Shown piece after piece: positions 1-64,000 of a DNA stretch of 64,000 bases. The DNA comes from Podarcis erhardii. Lineage: Eukaryota. Location of the stretch: the NCBI GenBank assembly GCA_964252035.1, contig OZ176204.1; one strand, given 5' to 3'. The position numbers and the translations under genes were made by a program. The notes below the pieces were generated by a model. The model had not been told where the DNA came from, did no database searches, and worked only from the letters and a program-made list of their open reading frames with translations. How positions within the stretch are numbered: position 1 is the stretch's first letter; each line of letters starts with the position of its first letter.

Positions 1-130
1 ATCACTGCCTCACAGCCTATCCGGCCCTACAGGATTGTTGTGGGAATTAAATGAGGAGGAGAAGGGAAAGAATCAAGTGCACCACCTTGAGCTCATTGGA
101 GGAAAAGGTGTGATATAAATGCAAAAATTA
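1..130 (+). mobile_element. 3' part of MIR/Ther1-like (Squam3-type) SINE
   Basis: cctcacagcctatccggccctacaggattgttgtgggaattaaatg...ggaggaaaaggtgtgatataaatg resembles the squamate CORE-SINE body and tail; cut by the window edge. Confidence 0.55.
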
Positions 131-581
131 AAAACCAACATTCCAGTTGCCACATTAGATCCACACACTAGCCTGGGAAATGCAGATCAGGTCAGTTTGC
201 ACTGGAAGTCATGGAAATTGAAATCTACATGTATACTTGGGACTCTATGGGCAGAACACGATGGCCTCTTTTGTTGGCCATGAGATCCAAGTGCCCCCTG
301 TCTCCTAGAAAGAACATCAGAGCCAAGGTGGTAGTGGGGAGAGAAACCAACCTGGCCCCAATCCATCAGCCAAAGAAGGAGCAACTCTGCTGCAACTGCC
401 AGTTGGCATTGGACTGGGGAAAGAACACTCTGGTTCCTTCCATTGGCCAAAAGATCAAGAGGCACCCATTGCTACCCAAGCAAGAACACCACTCAGCACT
501 TTGCTCTGATCTAGAAGAACTCCTCCCCCTTTCCCTTTCCTTTCCTCCTCTTCCACTCTCTTTCCCTTGTGCGTCTTGCAG

Positions 582-691
582 GAGTGGCTCACCCAGAGGG
601 GCAGAACCTCAGCAGTAGCCTCCTGGCAGTGGTGAACTGGATCCGCTGGTGCATCTGTGCTGCTCCAGCCTCACCGATGCCTCGCCTCTTG
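582..691 (+). other. candidate internal exon of an unidentified transcript
   Basis: long polypyrimidine tract then ttgcAG (580-581); donor TTG|GTAAGA at 692; one open frame (VAHPEGQNLSSSLLAVVNWIRWCICAAPASPMPRLL); no recognisable homology. Confidence 0.3.
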
Positions 692-1517
692 GTAAGAGGT
701 AGCAAGACTGCTACTGGGAGGCTATTGCTGTGCCTCCGCTGTTCTCTGGCAAACCACACCAAGTGCCTTTGCTTTTTTATGTCTGATGTCAGCACCAATC
801 TTGCCTTTTTCTTGATGGGAATTGCTTTGGGAGATAATTTTCATCTAAAACATGAGGGGTTTGCTTGTTTGTTTGTTTATTCTGCCTGTCTTCTATTTGT
901 ACCTCACTTTTCTTCCATCATGGAATCCAAGGCAGTATACATGTGTTTTCCAGGTTGCCTTTCATGCAGGCACTGAGCAGACCTGGAACTGCTTTTTTTA
1001 AGCAAGATGGTGACTTTGTGTACCATCAGACCACTCCCTGGACCAAGTGCATACCTTTGATGTGGCTGGCTGCAAGCTAGTGTAGGTGACACCATGTCCT
1101 AGACTTGACAGGTCTTCATGGCACTGTTCTCAGATGCATCTGCTGATTCCTGCCAGGGAACTCTCAAAGGTAAGTGATGGATGGGTGAATTGTTCTTCAG
1201 CACATTTCTGGTGATGTTCTCAAAATTTCTCTTCTGAGGATCTCTGGCTCAGGAGACTGCTTGTTCACATTCAGTATCTATTTCATGGGACACAACTTGA
1301 CCCTCCTTACAGAATCATTTGCACATCTCCCAGCTCAAATACAACATAGCCTGAGTTCTTTGCCAGTTAGCCTTTACAATGTAAACAAAGGCCAAAGTAA
1401 ACGTGCATAGGCATGGTGTCTATGTTCTACCTCCACTATCAGAGTTGCTAGGAATCACACAAGGATGAAGATCCTATAGAAGATCCTTCCAGCCACTGCA
1501 GTAACAAAATGTTGGAT

Positions 1518-1630
1518 TCAGAGCATCGCAGAGTTGGAAGAGACCACAAGGGCCCAACCCACTGCAGTGCAGGAATCACAGCTAAAAAAATCCCCAACAG
1601 ATGGCTAGCCAACTTCTGTTTAAAAACTTC
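1518..1630 (-). mobile_element. CR1 LINE 3' terminal fragment
   Basis: agagttggaagagaccacaagggcc...cagatggctagccaacttctgtttaaaaacttcc is the reverse complement of the CR1 3' end seen intact at 48700-48848. Confidence 0.75.
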
Positions 1631-2529
1631 CACAAATTCCACTAAGAAGAGTCCATTACTTTTGAACAGCTCTTACTGTCAGAAAGTTCTTCCTTATGCT
1701 CTTATGTAAGCCTGTGCTTGAGAATTGGGGGGGGGGGGGAGGGGGACCAAACAAGGCTGCAGACAATTCATTACAAACATAGATAGGGAAAGTATTTCAG
1801 ATGCATTACATTTACAAAAGAATATGAAGTTTAATGAATGCTAATGATCATGGATTGACTGAGAGGTTTCCAGCCTGAGGAAAGCAGGGTCATAAGAGTT
1901 TTATGATGCCAGTGAAGGACAGAAATCATTATGGATAATAAATGGTATTAAGAGGCAGCAGGCATAAGCTACAGCCATGAATATTTAACATTTGGAGTCA
2001 TCAAGGTGCTGGATTTTGTACAGAAAACAGAAGCGACATTGCCTCTGCCCTTACAAACCACAATTGGCGGAGGAGATGAGAACAACCTAGTTGGCCTGCA
2101 CCAGTAATTAATTCATTTTGAATTGTCAGGGCAGAAGTAAGAGTTCAGAAGTTACTGCAGAAAGTGCAATCAGTAGAAGAATGCAAAGGAACCTGAGTGT
2201 ATGCATGCTTACTTGAAAATAAGTCCCACTGCATTCAGCGATGGCTACTCCCAAGAAAGTGTCAATAGGTTTGTAATCGAGGTAACTGAACAATAAATTA
2301 GCAGATAAAAAACCAGTGCTGAGAAATCCAACGTAAAGTGCATTGGTATCGGCATGTGAAGCACATTCCATCAGGGTGCACACCCTAAACAGATATAGAA
2401 GAGGAGATTGCTGCAATTCACATGCTTGTTTATGGTCAGGAACAGAAATCAATCAAGTCAATGCTGACTGGCATTTGCTCATTTTTCTTTCTTTCTTTTT
2501 AAAAAATGCAAGCGATATGTTGGCCTTAA

Positions 2530-2660
2530 ATATCAGCTGCCGGGAATCACAAGAATGCTGTTGTGCTCTGGTACCATAGGCATTTGTTTGTCTGCTGGGG
2601 GAAAAGGATGCTGAACCAAATGGAACTTTGGTCTGACCCAGCAAGGCTATTCTTATGTTC
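2530..2660 (+). mobile_element. degraded CR1/LF-SINE-type 3' tail
   Basis: ends ggtctgacccagcaaggctattcttatgttc, the CTTATGTT-type CR1 tail. Confidence 0.55.
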
Positions 2661-2794
2661 CATGTGCATTTGCCCACCAGGGTTCATGGGCTTGTAGTCC
2701 AGCCCCAAATGTTATTCAAACACTGACAAGTCTGTCACTGAAGACTTGTAGGCTAGAAAGTTGCACACTGACAGAAGCTGAGATTTTCAGGATA

Positions 2795-3036
2795 CAGTGG
2801 TATCTCGGATTACAGACGTTTCAGGTTACAGACGCTTCAGGTTACAGACTCCGCTAACCCAGAAATAGTACCTCGGGTTAAGAACTTTGCTTCAGGATGA
2901 GAACAGAAATCGTGCTCCGCCAGCACGGCGGCAGCAGGAGGCCCCATTAGCTAAAGTGGTGCTTCAGGTTAAGAACAGTTTCAGGTTAAGAACAGACCTC
3001 CGGAATGAATTAAGTTCTTAACCCGAGGTACCACTG
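2795..3036. mobile_element. Tc1/mariner (Tigger-like) MITE, 242 bp
   Basis: TIRs cagtggta(t/c)ctcgg; TA duplicated at 2793-94 and 3037-38; second copy inverted at 4857-5098. Confidence 0.9.
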
Positions 3037-4628
3037 TACTGACTGACTTCTACATGTGATCAGATCACAGAATCCAGCAGTGCTGTTTCTAGACAGTTTA
3101 TCTCTAAGCAGGGCTGTCTGCATTCGCTACAATGATGTTTTCAGTGCTGTTGCTTGCCTTGTATAATAGTATATCTTGAGGGTTACTTCAGCAATGTTTT
3201 GCAGTCTGTTCATTAATGGTCCATCAGCATTCTCACCCACCAATCTTTTTTTCTACATGGAAAAGAACCAGAATTGTATGCGGAAACAGCTGCAGGCACC
3301 AGGTTGTAGCACTTTCAAAACAAGTTGGATTTGTGTGCGTGCATGCGCATGAATCATACACAGTGGAATATGTTTGCCTCCTTAGGCTTACCCGCATTGC
3401 AGATCTCTGAAGGAAGGCATGAGCTTAAGGTCAATGTGGGGACTGTGAAGATCCACAGAGGATCACTTCTGGAAGAATGGCCGCTAACAGAACTGACCTT
3501 TCAAGAAGACCCCAGTTCACCTCTATAGGAGCCAGGGTGGCACCAGAGTCAAGCCAGCCAAGAGAAGGGTGAGGCAGGGAACAGCTGCTCCACCTAAGAC
3601 TCTTGGAGTTAATAAACAGTCAAGAGGCATCTGCTAAAGGCCAAGGGTGACTGGCTCATGGCTTCTAAACCTTCTCTTGCCAGCAGGGAAGTACAGGGGA
3701 AATAGGCTTCCCATAACTCCAGCTGAAGCATTTTTTAAAAGTGTAAGTCTGATGTGACAGCCATGAAAAGAACGTGAGATGAGGCCCCACTAATTGCATG
3801 AATGGCATTTTGTCTGGGGTCCATCTAGTCCAACATCCTAACACTAGCCAAATGCGCCTCAGGAGCCCACAAACAAGCCAATAGCCCTTCCCTGTCGCTT
3901 GCCTCACTTTCTAAGCACACGCCTTCTCCTCAAGAATCACAGGAGCTGTAGTTTGTAAAGGGTGCTGGGAATGGCATTTCCATGAGAGAGTAAACTATAG
4001 TTCCAAGGATTCCTTGGGGGAAGCCATAGCTGTTACAGTGATGTAAAGGTGCTTAAATGTATGGTTTGGGTACTGAATCCCTGTTCAGAGGAATATTGCC
4101 TCTGAATCTCAAGGTTTCCTTAGCTATCAGGACTGATACCCATAGAAAGTAGAAAAAGGACATACCCTTTGTTAATGTGTGGGTTGCGAAAATATATGAT
4201 AGCAGCTCGGGAAATGATAGTTTTTGTGATAAGAACGAAAATTCAGATGAGAATCTGCTAACGCATTTACTAAAAAGAAGAAATCGTATATGTTCTGGTA
4301 TCCTTTCCTCTTCCTTATTTTTTATTGTGTATGCTAGATGTGAGTGGACTATAGATGCTTGATACTGGACTTATTTGCATTTCCAGGCAAAGGAATGAAT
4401 GAAATGAGAAATAAAACAGTAATTTAAAAAGTACAATAGGCCAGCAGTAGAGTGTGTGCTTTGCATTCAGAAGGTCCCAATTTTCTGTCTCTGTTTTATC
4501 CTCTTCCATTCTGTGTTATGGTCCCAAATCTGTGATCTTGATTTGTTGTTCCCATGGCTGCTATTTTTAAAATGCAAATATGACTGCATAAATGACCAAA
4601 CATTCAATGTAGTTTGGCCCTAAGATAT

Positions 4629-4721
4629 AAGGTTGGTCATGACTCATTCCTGAGTACCTAAATCAAGTGTCAGGAATTTAGCAAACTCACAGTCTGCCAG
4701 GAATGAGTCATGACCAACCTT
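4629..4721. repeat. perfect 24-bp inverted repeat, each arm carrying an AP-1 palindrome
   Basis: aaggttggtcatgactcattcctg (4629-4652) and caggaatgagtcatgaccaacctt (4698-4721); 45-nt spacer. Confidence 0.95.
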
Positions 4722-4856
4722 GGGGTGGTATGCTCTCCATCTCCTCTCTTCCTCACTAAACTCATCATAAAAAAGAGGCCAAGAGACAGAGTTTTGCATA
4801 AAATTTGCATGTGCTAATTTATATGTATAAATGCGAAATTAGAAACAATGACTGTA

Positions 4857-5098
4857 CAGTGGTACCTCGGGTTAAGTACTTAATTCGTTCCAGAGGTCCG
4901 TTCTTAACCTGAAACTGTTCTTAACCTGAAGCACCACTTTAGCTAATGGGGCCTCCTGCTGCTGCCACGCCGCAAGATCACAATTGCTGTTCTCATCCTG
5001 AAGCAAAGTTCTTAACCCGAGGTACTATTTCTGGGTTAGCGAAGTCTGTAACCTGAAGCGTATGTAACCTGAAGTGTATGTAGCCTGAGGTACCACTG
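4857..5098. mobile_element. Tc1/mariner (Tigger-like) MITE, 242 bp, same family as 2795-3036 in opposite orientation
   Basis: TIRs cagtggtacctc; TA at 4855-56 and 5099-5100; internal sequence is the reverse complement of the first copy. Confidence 0.9.
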
Positions 5099-5386
5099 TA
5101 GTATAAATATAATACATCTCACCACAGTGGGGAAGACCATGACCAGAAGGCATACCACTTCCTACTCAGTTTGCCATTCAGGTATTCACTGTTGATGGTC
5201 AACTTCTTGGTCCGTGCTCTTCCTTCTTAGGTTTATCCTTAACCTGAGATTGGTTTAGACAGTCCTTCAAATAGAAGCCACCTTCAAATAAAGGACGCTC
5301 CCCTAACAACCCTTCAAATAGAAGATAGTCTTCTGTTACATGGAACAAATGGTCAGTCAATTCTTCATATGCAAGAGGAGTAGAGT

Positions 5387-5530
5387 TTTTCTTTTTTTAT
5401 ATAACTTTTATTAGTTTTTCAGATTTTACCAATTCTTTTAAATAATCTTCAGAACATATATCTCTTCTCCGTTGACTTCCCATCCACCCTTCCATGGTTT
5501 AATTTTTTTCCTTATAAAGTTTATAAAGTC
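5387..5530 (-). mobile_element. probable L1-type 3'UTR/poly(A) remnant
   Basis: T-rich start with ttttatt (AATAAA on minus), followed by ttgacttcccatccaccc, a motif I recall from lizard L1 3'UTRs; no TSD found. Confidence 0.4.
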
Positions 5531-6096
5531 ACTTTCTAACAAACCACAGTTTTGCTTTGCATTCAACCTTGGGGAACTGTGGACTGTTGTGACCAAAGTT
5601 AGTTAATGCCAACCAGGATCAAACCACTGATTTAGCTTCAAGTTTGCTTATGTAGATGTGATGTCATCATAGGGTCATTCAATATGGAAAAAAACAGTTT
5701 TGTTGACACAATGGAACACGCTCACACTCTGAAATGCTTTGAACAACATATCCCACCCTCCAGTCAGTGCTTTCTCCTAATGAAACCAAATGGTTTTGTT
5801 CCCACTTGAAAAACAAGCACCTCTGGCATTTCTTTTAATTGGAATACATTGTTTTGTTACTCCTGAAAAGTTGGAATGCTTTTAAGAGAAATTGTATAAC
5901 AGCTAAACACCAGAAGTATCATATTGATTCATCACAAAACATACCATTATTATCTGTCAATCCTCCCCCCCCATAATCTCATCAGTTCATTTCAGCAAAA
6001 ATTGACTGATAATAAGGACACGCTAGGCTATGTGATCGTTAAAAGGCAGATGTAATGAAGGTGTGTATAGTCTGCTGATGGATTTATTTATATAGC

Positions 6097-6343
6097 TAGA
6101 GCCAGTCAAAGCCGTAGCGGAGCAAGGTGGGTGCGGTGGATGCGGTTTGCCCCGGGTTTGATCCCTGAGGGGGGGTGACATTGCCACAGGTGGCGCCCCC
6201 GGACTCTCCCCGTCACCACCACACTCCCCTGGGATGCGTGCCAATGCAGGCTCATCCCCATGGGTGGCTAGCCCCGCCCCTGCGGATGGCTAGCCAGGCC
6301 CCCGCAGCCTCTCTGGGTGCCGGAGCAGCTAGCTCCACCTCTA
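6097..6343. mobile_element. GC-rich hAT-like MITE, degenerate ends
   Basis: CpG-rich block in AT-rich flank; ends (aaagccgtagc / gctagctccacctct) loosely resemble the CAGGGGCGTAG-type TIRs at 42409-42769; no clean TSD. Confidence 0.45.
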
Positions 6344-6545
6344 AGTCACAGAGTGTGTGAAGATCATTCTTAAAGTAAGCCAGTAGATTCATTTTTTTGT
6401 AAATAGCCTGAATTCAGCAGAGATTGATCAAATCACCCCCATCAGCTTTTAGTATCCATTTTTAGGTGAACAGGGTAGTTTGCAGCTCTACATTATTTGT
6501 TTAGGCTACTGGTGGGGAACCCATTGTTAGTTTCTGTTTGCCACT

Positions 6546-6814
6546 GTGCAGCTGCTTAGAGTCACAGGACTCTGTTTACATTCCACACATTCCATACTGT
6601 TGAAAGTCTCACGGGATGTGACGTTAGTGGTTTCCTGTTCCTTTGTTCCTTTGTTTGTTCCAGTTGCTCTCTGCTTTCATAGAGAGAGGATGTATATTTC
6701 TTTGCTGTCTGCGTAGTAAGAAATAAAACTCTTTAGCGATGTAGCCATAAATCTCATCACTTCCATGTGCTGCTTTGATTATCTGCTGGATGGGAATGTG
6801 CCTGAGGCCTTATC
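6546..6814 (+). mobile_element. possible LTR remnant
   Basis: TATA-like gatgtatattt, AATAAA near 6722, ends ...ttatCA; no TSD or PBS found. Confidence 0.25.
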
Positions 6815-6896
6815 AGAGGCTCAGGTCGTTAATTATTGTCGGAGGCGATTCCGAAGGCTTGGCCGGAGGAAAATGAGCTTTATCAGCTTGGCCGAG

Positions 6897-7032
6897 CAGA
6901 GATCCCGACACCCATGACCCTCCAGATGATGTTGGACTACAACTCCCATCATGCCTAAACATTGGCCATGATGGCTGGGTTTCATAGGAGTTAGAGTTCA
7001 ATGTCTGGAGCACCACAGATTTCCTTCTACTG
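6897..7032. mobile_element. URR1-like hAT-derived palindromic MITE
   Basis: ccctccagatgatgttggactacaactcccatca...ggagttagagttcaatgtctggag internal palindrome; more copies at 17697, 30700, 31895 and 56695. Confidence 0.65.
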
Positions 7033-7219
7033 GTTTAGGCCTACGGATTTTGGTAACCATGTAACTTTATATTTCTATTTAATTTAATTTACTGTCATCA
7101 ACAAAATGTGGCCCGTTTTGTCAGTAGTTTTGACTAATGTACAATTTTTCCTAATAAAATAGCATGTTTGTATGGTGTTTTGCACTAATACATGGGAAAT
7201 TGTGGGATCTATTTTTCTC

Positions 7220-7349
7220 GAGGTTTTTAAGCAGAGGTTGGACTGCCATTTGTCATGGATGCTTTAGCTGAGATTCCTGCATTGCTGGGGGTTGGACTAG
7301 ATGACCCTTGGGTCTCTTTCATCTCTATGGTTCTATAATTCTATGATTC
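7220..7349 (+). mobile_element. CR1 LINE 3' end
   Basis: gaggtttttaagcagaggttggac...gggggttggactagatgacccttggg...attctatgattc tail. Confidence 0.85.
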
Positions 7350-7387
7350 ATTTTTGTAAATATTGCCCTCAAAATTTGCATTTTTGT

Positions 7388-7940
7388 CATGAAATTAAAA
7401 GAGGCCTGCTTCTTGGGAAAAAAGCAATGACAAACCTAGACAGCATCTTAAAAAGCAGAGACATCAACTTGCCAACAAAGGTCCGTATAGTTAAAGCTGT
7501 GGTTTTCCCAGTAGTGATGTATGGAAGTGAGAGCTGGACCATGAAGAAGGCTGATCGCCGAAGAATTGATGCTTTTGAATTATGGTGTTGGAGGAGACTC
7601 TTGAGAGTCCCATGGACTGCAAGAAGATCAAACCTATCCATTCTTAAGGAAATCAGCCCTGAGTGCTCACTGGAAGGACAGATCGTGAAGCTGAGGCTCC
7701 AATACTTTGGCCACCTCATGAGGAGAGAAGACTCCCTGGAAAAGACCCTGATGTTGGGAAAGACTGAGGGCACAAGGAGAAGGGGACGACAGAGGACGAG
7801 ATGGTTGGACAGTGTTCTTGAAGCTACCAGCATGAGTCTGACCAAACTGCGGGAGGCAGTGGAAGACAAAAGTGCCTGGCGTGCTCTGGTCCATAGGGTC
7901 ACGAAGAGTCGGACATGACTAAACAACTAAACAACAACAA
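7388..7940 (+). mobile_element. BovB (RTE clade) LINE, 5'-truncated 3' end
   Basis: open frame HEIKRGLLLG...VMYGSESWT...DAFELWCWRRLLRVPW...LQYFGHLMRR...GRQRTRWLD...HRVTKSRT; tail gactaaacaactaaacaacaacaa. Confidence 0.95.
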
Positions 7941-8829
7941 AACATTGGTTGGAAAACTGCATCACAAAATTAGGAAAAGTGCAAATATTGATGGATGGCT
8001 GTGTTCTGGTTCTCATTTTGTTTTGAAAAATGAAAATTTCATAGATTAAGCTCTAAATGCAAACTGAATTGAATTTCTCCCCATCCTTATTAAGAAACAT
8101 ATTAGTGCATCTTTAACCATTTGCCCTCACTGCAATCAGAGCTAGACCTATCCAGATGCTTGCTATTTGCATGAGAGGAAATCTCTCATTGGTGCCAATG
8201 GGAGGTTTCATCCCACTGGGAATAGCAGATGTTTTCGGGAAGGTCTGATTGGAGAATTGCAAACAGGACAAAGATTTAAAGCACCCCCCTTTCCCTTTCC
8301 CTTTGCCAATGCCATGCCTTTTATTTAGGTTTCCCACCACCTCCATGCTGGCTCCCCACCTGTTACAGCTGCATAACACTTAAATTCAAATCCAAACTTC
8401 CTTTTTCTTTTCCTTGTTTAAAAGAAAAAAAGACTTTTGAAAACATTTGCTTAGAAAAACCACAAATACCTCTCCTAACCTCCCTGAATCATTGTTCAAT
8501 TGTATGCCATGCTTTTAGATATATAGAAGAAGAAGAAAAGCAATTTGGGTGTCAAAGTGTTTTCTTTTAGAGTTTTGCTATTGTTAAGTGAGCCATTTTG
8601 CGGAATGTATTTAACTGGTGCTTTAATGCTCTGCTCCTTGACATTTCACTAATCTACCAGCAATCATCTCCAAGTTGTTTATTGGATTTCTAGCCTTTTG
8701 GTAGGATGTAATTATTCCATTGTGCTTTGAATATTAAAATGTATGCGTGCGCACACGCACACACACACACACAATCAGACTGAAATCCAAAGTCTCTTGT
8801 TGCTGGTGTGATTCAGACTGGTGTTTAAA

Positions 8830-8831
<2 letters not shown>

Positions 8832-8864
<33 letters not shown>
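8832..8864. repeat. (CT)n microsatellite; a (CA)n tract lies at about 8752-8772
   Basis: direct reading. Confidence 0.95.
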
Positions 8865-8868
<4 letters not shown>

Positions 8869-8887
8869 ACTTGGGCTACAAAGCAGT

Positions 8888-8966
8888 GATGCCACTGGTA
8901 GGAGAATGGATGCCACTGGTAGGAGAATGGATGCCACTGGTAGGAGATGCCACTGGTAGGAGAATG
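8888..8966. repeat. 21-bp minisatellite, 4 units (third unit shortened to 16 bp)
   Basis: gatgccactggtaggagaatg repeated head to tail without spacers. Confidence 0.95.
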
Positions 8967-9157
8967 GAGAAAAGTTACAGCTTATACTACATTTGGCTTC
9001 TTCTTCCTTCTCCATTGAAAAGGACACTCAGCAAAATGGGTGGAAGCACTGTGTACTGGTAATGGTGCTATAGGAACCGTGACATGATAGGAATCTTAAG
9101 ATGGCTGAATTTGCAATTCATCTTGCAAATGAATTGGCTCTGTGAATTGACTCTAAG

Positions 9158-9248
9158 GCTGTGATCCCAACCCCACCTACCTGGGAGTAAGACCCACCAA
9201 ATTCAGTGGGACTTCCTTCTAAGTAGACATGCTTATGATTGCAGCCTA
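9158..9248. mobile_element. short palindromic dispersed repeat common in squamates
   Basis: ggctgtgatcc...ctgggagtaagacccaccaaattcagtgggacttccttctaagtagacatgcttatgattgcagcct; related copies near 19593 and 44936. Confidence 0.6.
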
Positions 9249-9389
9249 AGCCAGGAATTCCTTTTTCAGTCCTTTGGTGCAGTAGCAACTTAGCTGGAAG
9301 GAAAACTGAAACTAAACCAGATCTCTACTGATTTAGGGCAGTGGGAAATGTTTGGACCCACTGTTTTCTAGAAAACCCATATCTCTGGT

Positions 9390-9634
9390 CAGTGGTCCCC
9401 TCAACGCGGGGGACGAGGTACAGTACTTCCCACTCCATCTTTGTCTTTTACTTTTGGTGTTTTAACTTTGTGTCATGGTGTTCTGGAACTTTAAGAAATA
9501 GTCAGATTTCCTGGCAAGGTATCTATGTCTTTCCTCAACTTTGGAGACTCTGTAAACTTTCCCCAGCCATATGAAAGCTGTTGATCTATGAGCAGTCCTC
9601 ACATGACTTGTAGAATGCTAAAATGAGACCACTG
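9390..9634. mobile_element. degraded Tc1/mariner MITE
   Basis: ends cagtggtc... / ...gaccactg followed by TA; similar size to the other Tigger-like MITEs; left TA lost. Confidence 0.35.
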
Positions 9635-10121
9635 TATATGTGAGGTCCCAGTAATATCTTCTCCCATAGAACTGACCGTGCATCAGGAACAAGGTGGTCC
9701 CAATTCCATGGGAAAGAGTCACATGACGGGGGCTTGCCCATCTGGTTTGGCACCAAAATATTGTTGAGAACAGTTAAGCAGCTCCCGCAGGACTTGGAAA
9801 ATGTTTATACCTCTCAGTTATATTCCTACTCCAAACACAGTTTTGGCCCAAGTATTTTTACTGTTTGGAAGTACCTTGATGCATGAAAGCATGAGCTCCT
9901 GCTTAACTGCAGGAATATATTTGCAAGACCATTGAGGGATTAAGGAAAAAGGAGGGAAATCAATTGAATTCTTGAAACAGGTGTATCAGTTTCAGATCTA
10001 TACTTTCTTTTTGATTCCCTGTTACAATGCAAGCAAAGTGGCTTGGCCAGAAGTAAGGGGTTTTTCTTATGCGCCCCAGCCATCAGATCTGCTGTGTTCC
10101 TACACTTGCGTTCCTCTCCAG

Positions 10122-10216
10122 CAAGAGAAGCTGTACATGTACAGTTACCCAGAAGATTCATCTCTTCTGAGAAGGAAGTCAGATGGATGCAGAATTATGA
10201 AATCAGTGTGCTTCAG
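10122..10216 (+). other. candidate exon of an unidentified transcript
   Basis: acceptor ttcctctccAG (10120-21), donor CAG|GTAAGG (10217); two open frames; no homology recognised. Confidence 0.3.
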
Positions 10217-11820
10217 GTAAGGTAACCTTAGCATTTTATGCCTTCCTAGAAATCAGAGTCATATAACCCTTTAGAGCTAAAGTCCCCAAAACAGCACTCA
10301 AGAAAACCACAGCGCCTTCAGACATCCCTCTTGGTGTCCCCCAAGCATTCTACCCTTTCCAATTAAAGAGAGAGAGATTATTGTTTTTTGGGGGTAGACT
10401 GTGGGGAGGAGCTGTCTGTTTCTTTGGAAGTGTTGCCTGCCTTTGTTTTGGTGTGTGTTTTATTTTTTGTTGGGGAGGGCAGGTGTTTTTCCTGTCTGGG
10501 GTATTCTTGTTCCTGAGTATTGATGGATTTTTCTATTTGAAATGGGTATTTTTGTAGCCTTTGTGTGCTTACATTACTGAAGTATCCGCATAGGAAAGAA
10601 GGTGATCAAGAAAAAAATAAAGTTTTGTATAAATAATAGTGTGACTCATGAATATATGGGTGCAACTAAATTTTATGAAGTTGATCCATGAAGAAACTTT
10701 ATGGTTTGAGGCAAACTTCTTTGGCTGTTTCGATAGTAGGAACAAATGCAGAGAACATTATCAGGCTTCTTCTTCTTTGTTTTGACAAATATGTCAAATA
10801 TTTGTACTGTCAAATCAATCTTCCTTTAAAGCATTGCAAACCAGACAGCTTTTACTTTGATATATTGGCTTGTTGTCTTCCCTGTAATTATTTCTCAGCT
10901 TTGCAGGTCACACTATAATGAACACATGCAGCTGTTTATCTCAAAGTTAAATGTGAGTCTCTTCACATGACTCATGATTGGCCACCCTATGCAAGGAATT
11001 ATTTGAGTGCTTTTCCATTTGCTTCCTCTCTCCTTCAGGTCCCTTCTTGCACTTCATCTTCAATGAAGTGCCCTTCCCATCCTTCTGCATCACCATGGGA
11101 GCTGCTCTTCCATAGGTGTATCTGTTCGCAGACCTTTTGGCATGGCTGAATTAAATTGAAGTAATCACTTACAGTTCCTGGAGTTCAAAGGCTTTATTCA
11201 TGCAGTAACTATTTACAAGATGAATACAGACAGAAGGGGAAAAATAGCAGATGTCTTGTCTGGATAGAACAGCAAACAAAATGGCTTTTTAAAGCCATCT
11301 ATGTTGGTGGCCATCACTGCCTCCTGTGGGAGTGAATTCCATAGTTTAACTATGCACTCCATGAAGTAAGGTTAAGATCCAAAGGTAGACTTCCTCGGAC
11401 AGAATGAGTCTTCTTCCTTCACTCCTTGCAGCCAGAAGAAGGGAACCTTTGGATCCATAATGTCTAAAGGACACTTGAAACTTCTTTGATGGGCTTACTC
11501 CCTTTATCCTTAGTAAGCTTAGTAAGTAAGCTTAAGTATGAAGGTACATCTGTACCTTCATGTATGAAGTACATTTGCTCATATTCATCATTTGTCTCTC
11601 TCTCCAGCCCCTCCTCCTACTTTGTTATTCTTCACACACACACACAGCTGCAATTTAGATTGTGATTGCAGCAGGTGATAGGTATTCATGAACTCTGCAT
11701 ATGAAGCCCTGTAAGTACCTTGTTCTCCATAGCTAAATAAAACCAGTTGCTTTCTTTTTTAGGTCTAGCATGGATAGTGCTGTGGCCAATGAGGAACTCA
11801 TAAGATGCATAATGCTTCAA

Positions 11821-11859
<39 letters not shown>
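11821..11859. repeat. (AAT)13 microsatellite
   Basis: direct reading. Confidence 0.95.
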
Positions 11860-11860
<1 letters not shown>

Positions 11861-12584
11861 CATTTTTAAACACGTGTTTAAGGTCAAGACATAAAGTTAA
11901 AGCTGGAATTCAGGAAATGGTCTAATTGGCACATAATATCTCAGTGGTAATATGAACTGAACATGGATTGTTATTTTATGTTAGTTCTGCTTGTTTCAGA
12001 AGAATCCCAACTGAGTAATATTGTGGCATTGTTTACAGGTATCAAATTAATGTCTGAAGATTGAAATCATGTGGTAGGAGTGAATGACTCATCTCAATGA
12101 AGGTATCACAATCACAGTTACTTTGCAAATGAGTATAAAGACCTTGGGTGAGAAGTTACATAAACTTGACTGTCATTTTTTAAAAACTTCATTTTATTGG
12201 AAAATGCACTGAGCCTAAACAATGAGTCTTTTGGCACCTTGAAGAATAATAGACTTATTATGGCATAAGACTCATGCTCTGCTCTGCTAGTCTTTAAGGT
12301 GACACACAAGCACAGTTATCCCTTTGAAAGTTATTTAGTATAATTACTTTAAATTTTATCTAATATAAATTAGGCTGTTTTTCTTTCTACACATTTGCCT
12401 GGTAACTACAATGAGACCTTCTTAATGGAGTGTAGTGAGTCCTGCTATTTGAAACACCCCTCCTCTGGAAATAAAGAGTGTGCCAATGACTATGTGTACC
12501 TCCACTGTCAGAGGCAGTATGTTCCTGAATACCACTTGGTGAAAACCACAGAAGGTGAGAGCACTGTTGCAGGCTTCTCATAGG

Positions 12585-12670
12585 CATCTGGGAGGCCACA
12601 TTGAGAACAGGATGTGGGACTAGATGGGCCACTGCCCTGATCCAGCAGGCTTTTATTATGTTCTTATGTG
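12585..12670 (+). mobile_element. CR1/LF-SINE-type 3' tail
   Basis: gagaacaggatgtgggactagatgggccactgccctgatccagcaggcttttattatgttcttatgt. Confidence 0.75.
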
Positions 12671-12982
12671 CCTTCAGCACATGTTAAAAACCCAGATTTT
12701 TTTCAGATTATTCTGGTGGATATCTGAAATTATGGTAATTCATACTAGTTTCATGCTACTTGCCATTGATCTTATCTTTCGCACACCAGTTCACTATATA
12801 TATATTTGATGCTAGCCTGTTCATACAGTTCTTCAAAAGAAATTTAAAACATGTGACATTTTCTTGCTAGGTTTGTGGAGGTAGAGAGTTCTTTCCCCAC
12901 CAATATTGATCCTTTTTGTAGAGCCAGTAATATATTGGGCACTGGGCAGAACATGGAAAGGACACAGTCCCAGACCAGAATG

Positions 12983-13298
12983 CTTGCCATTTACAAGGAA
13001 GGTCGGCGGTTCAAATCCCCGTGATGGGGTGAGCTCCCATTGCTCGGTCCCTGCTCCTGCTAACCTAGCAGTTCGAAAGCATGTCAAAGTGCAAGTAGAT
13101 AAATAGGTACTGCTCTGGTGGGAAGGTAAACAGCATTTCCATGCGCTGCTCTGGTTCGCCAGAAGTGGCTTAGTCATGCTGGCCACATGACCTGGAAGCT
13201 GTACGCCACCTCCCTCAGCCAATAAACGAGATGAGCGCCGCAACCACAGAATCGTCTGTGACTGGACCTAACGGTCAGGGGTCCCTTTACCTTTACCT
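12983..13298 (+). mobile_element. Sauria SINE, 5'-truncated
   Basis: ggtcggcggttcaaatccc B box, ctagcagttcgaaagcatgtc...agtagataaataggtac body, (ACCTTT)n tail. Confidence 0.92.
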
Positions 13299-15657
13299 AA
13301 ACTATTCAAGACTGAGATGAGAGAGGAAAACCCATGGATTAGGGGCACAATAGGTGAGGTGAGGCTAAGTTGGTTAAGGAAGATATCTTTTTTTAAAAAA
13401 AAAATCAAAGGTTTATGTCCTTCCTAAAGGACACATAAGGAGACAAAGATGACACTAAAGGAGTGTGAGTTGGGGTGGCCACTTTTGCACGCATCAACAG
13501 AAAAAGAGGGAATGAGTCATGGAAAAGAGGGCACAGATTTGCATGCAATTCACATGTGCTAATTTAAATAGAAATTCAAGACATCTCCCCACAGTGGGAA
13601 AGACTGTGACTGGGTGACCTTTGTGCTTGCCTGTTCAGCCTGCTGTCCATGTACTAACTGTCCCAAGTGATGGTTCTCTATCTTTAATCTGTACTTAGAA
13701 TGTAAAGTAGAACCAAACCCTAGTTTAGTCCATCACAGAAAAAAGAAATGAAAGAAGGCTTAAGGCGTAGAAGACTGTGTTATCATCCCCAGTTCCTGCT
13801 GTTGTGAATAGCATCTGTGCTTATCTTCTGCGTATTTGAGCTTTGCATAAACTGACACAGCCAGTACTTGGACATTTCAAGGCCTTTTGAGCTCACTGTT
13901 TGCAATTCTCTGTGCATATAAATCTCCCAGCTGATGATACACTTTATCCATGAAATGTCTACCAACACTTGTCCCATAAATTTATTATTTGTCTTGCACA
14001 GCAGCCAAATCAGGCTCATTTGCTAGGTGGGAAACAGTGGGAATATATATAATCAAAGACTTCCACACTAATCAAAAGCCCCTTACAGCTCCAGAAATAA
14101 ATTTTATATTGGGAGATATACCATGTGGCTGCTTAGAGATACACCAGTTCATATGTTTTCTAAATCAGCACTACAGAGTTTAAATGGTTTTGAGCAGCGA
14201 CTCAACTCAACCAACCTAGCTATATAAAATCCTCACATGACTGGCTACCCTTTTTCTCACTTCACTAATACCAAAGTGGAGAAAATATTTTGGAAAAGAA
14301 TTAGAAGAACAACTCTAGGAACTGTGGGAATGTTAAAGATTGTAGGAAAGGATATATTGAATAAGTATTATCCTTCCTTCACTCTGGCTAGTAAGTGATG
14401 TAGCAGAGCAGATTCACATGCAGGGGGAGGAAGCTCCAGACCAGTGGAACAGGAAGTTACATTGACTGGCTGTCCCCCTGCCTGTGCCCACTTTAGAGAA
14501 ATAAGGAATGTTGCATTTGACTGTACCAATGGATTACATCCCACAGGAACAAATTTGGAACAAACTACCATTCTGATCCATCTCAACTGAGCTCGAGAAA
14601 ACGCTTTCTTGGAATGTCCAAAACTACAACCATCAGCTGCCATTTTACTTTCTTTCTTGTACAACTACTAAGGAATGCAACTACTAAGCAACACAACTAC
14701 TCTGTATTCCTTGTATAGGTATGTTTCATTACTTGAAATTAAACATCTATTTATAGGCAGCCTCCCCACGTTCCTGTGCTTATAGGGAAAGCTAGCTAAT
14801 GATGCCCTGCATTTTTTTAGGCACCTAGGAAGGCTGCAGAGTGCAGACCATGAGATATTATTTGAGAACTAAAAGAATGAACGTTCACAAACACCCCGGG
14901 CCATATTTAAAGCAAGGTGAATGCAAAAAACAAACAAAAATCCCATCCTGCACCCCACTTATGAGGAACAAAATTTGATTTCTCCTTTCCTAATTTTTCA
15001 AATTCAGTTTATTTTATTATGGAGAATGGTAAATAAATAAGTGACTGTGCAAGAGGGATGTTTTCGCATAGCGCTACCTGATACCATCAGTCTCTCTTGA
15101 GAATAGGAGAAAGAACAATGAGCTTTTAAGAGAAAATGTATGGAAACTGATGTGATTCCAGACAACTACCGATAAGTGTATCTTTGGTAAACAAGAAGCT
15201 GGTGGGGGTCTCCACAGATTTCCCTTTATGCTCAATCTGATGGAGAGAGAGAGCAAATGTTACAAAGCTACAGGCAGGATTTTGTTAAACTGTCTGTAAA
15301 CACAATTTCCGTGAGCAACACAGCAACAGTTCTCCATCTGGAAAACATCACAGTTGCTGAGATATTACTGTATGTGTGCTGCAGTGCTTGGACTCTGAAA
15401 ACATTTCTTGTTTGCCTGGATGGAGGACGGAGAGTTTTGTTTGCAAGTGGGTGTAGAGACTTGGGCCCAGATTCAACGTTCTCTGACCACCAACACGAGG
15501 GCTGTTGTACTAGTGTAAAGGTGAGAATTATGGTTAAGCAATCAAATCCAATGTAACCATTGCACTAGTGGAAGCTTGTTTTGCAGCAGAGCTACAGCAA
15601 ATTGTTGCATACCCTCCAACGTTTCTCCAATGAAATAAGGACACCTTATTCCATAGT

Positions 15658-15835
15658 ATTATTATTAATATTATTGTTATTGTTATTTATACTCTGCCGA
15701 TCTGACTGGGTTGTCCCACTCTGGGTGGCTTCCAACATATATAAAAATGTAATAAAACATTAAAAAAACTTCCCTATACAGGGCTGCCTTCAGACGTCTT
15801 CTAAATGTTGTATAGTTACTTAACTCCTTGGCTTG
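15658..15835 (-). mobile_element. L2 LINE 3' terminal fragment
   Basis: reverse complement matches the L2 3' end at 34990-35168 (ctgaaggcagccctg...ggaagccacccagag...ATT-type tail). Confidence 0.75.
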
Positions 15836-15848
15836 GGGGTCACATAAT

Positions 15849-15963
15849 TCCATACCCTCCAATGAAAATAGGGGCATCCTAAGGAAAAGCGGGACATTCT
15901 ATGATTAAATCAGAAACCAGGATGGCTTTTGCTAATCTGGAAAATAGGAACACTTGGAGGGTC
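15849..15963. mobile_element. small hAT(Blackjack)-like MITE abutting the L2 fragment
   Basis: inverted ends accctccaa / ttggagggt; gggac-type subterminal motifs. Confidence 0.5.
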
Positions 15964-17696
15964 TGTTGTTGTACAACCAGGCACACAAATCATGCTATTT
16001 TCCTGCACCTGCTTTTGTTCAGGAGCCATTCTGTCTGCACAGACTGTAATTTAGCACTGTTGAATTCTTTCCTAGATCTGTGCAAGTCCTCTGCATTTGG
16101 TTTGTGGCCTGATTTGGTGATCCTGATTGGGTCCAAATCTGGGCTAGCCCAATCTGGTCTCTCCAAACCAAAATGGGAGCCTTGCACAGCTATAATGCTA
16201 AGTTAGGTTTTCAAACCCCAAGTGGCTCCAGGTTAAAAGAGGGAGCAGGAAACTTCCTTAAGATTTTCAGAACCAAGCCACTTATAGGTGGAAGAAGATT
16301 TAGCATCCCCAACCCCTCCACTCCCCAACCCTTGAGTCTGCTACTGAGGCTGAGTATATTCTCCCATTTACTCTGCATCCAATATACTCCCACTGCTGGT
16401 TTGGCTAGTGATGTCATCCACAATCCATATCTTTCCTTGTATCTGATCTGTCACATATTATGAAATGTTGCAGTTTGACACATTTCCCCCTGAAACAGGT
16501 TCGATCTGAATTGAGAAAAAGAACAACCTGCCCTCATTTCAAGCCAGTAATGTGTGTATCGGATGCACCTACTTACTTAGCCCCTGAGAGGTACTAATGA
16601 CATACTAATTATTCCTTTCCTGTGCCAAGATTAAGCAAACCCTAGGACTCTCCATATTGATTTCCCTAATCACATGAGTTTTTTGATATAGGACTGGCCC
16701 TGAGGAGATGGAGTACAGTCTGAGATATCAGTGAATGTGCTTTTCTTCTGAGCAGAGCTAAATCAATGAAGGTTACTTGACATCACTTAAGACATTCCTC
16801 TCTCCATGCTGAAACTTTACCAATATTCTGTGAAAGTACATGGGATGCGTGTTGATTACCACTTGAATAATCTTCAGTGGCGCTGAATTTGACTGAAATC
16901 TTGTTGGCATCTGTCTGTCTTGAAAGACAACGGAAGAGTACACCATCAGGGATAAAGTTAAAAGTCAAACAGCATAGTTCCATTGGCTTCAACAGGGCTT
17001 CATTTTGACTTGACATGCATTGAATTGGACTACATTTGAAAAGAGTGCTTGGAAAGCTTTTTTTTCCCCATTTTGGAATACTGTTCAGACATTGAATCAT
17101 GCTAAAGAATGGTTTACCAATTACAACTAATTCTTCCTCCTCCTTCTTTTGCCTTTGTGATTAATCAAAATTTAGGATAGATTTAGAGGTTGCATCCCTA
17201 TAAACATAATCCACTTTATTCTGTTTTGAACTGTCACCCTGCCCTGCAGAAGGGCCCCCTGGAGTTTAAGAAGCTAAACCACCTCTATAAAAGGTTTCAT
17301 TTTGGTGTACTCTCTGTGTGTCATTTTCTGTGATTGGAAAAATGGTAACTTGCTATTCCAAAACACTGCAGACAGAAAGCGTCTCCCTGAGAGAGTACTT
17401 GCTTTGCACAGTGTGATTTCATTTGACAGGCCATCAGATTATCATGGTGCTGGTTGTGATGCAAAAGAGGATTTGGATCAAGGTTGCTTTTTCTTTTGTG
17501 TACTAACATGAACAAGAGAAGTGGAGAAGTTTATACACAGACGTTTAAATAAAATATATGCAGCCAATGGCTGTTTATCAGCTGAACTTAAGCAATAAGC
17601 ATGCTTAGGTTTTCAGTCTTAGATTTTATTCCGGAGACAGAAAAATAATGATTTCACTGTGATTTTTTTATGTGAAGCAAGAATGATGCTTTAAAC

Positions 17697-17833
17697 TAGG
17701 GATGAGGAAACAGTGGCCCTTCAGATATTGTTAGGTTCCAACTCCTGTCAGCCCCAGCCAGCATGCCAATAATAAGGGGTGATAGGAATTGGAGTTTAGA
17801 AACATCCAGAAGACCATAGGTTCCTCAGTCCTG
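17697..17833. mobile_element. URR1-like hAT-derived MITE
   Basis: tagggatgaggaaacagtggcccttcagat...catccagaagaccataggttcctcagtcctg, palindromic. Confidence 0.65.
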
Positions 17834-20800
17834 CTATAATGACAGAACTATGGTATAAACAAATTTCACAGAGAAGCAATTCCCCAAGGTATAGATACAT
17901 CAATATTCATGATGCAAATAGCTTTTCACAAAGCAAAACAGATTGTCGAAGGCTGTGTGGTCACATCTGATTTAATCAGACTACATTCTTTATGAGTAGC
18001 TGTTGATAATGTTTTCTTCACCATTGTTGGTTAGTGATTGCATTTTTTAGTGTCAGCTCTTCTCCTGATAACTGTTGCTCTTTATTGTTAACTAAACTGT
18101 GGGACAAGAATGAAAGTGGCTTTGTAATTATGAAACAGAATGTTTTTCCTCCATAGCCATTATAAAGAACACCTTTGTATTCTTCCTCTAGAGAATAACT
18201 TGACGCTGCCTCAAAGAAGTAAAATAAACATTACTAAAACTGAGTCAATTTCTGGGTTTCTTTCTTTTCTTTTAACCTCAAAGCCAAACAATATGTTATG
18301 CTAAGTGTAAATAATTTCCACATATGGAATGCTGAGAGGATGAGCTATTAGGATTGGGACTGTGAGATGGCAGAAGGATGAATTTACCTTTCTGTCACAC
18401 ACTGTGATCCTGATAAAAATGGTCCCTTCTAAGTTGCAATTTCACTCAGGCTTCGGACATCTGCTCAGACCCCAAAGCATTGCAAGGGATCACCCCCCCC
18501 CATTTCAACTAATATCTTGTGACCTGGTGCTCTGAGCATCATCAGGTAGCTGCCATTATCACTCTCTCTAATGCTCCCAATGTAGTATCACTATGAAGCA
18601 TGGTGGAAAATAAAAATATCAAGCCCAGCCACTCAATACTTATTTCTTCCTGAAGACTGAATATTGTGGTTTAGTGAATTCGTTTACTTTAGACAGGGTT
18701 GTCATACGTCCGGAGTTCCCTGGACATAGATGGAATATGGCAGTCTGAGACAGGGTTCATACAGAAATTGCTGAAATGTCAACAACTCCCAGCATCCTTA
18801 ACAAACTACAGCTCCCAGAATTCTTCAGAGGAAGCCACAGCTGTTTAGAGTGATATCATGGTGCTTTAAATGTATGGTGTGGATGTAGCCCAAGTATCAT
18901 AGGTGTTTATGAGGAACCACATCTTCACCAGGGCCCAACTCTAATGAAAGATGCTCATTAACACCTTATAAGCAGAAGGAAGCTGGCTCAGTCACATCAA
19001 TATTGGCAACTACATTTATCTTTTCTTGTCTGCAATGGTATCTAAAGACCATGGTGATATAAAACTGGTGTTATAAAAATATGTCAGAGCATTAGCCAGT
19101 TTCAAATCAGTCTCTGAATTGTGAATGAATGTCATCAACTCTAAGGATATTAACAAGAACATAATTTATTTCATTATTCACTATAAGTGAGGGGGCTCCT
19201 TTTAATTGCTTTCTTTGCACTCTAGATCAAGGGCTCTTCACTGCCAGTCAGTTTTATGATTAACTGCCACACCTCCAAACAACCCTTCAGCTTTCTGCTC
19301 ATGTAGTCATGCAAAAGGAAATAATTTATGGGATTCCAGGGTGGTGTCGGAACTATGGGATTAAGTCCCTACTTTATGGGGATCATAGACATTTGGGTGG
19401 AGTGTCTATTGGGATAGATGTATGTTGCTCTTATTAAGTCTAGCCAACTTGACAGTTTGTTCATCCCACAGGAAAGAGGAAGAGGAAATTAATTACCACT
19501 TATTTGGTTAGTTCTTGGTGTTTGTTCCATCCAGCCTAAACACTAAGAGTAGGCAAAGGCATGTTAGATGGGGATTGCTGGTCCCCAAGGCTTGCCATCC
19601 TATACTCACCTGGGAGTAAGACCCATTGATTTGAGTGAGCATTACTTTTAAATAGGCATGTCAATTTCACTGTAAATAAGTCATATGTTATTTATTCTTA
19701 TTATTTATTTCTATTTAATTTAATTTCTTTTGCCATTGTTCTCAGAGTAGGAGAATATCTCCTGAACCTAGATATTATACCTCTTAAGTAACTATGCACC
19801 CCCAATGTTATTTTATCTGATGCTCTTTCCAGTGTGCTATTTGCATATTATTTTTGATTAACATTTTTATTGTAAGCTATCTCTTGAGGATTTGCCTTAA
19901 AATGTGGGGTAGAAATAAGCTGAATAAATCCATTTGATGGCAACACTTCATGCACTCAGTGAAGTGGTATACCGCTGCTGATTTAAATTTATTATCTGCC
20001 CTTCATCATAAGGCAGATTACAACCATTTAAAATGCAATATTAAATCGGTCTACAAAACCCCACATTCACAATAATTGGGTACACAGAAACATACAAGCT
20101 GTTATAAGTTTCATAGCCTTTAAGGTGCTGCAAGATTTCTTTTTTTGCTGCAACAGACTGCAATTTTTAAAGAAACTGAATGTATTTTCTCTTACACACC
20201 TGGAAATATGGATGGATTAATCTCCCTGGGGAGAGCATTCCACAAACAGGGAGCCACCACAGAAAAGGCCTGTTCTTGTTTTCATATATGAATTTTTGCA
20301 GACATTTTTTGGTTGAAGAACTTTATTTCAAGAGTCAGAAAATGCAAATTGAGTGTGCTTTCCCACCAGGTGTGTGTGTGTGTGTGTGTGGGGAGGAGAT
20401 CCAGTTTCTTGCTACATCCTTTCCCCTCCCATAACTGCCTCTGTACAAGGAGAGTTCCACTCTTGTTGCCCCACTGCATGTAGAGAGCTGCATTGATTTG
20501 CAGGCTTGGGCACCCAAATTTTCATGTGCATGGGACTGACTGCATCAACTCTTCACAACTTCTTTTCTACTTACATAAATAAGAAACTGTACAACGCCTA
20601 GAAAGTCAGTACTCATATCTTGTACTAATCACATCAGCTTAAGAAGATACCAGAACATGTATCTATTTGAAAAATATCCTTGTTGGCATATATCAAGGGT
20701 ATGAGAAAAAGTCTCTTCTGTGACTATGCCAGACCAAGCCCTTTTTGATGTTCAGTACCTGTTGAAATGGAAGCAGGAGGATGGTGCTTTTCCACATGTG

Positions 20801-21167
20801 GAATGCTAATAGTGCTTTAATCAAGCATCACATGCTTGGCCATGCAGCTCCTGGACTAGTCTGTAGGATTTATTAGCACCCATTTCATATTAATTCTAAG
20901 TCTCCAGTCACTCAGCTGCTTCTCTGTGTTCCCTGATATGCCTCTCTCTCTGTGTGTGTAAAGTGCCTTTGCCAAAAATGATGATGAAGGCAAATCTCAG
21001 AATGGGGATAGTTTGGAAGTGAACTTGCCGGGTTCAATTTTTTTTGGACCATTATGTACCAGACCTTAGTCTCCTTTGCTTCAAAGTCCAGAGCTGACTC
21101 AAAATGGGCCTACTGACCCAAAGGCCTGTCCTGCTAGCCTTCTCTCCTTCTATTCCACCCCCCCAAT

Positions 21168-21612
21168 AATATTTATTGAGTTTCATACAAACACAAAAAA
21201 TAAAAAACAATAATAAAAGAAAAGAAAAAGAGATAACATATTACAAACCTCTCAGATACTACCCACAAATAACACCACATACACAAATACAATAAGACTT
21301 AATCAGTTAAACTCCAACTTCATAAACATATTACATATTACTTTGACTTCCTCAAATCTCTTGCATCTGAATTTCCTTGTAATTGGATATAGCAGTTTCC
21401 AATATCATTATTCCCTTAAAAAAACAATATTCAGGTTATAATCAAATTTTCTAACTTTTCTTATCATTCTATTTCTCATTTATTTATTTAATCCTAATTT
21501 AATCCTAGGCCTAATTGGTTCTTTCAAGTAATTACAAATCTTTAATATTAGAATATTTATTCAAATAGTCTTTAAATTTCTTCCACTCTTCTTCTAAAAC
21601 AAGTTTGCTCTT
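21168..21612 (-). mobile_element. L1-clade LINE 3' end (ORF2 C-terminus plus 3'UTR)
   Basis: minus strand reads KSKLVLEEEWKKFKDYLNKYSNIKDL*, the W(K)KF.YL end of vertebrate L1 ORF2; T-rich 3'UTR ending in AATAAA. Confidence 0.65.
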
Positions 21613-24600
21613 ACAATGAGAGGTACAAGTGGCAGGTAGTGCAAGAATCCTGAGACATCAGTGCTGCTGGCCATGCTTAGGACCTTTATTTCCTACCAAA
21701 GTTCATGGGAGTTGAATTGGGAGGCATTGAAATCAACAGCACCCAAGAACCCCAGCAGCAAGGGACACTTCTGAGCAAACATGTTCAGGTATTCAGTCTA
21801 AGCCTTACTAAGCTCCATTTGTTGACAGTCAGGCTTCCTTGCCACTGTCTCTCCCCAACTTTGCAAGGGTATGCTTGCTTTCGAAGGACGAGAGTGGCAG
21901 AGAAAGTTGGGTTCAGAGAAGCCTTGGAAAGAACCTGAGTCTTATGTAGAGTTCTCTGAAAAATCTTGCAGGAAATAAGGTCATCCTAGGGCAAGTCCAG
22001 AAGTGCTTTTCCATGCCAGTTAACAAGGCATCACAAATCAGATCAGGGCCTCCCTCGGCTTCTGAGCTTTTAATCAAAGATAATTATTTCCCCAGGGCAT
22101 TCCAATCACAGCAGTCTAGGGGAGTGATGGACATTTTTCAAGTGGATCTATGCCTTCCCCTGTGCAAGTCAATGGAGAAATCTCAATTGTATCTCTGAAA
22201 ATTTGTAGGGGCTGAAACCTTTCCTCATCACTACCTCGGGATAAGAGGATCTTTGCTAGGACAGTGACATTTTCTCCATCCTGGTCTTTCCTGGGCATTT
22301 ATGTGACTGCCCCTCCTCCAACAATTCCTATTGTACATACTCCCAAATGGTAAGTTCAGCCCTTGCAAGAAAACTAATGCAGCTGTCATTCTGAAATTGG
22401 TCGTCTCATCCCATCAGTAGGGGTGACTATGCCTGAAAATCTAAATACTGCTTTAGTAAGGAAATAAAGATGAATGCTCAAACAATATGTCATCTGGAAA
22501 AGCCCCTTGAAGAACTGGGTGCTATTTCTTTTCTTTTTTTAAAAAAATACCATTACATTCTCCCCCTCCTCAATTTCTTGCTTTACTGACTTTACTGAGT
22601 CCCAGTTTTCCCAAATGGAAAAGGTCTTTGTACAATGACTACATGTGGAGTAATAAGCCTCTCTTGCATGCATAGCCCTTTTCAGTAGTCAAATTGATGA
22701 TTTTTGTATCAGAAGATGCAATGTAAATAAGATATGCAGCAGCTTGCAGAATAAAGCTAACAATAGCTATGTGAGTAAATTTTCCATGTGGGCTATCATC
22801 TTTGGCTCTTAAATTAAAGTTTGGACAGATTTATAAGGATAGAGTTAACTGACACCACCACCACCCCTTACTGCTGTAGAAAAACACTGTTGATTGCTCT
22901 AAACAGGATGTTCAACCAGTTCTGGTTTTAGTAGTGCTTAAGCATATTCAAATTACTGCTTTGGTCAGGAATGCAGGCATCTTTAATTGACATTGGATTG
23001 CAAATGTTTTGTTGCTGGTATTCAGGAGACGTTCCCTTGTTTCATTGTGGTTGCTGTGCAAACTTGAAATGGAAGATAGTATTAAAAGAAAGAAAGAATA
23101 CAAGGTGAAATGGCTGCTCTGGAGATTGTGAGCACTGGGGTAACGTCATCTTTATTCAGTACTCATGATTGCCACAGGTGCATTATATAATTTTGCAAAA
23201 AGAAAAAGAAAATATTCCAACGACTGCAGGCCAAAGGAAGCAAATCAGGATGAAGAAAACTGCACAAAGAAAAAGGGAAAGTGTGGTATTCCAAATAGGA
23301 ATGGTCACAGATGAACAGGCTGTGATATTGGACCAGTTTGAACATGTATGCTCATGAAGTGATTCTCATGGTCAAATCAACACTGGATCATACACTACAT
23401 GTTCATCGGAATCAGTTCACACATTCAGCTGCAAGACATCAAGGATTGAGTAGCCAGGTCAAGGTTAGCCAACATGGCACCCTCTGGATGCTGCTGGAAC
23501 ACAACTCCCACCATCCCTGATCCACTGGTCATGCTAGCTGGGCTGGATGGGAGATATAGTTCAATATCATATGGGGGGTTCCACATTGGCTTTCCCTGAG
23601 TTAAGTGGCATGTCTTTTGGGCAACTGCACAACCCATGTTTTGATTCCCCTCCTTGGCCACTTCCATCTGATCTTACCTGCATTGGCTTATGCACAGGTC
23701 CCTTTGGAGTGAAACATCCCTATGCGAATGTCTGGTTGCATCAGAGGCAAGTCACACTCCTGCTTCCCACCACACATAAAGGAGAATTCAGACCCAATAT
23801 GAGGCAAAAATACAATGACTTATTGGAATAGAAAACGAAATTATTGTATAAAAGCTTCAAAATTTTTCCTCCCCATCTTGGCTCATGAGAATTAAAAACA
23901 TGAGAATCAATTCAAGTTTTCCTAACGTTACATAGAATAGCAACAAGGATTGCATCCAATAAGTACATTTCCCTGTCGTCTGAGACAGCACTTCTCCCAA
24001 GGGACATAAAATCCCAACTTAATTTGCTGATGCAGTTTCATTAACATCAGAATGATTCACAAATCCAAAATCAATATACATATGTTAGTGGAACCTGCCT
24101 ATTCTGTGAAGCAATTTCTTCCACTAATCTGCTCATAAACACCGGGGATTTGACTCGGTCATTACTGTTCACCTAAGTGTGAAACAGCTCTGCTGGGATA
24201 TGTGAAATGATCTGTACCATTGTATACTTCTTTCTGTAAAATGATATCATTACTCTGGATTTACGTTGACATAAACTGAAAGTAACTCACGGCCCTCTTT
24301 CTATTGTATTTGTCCCTTTCCCCTCTGTATTAACACACATTTGCTTTGCTAAATCAAGCAGCTGATGGAAGTATACAGAGTTCTATAGACAGGGCTCAGA
24401 ATGCGATCTTTGTATCATGAAGTGTATCTGTATAGAATGGTAACAAGAAGCTTTTATGAATAAAACAAAGGCAATTAAAGCTGATACAACAGGGGGATAT
24501 GGGAATGAACAAAAACTGCGATAGAAGTATTATAAACTTGTCTGTTTGATGGATGTGTAGCTAAATGGACTAGACATGCTTAGCTTTTATTATTGCCCAG

Positions 24601-26168
24601 TTTCTTTAAAGTCAATGAGAGTGTCATTTCTTTGGTCATAAGCAGTGACCTTTATAACTCTGCCAAGTGCTGGAGATAGAGGTTTTTAGTATATGAACTT
24701 CTGCCACAGGAGTAGTTACCATCCTCGAGCCATGGATAGATCAAGGCCAGAGTGAATTGTAGCATTCTGCCTAATTCTGGGGTTTTTGTGTGTGATGATA
24801 CACAGGCTCCCATTAATGCCTTAGGAACACAGGAAGCTGCTCTATACTGAGTCTGACCACTAGGCCATGTAGTTCAGTATTGTCTACAGTATTTGTCAGT
24901 AATTTCATACGTCTAGTGGAGGGCACTGGAAACTAAGGTCGCGGGGTGAAATGACAAAGCTTCTAAAAATGTGCAAGCAATTATACACACCACTTGACCA
25001 CCTCTTGATTATATTAAGGAATGAAAAAGCAAGCGAATGCTGCCCCCCCCCCACAAAAAACCATTTGGCAGAAATTTGGTAGGCTTAATCCACTCTGAAG
25101 AGACTCCTGTGCCTGCAAATTTTAAACAATTTGGCCAAAAAGGGGGAAAGTTTGAGCTATTTCTAGATTTCACTTTGTAGTGAATTGGGCAACACAGAGC
25201 TTCATTTTATATAGAATGGCTCAGGAACAGAATAGCAGATCAAAGTGGAGAATGTGGGAGGGGGGTTATTGGTTTGTTTTTCTTCTTGTTTTTATCATGT
25301 ATTTTGTGTTCTAATTTTGTATTTTTTTGTTGTGAACCATCCTGTAATCTTCAGATGAAGGACAGTATATAAAATAATAAATAAATAAATAGGATTTTGT
25401 TTATTTAAAAAATTGCTCCTCACATACAGATATAAGGTGCCATACGCACCCCTACATCTGCATTACTGAGAGACAAAGGGAGTAAGCTAAAAGGCATGTA
25501 CTCTTCTTTGCTGTGGGTAAAGCTTTACTGAACTGTGTACCAATATCTATTTGCCAGAATTCACAAAATGCTCATTTTCTTCTGTCTGAAAGAATTTTGT
25601 GCAGTATAGAAATTTTTGGACTCCAAGCCACTAACAGCAATGAATTCAATTAAAACTTTCGTCTGAGTTTCTGGACCACCTTGATTGATTGATTATTTAT
25701 TTATTTATTTATTGCTGCTGTTGCTGTTGGTTGGATATTTATTGTTTGATGTGAGCCACTTTGAAACTTTGGTTTGAAGTAAAATATAAAATAACAAGAG
25801 TAATGACATATGACCAGTGGATCTGGTGATGTTTGAAAGAGTGAATGTTATGATTCCAGAGTACAATTAGGTTCCTATTGTTGTTAGCCATGATGAAATT
25901 ACCCTTCCAAAGTTTTAGTTATTAACCAGTTTGGAGACAATGTTAAAAGTGATGGAAAAACCTTATACTATTATCCATCCTATGGGAGTACTGAGGTGAG
26001 GGGTGGGAAGTATCTTTAGTTACTTATAAAAACATAGTTTCTATAATAACAATATAACAATTCCAACTAAGGGGGTGCTTTAAAGTAGTTGTGGACAGGT
26101 GATTCAGCATATATTTGTCAGAACCTCTCTTGGAAGCGTGGAACATTCTGAACTAGCTCACTGGTTGT

Positions 26169-26189
26169 TTCAGCACCATGGAGAGCATC
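26169..26189 (+). promoter_or_regulatory. RE1/NRSE (REST binding site)
   Basis: TTCAGCACCATGGAGAGCATC versus consensus TTCAGCACCnnGGA(C/G)AGYRCC; both half-sites with canonical 2-nt spacer; only full match I found in the window. Confidence 0.75.
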
Positions 26190-27782
26190 CACAGCTTGTG
26201 CATCCTGAATCTGTCAATGCGGGATTTGACAAAGCAGAGACACTGACTTACCTCTCTATTGTACTATCAGCTCTAATGCCTCTATGATATTTCTACCTTC
26301 TCTGAAAACTGGCAGATAAAAACGAGTTCCCTAAAGCATGTGTGCTTAGTAACCCTCAGTATATGAAATGTTTTAAGGATTCTAATTAAATATTTCTAAA
26401 TAGTTTTAGGTCTTTCAGTACCCAGAATCATGCATTTGGGGATGGGGGATAGATGAGAGAATACACTGAGGATTAATTAATATAGAAATTCTATTACATG
26501 CATATATTTCCCCCCAAGAAAATGAAGTATTGGAATAAAACGTGAGAGGTTGCTGAAATCAAGAGGCATTGCAGTGGGGGAAAGAGTCTCAGCGCTCCAG
26601 CCAATGAACTCTTACCATTTGAAAAGTAAACAGAAAAGGGGGAGGGGAATGACATGATATGCCAGCAAAATCAACCTCTGTCCCTTTAAACTCTTGCTCA
26701 TCAAACAGTTTGGCTGGTTTCACAAGCCAGGCAAAGCATATTGACTCGGGAAGACAGTGATACCAGTTCCTGGACTGCCTCTTCTTTGCAGTGAATAAGA
26801 CAGCTTACCCAAGCAAAGGTAGGGTAAAAGATGTAGAAGCTGTGAATCCCACTTAGTTGATTTCTTCTGCTGACTAGTAGTAAGTGCATATTATTATTGC
26901 CTGTTTCTCAGCATCAGTTGCATGCAGCTTATTGTGTATGGTGCTCTTGCTCAGAGGCACTGAGATCTTGTTCAGCTCTTTTTGAACAGAGAGGCATATA
27001 TAAGTGATCAATAAATATCCCCTTAGTTCATGAGCGTCTCTAAACCTGCATTCACTTGCGTTGCTCTTGTAATCAACAGTGTGTTCTCTTTATCTGATTA
27101 CCTCATTGTCTCTGCAATCCCCAGTAAAAACTTAAATTATATTATCACTACCTTTCCCCACATTTATCCTCTGAGAGATAAATGTCCCCCCTCCCATAAT
27201 TTCAGCTGTCTGTTAAATGCATGTGCCTCAGAAGGTGGAGGTTGCACTTCTGCTTGTAGAAGAGCCATCACAATTTTGGAGGGCTGTTTATTTATATATA
27301 TATTTTACCCAAAGTGTTCATCTTATTTCACTTTGAGGGATATGGAGACTTGGGTAGGGTGATGAGAAGTGGACTCCAGAATGTGTGAAGGACCAGCTTA
27401 AAAAAGAATGATGAGGGAAGATGTGTCCAGTGGTTAGTCCCACAGAACCTGTATGGATTATATCTGGTGTGATACAGACTGTGTAGGACTCCCTGATGTA
27501 CGAAGAGTTCAGTCTGAACATCCTCATTCTCTCTGATGAGAAAGAAAACTACACAAATACAAGGTATTTCCATGCATGTTTTTATTAGTGGGATCACTTC
27601 AGCTCATGTAAGCAACCACACAACTCTGGAGGCATAAAAATGCCAACCCATATTTTCCCCTATTTATTCCAGATTTATCCTTTCTGCAGAACAGCCAATC
27701 AATTTTAAAAACAGACAAACTCTTCTTGCCAATCACCTGTTTTTGATATCTGATTAACTCATTTGCGATATTGAGCCCTAGT

Positions 27783-28258
27783 CATAGGCGCCGACTCCAT
27801 GGGGCCTGAGGGGGCCCGAGCCCCCTCAAAAATTCGTTTGGGGGGCTCCGCCCCCCCAATAATTTAAGAAAATTATTAGTTATATTATGCTTTGTAAAAT
27901 CACAAAATTATGTTGGTATTTTTTATTTTCCTTGTTTGACGATAGTTACCTTTTAAAATACATTCAGTAATGAGTTAAAACAAAGCCACTCCCGATCTAG
28001 AGAGGGGGTGGGGTTGCGGGCTCTCGACCCATCAACAATCTCGCGGGGCTGGCGTCAGCCCCGCAAGAAGCGGGGATTCCCCCTAGCTCATTAATATTCG
28101 CCGCCCACGGCGGCAGCCAATCGGCTGCCGCAAAGGGCGGGCCCTCACAGGTTCACTTAAGGTCGGGGCAGCCCAGGGCTCGCCCCTTTCGTTCCCCCAG
28201 CAGCAGCGGTTTGGAGGTCTTGGGCCCCCCCAATATTTTTTATAAGTCGGCGCCCCTG
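27783..28258. mobile_element. hAT MITE, 476 bp, CpG-rich
   Basis: TIRs cataggcgccgac / gtcggcgcccctg; perfect 8-bp TSD GCCCTAGT at 27775-82 and 28259-66. Confidence 0.92.
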
Positions 28259-29410
28259 GCCCTAGTCAGAAACCAACTATTTTCAAATAGGCAGCCTCAT
28301 CATTCTTCCTGGAAGGCATTTCAGACTTCCCCCCATCACTTATTGGACATTAGGAAAATGGCGTGAGTTCTCTCTACTAGGGAAAGAACATGTATCAGGC
28401 ATGCACATGCCAATCAGAAATATCGTCACAGTCCAGTTTAATTCCTAATCAGTTCTGTCTGGAAGTTCTGTAGTGTATTCAAACAGCTTTTTGCATGATA
28501 GTGCTTTATGTACTGGAGGTGATTAAATTATTTTCTCCACAGCAGTGAAGAATTTACAGGATTGGGCTTGGCAGGCATGGAGGTTTGGCACATTTTTCAT
28601 GAGTCTGTTTTGTAGATGGCTCAGCCAGAAGGTGCGTAATGATTAGCAGCAGTTGCAAAGAGACCTGTCTTGGGGAAGGTGACCTCAGTGCCCATGGTTT
28701 CAGAATCTGTAGCTAAAGTCTATTAGCTATTTTTCCAGATAGTCCAGCATTTCATCAACTAGAAGAAAGACAGCTGGTGAAGTTGCAGAAGATATCTGTG
28801 TGGAGATTCCAGAGGCAAAAAGATCCAGCAAGAGGAGGGTAACTGAAATTGTATTCTAAATTCCACCTCCACCTAATGTGAGCCAGTTTCTTGGGCCTAG
28901 TTATTTGTCCCCAATTTCCTTCTAATTTTGTCCACCCACCCTGTCTTCTACATTATCAGTTTTGGGCCCAAAATAATTGAATATATAGCAAGGAAAGGGG
29001 AGATGATTGTGCCTGCCAGATCTAATACAGCAAATGCATTTTTTGTGTGACTCTCATGCCTTCCCTCATTTTTAAATAAAGTTTGTAGCTCCTAGGGATC
29101 TATAGAAATCCTCTGAAATATGTGGGTGTTTGCTTGCTAAAGGCTCAGAAATCAGAGGATGAAAAATGTTTTATTATGCTGAAATGTGCATGCTGTTTTT
29201 CATCTTTTTCCAAAGCCTAGAATTTTTATAGCCTCTTTTATATGGAAAAGCGTATTCACCCACGGTTCTTAATATCCCTTCCCCTTCTGCTCTCCCTTGT
29301 TCCTGACAAAAAATGGCAATAATCAAATGACAAAATTAAATCAATTTCTATACATTTCTCCCTATTAGATTAATATTAATGACATTCTTGAGGTTGTAAA
29401 CATAGATGTA

Positions 29411-29426
29411 CTGTTTTGAATTACAG
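29411..29426 (+). promoter_or_regulatory. candidate 5'UTR-intron splice acceptor of the first PRLHR-like gene
   Basis: ctgttttgaattacAG, 26 nt before the start ATG; donor not identified with confidence (candidates 28632 and 28839). Confidence 0.45.
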
Positions 29427-29452
29427 ATGCTCTTTAACTAAACACTGTAACA

Positions 29453-30556
29453 ATGGGTACAGAGAACTCACTAATATCTATGGTTTATCATCCTGCAGGC
29501 CAAATGTCTGAGCTCTTTGAAGGTTCGGGTACCATTCCGACCAACTTCACTCCCGTGGCTTACAACATTGCTATGAATGGGACCTTGATGGTTTTCCATG
29601 GTTTGCAGCTAGTGCAACGGTTGAAGCTGTTGATCATTCTGATGTACACAGGTGTGGTCATTATTGGGATGGTAGGCAACTGCCTTCTGGTTCATGTCAT
29701 CCTGCGTGTGAAGAAGATGCACAACGTCACCAACTTCCTCATTGGGAACTTGGCCCTTTCGGATGTGGCCATGTGCACAACCTGCGTCCCCCTGACTCTC
29801 GCCTACATTTTCGAGCCACGCGGCTGGATATTTGGCAGCGCAATGTGCTACTTTGTCTACTTCATGCAGCCGGTCACAGTCTATATCTCCATCTTCACCT
29901 TGGCCACCATCGCCGTGGACCGGTACATAGTCATCATGCACCCCCTGCGACGCCGGATCTCTCTGCAGCTCAGTGCGTACATGGTCCTCTTCATCTGGAT
30001 TCTCTCTTGCTGCTTGGTGTTACCAGCCATGGCCCACACCTATTATGTGGAGCTGCATCAACAGGGTGTCATCCTGTGTGAGGAATTCTGGGGGGAGCAA
30101 GAGCGCCAGCGACAAGCCTATGCGTTGTGCCTGCTGCTGATCACTTACCTCTTCCCCTTGCTAGCCATTCTGATCTCTTACTTCAAGATCTTTCTCAAGC
30201 TGAAGAACAGAGTTGTGCCAGGGTGTGTTACTCAGACTCAGGCAGACTGGGACAGAGCCAGGCGGAAGAGGACATTCTGCCTGCTGGTCATGGTAGTAGT
30301 GGTGTTTGGGGTGTGCTGGCTTCCTCTCCACACTTTCAATCTGATCCGGGACATTAACATAAATGCAATTGATCCTTATTATTTCAGCCTGGTCCAGCTG
30401 GTTTGCCATTGGTTTGCCATGAGTTCAGCATGCTACAACCCTTTCATATATGCCTGGCTCCATGATAGCTTTAGAGAAGAGCTTAAGAAATTAGTGGTCT
30501 GGCATAGAAAAGTAGCTCCTTCTGGGCAAAGTGTGACTGTAAGTGTTGTGATCTGA
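29453..30556 (+). CDS. PRLHR-like: prolactin-releasing peptide receptor family GPCR, PRLHR1/GPR10-like subtype, 367 aa, single coding exon
   Basis: 7 TM segments; GN..L (TM1), NLA.SD (TM2), AVDRY, LCEEFW in ECL2, CWLP, NPFIY; PRLHR signature stretches [47 protein letters not shown]-terminal TVSVVI; strong Kozak acaATGg; exact orthology not determinable here. Confidence 0.96.
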
Positions 30557-30628
30557 TCACTTCTCCTACAGCTGATTTTGCAGCTGATCTTGGGTCTATC
30601 ATCCCGAGCCTCTAAGGTCTAGGTGCAA

Positions 30629-30634
30629 AATAAA
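30629..30634 (+). terminator. candidate polyadenylation signal AATAAA for the first receptor
   Basis: first AATAAA, 73 nt after the stop codon; alternative at 31326-31331. Confidence 0.45.
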
Positions 30635-32944
30635 AGTTTCAAATAACAGCACGCTGTATGCTGGCAAAAACCATGACTCCATGCAATGTGACATGTGTTG
30701 GTATCCAACTCCTATCAGCCCCGGCCAGCAAGGCTAATGATCAGAGATAATGGAGGCTGGAGAGCTAGAGGGCACCATGTTGGCTGCCACTGATGTAAAG
30801 TAAATTCATAGCGTACTCTGCAGATGGATGGATTGGGGAGAAAGGAACACTGAAAGGGGGAGAATAGAAATTAAGAGTTGGCTTTTTAAAAAACAACAAG
30901 AACATTGCACCTTAAATCAGTATCAGTGAAAGTGTGTGGGTGTAGGAATTTCACTTCTTGCTTTGTCACGGTGTAGCAGAACATTGTTTATAAGGGATGT
31001 GAATGTCATTGATATCTAGTTTATGTCTTAAAGTTCTGCATGTATAATACATAGCTTATAACTAATTATGACAATGGAGTCGTATTCAGACTGCAGGGAA
31101 ATGCCAGCATTTCAAGCTACACTTGCAGAGGTTTCTGCATTTTATACTGTTTTCATGATTTGCGATTGCCTGGAGATATTAAATGCTGAATTCTGTCTCT
31201 CACGCTTATCAAATTTGCACATCAGATCTGAGCAGCGTAGACATGGTTTACTGAACATTAGACTTCAAGCAAGACTCTCTTGATCACATTATCTTGGAAT
31301 ACATATGTTGTTTGTGTGATTGTGAAATAAAAAGGACAATGGTGGTGATTTCTACCTGATAAAATGACACCTTATTGAAACACATACCAGAAGTTAAACT
31401 GGATGTTTACATGAACTTTAAGATGACATAGAAGACCAGGACAGAATGTGATACAAGACCTGCATCCAGGTCTCATTGTCAGATATATATTTGAACAGTG
31501 AGAAATCAACTGGATTTGCATTGAGTGATAATAGATTTCAGTGTGACAAGTGCCGGAAAAGCAAGTTTCTCTTACCCTTGCACTCTACATTAAAACAAAA
31601 CACCCTTTTGATTTCTAAGAGTGTGCAAATTTTATTAGAAATTTGCCATAAGCCAAGAGAAAAGTGCCCTCTGGCAGAGGTGTCTGTATGATTTTGTTAA
31701 CAAACATGCAAATAACCTCAGGGCATGAATGACATACAATTATGGGAAGACATACTTCTCTTACAGTTCAGAAAGTAATGCATATTCTTAACTGCTTTCT
31801 GGATTACTGCGTTACTATTAAGCACTGGCAATGTTCCCTGTGAATGGTAGACACTTTCAATAGACGTTAATGACATTTGGTGCTGTATCTAAGGCAGAGA
31901 TGGGGAATATTTGGCCCTATAGATGTTGCTGCTGCCTAACTCAGCAGTCCCAGCCAGCATGAACAATGATCAAGGATTTGTTTTTGGTGGGGTGGGGGTG
32001 GTACTCCAACCTTGATCTAAGGTGTTGCTAAGGTGAAGCATTATTGGATGGGCAAGAATGGGAATTTAATATTTCATATTAAATTAGTATGGTTATGAAA
32101 CATACTCTAGGCTATTCTCAATCAGGGTCATTTATTATAGCAGGACCTTTGAGATGTGAATCACAGATCTCCCATGTCAGGTCAAGTAGTCCTCTCAACA
32201 TTTTCATACCCACAAACCACTTCTGTGGCTGCTAAATTGGTTATCAAATCACTGGTTATTGAATTATTATGTCAGGCAAACTCTTGACATCAGCCTGAAC
32301 CCTCTTGGATGTGGGAGCTTGTTACGCAGGTGGATAAGAGGGGGAGTTGGTTTCGCTGGGATAGGGAAGTGGATTTTAAAGCTAACACAACTCTATCCCC
32401 AAGGTTCTCTCTCACTCTGGTTCATTTTCTCCATGAAATCTAACAAAGCAAAGGTGAGTATACTGTATGTAAGTCCACATAACAATTCTCCAGAGTTTAT
32501 AGAACAGTCATTATAATCCTTAGTAAAACCTTTCCCCCTGTCTTATTTGTTTCAAACTCCTATTATAGGATTTTTTAAAAGGGGAAATATTTAGAGCTGG
32601 CTTTTAAGTCTTACCACAAGGCACACAGGAAAGGCAGGCTCTTTGTAGCCTAATTGTGATACAGGAAAGAAGAGCAGCCTCATCAGATTGGGCCGTGTGT
32701 AGGGGGCACAGAAGCTGAAAAAAGCCAAAGGTATTCCCATGTTTTGCTCTTCCCTGGTGGAAATCATGTCTATCTGGGTTCAGCTACTTGTGAGAAACAG
32801 ACAACACTTTAAAACGACACTGGCAACATCAACAAAACTTTTCCTCAGACATTCATGGATAAGTGGATAGGTGTGCCCTTAATGCATAGGCTCTATGCCA
32901 TGAATAAATGCCTTAGTTGGAAGCAGTAAGATTTCTGAATACCA

Positions 32945-33885
32945 GTTGCTGTAACCCACAGAAAGGGAGACTGCTCTTATACTTGGGCCTTGCTTGGAGG
33001 TTTCTTTTTTTTTTTATAAGATTTTTATTAAAATTTTAAAGGTTACATAAGTAATAAAAAAATAACAACAGAAAAACACCCAATTAAACAAAAAAAGAAA
33101 ACAATACATAAAAACAAGTCACATCAAAGAAAAAAAGATAAAAAATGGAAAACAGAAAAGAAACCCCCCAAAAAGATGCATAGAATCAAGAGGAAAAAAA
33201 AGAACAAATCAAACCTTTACATGACTTTCTTTCTTTAACTTATTTCCTTGACCTCCTCACACCTCCCCTCTTTGTATTCTGGTTCAGTCAGATATTTCAG
33301 CAAATCCTTCATCTTTGTTTTTATCCTAATAATTTATCTTAATATACTGTAATTTAACATTCTCTTCTTTCACCAATTAATCATCCATTTTTACTTTATT
33401 TAATCTTATTTCTCATTGAAACTAATATATTAAACTTAATCTCTTAAGACATTTCCCCTAGGGTCATAAAAATTTCATTCCACGATTTTTCCATTTCTCA
33501 TTAAAAAAAATTTTATAAAAAAAATCTCCATATATACACTTTAAATTCCCAATTTATTTCCACCGTCTCCCCTCCCCGGTCCCTGCCCCTGCCGTCAGTT
33601 CCATCAACCTCCCAGCGTCCATCAACCTGGAGATCTGATATCCGAGGCTCTTAACTCTTCTTCATTTCCCTTCTGCTGATCTTCTTGATAATCTTTGGTG
33701 CTAAAAAGCAGATCTCGGGGGAGCTCCAACCCAACGATGCTTATATTCCTTCTTGACAAGTCTGCCAGGTTTCCATCTTGCTTGGAGGTTTCTCACAGGC
33801 ATCTGGTTGGCCACTGGGAGAACAGGATGCTGGACTAGATGGGTCACTGACATGACCTAGCAGGCTCTCCTTCTCTTCTTATGTT
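32945..33885 (+). mobile_element. CR1/LF-SINE-type tail split by an L1-type insertion
   Basis: gaataccagttgctg...cttgcttggaggtttct | insert | cacaggcatctggttggccactgggagaacaggatgctggactagatggg...cttatgtt. Confidence 0.7.
33006..33776 (-). mobile_element. L1-mobilised non-autonomous retroelement, 771 bp, 5'-truncated
   Basis: perfect 17-bp TSD cttgcttggaggtttct (32989-33005 and 33777-33793); poly(A) and AATAAA on minus strand; short ORF1-like frame at 33622-33774. Confidence 0.85.
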
Positions 33886-34720
33886 GACTTGGAGAATGGA
33901 CACTTCCTTCCTGAACCTTCCTGAGGACTGCTGGGCTCACTCACTCAAAGGAGCAAGGGGTTGTGATAGACATGGGTTGTCCTCCTGTGAGACATGTGCA
34001 GCTATGAGGAGCCCAAACTAGTTCTTAAACTGATCCTGGAATCCCAGCAAGGATGAGTTTCTCTTTTAGCTGGAGGTCAGTGGTGGCTGAGCATTTGCTG
34101 CCTCAGACTAAGAGTGTATGCCTGCAGTAACCATTTTAGCTCTTGTGCATGCTACCTTTCTCTCTGCTGCAAGTCTTTACTATCAGTAATATTGTGGCCC
34201 TCACTGGAACCGAGGCCTGGAGGGGTGTCTCTTTATTCCCTGGTGTCCAGGAAACATTGGAAATGAGTGAGTCACCCACTTATCCTGGATTTAGCAAGCC
34301 CTTTCTGATAGCCTGAATGAAAAGTGCAAACCACACTTAGCACATGTCTGGGGTGGAGAAAGTGGCCTGTTTTCCTGTTACAAAATGAAATATTGATTTT
34401 TAAATCCTGATGAATAGCACACATCTCTGTTCGAAGGTGTTAACAGCAAAGAAAACCTTCAAATCACGCTGGATATCACAGCAGGTGGTTGGGAAGATGT
34501 GATGCCTCTCTGCATTTTTGTGAATATCAGCCTTCCAGCCTTTTCCTTCAAGCAGGCTGACATGCAAAGCCATGAGCAAATACAGGGGAAATTGAAGGCA
34601 CAAGGTCTTCGGCATACTGTAAAGGTCAGTATAAGAGGCTCACAAAAGGGAGGCAGGAGTTGACTATAATAGCCCATAGTTCCTCTTTCCTTATTACAGG
34701 TTAGCAGAAAGCAAGCACCT

Positions 34721-35121
34721 ACATTGGCTCCCAGTACGTTTCCGAGCACAATTCAAAGTGCTGGTGTTGACCTTTAAAGCCCTAAACGGCCTCGGCCCAA
34801 TATACCTGAAGGAGAGTCTCCACCCCCATCGTTCTGCCCGGACGCTGAGGTCCAGCGCCGAGGGCCTTCTGGCGGTTCCCTCATTGTGAGAAGCAAAGCT
34901 ACAGGGAACCAAGCAGAGGGCCTTCTCAGTAGTGGCGCCCGCCCTGTGGAACGCCCTCCCATCAGATGTCAAAGAGATAAACCTGACATTCAGAAGACAT
35001 CTGAAGGCAGCCCTGTTCAGGGAAGTTTTTAATGTGTGACATCTTAATGTATTTTTGGTCTTTGTTGGAAGCCACCCAGAGTGGCTGGAGAAACCCAGCC
35101 AGATGGGCGGGGTACAAATAA

Positions 35122-35168
<47 letters not shown>
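34721..35168 (+). mobile_element. L2 LINE 3' end with (ATT)n tail
   Basis: HWLPVRFRAQFKVLVLTFKALNGLGP.YL...RAFSVVAPALWNALP...RRHLKAALF; one in-frame stop. Confidence 0.92.
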
Positions 35169-35169
<1 letters not shown>

Positions 35170-36822
35170 TCTGGCTAATGGTTTGTTGTGATGCAGAGGT
35201 GGGCTCTATCACTGATGCTGCTGTGCAATGCACTCCCTGTTGATATATGAAAAGCCCTATCTATATTGGCATTCTGCTGTCTTTTGAAGACACACCTGTT
35301 TATGCAGGCATTCCCCTAAGCTCTCAGACTGGGTCGCCTGTTTTAATTACTGTGTTGTTTTAAAAGGGATTGTTTTATTGTATATTCTAAAACTGGGTGC
35401 TTACAATTCTCACTGGATGACTTTGGGCCAATCACTAACCCTGGCCATAGCCTACCCCAAAGGTTTACTGTGCCAGGAGCATGTGAGCTCCCCTGTGGAT
35501 CTGGGAGAAAAGATGAGATAAAGAAATCATCACTGTCATCATCTTTAAAAGTCTGCTGTATCAAGGCAACATTTTGTAGCCTGCCAAGCAACAGCAGATT
35601 CGTTCATTTATTTTTAGAGGCAGGAGACGGAGTTTGTGTGAATTCAGCTCAGTAGTTGGAGGAATAAAGCACCCTATCTCCCGGCCACCTAAAGATTGCC
35701 ATCTTGTCTAATACACTATCAGTAGCTTCACTAGCAGCCAGAGAGGAACAGACCTGTGATGCTTTAATTGTGTCAGTCAACAGGGGAGAATTGCCAGTCT
35801 CTCTCCAGAGTTTCAGTTTGCAGCCAATTTAGAGAACATTTTCACAACAGCTACAGCAGTGATTCTTTTTTCTTACGGTTGTTGACTAACTAATTGATGA
35901 CAGACACCAGAATCTGAGAATACCTATTTGGTGAAGTCTTTCGCTAATCTAAACTTTAAATAATATGCAGGAATTGTTTGGTAGTCTCACAATACATTGG
36001 ATTCACAAAACGGGTAAGCAGGGAGGGTTTGCACATGCTGGTTGGCTGTTTATGTTCTCTGTGAGACCCCTTCTGCATAAAGAGGTTTCAGTATGTAGAA
36101 GGTGGGAAGCAAATACAGTCCAAATCAGCCTTGATTACATTGGCTGGAGGGGAAAAAATGCTGCTGTGATCACAGAAATGGCCCACAGTCTAATCCGGAA
36201 TCCAGTTACAGAGTATTGTATTTAAGTCAATTTATTCTAATTGAACTAAAATCAGCTTAAAGCCAAAATCCTCTAGTTTACTGGTAGGTGGCCCACAGCC
36301 AGAGGTTCAGATAATGTCAGGAAGAGTTAATAAGTATTTTGAGAGGAAGAGAGGGCAGAAACATTACAGACACTGCTTCGAGTCAGAAGGATGGTGACGG
36401 TCTGGAACATGATTAGAAATTAAACAATGTTCTGATATTTTATTTTTCCTGTTGAATTCCTGACTCCTCACTACTAAGTATTTGTGCTAATCTGCTGCAT
36501 CAAAATGCCACATTTGTGCCTGCAGTGTTAAGCTAATCCAATATTTAGCACCACTTTGGCAACATTGCTACTGAAACATTCTATAGTGAGTATGGACACA
36601 CTACCTCTCAGGCCTTATTGTAAATTCTGTAATATGTCCCCATACAGTGGTGATCTGAATGCTATTAGCATGGATTAGCCCGGCAAATGAGTAAATCCCA
36701 ACTTTCTCATGAAGAGAATGCACCAGCTTCCACGAGTTTGAATTGGGCAACCATTTTGTATTAAGTTTTAATTTATATAAAGAATTCAAGAGAGAAAAAG
36801 CCCTGAACAGCTATTTTACCTG

Positions 36823-37020
36823 CATTATGTTTTAGTAGTCATTGACTACACCAAATGGGCTGAGGCCTTTGTCCTTCCAGACCAGGAAACCATTGCTGTG
36901 TCCTGGTTTTTGTTGAGAAATGCATTGTATGCATGGCACACCTAGATGCATACAGACCAGAATGCAAGTTTTGAGTCAAAACTCTTTCGCAAGATTTGTG
37001 AGCTGCTGGAAATCCACACA
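36823..37020 (+). pseudogene. Gypsy/Ty3-type (or Gin/Ginger) integrase fossil
   Basis: HYVLVVIDYTKWAEAFVLPDQETIAV...*MHTDQNASFESKLFRKICELLEIHT contains the first two catalytic Asp of the rve core; stop at 36943-45; too short for the ORF track. Confidence 0.8.
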
Positions 37021-37659
37021 GTGGTTGCACTAGCACGTCCTTTAACAATGTCAGGACCACTTTCTCTCTAAAAGGACTTCTGGACCTATTCATTTTCTCC
37101 CTACTAGAGGCTATAAGTCGTGAAAGGCAAGGATCCAGTGAACATGTGGTTCCATGAACCTGATAAAGCACCTTGCCCACATTTGTGGGCCTCATAAACA
37201 AAGATAATTCAGTAATATACAACCAGCCAATGCTCTGGGCAGCTTCATGGACTGGCCTACCATAATTGGCTGCAAGCAATTTTACCCTCAAAATGCCTCA
37301 CAGCAAAAACCTCTCCTAGCAGGCCACCACTGGACCTACTACATCATGTTTAAAAGGCCATAAGCCACTCTGAAAAAACTCCATAATTCATACAAGTATT
37401 CAGCTGGATTCTTCGTAAGTCTTCCTCCACTTGCGTCCTGCACATGGACAGGCAAAGTTTGTGATGTTTGCTTGTTTAGTTTTCAGTTTGCTCAATTCAC
37501 TGTAAATGTCAGCCTGGAAAAATACATAGAGGTAAGGGAGGATGTGGGTGTTGCAGATATTAATATTGCTCAGTTTGAAGCGACTGGAAACATAAGAACG
37601 GACTTCTTTTGAAATAAATGTACTATCCATAAAAATGTTATCCAAACTTTTACTGGCAG

Positions 37660-37965
37660 CAGTGCCATCTTAAACATATCTGATGCTGTGGTGCAAAGAT
37701 CCCTCCAGCGCCCCATCCCCCGTTTCCCAGAGTTGGCGATCTTTTCCCAAGCCTCTGCAGGAATCGCTCTCCTCCTGCGGGGGCTTGGGAAGGATGCTGA
37801 ACATCCGCCAGTCATATGGTTGACAGGGTGCAGCTTGCGGGAGTGCAGGAGGGAAAGGGGAGGCCGCCGGCAAAACCACGCAGCTCCCCAACTCGCTGGG
37901 GCGCCCCTGAGAGGATGGCACCCTGGTGCAATGCGCCAGTAAACCCAATGGGAAAGATGGCTCTG
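37660..37965. mobile_element. hAT MITE, 306 bp
   Basis: TIRs cagtgccatctt / aagatggctctg; perfect 8-bp TSD ACTGGCAG at 37652-59 and 37966-73. Confidence 0.9.
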
Positions 37966-38349
37966 ACTGGCAGAACTCTTTAAAATAAAGCAGAATATAT
38001 CAAATGTTAGAGACAAAATATCCATACAGTGTCTTGTGCTGCCCAGCACAGGCTCAGCATTTTAGAAAATATGAAATAATCCAGGCAGACGTATAAGCAA
38101 AGGTCTTTCTATCTCCACAGCCTGCATTCCAGCCTCCAGACTGTTTACTTTCATTTCAGGAGAGCTTTGTTTACAACCTCACTCCATTAACTTTGGTAGA
38201 CAAAGACTAAAAGGCAACTCCCTTTGTGATCTGAGCTGTTTAGTATTGTGTCCATGGGCATGGGATCATAAGGTGAACTCTGAACTACAATAAATCAAAT
38301 TACTGGTTCTTGTTTTTTTTTCTATTTTGTAAAGCAAATAATGGCATGG

Positions 38350-38900
38350 CCATCTAAGTACTTTGGTGAGCAGATGACGAGCATAGAGTTTGGAGGGGAT
38401 ATCCAGCAGGCTAATGGGGGGGGGGTAGTTTTTGGGGAGGGTTTTATTTCCTTTTTTGTAGATTGGCACAATGATGTTCAATTTCCAACCAGCTGTCATT
38501 TGAGCTGTATTATTTATGTAGGTGTAGAGCTTAGCCAAGATGGGTTGCCACCAGTCCATATGTGTCATAAATTAGCTCTGGTAGCATCATGTCTTCACCT
38601 TGTACTTTATTTAGTTTTAAGCTCTCTATCAGAGATTTTATCCCTGCAGGGGTCACCCCTTGCCACTCTGGAAAATTTGACTGATCAATGATCACCTCGG
38701 CATCGGGTGATTGCCCTGTCTGTTTTCCAAAAAGTTCAGCATAGTAATCCACCCAATGTTGTGCTGATACGGTGGCGTCTAGTGTTGATCTTGATTCATT
38801 CATGCCCCGAGATACCAAATACGAAACAAGAAGAGGTGGGAGAAAATGGGAGGACTTACTTTGATAATTATAATATCTGTGAGATTTAAGAAAGACATCA
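38350..38900 (-). pseudogene. non-LTR retrotransposon ORF2 internal fragment (linker plus start of reverse transcriptase), frameshifted
   Basis: IKSLIESLKLNKVQGEDMMLPELI and WKLNIIVPIYKKGNKTLPKNYPPPISLLDIPSKLY match the KAPG.D and W..PI.KKG..NYRPISLL RT motifs. Confidence 0.8.
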
Positions 38901-39749
38901 CGGCCATGGTTTATCACTTGGTAAAAACAATCAAACATTAAAACACATTTTCCCCTTTGTTCTACAGGGGAGGGGAAGTATTCTGTTCTACAGAATACTT
39001 TGTTCTAGAGGGGAGGGGGCAAAGTATTCTACTGGGATCATTTGATCTGGAAGTCTTTTACGGGGATCATTTTCAGACAAATGAATGATAGCAATGGATA
39101 ACAGGCAGAAAGAGTAACAGTGTGAATACAAAAGTCAAACTAATCCACAGTTAAGTTTTGCCTCATACTTTCCAGGCACTGACCTGTGCTTTGCAGCTCT
39201 GTGTCCGAGCTCTCTTCCCCCCTGCCCTAGAGCTTTCCACATGAAAACTCCTCTCTTTAAAGCTGAAGCGCAATAAACTGCAATTCAAGTTTTCCACAAG
39301 TTACTGTTTTCACCAGGTCAGCAGCAGAGAGTGGGTTTTAATGGGGAATGCTCCAGAACAACAAAAAAGTGCTGAGACACTGAACTTTAAGCATGGGTCG
39401 TGGCCGGAAAGCATGGAGTTAAAGGAAGGGTGGACAAGCCCTAAATGCTGAAATACTAAATAAGGAATAAATGAACTACTAGACTCCCTAGCACGATGCA
39501 ACCAAACATCTTTTGAAAACAAAAATACCATCCCACTTTGAGAATTGTCAATCCATCAGATTCAAAATATACTTTGCTTATTTTCTTTTGCACTACAGCT
39601 GGGCTGAATATATGAAAACAACCCAGAGGTTAGAATTCTGGTTTTACGGAATGCCTAGTAATGAGAGAAACTGACACTCACTCATAATTAAATATTCTTC
39701 AATATTCATGAGCCGCAGACCAGATTTCCCAACTTTCATGTAGCTGAGT

Positions 39750-39760
39750 CCCTCTAGTGG
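39750..39760 (-). promoter_or_regulatory. candidate CTCF core
   Basis: minus strand CCACTAGAGGG matches the CCASYAGRKGG core; following base mismatches. Confidence 0.3.
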
Positions 39761-40040
39761 TAGTGGCATTGATAGCTCTTCAGCCTTTTAGTATTATTTC
39801 CACTTATTTAAAGTCAGCAGGTCTATTTATTTTTTGTAAAATGACAATGCACCAGAGGATGAGGAGAAAAACTTGGACTTCACAAACTATAACTGATTGA
39901 ATGATGGCACGTAAGGAACAACGTAATGCTGTGGCTGGCCAATGGGGATATACTCTGCAGAAATGTGTGATGAGTAAGTACTGAAAGCTGCTAAAAGCAT
40001 TGCTCTCTAGCTTTATGATATATCACACAGCTCATTTGCC

Positions 40041-40041
<1 letters not shown>

Positions 40042-40089
<48 letters not shown>
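40042..40089. repeat. (TC)24 microsatellite just upstream of the second receptor's putative first exon
   Basis: direct reading. Confidence 0.95.
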
Positions 40090-40092
<3 letters not shown>

Positions 40093-40209
40093 CACATGGA
40101 CATGCACACACTTTCTGCTGGCCATGGATTCGCGAGGGAGATAAATCGGAAGCAGTAGTTGCAAACTGACATGTACGAGAAAATCAAATGACTTCTGGAG
40201 ACAACAGCT

Positions 40210-40362
40210 GTAAGTACCCTCATTTTTTTTACCTATTAAACTGCATGCTTGTGAAGTTACTGGGTTAACGTGCAATGAAAGAGAGAACATCAGTAATCGA
40301 ATTGCACTTGGGAGAAAAAGAAAACACACCCAGCTGTCAAGGCTTTTTCTTTTCTTTTGCAG
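40210..40362 (+). other. predicted 153-nt 5'UTR intron of the second receptor gene
   Basis: donor GTAAGT at 40210-15; acceptor ctttttcttttcttttgcAG ending at 40362. Confidence 0.65.
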
Positions 40363-40483
40363 ATGAGCATATATTCCCTATGGGGGCAACTCTATTATTC
40401 ATTCAAGCCCACCCAAAGTGAATGAGTGTGAGTGCGTGTATGTTTGTGCTCTAGTCGACCCAAAACTGCAAAGGAAAAAGACA

Positions 40484-41515
40484 ATGAATCTGGAGAATCT
40501 GACTTCCCAGAGCTTTCTTTCAGCAACCCACAGCAACACCAGCAATCTCTTCCTGGGGCTCCAGCTGGTTCAGTTCTTCAAGCCGCTTATCATCCCTTGC
40601 TACTCCCTTGTGGTTTTTGTGGGCATCATTGGGAATTACCTCCTCATCTACGTTATCTGCAAGACCAAAAAGATGCACAATGTCACCAACTTCCTGGTAG
40701 GCAACCTGGCCTTTTCGGACATGCTCATGTGTGCCACCTGCGTCCCCCTGACCCTGGCGTATGCCTTTGAGCCTCGAGGCTGGGTCTATGGGCACTTCAT
40801 GTGCTACTTTGTGTTCCTGATGCAGCCAGTCACGGTGTTTGTGTCTGTCTTCACCCTGACTGTCATTGCCGTGGACAGATACTACACCATGGTGTATCCC
40901 CTCCGCAGGAGGCTCACGATACCAATCTGCACCTATATCCTGGCTGGAATTTGGCTGCTGAGCTGTATGCTGGCTGCCCCAGCCCTGCTGCGCACGTACT
41001 ATGCCGAGTTTCCAGAGCTGGACTTCTCCATCTGCGAAGAATTTTGGTTTGACAGGAAGAGAGATCGCTTAGCTTATGCCTACAACACCCTCATTTTCAC
41101 CTACGTCCTGCCCTTGGCAGTCATCTCTGTCTCCTACCTGAGGATATCCGTCAAGCTGAAAAACAGAGTTGTCCCTGGCAACGTCACCCAGAACCAAGCG
41201 GAGTGCGACCGAGCCCGGAGGAGGAAGACCTTTCGCCTGCTGGTCCTGGTGGTGGTTGCTTTCGGGGTTTGCTGGCTGCCTTTGCACATCTTTAATGTGA
41301 TCAAGGACATCGATATCAAGCTGATAGACAAGAAGTATTTCAATCTCATCCAGCTGCTTTGCCACTGGTTTGCTATGATGTCTGCCTGCACAAATGCATT
41401 CCTTTATGCCTGGCTGCACGACAGCTTCAGGGGGGAGCTGAAGAAAATGTTCGCCTGGCCGAGGAAAAAAATAGGACCAGCCACCAATTGCATTGTGGCG
41501 AGCGTGGTGCTGTAA
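40484..41515 (+). CDS. PRLHR-like: prolactin-releasing peptide receptor family GPCR, non-mammalian PRLHR2/C-RFa-receptor-like subtype, 343 aa, single coding exon
   Basis: starts [11 protein letters not shown] at ATG 40484 (the track start at 40418 is a GTG); [73 protein letters not shown]; two N-terminal sequons (NLT, NTS). Confidence 0.95.
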
Positions 41516-41766
41516 ATATGGGCTTTACCCGGCTACTGTGGCCTCTTTCGTGATAAATGTCGAAAGTTTCTCTTTGTACTGTAATTAACATGTGAGCATG
41601 CGCAAGGGGTATTGGATGCTAAGTTTAATGAAGCCCAAATGATGGCACCTAAAACTTGTAGCCAGAATTAATTATATGAATGAAGGCAAACAGCACACAA
41701 TTTCTTTCCTATCGCAATATAGCTTGCTTTCAAGTACTGTTGCTGCTTTGCAAATGGTGGATTCCT

Positions 41767-41973
41767 TATTTATTTCTTTATTGCATATGCATCCCACTTT
41801 TCCTCAAGGCAGTGTACGGGGTTCTCATCATTTAATCCCCACAGCAACCCTGTGAAGTACATTAGGCTGAGAGGCAGCGACTGGCTCAGGGTCACCCAGT
41901 GAGCTTTGTGGCTGAGTGGGGATTTGAACCCTGGTCAAGCAGGTCCTTAGTCTGATACCACACACCGCTGGCT
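41767..41973 (-). mobile_element. MIR/Ther1-like (Squam3-type) SINE, antisense
   Basis: cacagcaaccctgtgaagtacattaggctgagag...cagggtcacccagtgagctttgtggctgagtggggatttgaaccc; CORE plus B box on the minus strand. Confidence 0.8.
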
Positions 41974-42100
41974 AGAATTGGAGTAGGGTAGGAAAGGAAT
42001 GGAGAAAGAGTTGTGTGAGTTTTATTAAGCAGTGAGAGGAGGTCAAAGAGAAACACTGCAGTGAGGGAGAAGTGGAGAAGAACATAAGAAGAGCCTGTGT

Positions 42101-42357
42101 GAGAGCCAGTGTGGTGTAGTGGTTAAGAGCAGTGGACTCGTAATCTGGGGAACCGGGTTCGCGTCTCCGCTCCTCCACATGCAGCTGCTGGGTGACCTTG
42201 GGCTAGTCACACTTCTCTGAAGTATTTCAGCCCCACTCACCTCACAGAGTGTTTGTTGTGGGGGAGGAAGGGAAAGGAGAATGTTAGCTGCTTTGAGACT
42301 CCTTCGGGTAGTGATAAAGTGGGATATCAAATCCAAACTCCTCTTCTCTTCTTCTTC
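42101..42357 (+). mobile_element. full-length tRNA-derived SINE of the lacertid Squam3B/POM type
   Basis: A box tgtggtgtagtggtt, B box gggttcgcgtctcc, CORE gggtgaccttgggctagtcac, (CTT)n tail. Confidence 0.85.
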
Positions 42358-42408
42358 CTGCTGGATCAGGCCAATGGCTTATGCAGTCCAGCATCCTGTT
42401 CTCACCAC

Positions 42409-42769
42409 CAGGGGCGTAGATAGCTGCTCTGGCACCTGGAGCAGCAGGGACGGGCCGTTCTGCTCATGGGGTGAGGTGATCCACCAATGAGGGTTGGGTG
42501 ATCTGTCCACGGGGGTGCCATGGCGATCCGCCCAGGGGGGTGCCACAGAGAGCTGCCCATGGAGTCCGCCTGGTGAACGCAAGCTCCACACTGCCATTTT
42601 GAGCAGCGCGGGGCCCTGAGCCACCGTGTCACTCCCAGGAGAGACACGTGGCTTGGGCGCACTGCAGACCAGACCCCGTGGTAAGTGCCACCCCCCACAG
42701 TGTGCGTTCCCCCTCAAGGAAGACACCTGGGGCAGACCACACACCCCGCACCCCCTTCCTACGCCCCTG
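42409..42769. mobile_element. hAT MITE, 361 bp
   Basis: perfect 11-bp TIR caggggcgtag / ctacgcccctg; perfect 8-bp TSD CTCACCAC at 42401-08 and 42770-77. Confidence 0.95.
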
Positions 42770-45119
42770 CTCACCACAGCCAACCAGTTGCCTCCAGAAA
42801 GCCCATAGGTCAGACCTGAGTGCAAAAGCTTTCTCTTCAAGCTGTTTATCTGCAGTATAATTTTATAATGATGTCAAAACATACATATCTTTATACAGTT
42901 GTAAGCATTGTTGTAAGTATCTCGTTATGTGGTGGCTGTTTTAAGAAACATGAAGTGTATATGCAGATAACAGGCAGATAATATTAAACATAGAAGAATG
43001 TGTACTATAGGCAAGCATTGCATCAGTGGGTGGGGTGGAGATAATGAATGAGAACAAAGCAGGCCTGGAGGAGAAAAGTTAACCCTTTTGTCCCCTGCCA
43101 TGTTTCTCAGGAAAATGAGCTTTCTGAGGCTGGTATCTGTTTTTTGGGGGAGGGAGGATCCTTCCCAATGGTGCCACCCTAAGCCACAGTGCCCCTCCAT
43201 TTCCCATCCATGTCCCATTTCCCAAACTTGAAAATTCAGTTCGCATTACCTGATGATCATTTTCTCATTGTTACATGCGAAAAACAAACCTAGGCCGGGA
43301 TATTTCCCCTTCTTTTTTGATCCAATGTTTTCGTCTGAAAAAGTTGGAAACATCATAATTCTAATGCATGAGACAGAGGGATATGTTTGTTTTAAAATGA
43401 AATCAAATAAAATATTGTTGCCAGGGCAGTTTTTTTTGTTTTAATTCTGCACCAGGAAAAGTCAAATGAACAATGACTCTCCTCTTCCTCCCACTGTTAA
43501 GCATAACTTGTGAAACTGCTTCTAGATTGACCTGCTTTGACAAAATGTGAGACCTTCTGGCTTTGTACAGGCCTTTTCCTTACATCTGTACAACTCCAAA
43601 CTGAGGTGACTTGGCATTTAGATATGAAGAGGGAGGCTGGGCTGTACCCTCTATTTCTACCACTTCAAGTGAAGTGGAGATAATTTGGACAATTTGGACA
43701 AAGCGGAGATACAGGAACAAGCTGAGATTGGCTTCTTTTGTTTGGGACACCCTCAGGAGATTCTCTTCCTCCAAAAACACTCAAGGACCCCTGAAATCAA
43801 TAAACCTCCCCAGCCCACTTTAATAATGTCAGGCGTTGGGTCTCTGGAAACATATTGTCCTTGCTATTTTCATTTTCTTAACAAAATAATGCCCTAGCAT
43901 TTAAAAAATCTGTCTGCTACGTTGATGTAAGTTGCTTCAATTGGCTTAGTAAAGTGGGATGTAATTTCTTTTAAAATGAACAAACCATTCAGTAGAAAGG
44001 TCAGTGAAACACACTGTGCAGGGAAAGTGCCAGGCATACAACACCAAGATGCCTTCTCTGCTCCCTAGCCTGGCAGATGCTGACCTTGCTCCACATTTCA
44101 TCCCACCTGAATCAAGAGCCTATTGTCCTCCGGAGTGACAAGTAATTTGATAACTCTGATTCGTGATGATGGCCACCTTGAAAGCGAATTAAACTCTTCA
44201 AGGCTATTGTGGGGCCTGGGCAATTGAAGCCTCTGCCATTAAGCTTCATGGGTCCATTGATTGGGGCTTCAAATATGGGCTTTCATATTCTAAATGAGAA
44301 GTGGATCTAGTAGAAGAGTTTTTGATGCTTTATGAAAGTGTACACTTTTTCACACTTCCAATTGGGGGGGGGGACCCCAGAAAGCCCGATTTATTTCCTC
44401 CATGTTCTGAGCCACTTCTCCCTGAGCCATTTGATTCCTGCCTGAGTTTGGAACAAGCCAACCTCCCTCCCCGGCTTACTATAATTTGCCATATGAAGCT
44501 ACCTTTTGCAGAAACAGGATGTTCAGAAGCCTTGCATGACAGCTGCCCAAAGAAACACATTAAGTAAACACAACCATGATGCCACAGGGACATCTGAAGT
44601 GGCAGCTGCTCAAAAGGGAATTTAGATGCAACGAGCATTTTTCCGAGCAGAGGCCTCAAAATTAAAATATTTTCTGCGTTAATGAGTCAGTTGATTACAG
44701 TGCTTTATTGAGATAAATACCAAAAGGATAGTCCATTTTTTTGTAACTGGACATTATGACTGAGAATTAATTGCCCAATGGCTGGAGTGGTTGCAACATC
44801 CATTGAAAAGATCAATGGGCAAAGCTCTTGGAGCAGGGAGAATGAACATGCAGGCACTTGAATTGTCTCAAGTGGTGGGTGTTGATGGTTTGTTTTGAAA
44901 CATAGATCTCGAAAGACTCCTGAGTAGCATTTTAAGGCTGCAGTTCTTGCCTCCCTTACCTGGAAGTAAGCCCACTGAATTCAATACAACTTCTTATGGA
45001 CCGGACTAAAACGGTTTGCTGCCTTTCTCTCTCTGAAAGGAAAAAAATGAATGTGATTATTGAAAAGCCATCCTCGCTACAAATGCAAGCATCCAGTCCA
45101 TTGACGGCATAATAGACAT

Positions 45120-45960
45120 GAATGAATGAAACTTTATTTGCGTCAGCCATCGGCCATAGCAACAAAAAAACATTGTGATATACACAGAATAAAAGAAAAA
45201 GTCACTTATATAAAACACAGTTTAGGGTTCTGAATCAGCAGTCAAATAGCGGACCTTATTCTGATTGCCCCAGCTAGAAACCTTGCAACCTTCGCAGTCA
45301 TCTGCTCCTCTTGATCTGCCAGGAGAAACAACACTATGGCAGTGGTTGGGTGACCCAGAATGGTCAATAAAAGAGGCGTGATAATCTTGTTCCTCAGGTC
45401 TTTGTAGAGAGTGCATGCGAGGAGGGCATGAGCCACTGATTTGGTGCCGCCATCTCCACAGGGACATAAGCATTTTTCATATGGAATCTGTTGGAATCAA
45501 CCCTCAAGTACAGCCAACATTCAGTCTTGTGAGGGTGAAGGCATGTCTATATTTTGGAATTGCTAGATTATACAGATAGGGTGGCAGAGAGTCAAAGTGG
45601 GAGGATGGAAAATGATCATACCATGGGCAAAATTTCCTTATGGTGGCCAAATTGGTCTGACACTCAATATCATTTAGGCGTTGGCAAATTAGACTGTTTG
45701 CTTTGCTGTAACCCATGGTGAGTAGCTGTTGTGGGGATAAACCACAAGAGTGTAGATTTTGATAGACAATTTTAGACCAGGCACTCTTATGACAGTCTTG
45801 TTGCACTAGGGATATTAGACCGGGGGGATTTGAAGTTGAATGTCCTGCACCAGATCTGTATTTCTACCAAGGAGAGATTGGCCTCTAGGCGCAATGATGC
45901 GTTTGGGACACAGGGTGGTACAGAGAAAATTAGCCCATGGATCCATGATAAGTGCCAGAT
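45120..45960 (-). mobile_element. 5'-truncated non-LTR retrotransposon 3' end with C-terminal Cys/His knuckle (RTE-X-like, clade uncertain)
   Basis: minus strand: IFSVPPCVPNASLRLEANL..., RHAFTLTRLNV, AVLEG*FQQIPYEKCLCPCGDGGTKSVAHALLACTLYKDLR, stop at 45242, AATAAA, (CATT)n tail. Confidence 0.8.
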
Positions 45961-46022
45961 GGATGTGAGGGCGATCTGGCTGCGACATCTGTCACCCCAT
46001 TGATCGCCAGAGTTGATTTGGC
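45961..46022 (+). pseudogene. RN7SKP: 7SK snRNA 5' fragment (nt 1 to about 62), 3'-truncated retrocopy
   Basis: GGATGTGAGGGCGATCTGGCTGCGACATCTGTCACCCCATTGATCGCCAGAGTTGATTTGGC matches the recalled human 7SK 5' end at 60/62 positions and starts at +1; no PSE/TATA upstream, no oligo-T terminator. Confidence 0.92.
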
Positions 46023-47217
46023 ATAACTGACATAATCTGAAACACTCTTTCTGTATCCAGTTTTTCACCAGAAATAGTGTTTCCAAGAAACCCTAACATG
46101 ACTTTATTTTATATAAAGATATTATATAAAATGGTATAAAAGCAGTTTAACCAAACAGTTCTTGGGAAGCTGAAGGGTTGTGGGCTTTTCTTCCCTGTCG
46201 CCAGCCGATTGCAAGAAAACTCCTATGGATGTCAGGTATGAGAAACTACACAGAATTCAACCTTCCTGCTAGAGACAATGTATTGCATCCTACAGATGAA
46301 GAGGAATGAATAACCTCAAAGCTATGAGTTGGACTGTCTATTGGAAAAAGGAAGGAGTCTATATGTGACAATGAGATCGCCCAGCACTCCTTCCACTTGC
46401 TTTCGTCAATAACTTTAACAAGCTAGCCAGGGGGTGTAGTAGGTGCAAGATTACAAATGAATCACATACACTGTATTCAGTGGGCCAACCATTACTTTGC
46501 AGTGCACTGCTCCAAACTAGAGGTAACTTACAACACGTGCATTTAACTTGTGCACGTTCAGCTTTACACACTTGCCAATTTTATTATTAGTAGTATTAAA
46601 AGGGGAGCATTAAACCTAATGTGCGATTTTGACTTTACACACCATTCATGGAAAATAACTCCAGCATAAGTTGAGAATCACCTGTATATATATATATATA
46701 TATATATACAAAAACTGAAACTAGCCAGATCTTCTTACCTCCCTTTCCTTGCTTGGGTCACCCAGAACTGATTCCCCCTATGCAGACATTTCTAAATGAC
46801 TTTAATTCCTGCTCACATTACAAGGGGCATTATCAGGAGGACCTGAGCCCCAAGTTATTATTATTTTTGCACTTTGTCCTGGATCTCCTGCCCTTACCCC
46901 CACCCCCTTTAAAAAAAAAAAAAACCTCTGGAATTTGACCTCAATTTGCATCTAGGCATATAAATTAGCATATGAAAAAATGTGCTTTTTAAAAAAAAAA
47001 TCATAAAATTTACACACCACTTGATTGCAAGGGAGGGTCCCTCAAAGGAGTTTACAAAAAGGATAAAAAAATGAAATTATCAGTAGAAGCAGCTAATAAC
47101 CACTATTTAAAACATTAAAAAATTGTTTTATGAGTCTGTGAACCGAGTCTTCTAAGGGCCCAGCTAATGTCCCTGAAGCTGGCCAATGAAAGGCATAATT
47201 AAATCTGCACATTTGCT

Positions 47218-47404
47218 ACAAGGGGCCAAGCCCACCTCTCATCCGCCATGCAAACAAGCAAGAGGCTTTGCCACACATTCCAGCCAGGCCAAAGCATCTA
47301 AGCAAGGCTAGTGATAGGTGAGGTCTTGGGAGAGTCTCAGGGGCTGAATAGAGAGGCTTAGGATGCCATATTTGACCCCTGAGCCTTATGTTCCTCACTC
47401 CTGG
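47218..47404. mobile_element. partial hAT MITE
   Basis: ends gccatatttgacccctgagccttatgttcctcactcctg, a typical hAT MITE terminus; other end unclear. Confidence 0.4.
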
Positions 47405-48423
47405 TCTACAGGAAGGGAGGGAAATGAATGAGAAGAGGGAAGTGGGCCCACATCTTCCCAAAGTCTCTCCCAAACCTGCAGCTGACACTGTAACAAAACG
47501 ATATTGTTCTCAATTGCCCCTTGCTTGCTCCACAGACAGACCTGCAGTTCATCTATTGTACTTGGCACGTCTGTATAAGATTTGCCACATATGCCTGAGC
47601 TTCCTCTGAATTATCGTTTCCTAGTTTCTCACAGACATCTTCTTTGTTCTTAATCATACCACCGTTCCTTGGTGGCTTTGTCTGGGGCATCAGAGTTTAC
47701 CTTCTTGCCATGAAATTTATCACAATCCTAGCAGGCTGAAGTGACTTCCAGCTGAGAAGCCCTGCGCTCCTGAAGAGCAGATAGACTTCTGTAAATATAC
47801 TATGGATGTGTCCTCAGTTCAGGTGGAAATAAACTTCTCTCACACAATCATGCTACGGTAATTTGACCCAATTTGTAGCCATGCAGAGAGGTTTGTATCT
47901 TTGTATCTTCTCTGGGGTAAGCTCTTATTTCCAATTCACTCAAACCACAGGCTTCAAAAATGATATCTTTCCATACAATTGCCCACAGATAACACTATTC
48001 TCTGGGATGGAATATTTACACTTCTGTGCCCCTCATAGAAGTCCTCTAGGAAGTTCAGCAATCGTGTCAGAACATGACTATATAGTCCAGCTCAGGAGCT
48101 CAGAACAAGCATGTTTTGCCCTCCAATAATCCTATAGAAGTCCATTCACAACCACTTTAGAGTCCCCAAAAAAGCAGTTTTTAAATCCTGAATATGACTG
48201 GCCTCTCAATCAAATCACTAGCAGAAAATATAATGAATCAAGTTGTACGATATAGGAAGCATTGTGAAATCAGTGCTCAAATTACACAGACAATGTATGG
48301 CAGGGGTTGCTTTAATGAAATTTAAAAGTCACACCCTGACTTCCCCTAATTTTAGCTATATATTACACCCCTTCACAAGCCGCCCCAAAGCAGTAGCTAA
48401 GGGAGCAGGCACAAAAGGTCAAG

Positions 48424-48848
48424 GTCAAAGGCCTGGAAACGATGCCTTATGAGGAACGGCTAAGGGAGCTGGGCATGTTTAGCCTGGAGAAGAGGAGGTT
48501 AAGGGGTGATATGATAGCCATGTTCAAATATATAAAAGGATGTCACATAGAGGAGGGAGAAAGGTTGTTTTCTGCTGCTCCAGAGAAGCGGACACGGAGC
48601 AATGGTTCCAAACTACAAGAAAGAAGATTCCACCTAAACATTAGGAAGAACTTCCTGACAGTAAGAGCTGTTCGACAGTGGAATTTGCTGCCAAGGAGTG
48701 TGGTGGAGTCTCCTTCTTTGGAGGTCTTTAAGCAGAGGCTTGACAACCATATGTCAGGAGTGCTCTGATGGTGTTTCCTGCTTGGCAGGGGGTTGGACTC
48801 GATGGCCCTTGTGGTCTCTTCCAACTCTATGATTCTATGATTCTATGA
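48424..48848 (+). mobile_element. CR1 LINE 3' end, well preserved
   Basis: [30 protein letters not shown]...[40 protein letters not shown]; (ATTCTATG)n tail. Confidence 0.96.
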
Positions 48849-49017
48849 AAAGGGAGAGACCAGGCGATTGCTGCTCACAACTGTAATTTGGGGTTTTGTG
48901 GGAAGCCTCCACATAAATGACAGGACTTTCTCAGAGTTTCTCAGACTTTCTCAGAGTCCACTTTCTCAGAAAAAAAGTTGGAGAATTCTCTGCAGTGGCA
49001 TTTGAGATGATGTAAGG

Positions 49018-49332
49018 AACTGTGGGTGGCGCTGTGGTCTAAACCACTGAGCCTCTTGGGCTGCCGATGGGGTGAGCTCCAGTTGTTTGGTCCCAGCTCC
49101 TGCCAACCTAGCAGTTTGAAAGCACTCCAAAAAGTAAAAGCAGATAAATAGGTACTGCTCTGGCGGGAAGGTAAACGGTGTTTCCGTACGCTGCTCTGGT
49201 TTCGCCAGAAGCGGCTTAGTCATGCTGGCCACATGACCCAGAAAAAATGTCTGCAGACAAACGCCGGCAAGATGAGCGCTGCAACCCGAGTCGTTCGCGA
49301 CTGGACATAACTGTCAGGGGTCCTTTACCTTT
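49018..49332 (+). mobile_element. Sauria SINE with internal deletion removing the B box
   Basis: gggtggcgctgtggtctaaaccactgagcc joins directly to ggggtgagctcc; ends ggggtcctttaccttt. Confidence 0.9.
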
Positions 49333-49345
49333 AAGGAACTGCAGT

Positions 49346-49600
49346 TAGGGTTGCCATATTCCAAACAGGGAAATTCTGGACAGAAAAGTTCTTGAGCTTT
49401 TTTGGGAAAATCGTAACAAACAAACAAACAAACAAACCCCCAACTTGCCGCTTTTGAGCTATTTTTATGGCTAATCGGCAAAAATTACATTGCCAACATG
49501 GGATTTTCCCAGACATTTTTAAAACAATTTCCAGCCAGACACGGCTGCCGACTGCACTATTCCAATATGCCCAGGTAATTGTGGACATATGGCAACCCTA
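49346..49600. mobile_element. hAT (Blackjack-like) MITE, 255 bp
   Basis: perfect 14-bp TIR tagggttgccatat / atatggcaacccta; TSD not preserved. Confidence 0.75.
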
Positions 49601-50156
49601 GATATGGATGGCCATCTAGTCAATATTATCTACAGTGATAGGCAGCGTCTCTCCAGTGGTTCAGAGAGGAATCACTCCTGCCTGGAGACACCAGCATTTA
49701 ACCCGGGCTCTTTTGAGACTCTGCCACTGAGCTGTGGCCTTTTCCCAAGTGGAAGAGGAAAGCAAGAGCTCCCTGCTGCATGCATGGCTTCAGCACATTT
49801 ATTACACCATTTTGGCATCAGGCTTCAATGCAGATTGGCTGAAGTGTCTTTTAGCTTCACTCTTCAAATAAGTGAGGAAAACAGCAGGATTGAGGGGGGG
49901 ATAACTCAGTTATGCACCATTTCCTACTTAAGATTCTGTTCATTCATACCTGACTCATCTCTGCTTCTTCACACCAGGCATTTTTTAATTAAATGGATGG
50001 AGATTTTAAAATTAATGACTGGTGCTTTATAGCAGCCTCCCCCAACAAGGTGCCCTCCAGATGTTTTGTTTATAGCTCCCATCAGCCTCGGGCAGCTCTG
50101 TGGTTGAATTGATATTAGCCACTTATTACTTTGTCCTTATTCCAAGAATACTGAAT

Positions 50157-50230
50157 GATAGAATCATAGTATTTTAGAGTTGGAGGTGACCCAAGGGTCA
50201 TCTAATCCAACCCCCTGCAATGCAGGAATG
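50157..50230 (-). mobile_element. CR1 3' tail
   Basis: atagaatcatag...agagttggaggtgacccaagggtcatctaatccaaccccctgc. Confidence 0.75.
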
Positions 50231-50334
50231 ATGCTGTGGTCTCTCTAGGACTAAGCAGGATTTGTAGAGACAAGTGCAAAAAACCAAACACATGCACCAA
50301 TTCATCATTATCATCACCACCACCACCACCATTA

Positions 50335-50425
50335 TCAATACTCTGCCCATCTGGCTGGGTTATCCCAGTCACTCTAGGCAGCTCCCAACACCTATAAAAA
50401 CATAATAAAACATCAAACATTAATA
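50335..50425 (-). mobile_element. L2 3' tail
   Basis: tgcccatctggctgggttatcccagtcactctaggcagctcccaac, reverse complement of the 35060-35120 motif. Confidence 0.7.
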
Positions 50426-51329
50426 GTAACAATCTGATTTGCATTATTAGAACATATACTGAGTTACTGTAAGAGTCACCTTTGGTGCTCCACCCATATT
50501 GCATTGTGGCACCGCCCACCGCCATGAGGGTCTCCTGCCCCATCTGTAGCCCCAATCCCTACTGGCTGTCAAGAGGCAGAGCCTGAGGCAAAGGGAGACT
50601 GCTTCTGCTTCTGCTGCTCTTCTCTGGTGTGCATGCATGGCGAGGAAAGGGTGTATAGCCAAGCACTATGTAGTTTACTGATGAGAAGTCCATGGGATGC
50701 TTTTGTAGGGAGAGGATTGAGGCCTCTAATGTCCAAAGTGGCTTCCACCAAAAATAAAGTAACATTTCACATTTCCCACAAACAGGTTCACTTTGCAAAC
50801 AGCCTCAAACAGTTACTGTTTATGAATACAGCTTTGATCCCTTTTTCCTTTTCAGGTACCATTTCATGGGTAAGATTTCAAGGATAAGAAGAACTCAGCC
50901 ACCCCCTTTTACGTATAATGGAGAGGGATCTGTCTCTTTTCCAACAATCGTTCCTCCAACCATCATAGTTAAGAGGTTCTTTTTCCAGCACTATATGTGC
51001 TTTGGCTGCCACTTTGTGGCCATGAGTAGCAATTACATTGAGGAACTGGTTCTAAAGTAAAAAAAACCAAAACACCTAAATACTAATACAACATCACATG
51101 AAGATAAAATTATAAGGCTCAACAGTTTTTAGTGTGATATGTTGCACTTGCTGCAGAGTTAGCCTTTACTGTGCTTTCATGACCACAGACCTATTTTTTA
51201 AAATTGTCTTGGCTCAGTTTACATGTGCGGTGCTTCAGTACTTTGAGCATCTTCAAGCTATGGAGTTATGGAGAAAGGCTTTAACCAAGTTTTGTCTCTC
51301 TGATGTTATTGTTCCATGTATACAGAGCC

Positions 51330-52103
51330 AGTTCGAACTAATACCAGTGTACAGGAAGAAGCAAAGATCACCAGCGTTGAAACAATGATTCTTCAACATC
51401 AGCTTCGTTGGACTGATCATGTTGTGCAGATGCCTGATTATTGTCTTCCAAAGCAACTACAGTGGTACCTCTGGTTGTGGGTGGGATCTGTTCCAGAGCT
51501 CTGGTCAGATCCCAAGGTTTCTGCAACTGAAGGGACCACTTCTGCACATGCGTGTGGTGTGGTAGAGCGCTTCTGCACATGTACGCGCAGCAAAACCTGG
51601 AAAAATACTTCTGGGTTTGACGCCTTTGCATCCTGAAGGATACACAACTGGAGGTGTGCATATCCAGAGGTGCCACTGTACTCTATTACAAACTTAAAAA
51701 TAGAAAGCGTAATGCTGGTGGTCAGCACAAGAGGTTAAAAGACGGTCTCAAGGCAAATTTTTAAAAATGTAGTATAAACACCAACAATTGGGAAATACTT
51801 GTCTACAAGCACTCCAATTGGAGAACAGCCTTTACCAAAGGTGTCATGGACTTTGAAGATGCTCGAACTCAGGATGCAAGGGAGAAACATGCTAAGAGGA
51901 AGGCATGCTTGGCAAATCCACACCGTGATCAACTCCTGCCTGGAAACCAATGTCCCCACTGTGGAAGGACGTGTGGATCCAGAATTGGCCCCCACAGTCA
52001 CTGACAGATTCATTGTTAAAACTGTGTTTATGGAAGGCAATCTTACTTGGCTACAAGTGCTTGCAGAAGAAGGAGAAGAAGAAGAAGAAGAAGAAGAAGA
52101 AGA
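51330..52103 (+). mobile_element. RTE-clade LINE 3' end (not BovB) with (GAA)n tail, split by a MITE
   Basis: RTNTSVQEEAKITSVETMILQHQLRWTDHVVQMPDYCLPKQL|LYYKL...GGQHKRLKDGLK...CPHCGRTCGSRIGPHSH; in-frame stops present. Confidence 0.85.
51460..51678. mobile_element. Tc1/mariner (Tigger-like) MITE, 219 bp, second subfamily
   Basis: TIR cagtggtacctctgg / ccagaggtgccactg; TA at 51458-59 and 51679-80; removing it restores the RTE frame KQL-LYY. Confidence 0.92.
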
Positions 52104-52165
52104 CAGGGCCAGTGTCAGCACCTGGCATCCTCTGGTAGTTGTCAGGTCCCGAGCATCCCAGAAGG

Positions 52166-52447
52166 CAGGGGAAGATCTACCATGAAACTAATGAAGCTTA
52201 AGCTTCAAGGCCCCTAATCCCAGATTAGTCCCCGATTAGTCCACATTGCTTAAAAATGTTGGGTCTAGTAGACCCAATATATATAAACAATCCCAAAGTT
52301 TGTGAGTCAGTAGCATAGCTGTTGTAAAGGTGTGGTGATTTCTTGTGGAACAACCCCACTGAAGAAGATAGCAGTGGTTACCCAGAACATGTTGCAAAGG
52401 GGCCCCTCATAAGAGTTCAGGGCCCCCAAAATTTAGGTCCACCACTG
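52166..52447. mobile_element. older hAT MITE, 282 bp
   Basis: ends caggggaagatctac / taggtccaccactg; flanks ccagaagg and ccaagagg (6/8, degraded TSD). Confidence 0.6.
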
Positions 52448-54791
52448 CCAAGAGGGGTCCAATTACAGTGAAGTATGTTTTGCCTTTCTATCCATCAGTT
52501 GCTTTCCTGGTAGCAGCAGCTAGGTTTGAGAAGTTGCCCAAGAATATCCATGTAATGTGCTCCTAGCCAGTATGTGTAGGGATCATTTTCAAAGGGGAGC
52601 ATTCCAGCATGTGAACCCTCATCTTTTGCCTGAAGGGGCACACTCCTAACACAGCCCAGATGCTGGGAAAGTGTTTAGAAAAATAGGGTTGAGATCAACA
52701 GCAAAAGCACTCAAAACCAATTATCCACTACACTGAATGGTCAGCACTGGTAAAATGCTAGGGGCTCTTGAACAACAGGCCAACAGGTCTATCAACAAGA
52801 TACCACGCCCTCCCCCCCCCCCACCGGCTCCATCCAGGAAAACAGTAGTGACTTTGGTGTCAGGAGGATGGTTCCTCCTAACGACATGCACTGCTAAAGC
52901 ATTTTATTCCACAGGATATTTGAGGGACTGGGCTAGGCAGCTGTGTCAGTCAGTTGCTGTAAATTGTCCAGTGTTACCCCTTGAATTGCTGAACTTATTT
53001 AGAGCAATGGAGATACTTTGCACTTGTATGTATCTATGTATATCTGTATCTGCAAAAGCTTGCAAGCTATGTCCCGAACTGCTTTACTGAGTCTTATCTT
53101 CTGCAACGGTAAACAATTCGGACCTTGAACTCCTTCTATGTGGTGATTGGCACTGGGAGCAACTTTCATTACACGTGTATCTCACTCCATATTCCCAACA
53201 TAAACTACACAAATTATTAAAGCAGGACATTGAAAGTATGGAAAGAAGGCAGTCACAATAATAGCTGTACGGTTTGATCAGTGTGAAGTAGGGTGCAGCC
53301 CTAGTTGAAAAGCATCCAGCTCTCCCATCCCATTTAGGAATCTAGGCCAAGGCACTGCTGTCTCTTCTTTGGGAACTGATGTTAATTGAACTCATCTTAT
53401 GAGGAATAAAATCTTTCTCTGTCCAGCAGATGTCAGTGAAAGCTCTAGAACAGAAAAATAATAATCTATGATACATGAAATGCCACTGTAATTTGTGGAA
53501 ATATGCAACAGGCCCATGGGCTTCGTAATTCTTGGCATTTAGAAAACAAATACTTCATTAAGTTGAATAAATTGCCTTTCCATGGAGGAAGTGTTCAGTA
53601 ATTTTCAGATGTTTACATTTGAATGCTTTAAATATTATTGCCATTAAATCATGTTTCGTTTAATTCTAATTATTATAATAACAAAATGTTGAAATGAAAA
53701 TGTGAACACAAGACTGTTTTTATGCAACATAGAAAAAAAGGCGTGCCATTTGGCATCTCTGTTAAGTGCTAACCATTCAGAAGAGCCCAATCCATCATTA
53801 GTCCAAATATGGAAACAAGTCTTAATGATTTTAACAGGGCTTAGTTCCAAATATGGATATTTAGGACTGTGGTCTTAAGATGTTATTAATCTCCAGTGGT
53901 TCTGGAGATTATGGGGCCCACTGGCAAGGCATGGAGCCCAAATAGCAATTGGATTCATAGAACCAGCAATTTCTGTTTTATTCCCACCCTTCTCCCTGTT
54001 GAGTTTTACAAGGATAACACTGAGACTATAGAGGAAGAAGCTGACAGGCAGTGTGGAAAGAAAGAAGGCAGGTAGGTGGGGGTAGACTGAGAGCAGCTTG
54101 AGGTTGGTGGGTCAGTACCCCCTTGCCCAAATGAAGCAGCCACTACTGCTAATTGTATGAGCTGTAAATCCGTAGACTAACCCTTACATGAGATCATGTG
54201 CAAGAGCAATTGACTGAAGCTTTGCAACAAACATTGGTTTTGAGGAGCATTAGACAGATGCATATAGCAGTTATCAAAAGCTACCTAAGTGGGTCTTTTA
54301 CTCAAATTTCCAGGCACATCTTGTTTCACCGAGTGAGATCCCTTGGGGGCCTGAGCATGCTTCTGCTCACACAATGGAAACAGTAGGAAGAAAAGGAGAT
54401 GAGATTTAGAAATACTCAAGAATGCATCTACATTTCTCCCTGATTTGGTGGGTCGGTGCAACAGTGGGGACAAAGGCAGCCAACAGCCATTTCTTTATCC
54501 TTCCCCAAAACATCTGGTGTAGGAGCTCCAACATTAGTTGTGCCCAACTTTGCCCTATGGGCGACAGTTCATGGTTTGTCAGGGAGAGCTAAACCATGAG
54601 CCTGGGTTCAGGTGACACACTAATGCAAACCATGAGTTAGCTCAGTGCAGCAGCAAAACAAAATGAAAGAAGCAAAGCAGCCACAATCTCCTTTGCATGT
54701 TCATGCTAAACTATGGTTTGGCTTGGCCTTACATGTGAATGAAGCTTCTATCTTGCAATTAGAATGCTGTTTTGTAAAGGGTGTTTTTATT

Positions 54792-54860
54792 ATTGTTATT
54801 GTTATTGTTATTGTTATTGTTATTGTTATTGTTATTGTTATTGTTATTGTTATTGTTATT
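54792..54860. repeat. (ATTGTT)11 hexanucleotide repeat
   Basis: direct reading; source of the VIVIVI and ITITIT ORFs. Confidence 0.95.
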
Positions 54861-57800
54861 AAAAACAACAACTTCTGTTTTCCTTTTAAACGTTTCTGTA
54901 GAACAGTGATAGCAGATAGCATTTGAAGAAACCTTCTTGGTGGAACATCAGTGAAATGAACTTGTGCAAGGTGCATTTATCTGATTTGAGTGGTTTCTCC
55001 CCTGTTTCCTGCAGACACAGCTTGGGTTCTTCAGGGAGGGTCTTTTCGGACTGCCTGAAGATTTTCAGGGAGCATAGGGCATTAAGGGGGAGAGATTTTT
55101 TGTACCAGTGGTCTTCGACTTGCACAACCATTGGATACATCCCATGGAAAAGAGCAGAAGGTGCAAATGATCAACTTTCATTTACCTAGTTGTTCTTGAA
55201 GGTGAGGAAAATATTAGATTATTAGCATATGGTTTCCACATTTAATAACTTACTATGCTTAGATTTCCACTGGAAATATAAGGCAGAAAATGAGGTTTCA
55301 TTTGGAATATTTTACCCAATTGCCCCCTCCCCCAGGAGAGAAAAAAACATCTCAATATTTTATTTTGAAGTTGGAAAGTTTTGATCAGCTGAAATACATT
55401 CAGAATCTAATTTTTAAGTTACTGCATTTGCTCATGCCAAATGTGATTTCATTTATTTAAGTGCTAAAGATTTCAAGAGAGAAGAGATGCAATCTAGATG
55501 AAGTTTCTTTTAGAAACAGAAGTTATGGATTTCTTGAAAGTTTTGACTTATTTTATTTTTTAAGGGTTCTGATTTCTTTTTGGTTCAATTTCTAGATTGG
55601 GAGAAATCTTCCATATGTAGATAAATGTGTGATTTCTTCCTAATAAGCACATCCACACCCTATTGTAAATCTTTTTTGTGGTCGTCTATCAGTTAATCCA
55701 TTTAATTTTTCAAGTAAAGCAAATTTTATTGAAAAGATGGTTCCATTATTAAATATTTTAGGTACCTGTGATTGTATAGAAAGTTTCTTATTAACATAAT
55801 TTCTTAAGGGGGAAATGTGATTGCCTCTAACTATCATGAATATCTGAATTTTTCATTTGCATTGTCCCACTCTTCTTTTTGATCTCTGTAATGAATAGTT
55901 CTACTGTGAAGTATCCAAGATCAGATATTTCTCTTTCTATTTTCTGTTGGAGGGACAAAACCTGAAATTGCAAGGAGCATCCAAGATAATTGTGCCTTTT
56001 GGGGACACTCTCATGTGTTTGTCCTATTTCATGTTTCAGCAATTCCCTCCCTCGTCAGCAATATCGGCAGTTTCTACAGTGTCCCTACTATTTAAAAGCT
56101 TGCAGCTGGCCCTAAAATCTTGATGGGCTTAAGAGAATTGCAATACAGATGCTACTATCTCTGTCTTATGCCCATATCTGTTCTATTTCCTGATAAGTGT
56201 ACAACTGAGGGCCATTTTGGTTGAAATACCCAGCTGAGACGGATTGTGATCTGATTGGCTTCCACAACTGGTTGTACATGTGGATATTTATTGATACCAA
56301 GCTGAAGTTCTCTCAAAGGCTGTTGCAATTGAAGCAGCTGATAGATCTGCATGCCTGTGGAGAGACAATGAAGCTGCTCACCTATGTGCCATGATTTGTC
56401 GTACTGCATTGGTAAGAAAATGGAGGCTGCTACTATAACAACTATCATCTGTGTGATGAGGAGAGTGGAAAAAAGAGCTTGGTTTTAAAAAAATTAAAAT
56501 CCCTCAAAGAAAGTGATGGACTTAAATTACCAGAGCATCTTGAGAAACAAAGCTTGAGTAAGAACGTCTATTTATTGTGTCTTAAATATTCTCAATTTTT
56601 GTGAGTGGCCTCCTAATGAAACGGCAACAGCCATTCCAAAGATGCTTCAGTGATGCACCCTTCACAATCATGAAACCTTCATTTTTTTTGGACTACAGCT
56701 CCCATCAACCCCAACCAGCATGTGCTGGCTGGGGCTGATGGGAGTTTCAGGTCAAAACACCTGAGGAGACCAGGCTGGTAAAGGCTGGTCCAATACATAG
56801 CTTTGCACCTGGCCTTCTTGACCAAGTCGCGAAGCCCCAGTTCCCATCATGGCAGCGTGATGGAGTAACACCATACAAATACGAGCCTGTTTCCCAGCTC
56901 TTCTCTTTTACTCCAGCATGTGACTCTGATTATCTGCAGATCCTTTGAGTGTTTGTGATTTCAATCAGCATCTTGTTCATTCACTGCCTTTTTGTTTATT
57001 GATTTATAAGCCCTTTAGAGCTGTATCATTATTGCCAGCATTTTCCTCTCCATGGGGGCAAAACAGTATTTCATTAAGAGTGTGTTAGAAGCTATTTGAA
57101 AGTGACAGTGTGTTTTGTAGCCGGGTAAGAGAGGTGACATATTTATATGAGAGTGACAGAAATGATCATGAAACATAATTACTGTATCTGAAGAAGTGGA
57201 GGGGAGGGAGAGAGAAGTCTACTAGCACCAGAAGGAGCCTCTCTGTTGTGTTGTGACATCACTGCAAATATTGCTGCTCAATTCCATTTGAGTAGACAGC
57301 AGTTGTAAACCTTAGAGGGTAGTTCCAGGAGCTATGAAAAGATCATGATCAATCTTGAAATAAATATATTAGTGCTGTGCTGAAATGGCTCCTTCAGTTT
57401 CTCCTGTGCTTTCTTCCTCTGCAAATAAGGCTTTCCTTTTCCTTTTCCTGCTTCATTCTCAGGGCACCATAGCATTTCTTTAGAAGGTGAGTGCAGGGTT
57501 TGCTCATCATTTTGAGGTGGCCACGGGTGACCTGTGGGTTTTTCTTTCCATTTCATCACCAATAAATATTTAAATAAATAATTCTTGCTTACGAGCATTA
57601 TGAAATTAAATGACTCGAGCTGACCCAATGGATTAACTCAACCAGTTTCTAAATATAATTTTTTCCAGATGTTAACATTATTTTAGTGGACCTGAAATAA
57701 CTGACAATGATGCAAATAATGGTTGAACACTTGGGAGAAATTCCATAGATGGATTCATTGCAATAGTTACATCCATTTTATAATATCACTCTGTGCCAGA

Positions 57801-58182
57801 AAGTATTGGGTTGGATCCAGACAAAGGTTGTTGAACTTTGGATCTATTGAAATCAATGCAACTTAAGTTCCACTAACTGAGCCTGCATCCAATTCAATAC
57901 TTTTAACCAATGTGTAAGTAGGATAGTGGAGAGTAACTGCAGACTCTGATGTAACCTCCCCTTTTGTATCTGCCAAATCACATTACTCTTGGGGTTTGCA
58001 GAGATCTAGGTTTCTAAGGCTACATCTTCAGCTAATTTCCTGTGCTGTGGTCCCCTATGTGGTTATAAACCACTCCAAACTTCAGCATTTGAGGATTGCA
58101 AAGTGAGAGGCTACCAACTTGATTGATTCTAAATATGTGAAGTTTTTTTTTAGAAAATTCATGAGCTCTAACATCCATGTAC

Positions 58183-58554
58183 TAAAGGTAAAAAAAGGTT
58201 AAGGACCCCTGGACGGTTAAGTCCAGTCAAAGGCGACTATTGGGTTGCAGCGTTCATCTCACTTTCAGGCCGAGGGAGCCAGCATTTGTCTATAGACAGC
58301 TTTCCGGGTCATGTGGCCAGCAAGACTAAACTGCTTCTGGTACAACGGAACACCATGACGGAAACACTGTTTACCTTCCCACTGCAATACCTATTTATCT
58401 ACTTGCACTGGCGTGCTTTCAAACTGCTAGGTTGGCAAGAGCTGCAACAGAGCAATGGGAGCTCACCCCATCGCGGGGATTCGAACTGCGCCAACCATCT
58501 GATCGGCAAGCCCAAGAGGCACAGTGGTTTAGACCACAGCGCCACCCGCATCCC
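58183..58554 (-). mobile_element. Sauria SINE, near full length
   Basis: aaaggt tail, ggggattcgaac B box and gcgccacccgcatccc head on the minus strand. Confidence 0.92.
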
Positions 58555-58605
58555 ATGTACTGCCTCTCATCAAAAACACTTTGCCCTCTCAAGTCCAAAC
58601 TACTC

Positions 58606-58677
58606 CTCCTCTTCTTCTTCTTCTTCTTCTTCTCCTCCTCCTCCTCCTCCTCCTCCTCCTCCTCCTCCTCCTCCTCT
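58606..58677. repeat. compound (CTT)n(CCT)n microsatellite
   Basis: direct reading. Confidence 0.95.
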
Positions 58678-59094
58678 CCAGCAAAGGTTCAATAGAGTAC
58701 TCTCCTCTCTTGTGCATCTGGTATTCAGAGGCATACTGCCTCCCACATACTGGAAGTAATACCACTACTATGACCAGTAGCCACTGATAGCCTTCCATTG
58801 GATGATCCTTATAATTACCCAGTCCATCGTAGCTGCTGTTTGCCATGTGACTATATATAGGCCAAAGCTACACACAGACTCTAGTTGGCTGACTTGCAGT
58901 ACACTTCCTCCAGCCTTGCGTGAAGTGGCACATTCAAAATCAATGCGGAAGGATTTTGTGCATGCAGCTTAGAGTGAGTGGCATTGCTTGTCCGCCTGTG
59001 GCACTAATGGCTGGAAGACCGAATGAAGAACAGCTGCCATCCTGGGGGTATTGGTGAGAAGCGGCTGTAGCATACTCTCCATCTATCAGTCATA

Positions 59095-59395
59095 CCGTAT
59101 TGGCCCGAATATAAGCCACACCTGCAAATAAGCTACACCTTTAAAATTCAAGGCTTATTTGTGGTTGTGAGTGCGGCCCACCTCCGGGCACTATGTCACT
59201 CTCTGCACTACCTCCCGAAGCCGGCGCCAGGGGAGGCTTGGGAGTGGTGGGCAGGCTGCATGCCGTTGCCCCGCACTCCCGGGCTGCTTCCTGGGGGGGG
59301 GGCACGTGGTATGGTCACGAATATAGGCTGAACTTTAACTTTTCACAGCCCAAATTTGGGGGGGGGGAGTGTGGTTTATATTCGGGCCAATACGG
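59095..59395. mobile_element. Tc1/mariner-superfamily (Tc2/pogo-like) MITE, 301 bp
   Basis: TIR ccgtattggcccgaatataa, perfect for 20 bp; TA at 59093-94 and 59396-97. Confidence 0.9.
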
Positions 59396-60575
59396 TATAT
59401 CAGTACTGGGAAACTGTCTGTAGGATTCCCATTAACATTCGTGCAACTTCCCATAATAAGTGCTGGTGTCCCACTGCTGACACCACCTTCTCTATGTGTT
59501 AAGTCTTCACCAGAACACACACACACACTTGAGTTCTATAAACATATATTTCACTCAAGGCTTGCTGAAGAAGTCATTACTCACATTCTATGGTCCCCCA
59601 AAAAACCATTTGGCTGGAGTAGTAGGAGCCCAATATAATTTGATATACATGTGTCATACATTATGGAGCCGGTTTTTAATATGATGATGTGCTATAAGCC
59701 ATCAATAAAATGTCCGGTTTCTTTGGAAGATGGAAATCCTGTTTAGATGTATTGCCACCACGATTATATTGGTTTGCAGTGAGCTATAGACAGCTGGATA
59801 GAATCAAATTAAAATTAAAAACTCATTGGGAGGAATGGACAGTATTTTCACAGATTGCCCATAAATCTACAATAACTAGGTCTCCCTGCTTGTAACATCA
59901 AAAACATTTTTAGTGTCTCATTAGCAGGGAAATTTATTGTTCAACTATTGAACTATGTCAATTTTCAAAAACACTGTGTGACTAATTCCAGAAATCATGG
60001 ATTTGATTTGTATTCATTTTAGGTTGCCAGAAGAAAACTGAGCCAAGTTCTTCCCTCCCCAATTGCCGTCTCCCCCCCTCCCCCCACGGGCAGTCAATGA
60101 AACGACACTAATCATGAAATTAAAGGACCTTGCATGTCTTCAGTTTGGAAAATAAAGTTCATTTTTAAAATACATATGCTAGCACCCTTCTTTTTCAATA
60201 AAGGGAAGAACCACTGCAGCCCTGAGGAGTTCATATCCCAGCTGCGATTCTTTAAATTTTTATTTTGGGTTTTTTATATCTATATAAAGGACTCAACAGC
60301 AGTTTTATAGAAGAAGACGTCATTATGTTATGCTGCAGTGTGTTTTCCATCTGTGCTTGTTGGAGAGTTTGTCATAGGATCAGTTTGAAAAATACAGAAA
60401 GTTCAACCATTTTCAGCGAAGCACATATGGGATCAGGGGAAAATATTTCACAAGCATATGTTTTGTATGACAGATTATGTGCTAGTGATACTTAAGGTGT
60501 TCAGCTAGCAGTCCTAAACCAGGCTCATGCATCTGAATTTTGTCCTGTCTCCAGGTAATATTGCTTAAGAGATTT

Positions 60576-61306
60576 TGTGATTCGAGGACCCGCCACCCGC
60601 TTGAGGATAAGAAGACACATGGACACAGTATATTAGGTTAATGGGCTAAAAAAGGCCACAACTTTCTTGATTACAGCATGTGAGAGGTATTGGCTTAGGC
60701 ATTGGATAAAACAGCAGAGCGTGACTCCACCCCTTAAGGAAGGGGTGAGTCTAACAAGGGTTAACCACCAGTAGGAGGAGCCTGTAGATGCAAATACAAC
60801 TGAAAGCTCAACCTGATGTCACCGGGGGTCATGCCATGGCCCTAGCCACCAGCAAGGGCATCGGACAGGATCCACGACCACCAGATTCCTTTAACGGAAT
60901 ACTCATAAAGTGGAGGGGTAGGCGATGGCCACACCCTGCCCTCCAACACACAACCATATTCCAATGTCTAACTGCCAATACCTAAAACGTTGTGACGATT
61001 TGCTATGAGGTAGGTGAAAAACCAAGTGGCTGGTGCCAATTTGCCAGTAGGATAAAAATTCCTACCAGGCGACAACCAAGGCGACCAACCATAGGTCCAT
61101 AGCAATGTCAAGAACCAAGCAATGAACTAAAGGGAGGGTGGGTGATCTGATGAAACCCAGCAGCGCAATGAGAGGGAAGGACTGCCGCGGCCGCATTTGA
61201 GCGGCTAAACCCCACCCCTGAACCTCCGCCTGATTGGCTGGCTGCCAGGGGGCATGGCGCGGCAGCCGAGACAGCTGAGCAGGGGCCAGAACTCCCCCTG
61301 CCAACA
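60576..61306 (-). mobile_element. probable solo LTR, about 730 bp
   Basis: TG...CA termini (minus strand tgttggc...aatcaca), CpG-richer than flank, CCAAT boxes, U5-like gtgtcttc end; no TSD match found. Confidence 0.45.
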
Positions 61307-61384
61307 TGGGAAACGGCTCCCGCTCACAACTCCTCCCCTCTGTAAGGAGGAGAGGCTTTAGCAGCGGGTACCTGCTTTCTTATA

Positions 61385-61752
61385 GGGGCGCGGGTGGTGC
61401 TGTGGGTAAAACCTCAGTGCCTAGGACTTGCCGATCGCATGGTCGGCGGTTCGAATCCCCGCGGCGGGGTGAGCTCCCATTGTTCGGTCCCAGCTCCTGC
61501 CCACTTAGCAGTTCAAAAGCACCCTTAAGTGCAAGTAGATAAATAGGTACCGCTTTCTAGCGGGAAGGTAAATGGCGTTTCCGTGTGCTGCGCTGGTGCT
61601 GGCTCGCCAGAGCAGCTTCGTCACGCTGGCCACGTGACCCGGAAATGTCTGCGGACAGCGCTGGCTCCCGGCCTCTTAAGCGAGATGAGCACGCAACCCC
61701 AGAGTCGGTCATGACTGACCCGTACGGGCAGGGGTACCTTTACCTTTACCTT
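61385..61752 (+). mobile_element. Sauria SINE, full length
   Basis: A box ggtggtgctgtgg, B box GGTTCGAATCC, many intact CpGs, (ACCTTT)n tail. Confidence 0.95.
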
Positions 61753-62844
61753 AACCTACCTGCTTTCTTAACAAACATGGCTAAAGAATATGGAGAAATA
61801 AATAAGTTCATTTGTTCTTAAGGACCTCATTCACACCTTGTATCTGGGGGACAACGACGGTGGGGGGAGGATGTGGACTGTACCTCAGTGGTAGAGCACC
61901 TGTTTTGCATGCCAAAGGTTCCAGCATTTCAGTTCACATTTCTTCTAACAAACACACAATTGTTAGATCCAGCCTTTTTTCACTCTGTGAATGGAGCTCT
62001 TAAACAAATCACATCACAAAACATTTTAAAAGGTTTCTTGTGTTGATTTGTTGTTTGACCACTAAGCAATGCAGATTCAAATAATGCAGTGTTCATAATG
62101 TATTAAATAAGTGAAATGTCTGAAAAGATGCAAATGGATAATTTTCATGAGTACCACCAGCAGTCACCACCAGACCAACCCTATCTTCATAAGGAACAAG
62201 TCTAGTTGAAATCAGCAACAAAACTCTACATTTTAAATTTTCAGATGAACAGAAGGCGCCATGAAGCATGCTTAAGCCACGTAGATTACAATAGGAGCAC
62301 TCAACCCCTCCTTCACATTGTAATCAATGGGTGCTGGTTAACTTTTCTGACTGAATTACGATTGAATTAAATGCTGAGGGGCTCTTTAAAACAAAAAAGG
62401 GATCTCAAAGCATTTTAATCCCATACCATCTAATTTTTCCCAAAAGAAATGAAATGAAAATTAGTAAAGAAGCAACCACCTGACATTTACAAAAGCTTCT
62501 CTAAAGAACACCATGTTGCCTCATTAACAACGGCCTCCAAGCACATCTCTAGATCACACCAGCAGAACTCCTCCACTCTCATCCAGCTGTGCAGAAGCAA
62601 TATCTCTCTAACACTGACACACATTAATGAGAAAATGCAGATAGGGCCTTACACTCATTTTTTTTAAGGGTAAAAGGCAGGGTCAAATATAAGGCCCATG
62701 GGAGGCAGATTGTTCTTTCATAGCTTTTCCAGTTTTGTGATATGTGTGAACTTAGTTGTGTCAAAACAAGATAGTTAATGGCGATTGGGTAATAAATCCA
62801 TCCTGGTCATAGGTTGAAGGCCACTGATACTCAATGCATCTATA

Positions 62845-63015
62845 TGCCTCTGAATACCAGTTACTAAGGATTGCGAGTGGGAGATTGCTGTTGGGCTTAT
62901 GTCCTTTTCGTGACCTTCCCATGGGCATGTGATTAGCTAAGAGAATAGTGGTCTGGAATAGTGGTCTAGAAGGCCTTTGGCCTAATCCAGCAGGTCTCTT
63001 CTTGGGTTCTTAATG
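62845..63015 (+). mobile_element. degraded CR1/LF-SINE-type tail
   Basis: gaataccagtt...ggcctttggcctaatccagcaggtctcttcttgggttctt. Confidence 0.55.
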
Positions 63016-64000
63016 AGGTTCAACCTGGAGTAGATATGGAGGTGAAAAATCAACATTCCTTTATTCATGTCTGCTCTTCCATATTGTTTGCATTGTTGTC
63101 ACATTCCCAACTTTGAAGGAAGAGAGAGGGAAATGTAGAACAAGAACAAGCTGAGGACGACCCAATGATGACATAGCTGGTGACCAGTTTTCTAATGTTT
63201 TACACTAAACTAACAGTGTGTGAGATGTTTCTTCTTGCTGAGGTGTCCCAATCCTTTGGGGGAAGCATGTTTGTACAAAGAGGCCATGAACGAGCAAACT
63301 TCTTCATGGCAATAGGTCTGAAAATTTCATGATTTGCCCACAGAGGGCTCAATTCATACGAAATGTCCACTAGCATGACTCATAAAACATCATGTGGTGC
63401 CGAACTGGCCCCATGGAGTTATGATTCTATGACTAAATCCAGCAGTATAGTTTAAAATCATTTTTGCCTCTGCATTTAAGGGTCTTGCAGGGTTCTTTAG
63501 AGGGTACTATGTGTTACTTTCCTTACTTCAAAATGTGATGAGCAACTCCAGCAGCATTTGCAGAGTCCCCCTGTTCCTCCTGCTGGATGTGGAACCCATG
63601 ACTTCTGCACCAATGTCCTTCCCTGATGGCCTAAATGATTTAGCTGCTTCATAGGGGACAAAGAAGGCTGGCGTGTAAACTATCTGTATTGGTGATCTGG
63701 TTTATGAATTCCACTGGAGTTTTTAGCAGAGTCTTAAAGACTTTTTATGGTAGTGATGGAGTTTTTCCCCAGGAGGAGAGTAGGAAAAGTTTTTTTTTTT
63801 TTTTAATTGTTTAAGGCAAGTCTGGATAGGTAGACTGAATTTCCCAGTAGGCTACTGACTTATGAACTTTTACACAGAAAAAACTCAAGCAATCTGCCAT
63901 TTGCTATTTTTGATGCTGTACTCCAAAGCTCACTCTGTTTGCTCTTTTTCCAGAACTTATTGACTCTAAACAGATAGATGAAACTCGGCTCCCTCAAATT

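What the first reader, a model, noticed from the sequence alone, without database searches (positions are those of the whole stretch)
45106..46033. Inverted 7SK-LINE chimera within one TSD: apparent twin priming on a cellular RNA
On the LINE sense (minus) strand the order is: TSD, antisense 7SK nt 59 to 1, 5'-truncated LINE, AATAAA and (CATT)n, TSD. The flanks ggcataatagacat (45106-19) and ggcataactgacat (46020-33) match at 12/14. The right copy begins GGC, which is also 7SK nt 60-62, and it matches 7SK nt 60-71 at 8/12. The 7SK copy runs exactly to +1 and then joins the LINE. This is the pattern expected if the second target-strand 3' end annealed to 7SK RNA, was extended to the RNA 5' end, and was joined to the LINE cDNA. 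Known snRNA-LINE chimeras (U6-L1) are mostly co-oriented and use full-length snRNA, and classical twin priming uses the same RNA twice. An inverted 7SK capture by a non-L1 LINE in a reptile would imply that 7SK is present at the retrotransposition complex. The arrangement is seen directly; the mechanism is inference from a single, aged copy.
Basis: partly seen in the sequence, partly recalled or inferred. Interest (0 to 1): 0.8.

Follow-up and report, generated by a model that had tools for sequence, protein, structure and literature searches.

The report
Backwards 7SK piece joined to LINE
In a lacertid lizard genome, an old broken copy of a non-L1 jumping gene lies head-to-head with the first 59 bases of 7SK RNA inside one 14-base target duplication; this looks like one insertion primed from both cut DNA ends, a kind of event already described for mammalian L1.

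Summary
The arrangement is real. On the + strand, the order is:
- a 14-nt repeat (45106-45119);
- a (TTCA)3 tail and AATAAA;
- the last ~240 codons of a LINE ORF2 in antisense (to ~45948);
- a 12-nt spacer;
- 7SK nt 1-59 in sense (45961-46019);
- the second 14-nt repeat (46020-46033, 12/14 identical).

Random site pairs reach that repeat score in 17 of 3000 trials with ±6 nt of freedom, and in 0 of 20000 at fixed borders. Repeats around the LINE alone or around 7SK alone are at chance level.

LINE homology does not resume beyond 46033, and LINE relatives carry LINE sequence where the window has spacer plus 7SK. The LINE is not L1. It belongs to the CR1/L2-like group: a microsatellite tail, a PF14529-type endonuclease in full-length relatives, and only RT-core similarity to human ORF2p.

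The best reading is a twin-priming-type chimera (about 0.6). The mechanism is already published: inverted U1/U2/U5/U6-L1 chimeras (2015), and antisense 7SK/L1, 5S and tRNA chimeras (2026). This scan also noted L1-7SK chimeras elsewhere in this genome. What is new is the non-L1 partner in a reptile.

The parts
45106..45119 (.). Left copy of the 14-nt target-site duplication (ggcataatagacat)
   Evidence: 12/14 identical to 46020-46033 at the exact outer borders. Null 17/3000 with +-6 nt freedom; 0/20000 at fixed borders.
45120..45131 (-). LINE 3' tail, (TTCA)3 on the LINE sense strand; no poly(A)
   Evidence: read directly. The last T of the left repeat could also belong to the tail (1-2 nt overlap).
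45132..45241 (-). LINE 3' UTR with AATAAA (45139-45134) and a conserved terminal motif
   Evidence: relative L001 1033-1068 matches 45167-45132 at 89%. alignment.
45242..45948 (-). 5'-truncated remnant of LINE ORF2, about the last 240 codons with stop. Holds a C-terminal Cys/His motif, two frameshifts and several stops.
   Evidence: P0001 aa 585-820 matches 45930-45248 in three frames; weaker homology (9/18 nt) continues to about 45948.
45949..45960 (.). 12-nt spacer (+-3 nt) that is neither LINE nor 7SK; probably filler ('5' extra nucleotides') at the joint of the two cDNAs
   Evidence: about 1/12 match to the conserved LE-x-VQ codons of the relatives; its likeness to the target (8/10) is reached by about 9-10% of random sequences.
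45961..46019 (+). 7SK RNA nt 1-59, antisense to the LINE; ends at the last base of the SL1 apical loop
   Evidence: RF00100 model 12-95 aligned from 45972. The structure line puts the loop at nt 49-59, and nt 60-62 pair with nt 46-48.
46020..46033 (.). Right copy of the 14-nt duplication (ggcataactgacat). Its first three bases equal 7SK nt 60-62, and 8 of its first 12 equal nt 60-71.

Best explanation
One retrotransposition event of a CR1/L2-like (non-L1) LINE, in which both ends of the staggered target break primed reverse transcription on different RNAs.

Proposed steps:
1. The + strand was nicked after ...GACAT, and the (TTCA)n tail of the LINE RNA was copied from that end. This gave the antisense LINE cDNA (45120 to about 45948).
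2. The other strand was nicked 14 nt away. Its freed 3' overhang ends in GCC, which paired with 7SK G60-G61-C62 at the 3' edge of the SL1 apical loop, with scattered further pairing up to nt 71.
3. The reverse transcriptase copied nt 59 down to the very 5' end of 7SK.
4. The two cDNA ends were joined with 12 filler bases, and fill-in of the overhangs produced the 14-nt duplication.

Shown: the order, orientation and borders of the parts, the duplication, the shared GGC, the truncation of the LINE, and the spacer.

Inferred: that it was one event, which enzyme copied 7SK, and how the ends were joined.
For: - Orientation: 7SK is sense on the strand that carries the LINE first-strand cDNA. No antisense 7SK RNA is known, so the 7SK cDNA must have been primed from the opposite DNA end.
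- One duplication encloses both parts and is far better than any duplication around either part alone (score 8 against 4 and 3; null 17/3000).
- There is primer-template microhomology at the breakpoint: 3 nt exact, 8/12 overall.
- The 7SK copy runs to nt 1, as expected for run-off at the RNA 5' end.
- The breakpoint lies at a loop edge. The same was reported for U5 in inverted U5/L1 chimeras (PMC4476161) and for the 5S and tRNA 5' fragments (PMC13174262).
- Three of four human 7SK/L1 chimeras have the same antisense, 5'-part-facing-L1 layout within TSDs.
- A 14-nt overhang fits the finding that 5' inversions go with TSDs of 10-20 bp. Filler at 5' junctions is common for L2-clade LINEs (PMC4245944).
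- LINE relatives have LINE sequence where the window has spacer plus 7SK, and there is no LINE homology beyond 46033.
- Unchecked scan notes report an L1-7SK chimera in this genome with a 7SK piece of 58-61 nt.
Against: - It is a single, aged copy: 2/14 differences between the repeats, and two frameshifts plus several stops in the LINE.
- The 12-nt spacer means the two cDNAs are not joined directly. It weakly resembles the target (8/10, p about 0.1), which a two-step model would predict.
- The L2-clade element ZfL2-1 produced no 5' inversions and only ~5-bp TSDs in cell assays.
- The LINE border rests on relatives of only 66-69% nucleotide identity.
Confidence: 0.6

Rival explanations
1. Two successive target-primed events at the same nucleotide. 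The LINE inserted first with the 14-nt duplication. Later, an endonuclease nicked the regenerated target at its left edge and a 3'-truncated 7SK retrocopy (nt 1-59/62) was made there, leaving the spacer as a decayed short duplication of its own.
For: The spacer resembles the start of the right repeat: the core ATAAGTGCCA against ATAACTGACA is 8/10. Unchecked scan notes list a stand-alone 84-nt 7SK 5' retrocopy with a TSD in this genome, so internally primed 7SK retrocopies may exist on their own. A target site restored by a TSD can be cut again.
Against: The spacer likeness is reached by 9-10% of random sequences and needs two indels to be in register. The model requires exact re-use of one phosphodiester bond. 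It also leaves unexplained why 7SK 5' fragments lie head-to-head with LINE 5' ends repeatedly in human and, by unchecked notes, in this genome.
Confidence: 0.2
2. Unrelated neighbours: an old 7SK fragment and a LINE that happen to lie side by side, with the 12/14 repeat a chance match.
For: Genomes hold many LINE ends and small-RNA retrocopies, and this was found by a scan of many windows, so some chance adjacency is expected. The Rfam score is below the gathering threshold.
Against: The repeat sits exactly at both independently defined outer borders (null 0/20000 at fixed borders, 17/3000 with freedom). 7SK identity is 46/48 in the aligned part. Neither part has a duplication of its own above chance.
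Confidence: 0.07
3. A DNA-level rearrangement or an assembly error created the junction, for example an inversion or a collapsed repeat.
Against: The window has no N and no other copy of the LINE or of 7SK that could have been mis-joined. Twenty-two runs of eight coded organisms hold 30-78% of the sampled words of 44100-47100, although that does not resolve the joint. A rearrangement would not produce a flanking duplication.
Confidence: 0.04

Closest known systems
Human antisense 7SK/LINE-1 chimeric insertions (Cell Genomics 2026, PMC13174262, Table S3)
   Same: A 5' part of 7SK in antisense, facing the 5' end of a 5'-truncated LINE, with both inside one TSD. The authors ascribe antisense chimeras to twin priming.
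   Different: There the partner is L1 with poly(A) and the 7SK pieces span about nt 10-15 to 235-238. Here the partner is a CR1/L2-like LINE with a (TTCA)n tail, the piece is nt 1-59, and a 12-nt spacer lies at the joint.
Inverted 3'-truncated U1/U2/U5/U6-L1 chimeras (Doucet et al. 2015, PMC4476161)
   Same: Opposite orientation, 3' truncation of the small RNA in a loop, complementarity between the target and the RNA at the junction, and TSDs; explained by twin priming.
   Different: Spliceosomal snRNAs and mammalian L1. [quoted passage not shown]
Classical twin priming (5'-inverted L1; Ostertag and Kazazian 2001, cited)
   Same: Two reverse transcriptions from the two ends of the staggered break, joined inside one TSD of 10-20 bp.
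   Different: Classical twin priming uses the same LINE RNA twice; here the second template is a cellular RNA. In cell assays the L2-clade element ZfL2-1 gave no inversions.
U6/L1 template-switch or RNA-ligation chimeras
   Same: A small nuclear RNA copy fused to the 5' end of a truncated LINE within one TSD.
   Different: U6 is full-length and co-oriented with the LINE. That layout cannot give the inverted order seen here.
L1-7SK head-to-head chimeras noted elsewhere in this genome by this scan (s1-232448, s1-234775)
   Same: Same genome, backwards-facing 7SK inside one TSD; one has a piece of 58-61 nt, close to the 59-62 here.
   Different: Their partner is a young L1. These are AI notes that I could not check.

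Membership tests
7SK RNA (Rfam RF00100) derived sequence | Sequence and structure match at or above the family's gathering score | tested here: not met
   19.5 bits against a gathering score of 35 (E 0.038). Only 59 of 331 nt are present, so it is a fragment and not a gene; no hit at the gathering score anywhere in the window.
7SK RNA (Rfam RF00100) derived sequence | Near-identity to the conserved 5' end, starting at nt 1 | tested here: met
   ungapped alignment of 45972-46022 to model positions 12-62, with 46/48 identical in nt 12-59. That nt 1-11 match is read against my own knowledge of 7SK.
Twin-priming-type inverted small-RNA/LINE chimera | Small-RNA piece in opposite orientation, its 5' end facing the LINE 5' end, 3'-truncated | tested here: met
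Twin-priming-type inverted small-RNA/LINE chimera | One target-site duplication around both parts, and none around either part alone | tested here: met
   12/14 at the outer borders (null 17/3000). Best for 7SK alone is 8/10 and for the LINE alone 7/9, both within chance..
Twin-priming-type inverted small-RNA/LINE chimera | Complementarity between the second-strand 3' overhang and the RNA at the breakpoint | tested here: met
   GGC shared (nt 60-62) and 8/12 over nt 60-71. Excluding the first three bases, 5/9, about 5% by chance (my binomial estimate).
Twin-priming-type inverted small-RNA/LINE chimera | Orthologous empty site with one copy of the target, and no intermediate state | not testable with these tools
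One search shows that relatives exist.
L1 clade LINE | Poly(A) tail and full-length ORF2p similarity to L1 | tested here: not met
   (TTCA)3 tail; the full-length relative P0009 matches human ORF2p only in the RT core (aa 471-800, E 1e-25), about as well as R2 (1e-20).
CR1/L2-like (Jockey-group) LINE | APE-type endonuclease plus RT, a C-terminal Cys/His motif, and a short microsatellite tail | tested here: met
   relatives carry PF03372, PF14529 and PF00078; the motif C-x-C...H....C in window:45245-45496:-; the tail.
CR1/L2-like (Jockey-group) LINE | Phylogenetic placement with named CR1 or L2 reference elements | not tested
   No named reference elements were on hand. Source names of the relatives are generic.
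U6/L1-type template-switch chimera | Small RNA co-oriented with the LINE, usually full length | tested here: not met
   opposite orientation, and 59 of 331 nt.

The most novel reading that the evidence does not exclude
The 3' edge of the 7SK SL1 apical loop (nt ~59-62) is a recurrent second-strand priming point, or the end of a discrete 7SK 5' fragment. It would be used by both L1 and CR1/L2-like LINEs in lacertid lizards. That would mean 7SK RNA is regularly present at target-primed reverse-transcription intermediates whatever the LINE clade, and that non-L1 reverse transcriptases can start from the second nick in vivo, although ZfL2-1 did not do so in cell assays.
Probability: 0.25. Interest if true: 0.55.

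Novelty: new variant of a known kind. Interest (0 to 1): 0.38.

Why it matters
Inverted small-RNA/LINE chimeras are the main natural record that the second cut DNA end can prime reverse transcription on a different RNA. So far that record is almost wholly from mammalian L1. A case with a CR1/L2-like element and a 14-nt duplication suggests the ability is not special to L1. That bears on models in which overhang length and host factors decide 5'-end joining (PMC4245944). If the 7SK breakpoint near nt 59-62 recurs across LINE clades, it would point to a property of the 7SK particle, such as an accessible or cleaved SL1 loop, and would give a cheap genome-wide test. On its own, one aged copy adds an example, not a mechanism.

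Tried and rejected
- **Read laying.** No empty-site, polymorphism or repeat-border evidence came from reads. Two local scripts read them only for translation and for repeat and spacer statistics inside the closed sandbox.
- **Other copies in the window.** There is no other copy of the LINE or of 7SK.
- **Pfam.** It gave nothing for the four LINE pieces themselves.
- **Word-index protein searches.** Searches with the 84-aa and 53-aa pieces found nothing. The search with P0009 gave relatives but no informative names.
- **ORF1 of the full-length relative L004.** No match among solved structures, so CR1 versus L2 stays open.
- **Spacer as a third target copy.** Rejected as not significant.
- **LINE continuing beyond 46033.** Rejected.
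- **7SK as part of the LINE family consensus.** Rejected: relatives L001-L003 continue with ORF2 sequence there.
- **Literature.** No paper in the library reports 7SK chimeras in squamates.
Full report
**What is in the sequence**

On the + strand the order is:
- ggcataatagacat (45106-45119);
- gaatgaatgaaa, which is (TTCA)3 on the minus strand (45120-45131);
- the complement of AATAAA (45134-45139);
- about 830 nt of LINE in antisense;
- the 7SK 5' end in sense;
- ggcataactgacat (46020-46033).

Rfam's 7SK model aligns 45972-46052 to model positions 12-95, without gaps up to nt 62. This puts nt 1 at 45961 and nt 59 at 46019. In the displayed nt 12-59, 46 of 48 bases agree with the consensus; the mismatches are at nt 51 and at nt 59, the latter in a CpG. 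The score (19.5 bits, E 0.038) is below the gathering score of 35, as expected for 59 of 331 nt. That the first 11 bases equal the 7SK 5' end rests on my own knowledge of the RNA. Beyond nt 62 the identity collapses.

**Is the flanking repeat more than chance?**

I scored all repeats of 8-20 nt within ±6 nt of the two outer borders.
- The best is the 12/14 pair at offsets 0/0.
- Random site pairs in the window reached that score in 17 of 3000 trials.
- A 14-mer with at least 12 matches at fixed borders occurred in 0 of 20000 trials.
- The best repeat around 7SK alone (8/10) and around the LINE alone (7/9) are both ordinary under the same null.

**What the LINE is**

- The 119-aa stop-free piece window:45507-45863:- found 36 proteins. 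The best is an 821-aa RT protein of Podarcis muralis (P0001, 57% identity).
- A local tblastn against the window, with 45957-46022 masked, aligns P0001 aa 585-820 colinearly to 45930-45248 in three frames. The copy therefore has two frameshifts and several stops.
- Full-length relatives carry an APE-type endonuclease (PF03372, PF14529) and RVT_1.
- One full-length relative matches human L1 ORF2p only in the RT core (E 1e-25), about as well as it matches R2 (1e-20).
- Together with the (TTCA)3 tail and the C-terminal Cys/His motif, this makes it a non-L1, CR1/L2-like LINE. I could not place it as CR1 or L2: the source names are generic, and the 649-aa ORF1 of a full-length relative has no known match.

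**Where the LINE ends**

Three DNA relatives (L001, 69% identical over 45931-45233 and 89% over the 3' UTR end; L002; L003) were aligned with the window. So were 13 protein relatives. The relatives share a conserved LE-x-VQ-x-KFLR-x-IL-x-P-x-C stretch.
- The window matches well from IFSVPPC downwards.
- It matches weakly (9/18 nt) over 45931-45948.
- It matches at about 1/12 over 45949-45960.

So the LINE is truncated near 45948, and 12 nt (±3) lie between it and 7SK +1.

The spacer loosely resembles the target (8/10 core). However, 9-10% of random window sequences do as well in a semi-global alignment, so I treat this as filler. About half of the genomic copies of the L2-clade element ZfL2-2 carry such 5' extra nucleotides (PMC4245944).

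- No relative, protein or DNA, finds LINE homology to the right of 46023. The only other LINE piece in the window is an unrelated RT fragment at 38350-38818.
- The relatives continue with ORF2 sequence where the window has spacer plus 7SK, so 7SK is not part of the family.

**Mechanism**

The 7SK piece is sense on the strand that holds the LINE first-strand cDNA. Its own cDNA must therefore lie on the other strand and must have been primed from the right-hand DNA end. That end, after a second nick 14 nt from the first, is the complement of the right repeat. It terminates in GCC, opposite 7SK G60-G61-C62.

In Rfam's structure line the SL1 apical loop is nt 49-59, and nt 60-62 close it. Copying therefore started at the loop's 3' edge and ran off the RNA's 5' end. 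The two cDNAs were then joined with filler, and the overhangs were filled in. This is the twin-priming layout with a second template. The arrangement is shown; the single event, the enzyme and the joining route are inferred.

**What is already known**

- Doucet et al. 2015 (PMC4476161) described 3'-truncated U1, U2, U5 and U6 copies inverted relative to L1. They reported L1-type cleavage sites, junction complementarity and truncation in a loop, and proposed exactly this model. They also showed that lizard U6 chimeras form with L1, L2 and RTE elements, by template switching.
- The 2026 Cell Genomics paper (PMC13174262) adds 7SK/L1 chimeras. Three of four are antisense 5' parts (nt 10-15 to 235-238) facing the L1 5' end within TSDs. 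It also adds antisense 5S (1-45) and tRNA (1-37) fragments, likewise ascribed to twin priming.
- By contrast, ZfL2-1 gave ~5-bp TSDs and no 5' inversion in cell assays. Inversions went with TSDs of 10-20 bp (PMC4245944). The 14-nt duplication here fits that rule.
- This scan's own unchecked notes list, in the same lacertid genome, an L1-7SK chimera with a 58-61-nt 7SK piece, an A-tailed antisense 7SK/L1 pair, an 84-nt 7SK 5' retrocopy, an inverted U2/LINE-tail chimera and 5'-inverted BovB/RTE copies. I could not test these.

**What could not be done**

The orthologous empty-site test, the read check of the joint and repeat-border mapping by depth are therefore missing.
- Twenty-two runs of eight coded organisms hold 30-78% of the sampled words of 44100-47100. 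Close relatives exist, but nothing can be said about the joint in them.
Local databases were masked, and two local scripts used the letters only for translation and repeat statistics.

**Verdict**

This is a real, single-TSD, inverted chimera of 7SK nt 1-59 and a CR1/L2-like LINE, with a 12-nt spacer. My probabilities are:
- one twin-priming-type event: about 0.6;
- two events at the same bond: about 0.2;
- chance adjacency: about 0.07;
- rearrangement or assembly error: about 0.04.

It is a new variant of a published kind (non-L1 partner, reptile host, shorter 7SK piece), not a new mechanism. The most interesting lead is the possibly recurrent breakpoint at nt ~59-62 across LINE clades, which a genome-wide census could test.

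Noticed in passing
window 38350-38818 (minus strand): A second, unrelated LINE fragment of the same broad group. It matches the N-terminal part of the RT of P0001, P0005, P0009, P0028 and P0032 (48-54% identity in the best piece, 38350 to about 38565) and lies inside the stretch another note calls a PrRP-type receptor pair.
   Followed up: no
window 46027-46028 against 45113-45114: At the only two positions where the right repeat differs from the left one (CT against TA), the right copy equals 7SK nt 67-68 (CU). With two sites this is about 1 in 9 by chance; no mechanism is proposed.
   Followed up: partly
window 46978-47039 (minus strand): Weak Rfam match to ST7-AS2 conserved region 1 (20.8 bits against a gathering score of 80, E 0.66), with a well-matched core GGUGUGUAAAUU. 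Most likely chance.
   Followed up: no
L004:32-1981 (Logan contig of a full-length relative): The full-length relative of this LINE has a 649-aa ORF1 with no precomputed Pfam hit and no match among solved structures. It is an uncharacterised ORF1 type for a lizard CR1/L2-like element.
   Followed up: partly
L001 (ENA metagenome assembly contig k141_45192, 1175 nt): The closest DNA relative of the lizard LINE comes from a metagenome assembly. It is presumably host DNA carried into that sample.
   Followed up: no
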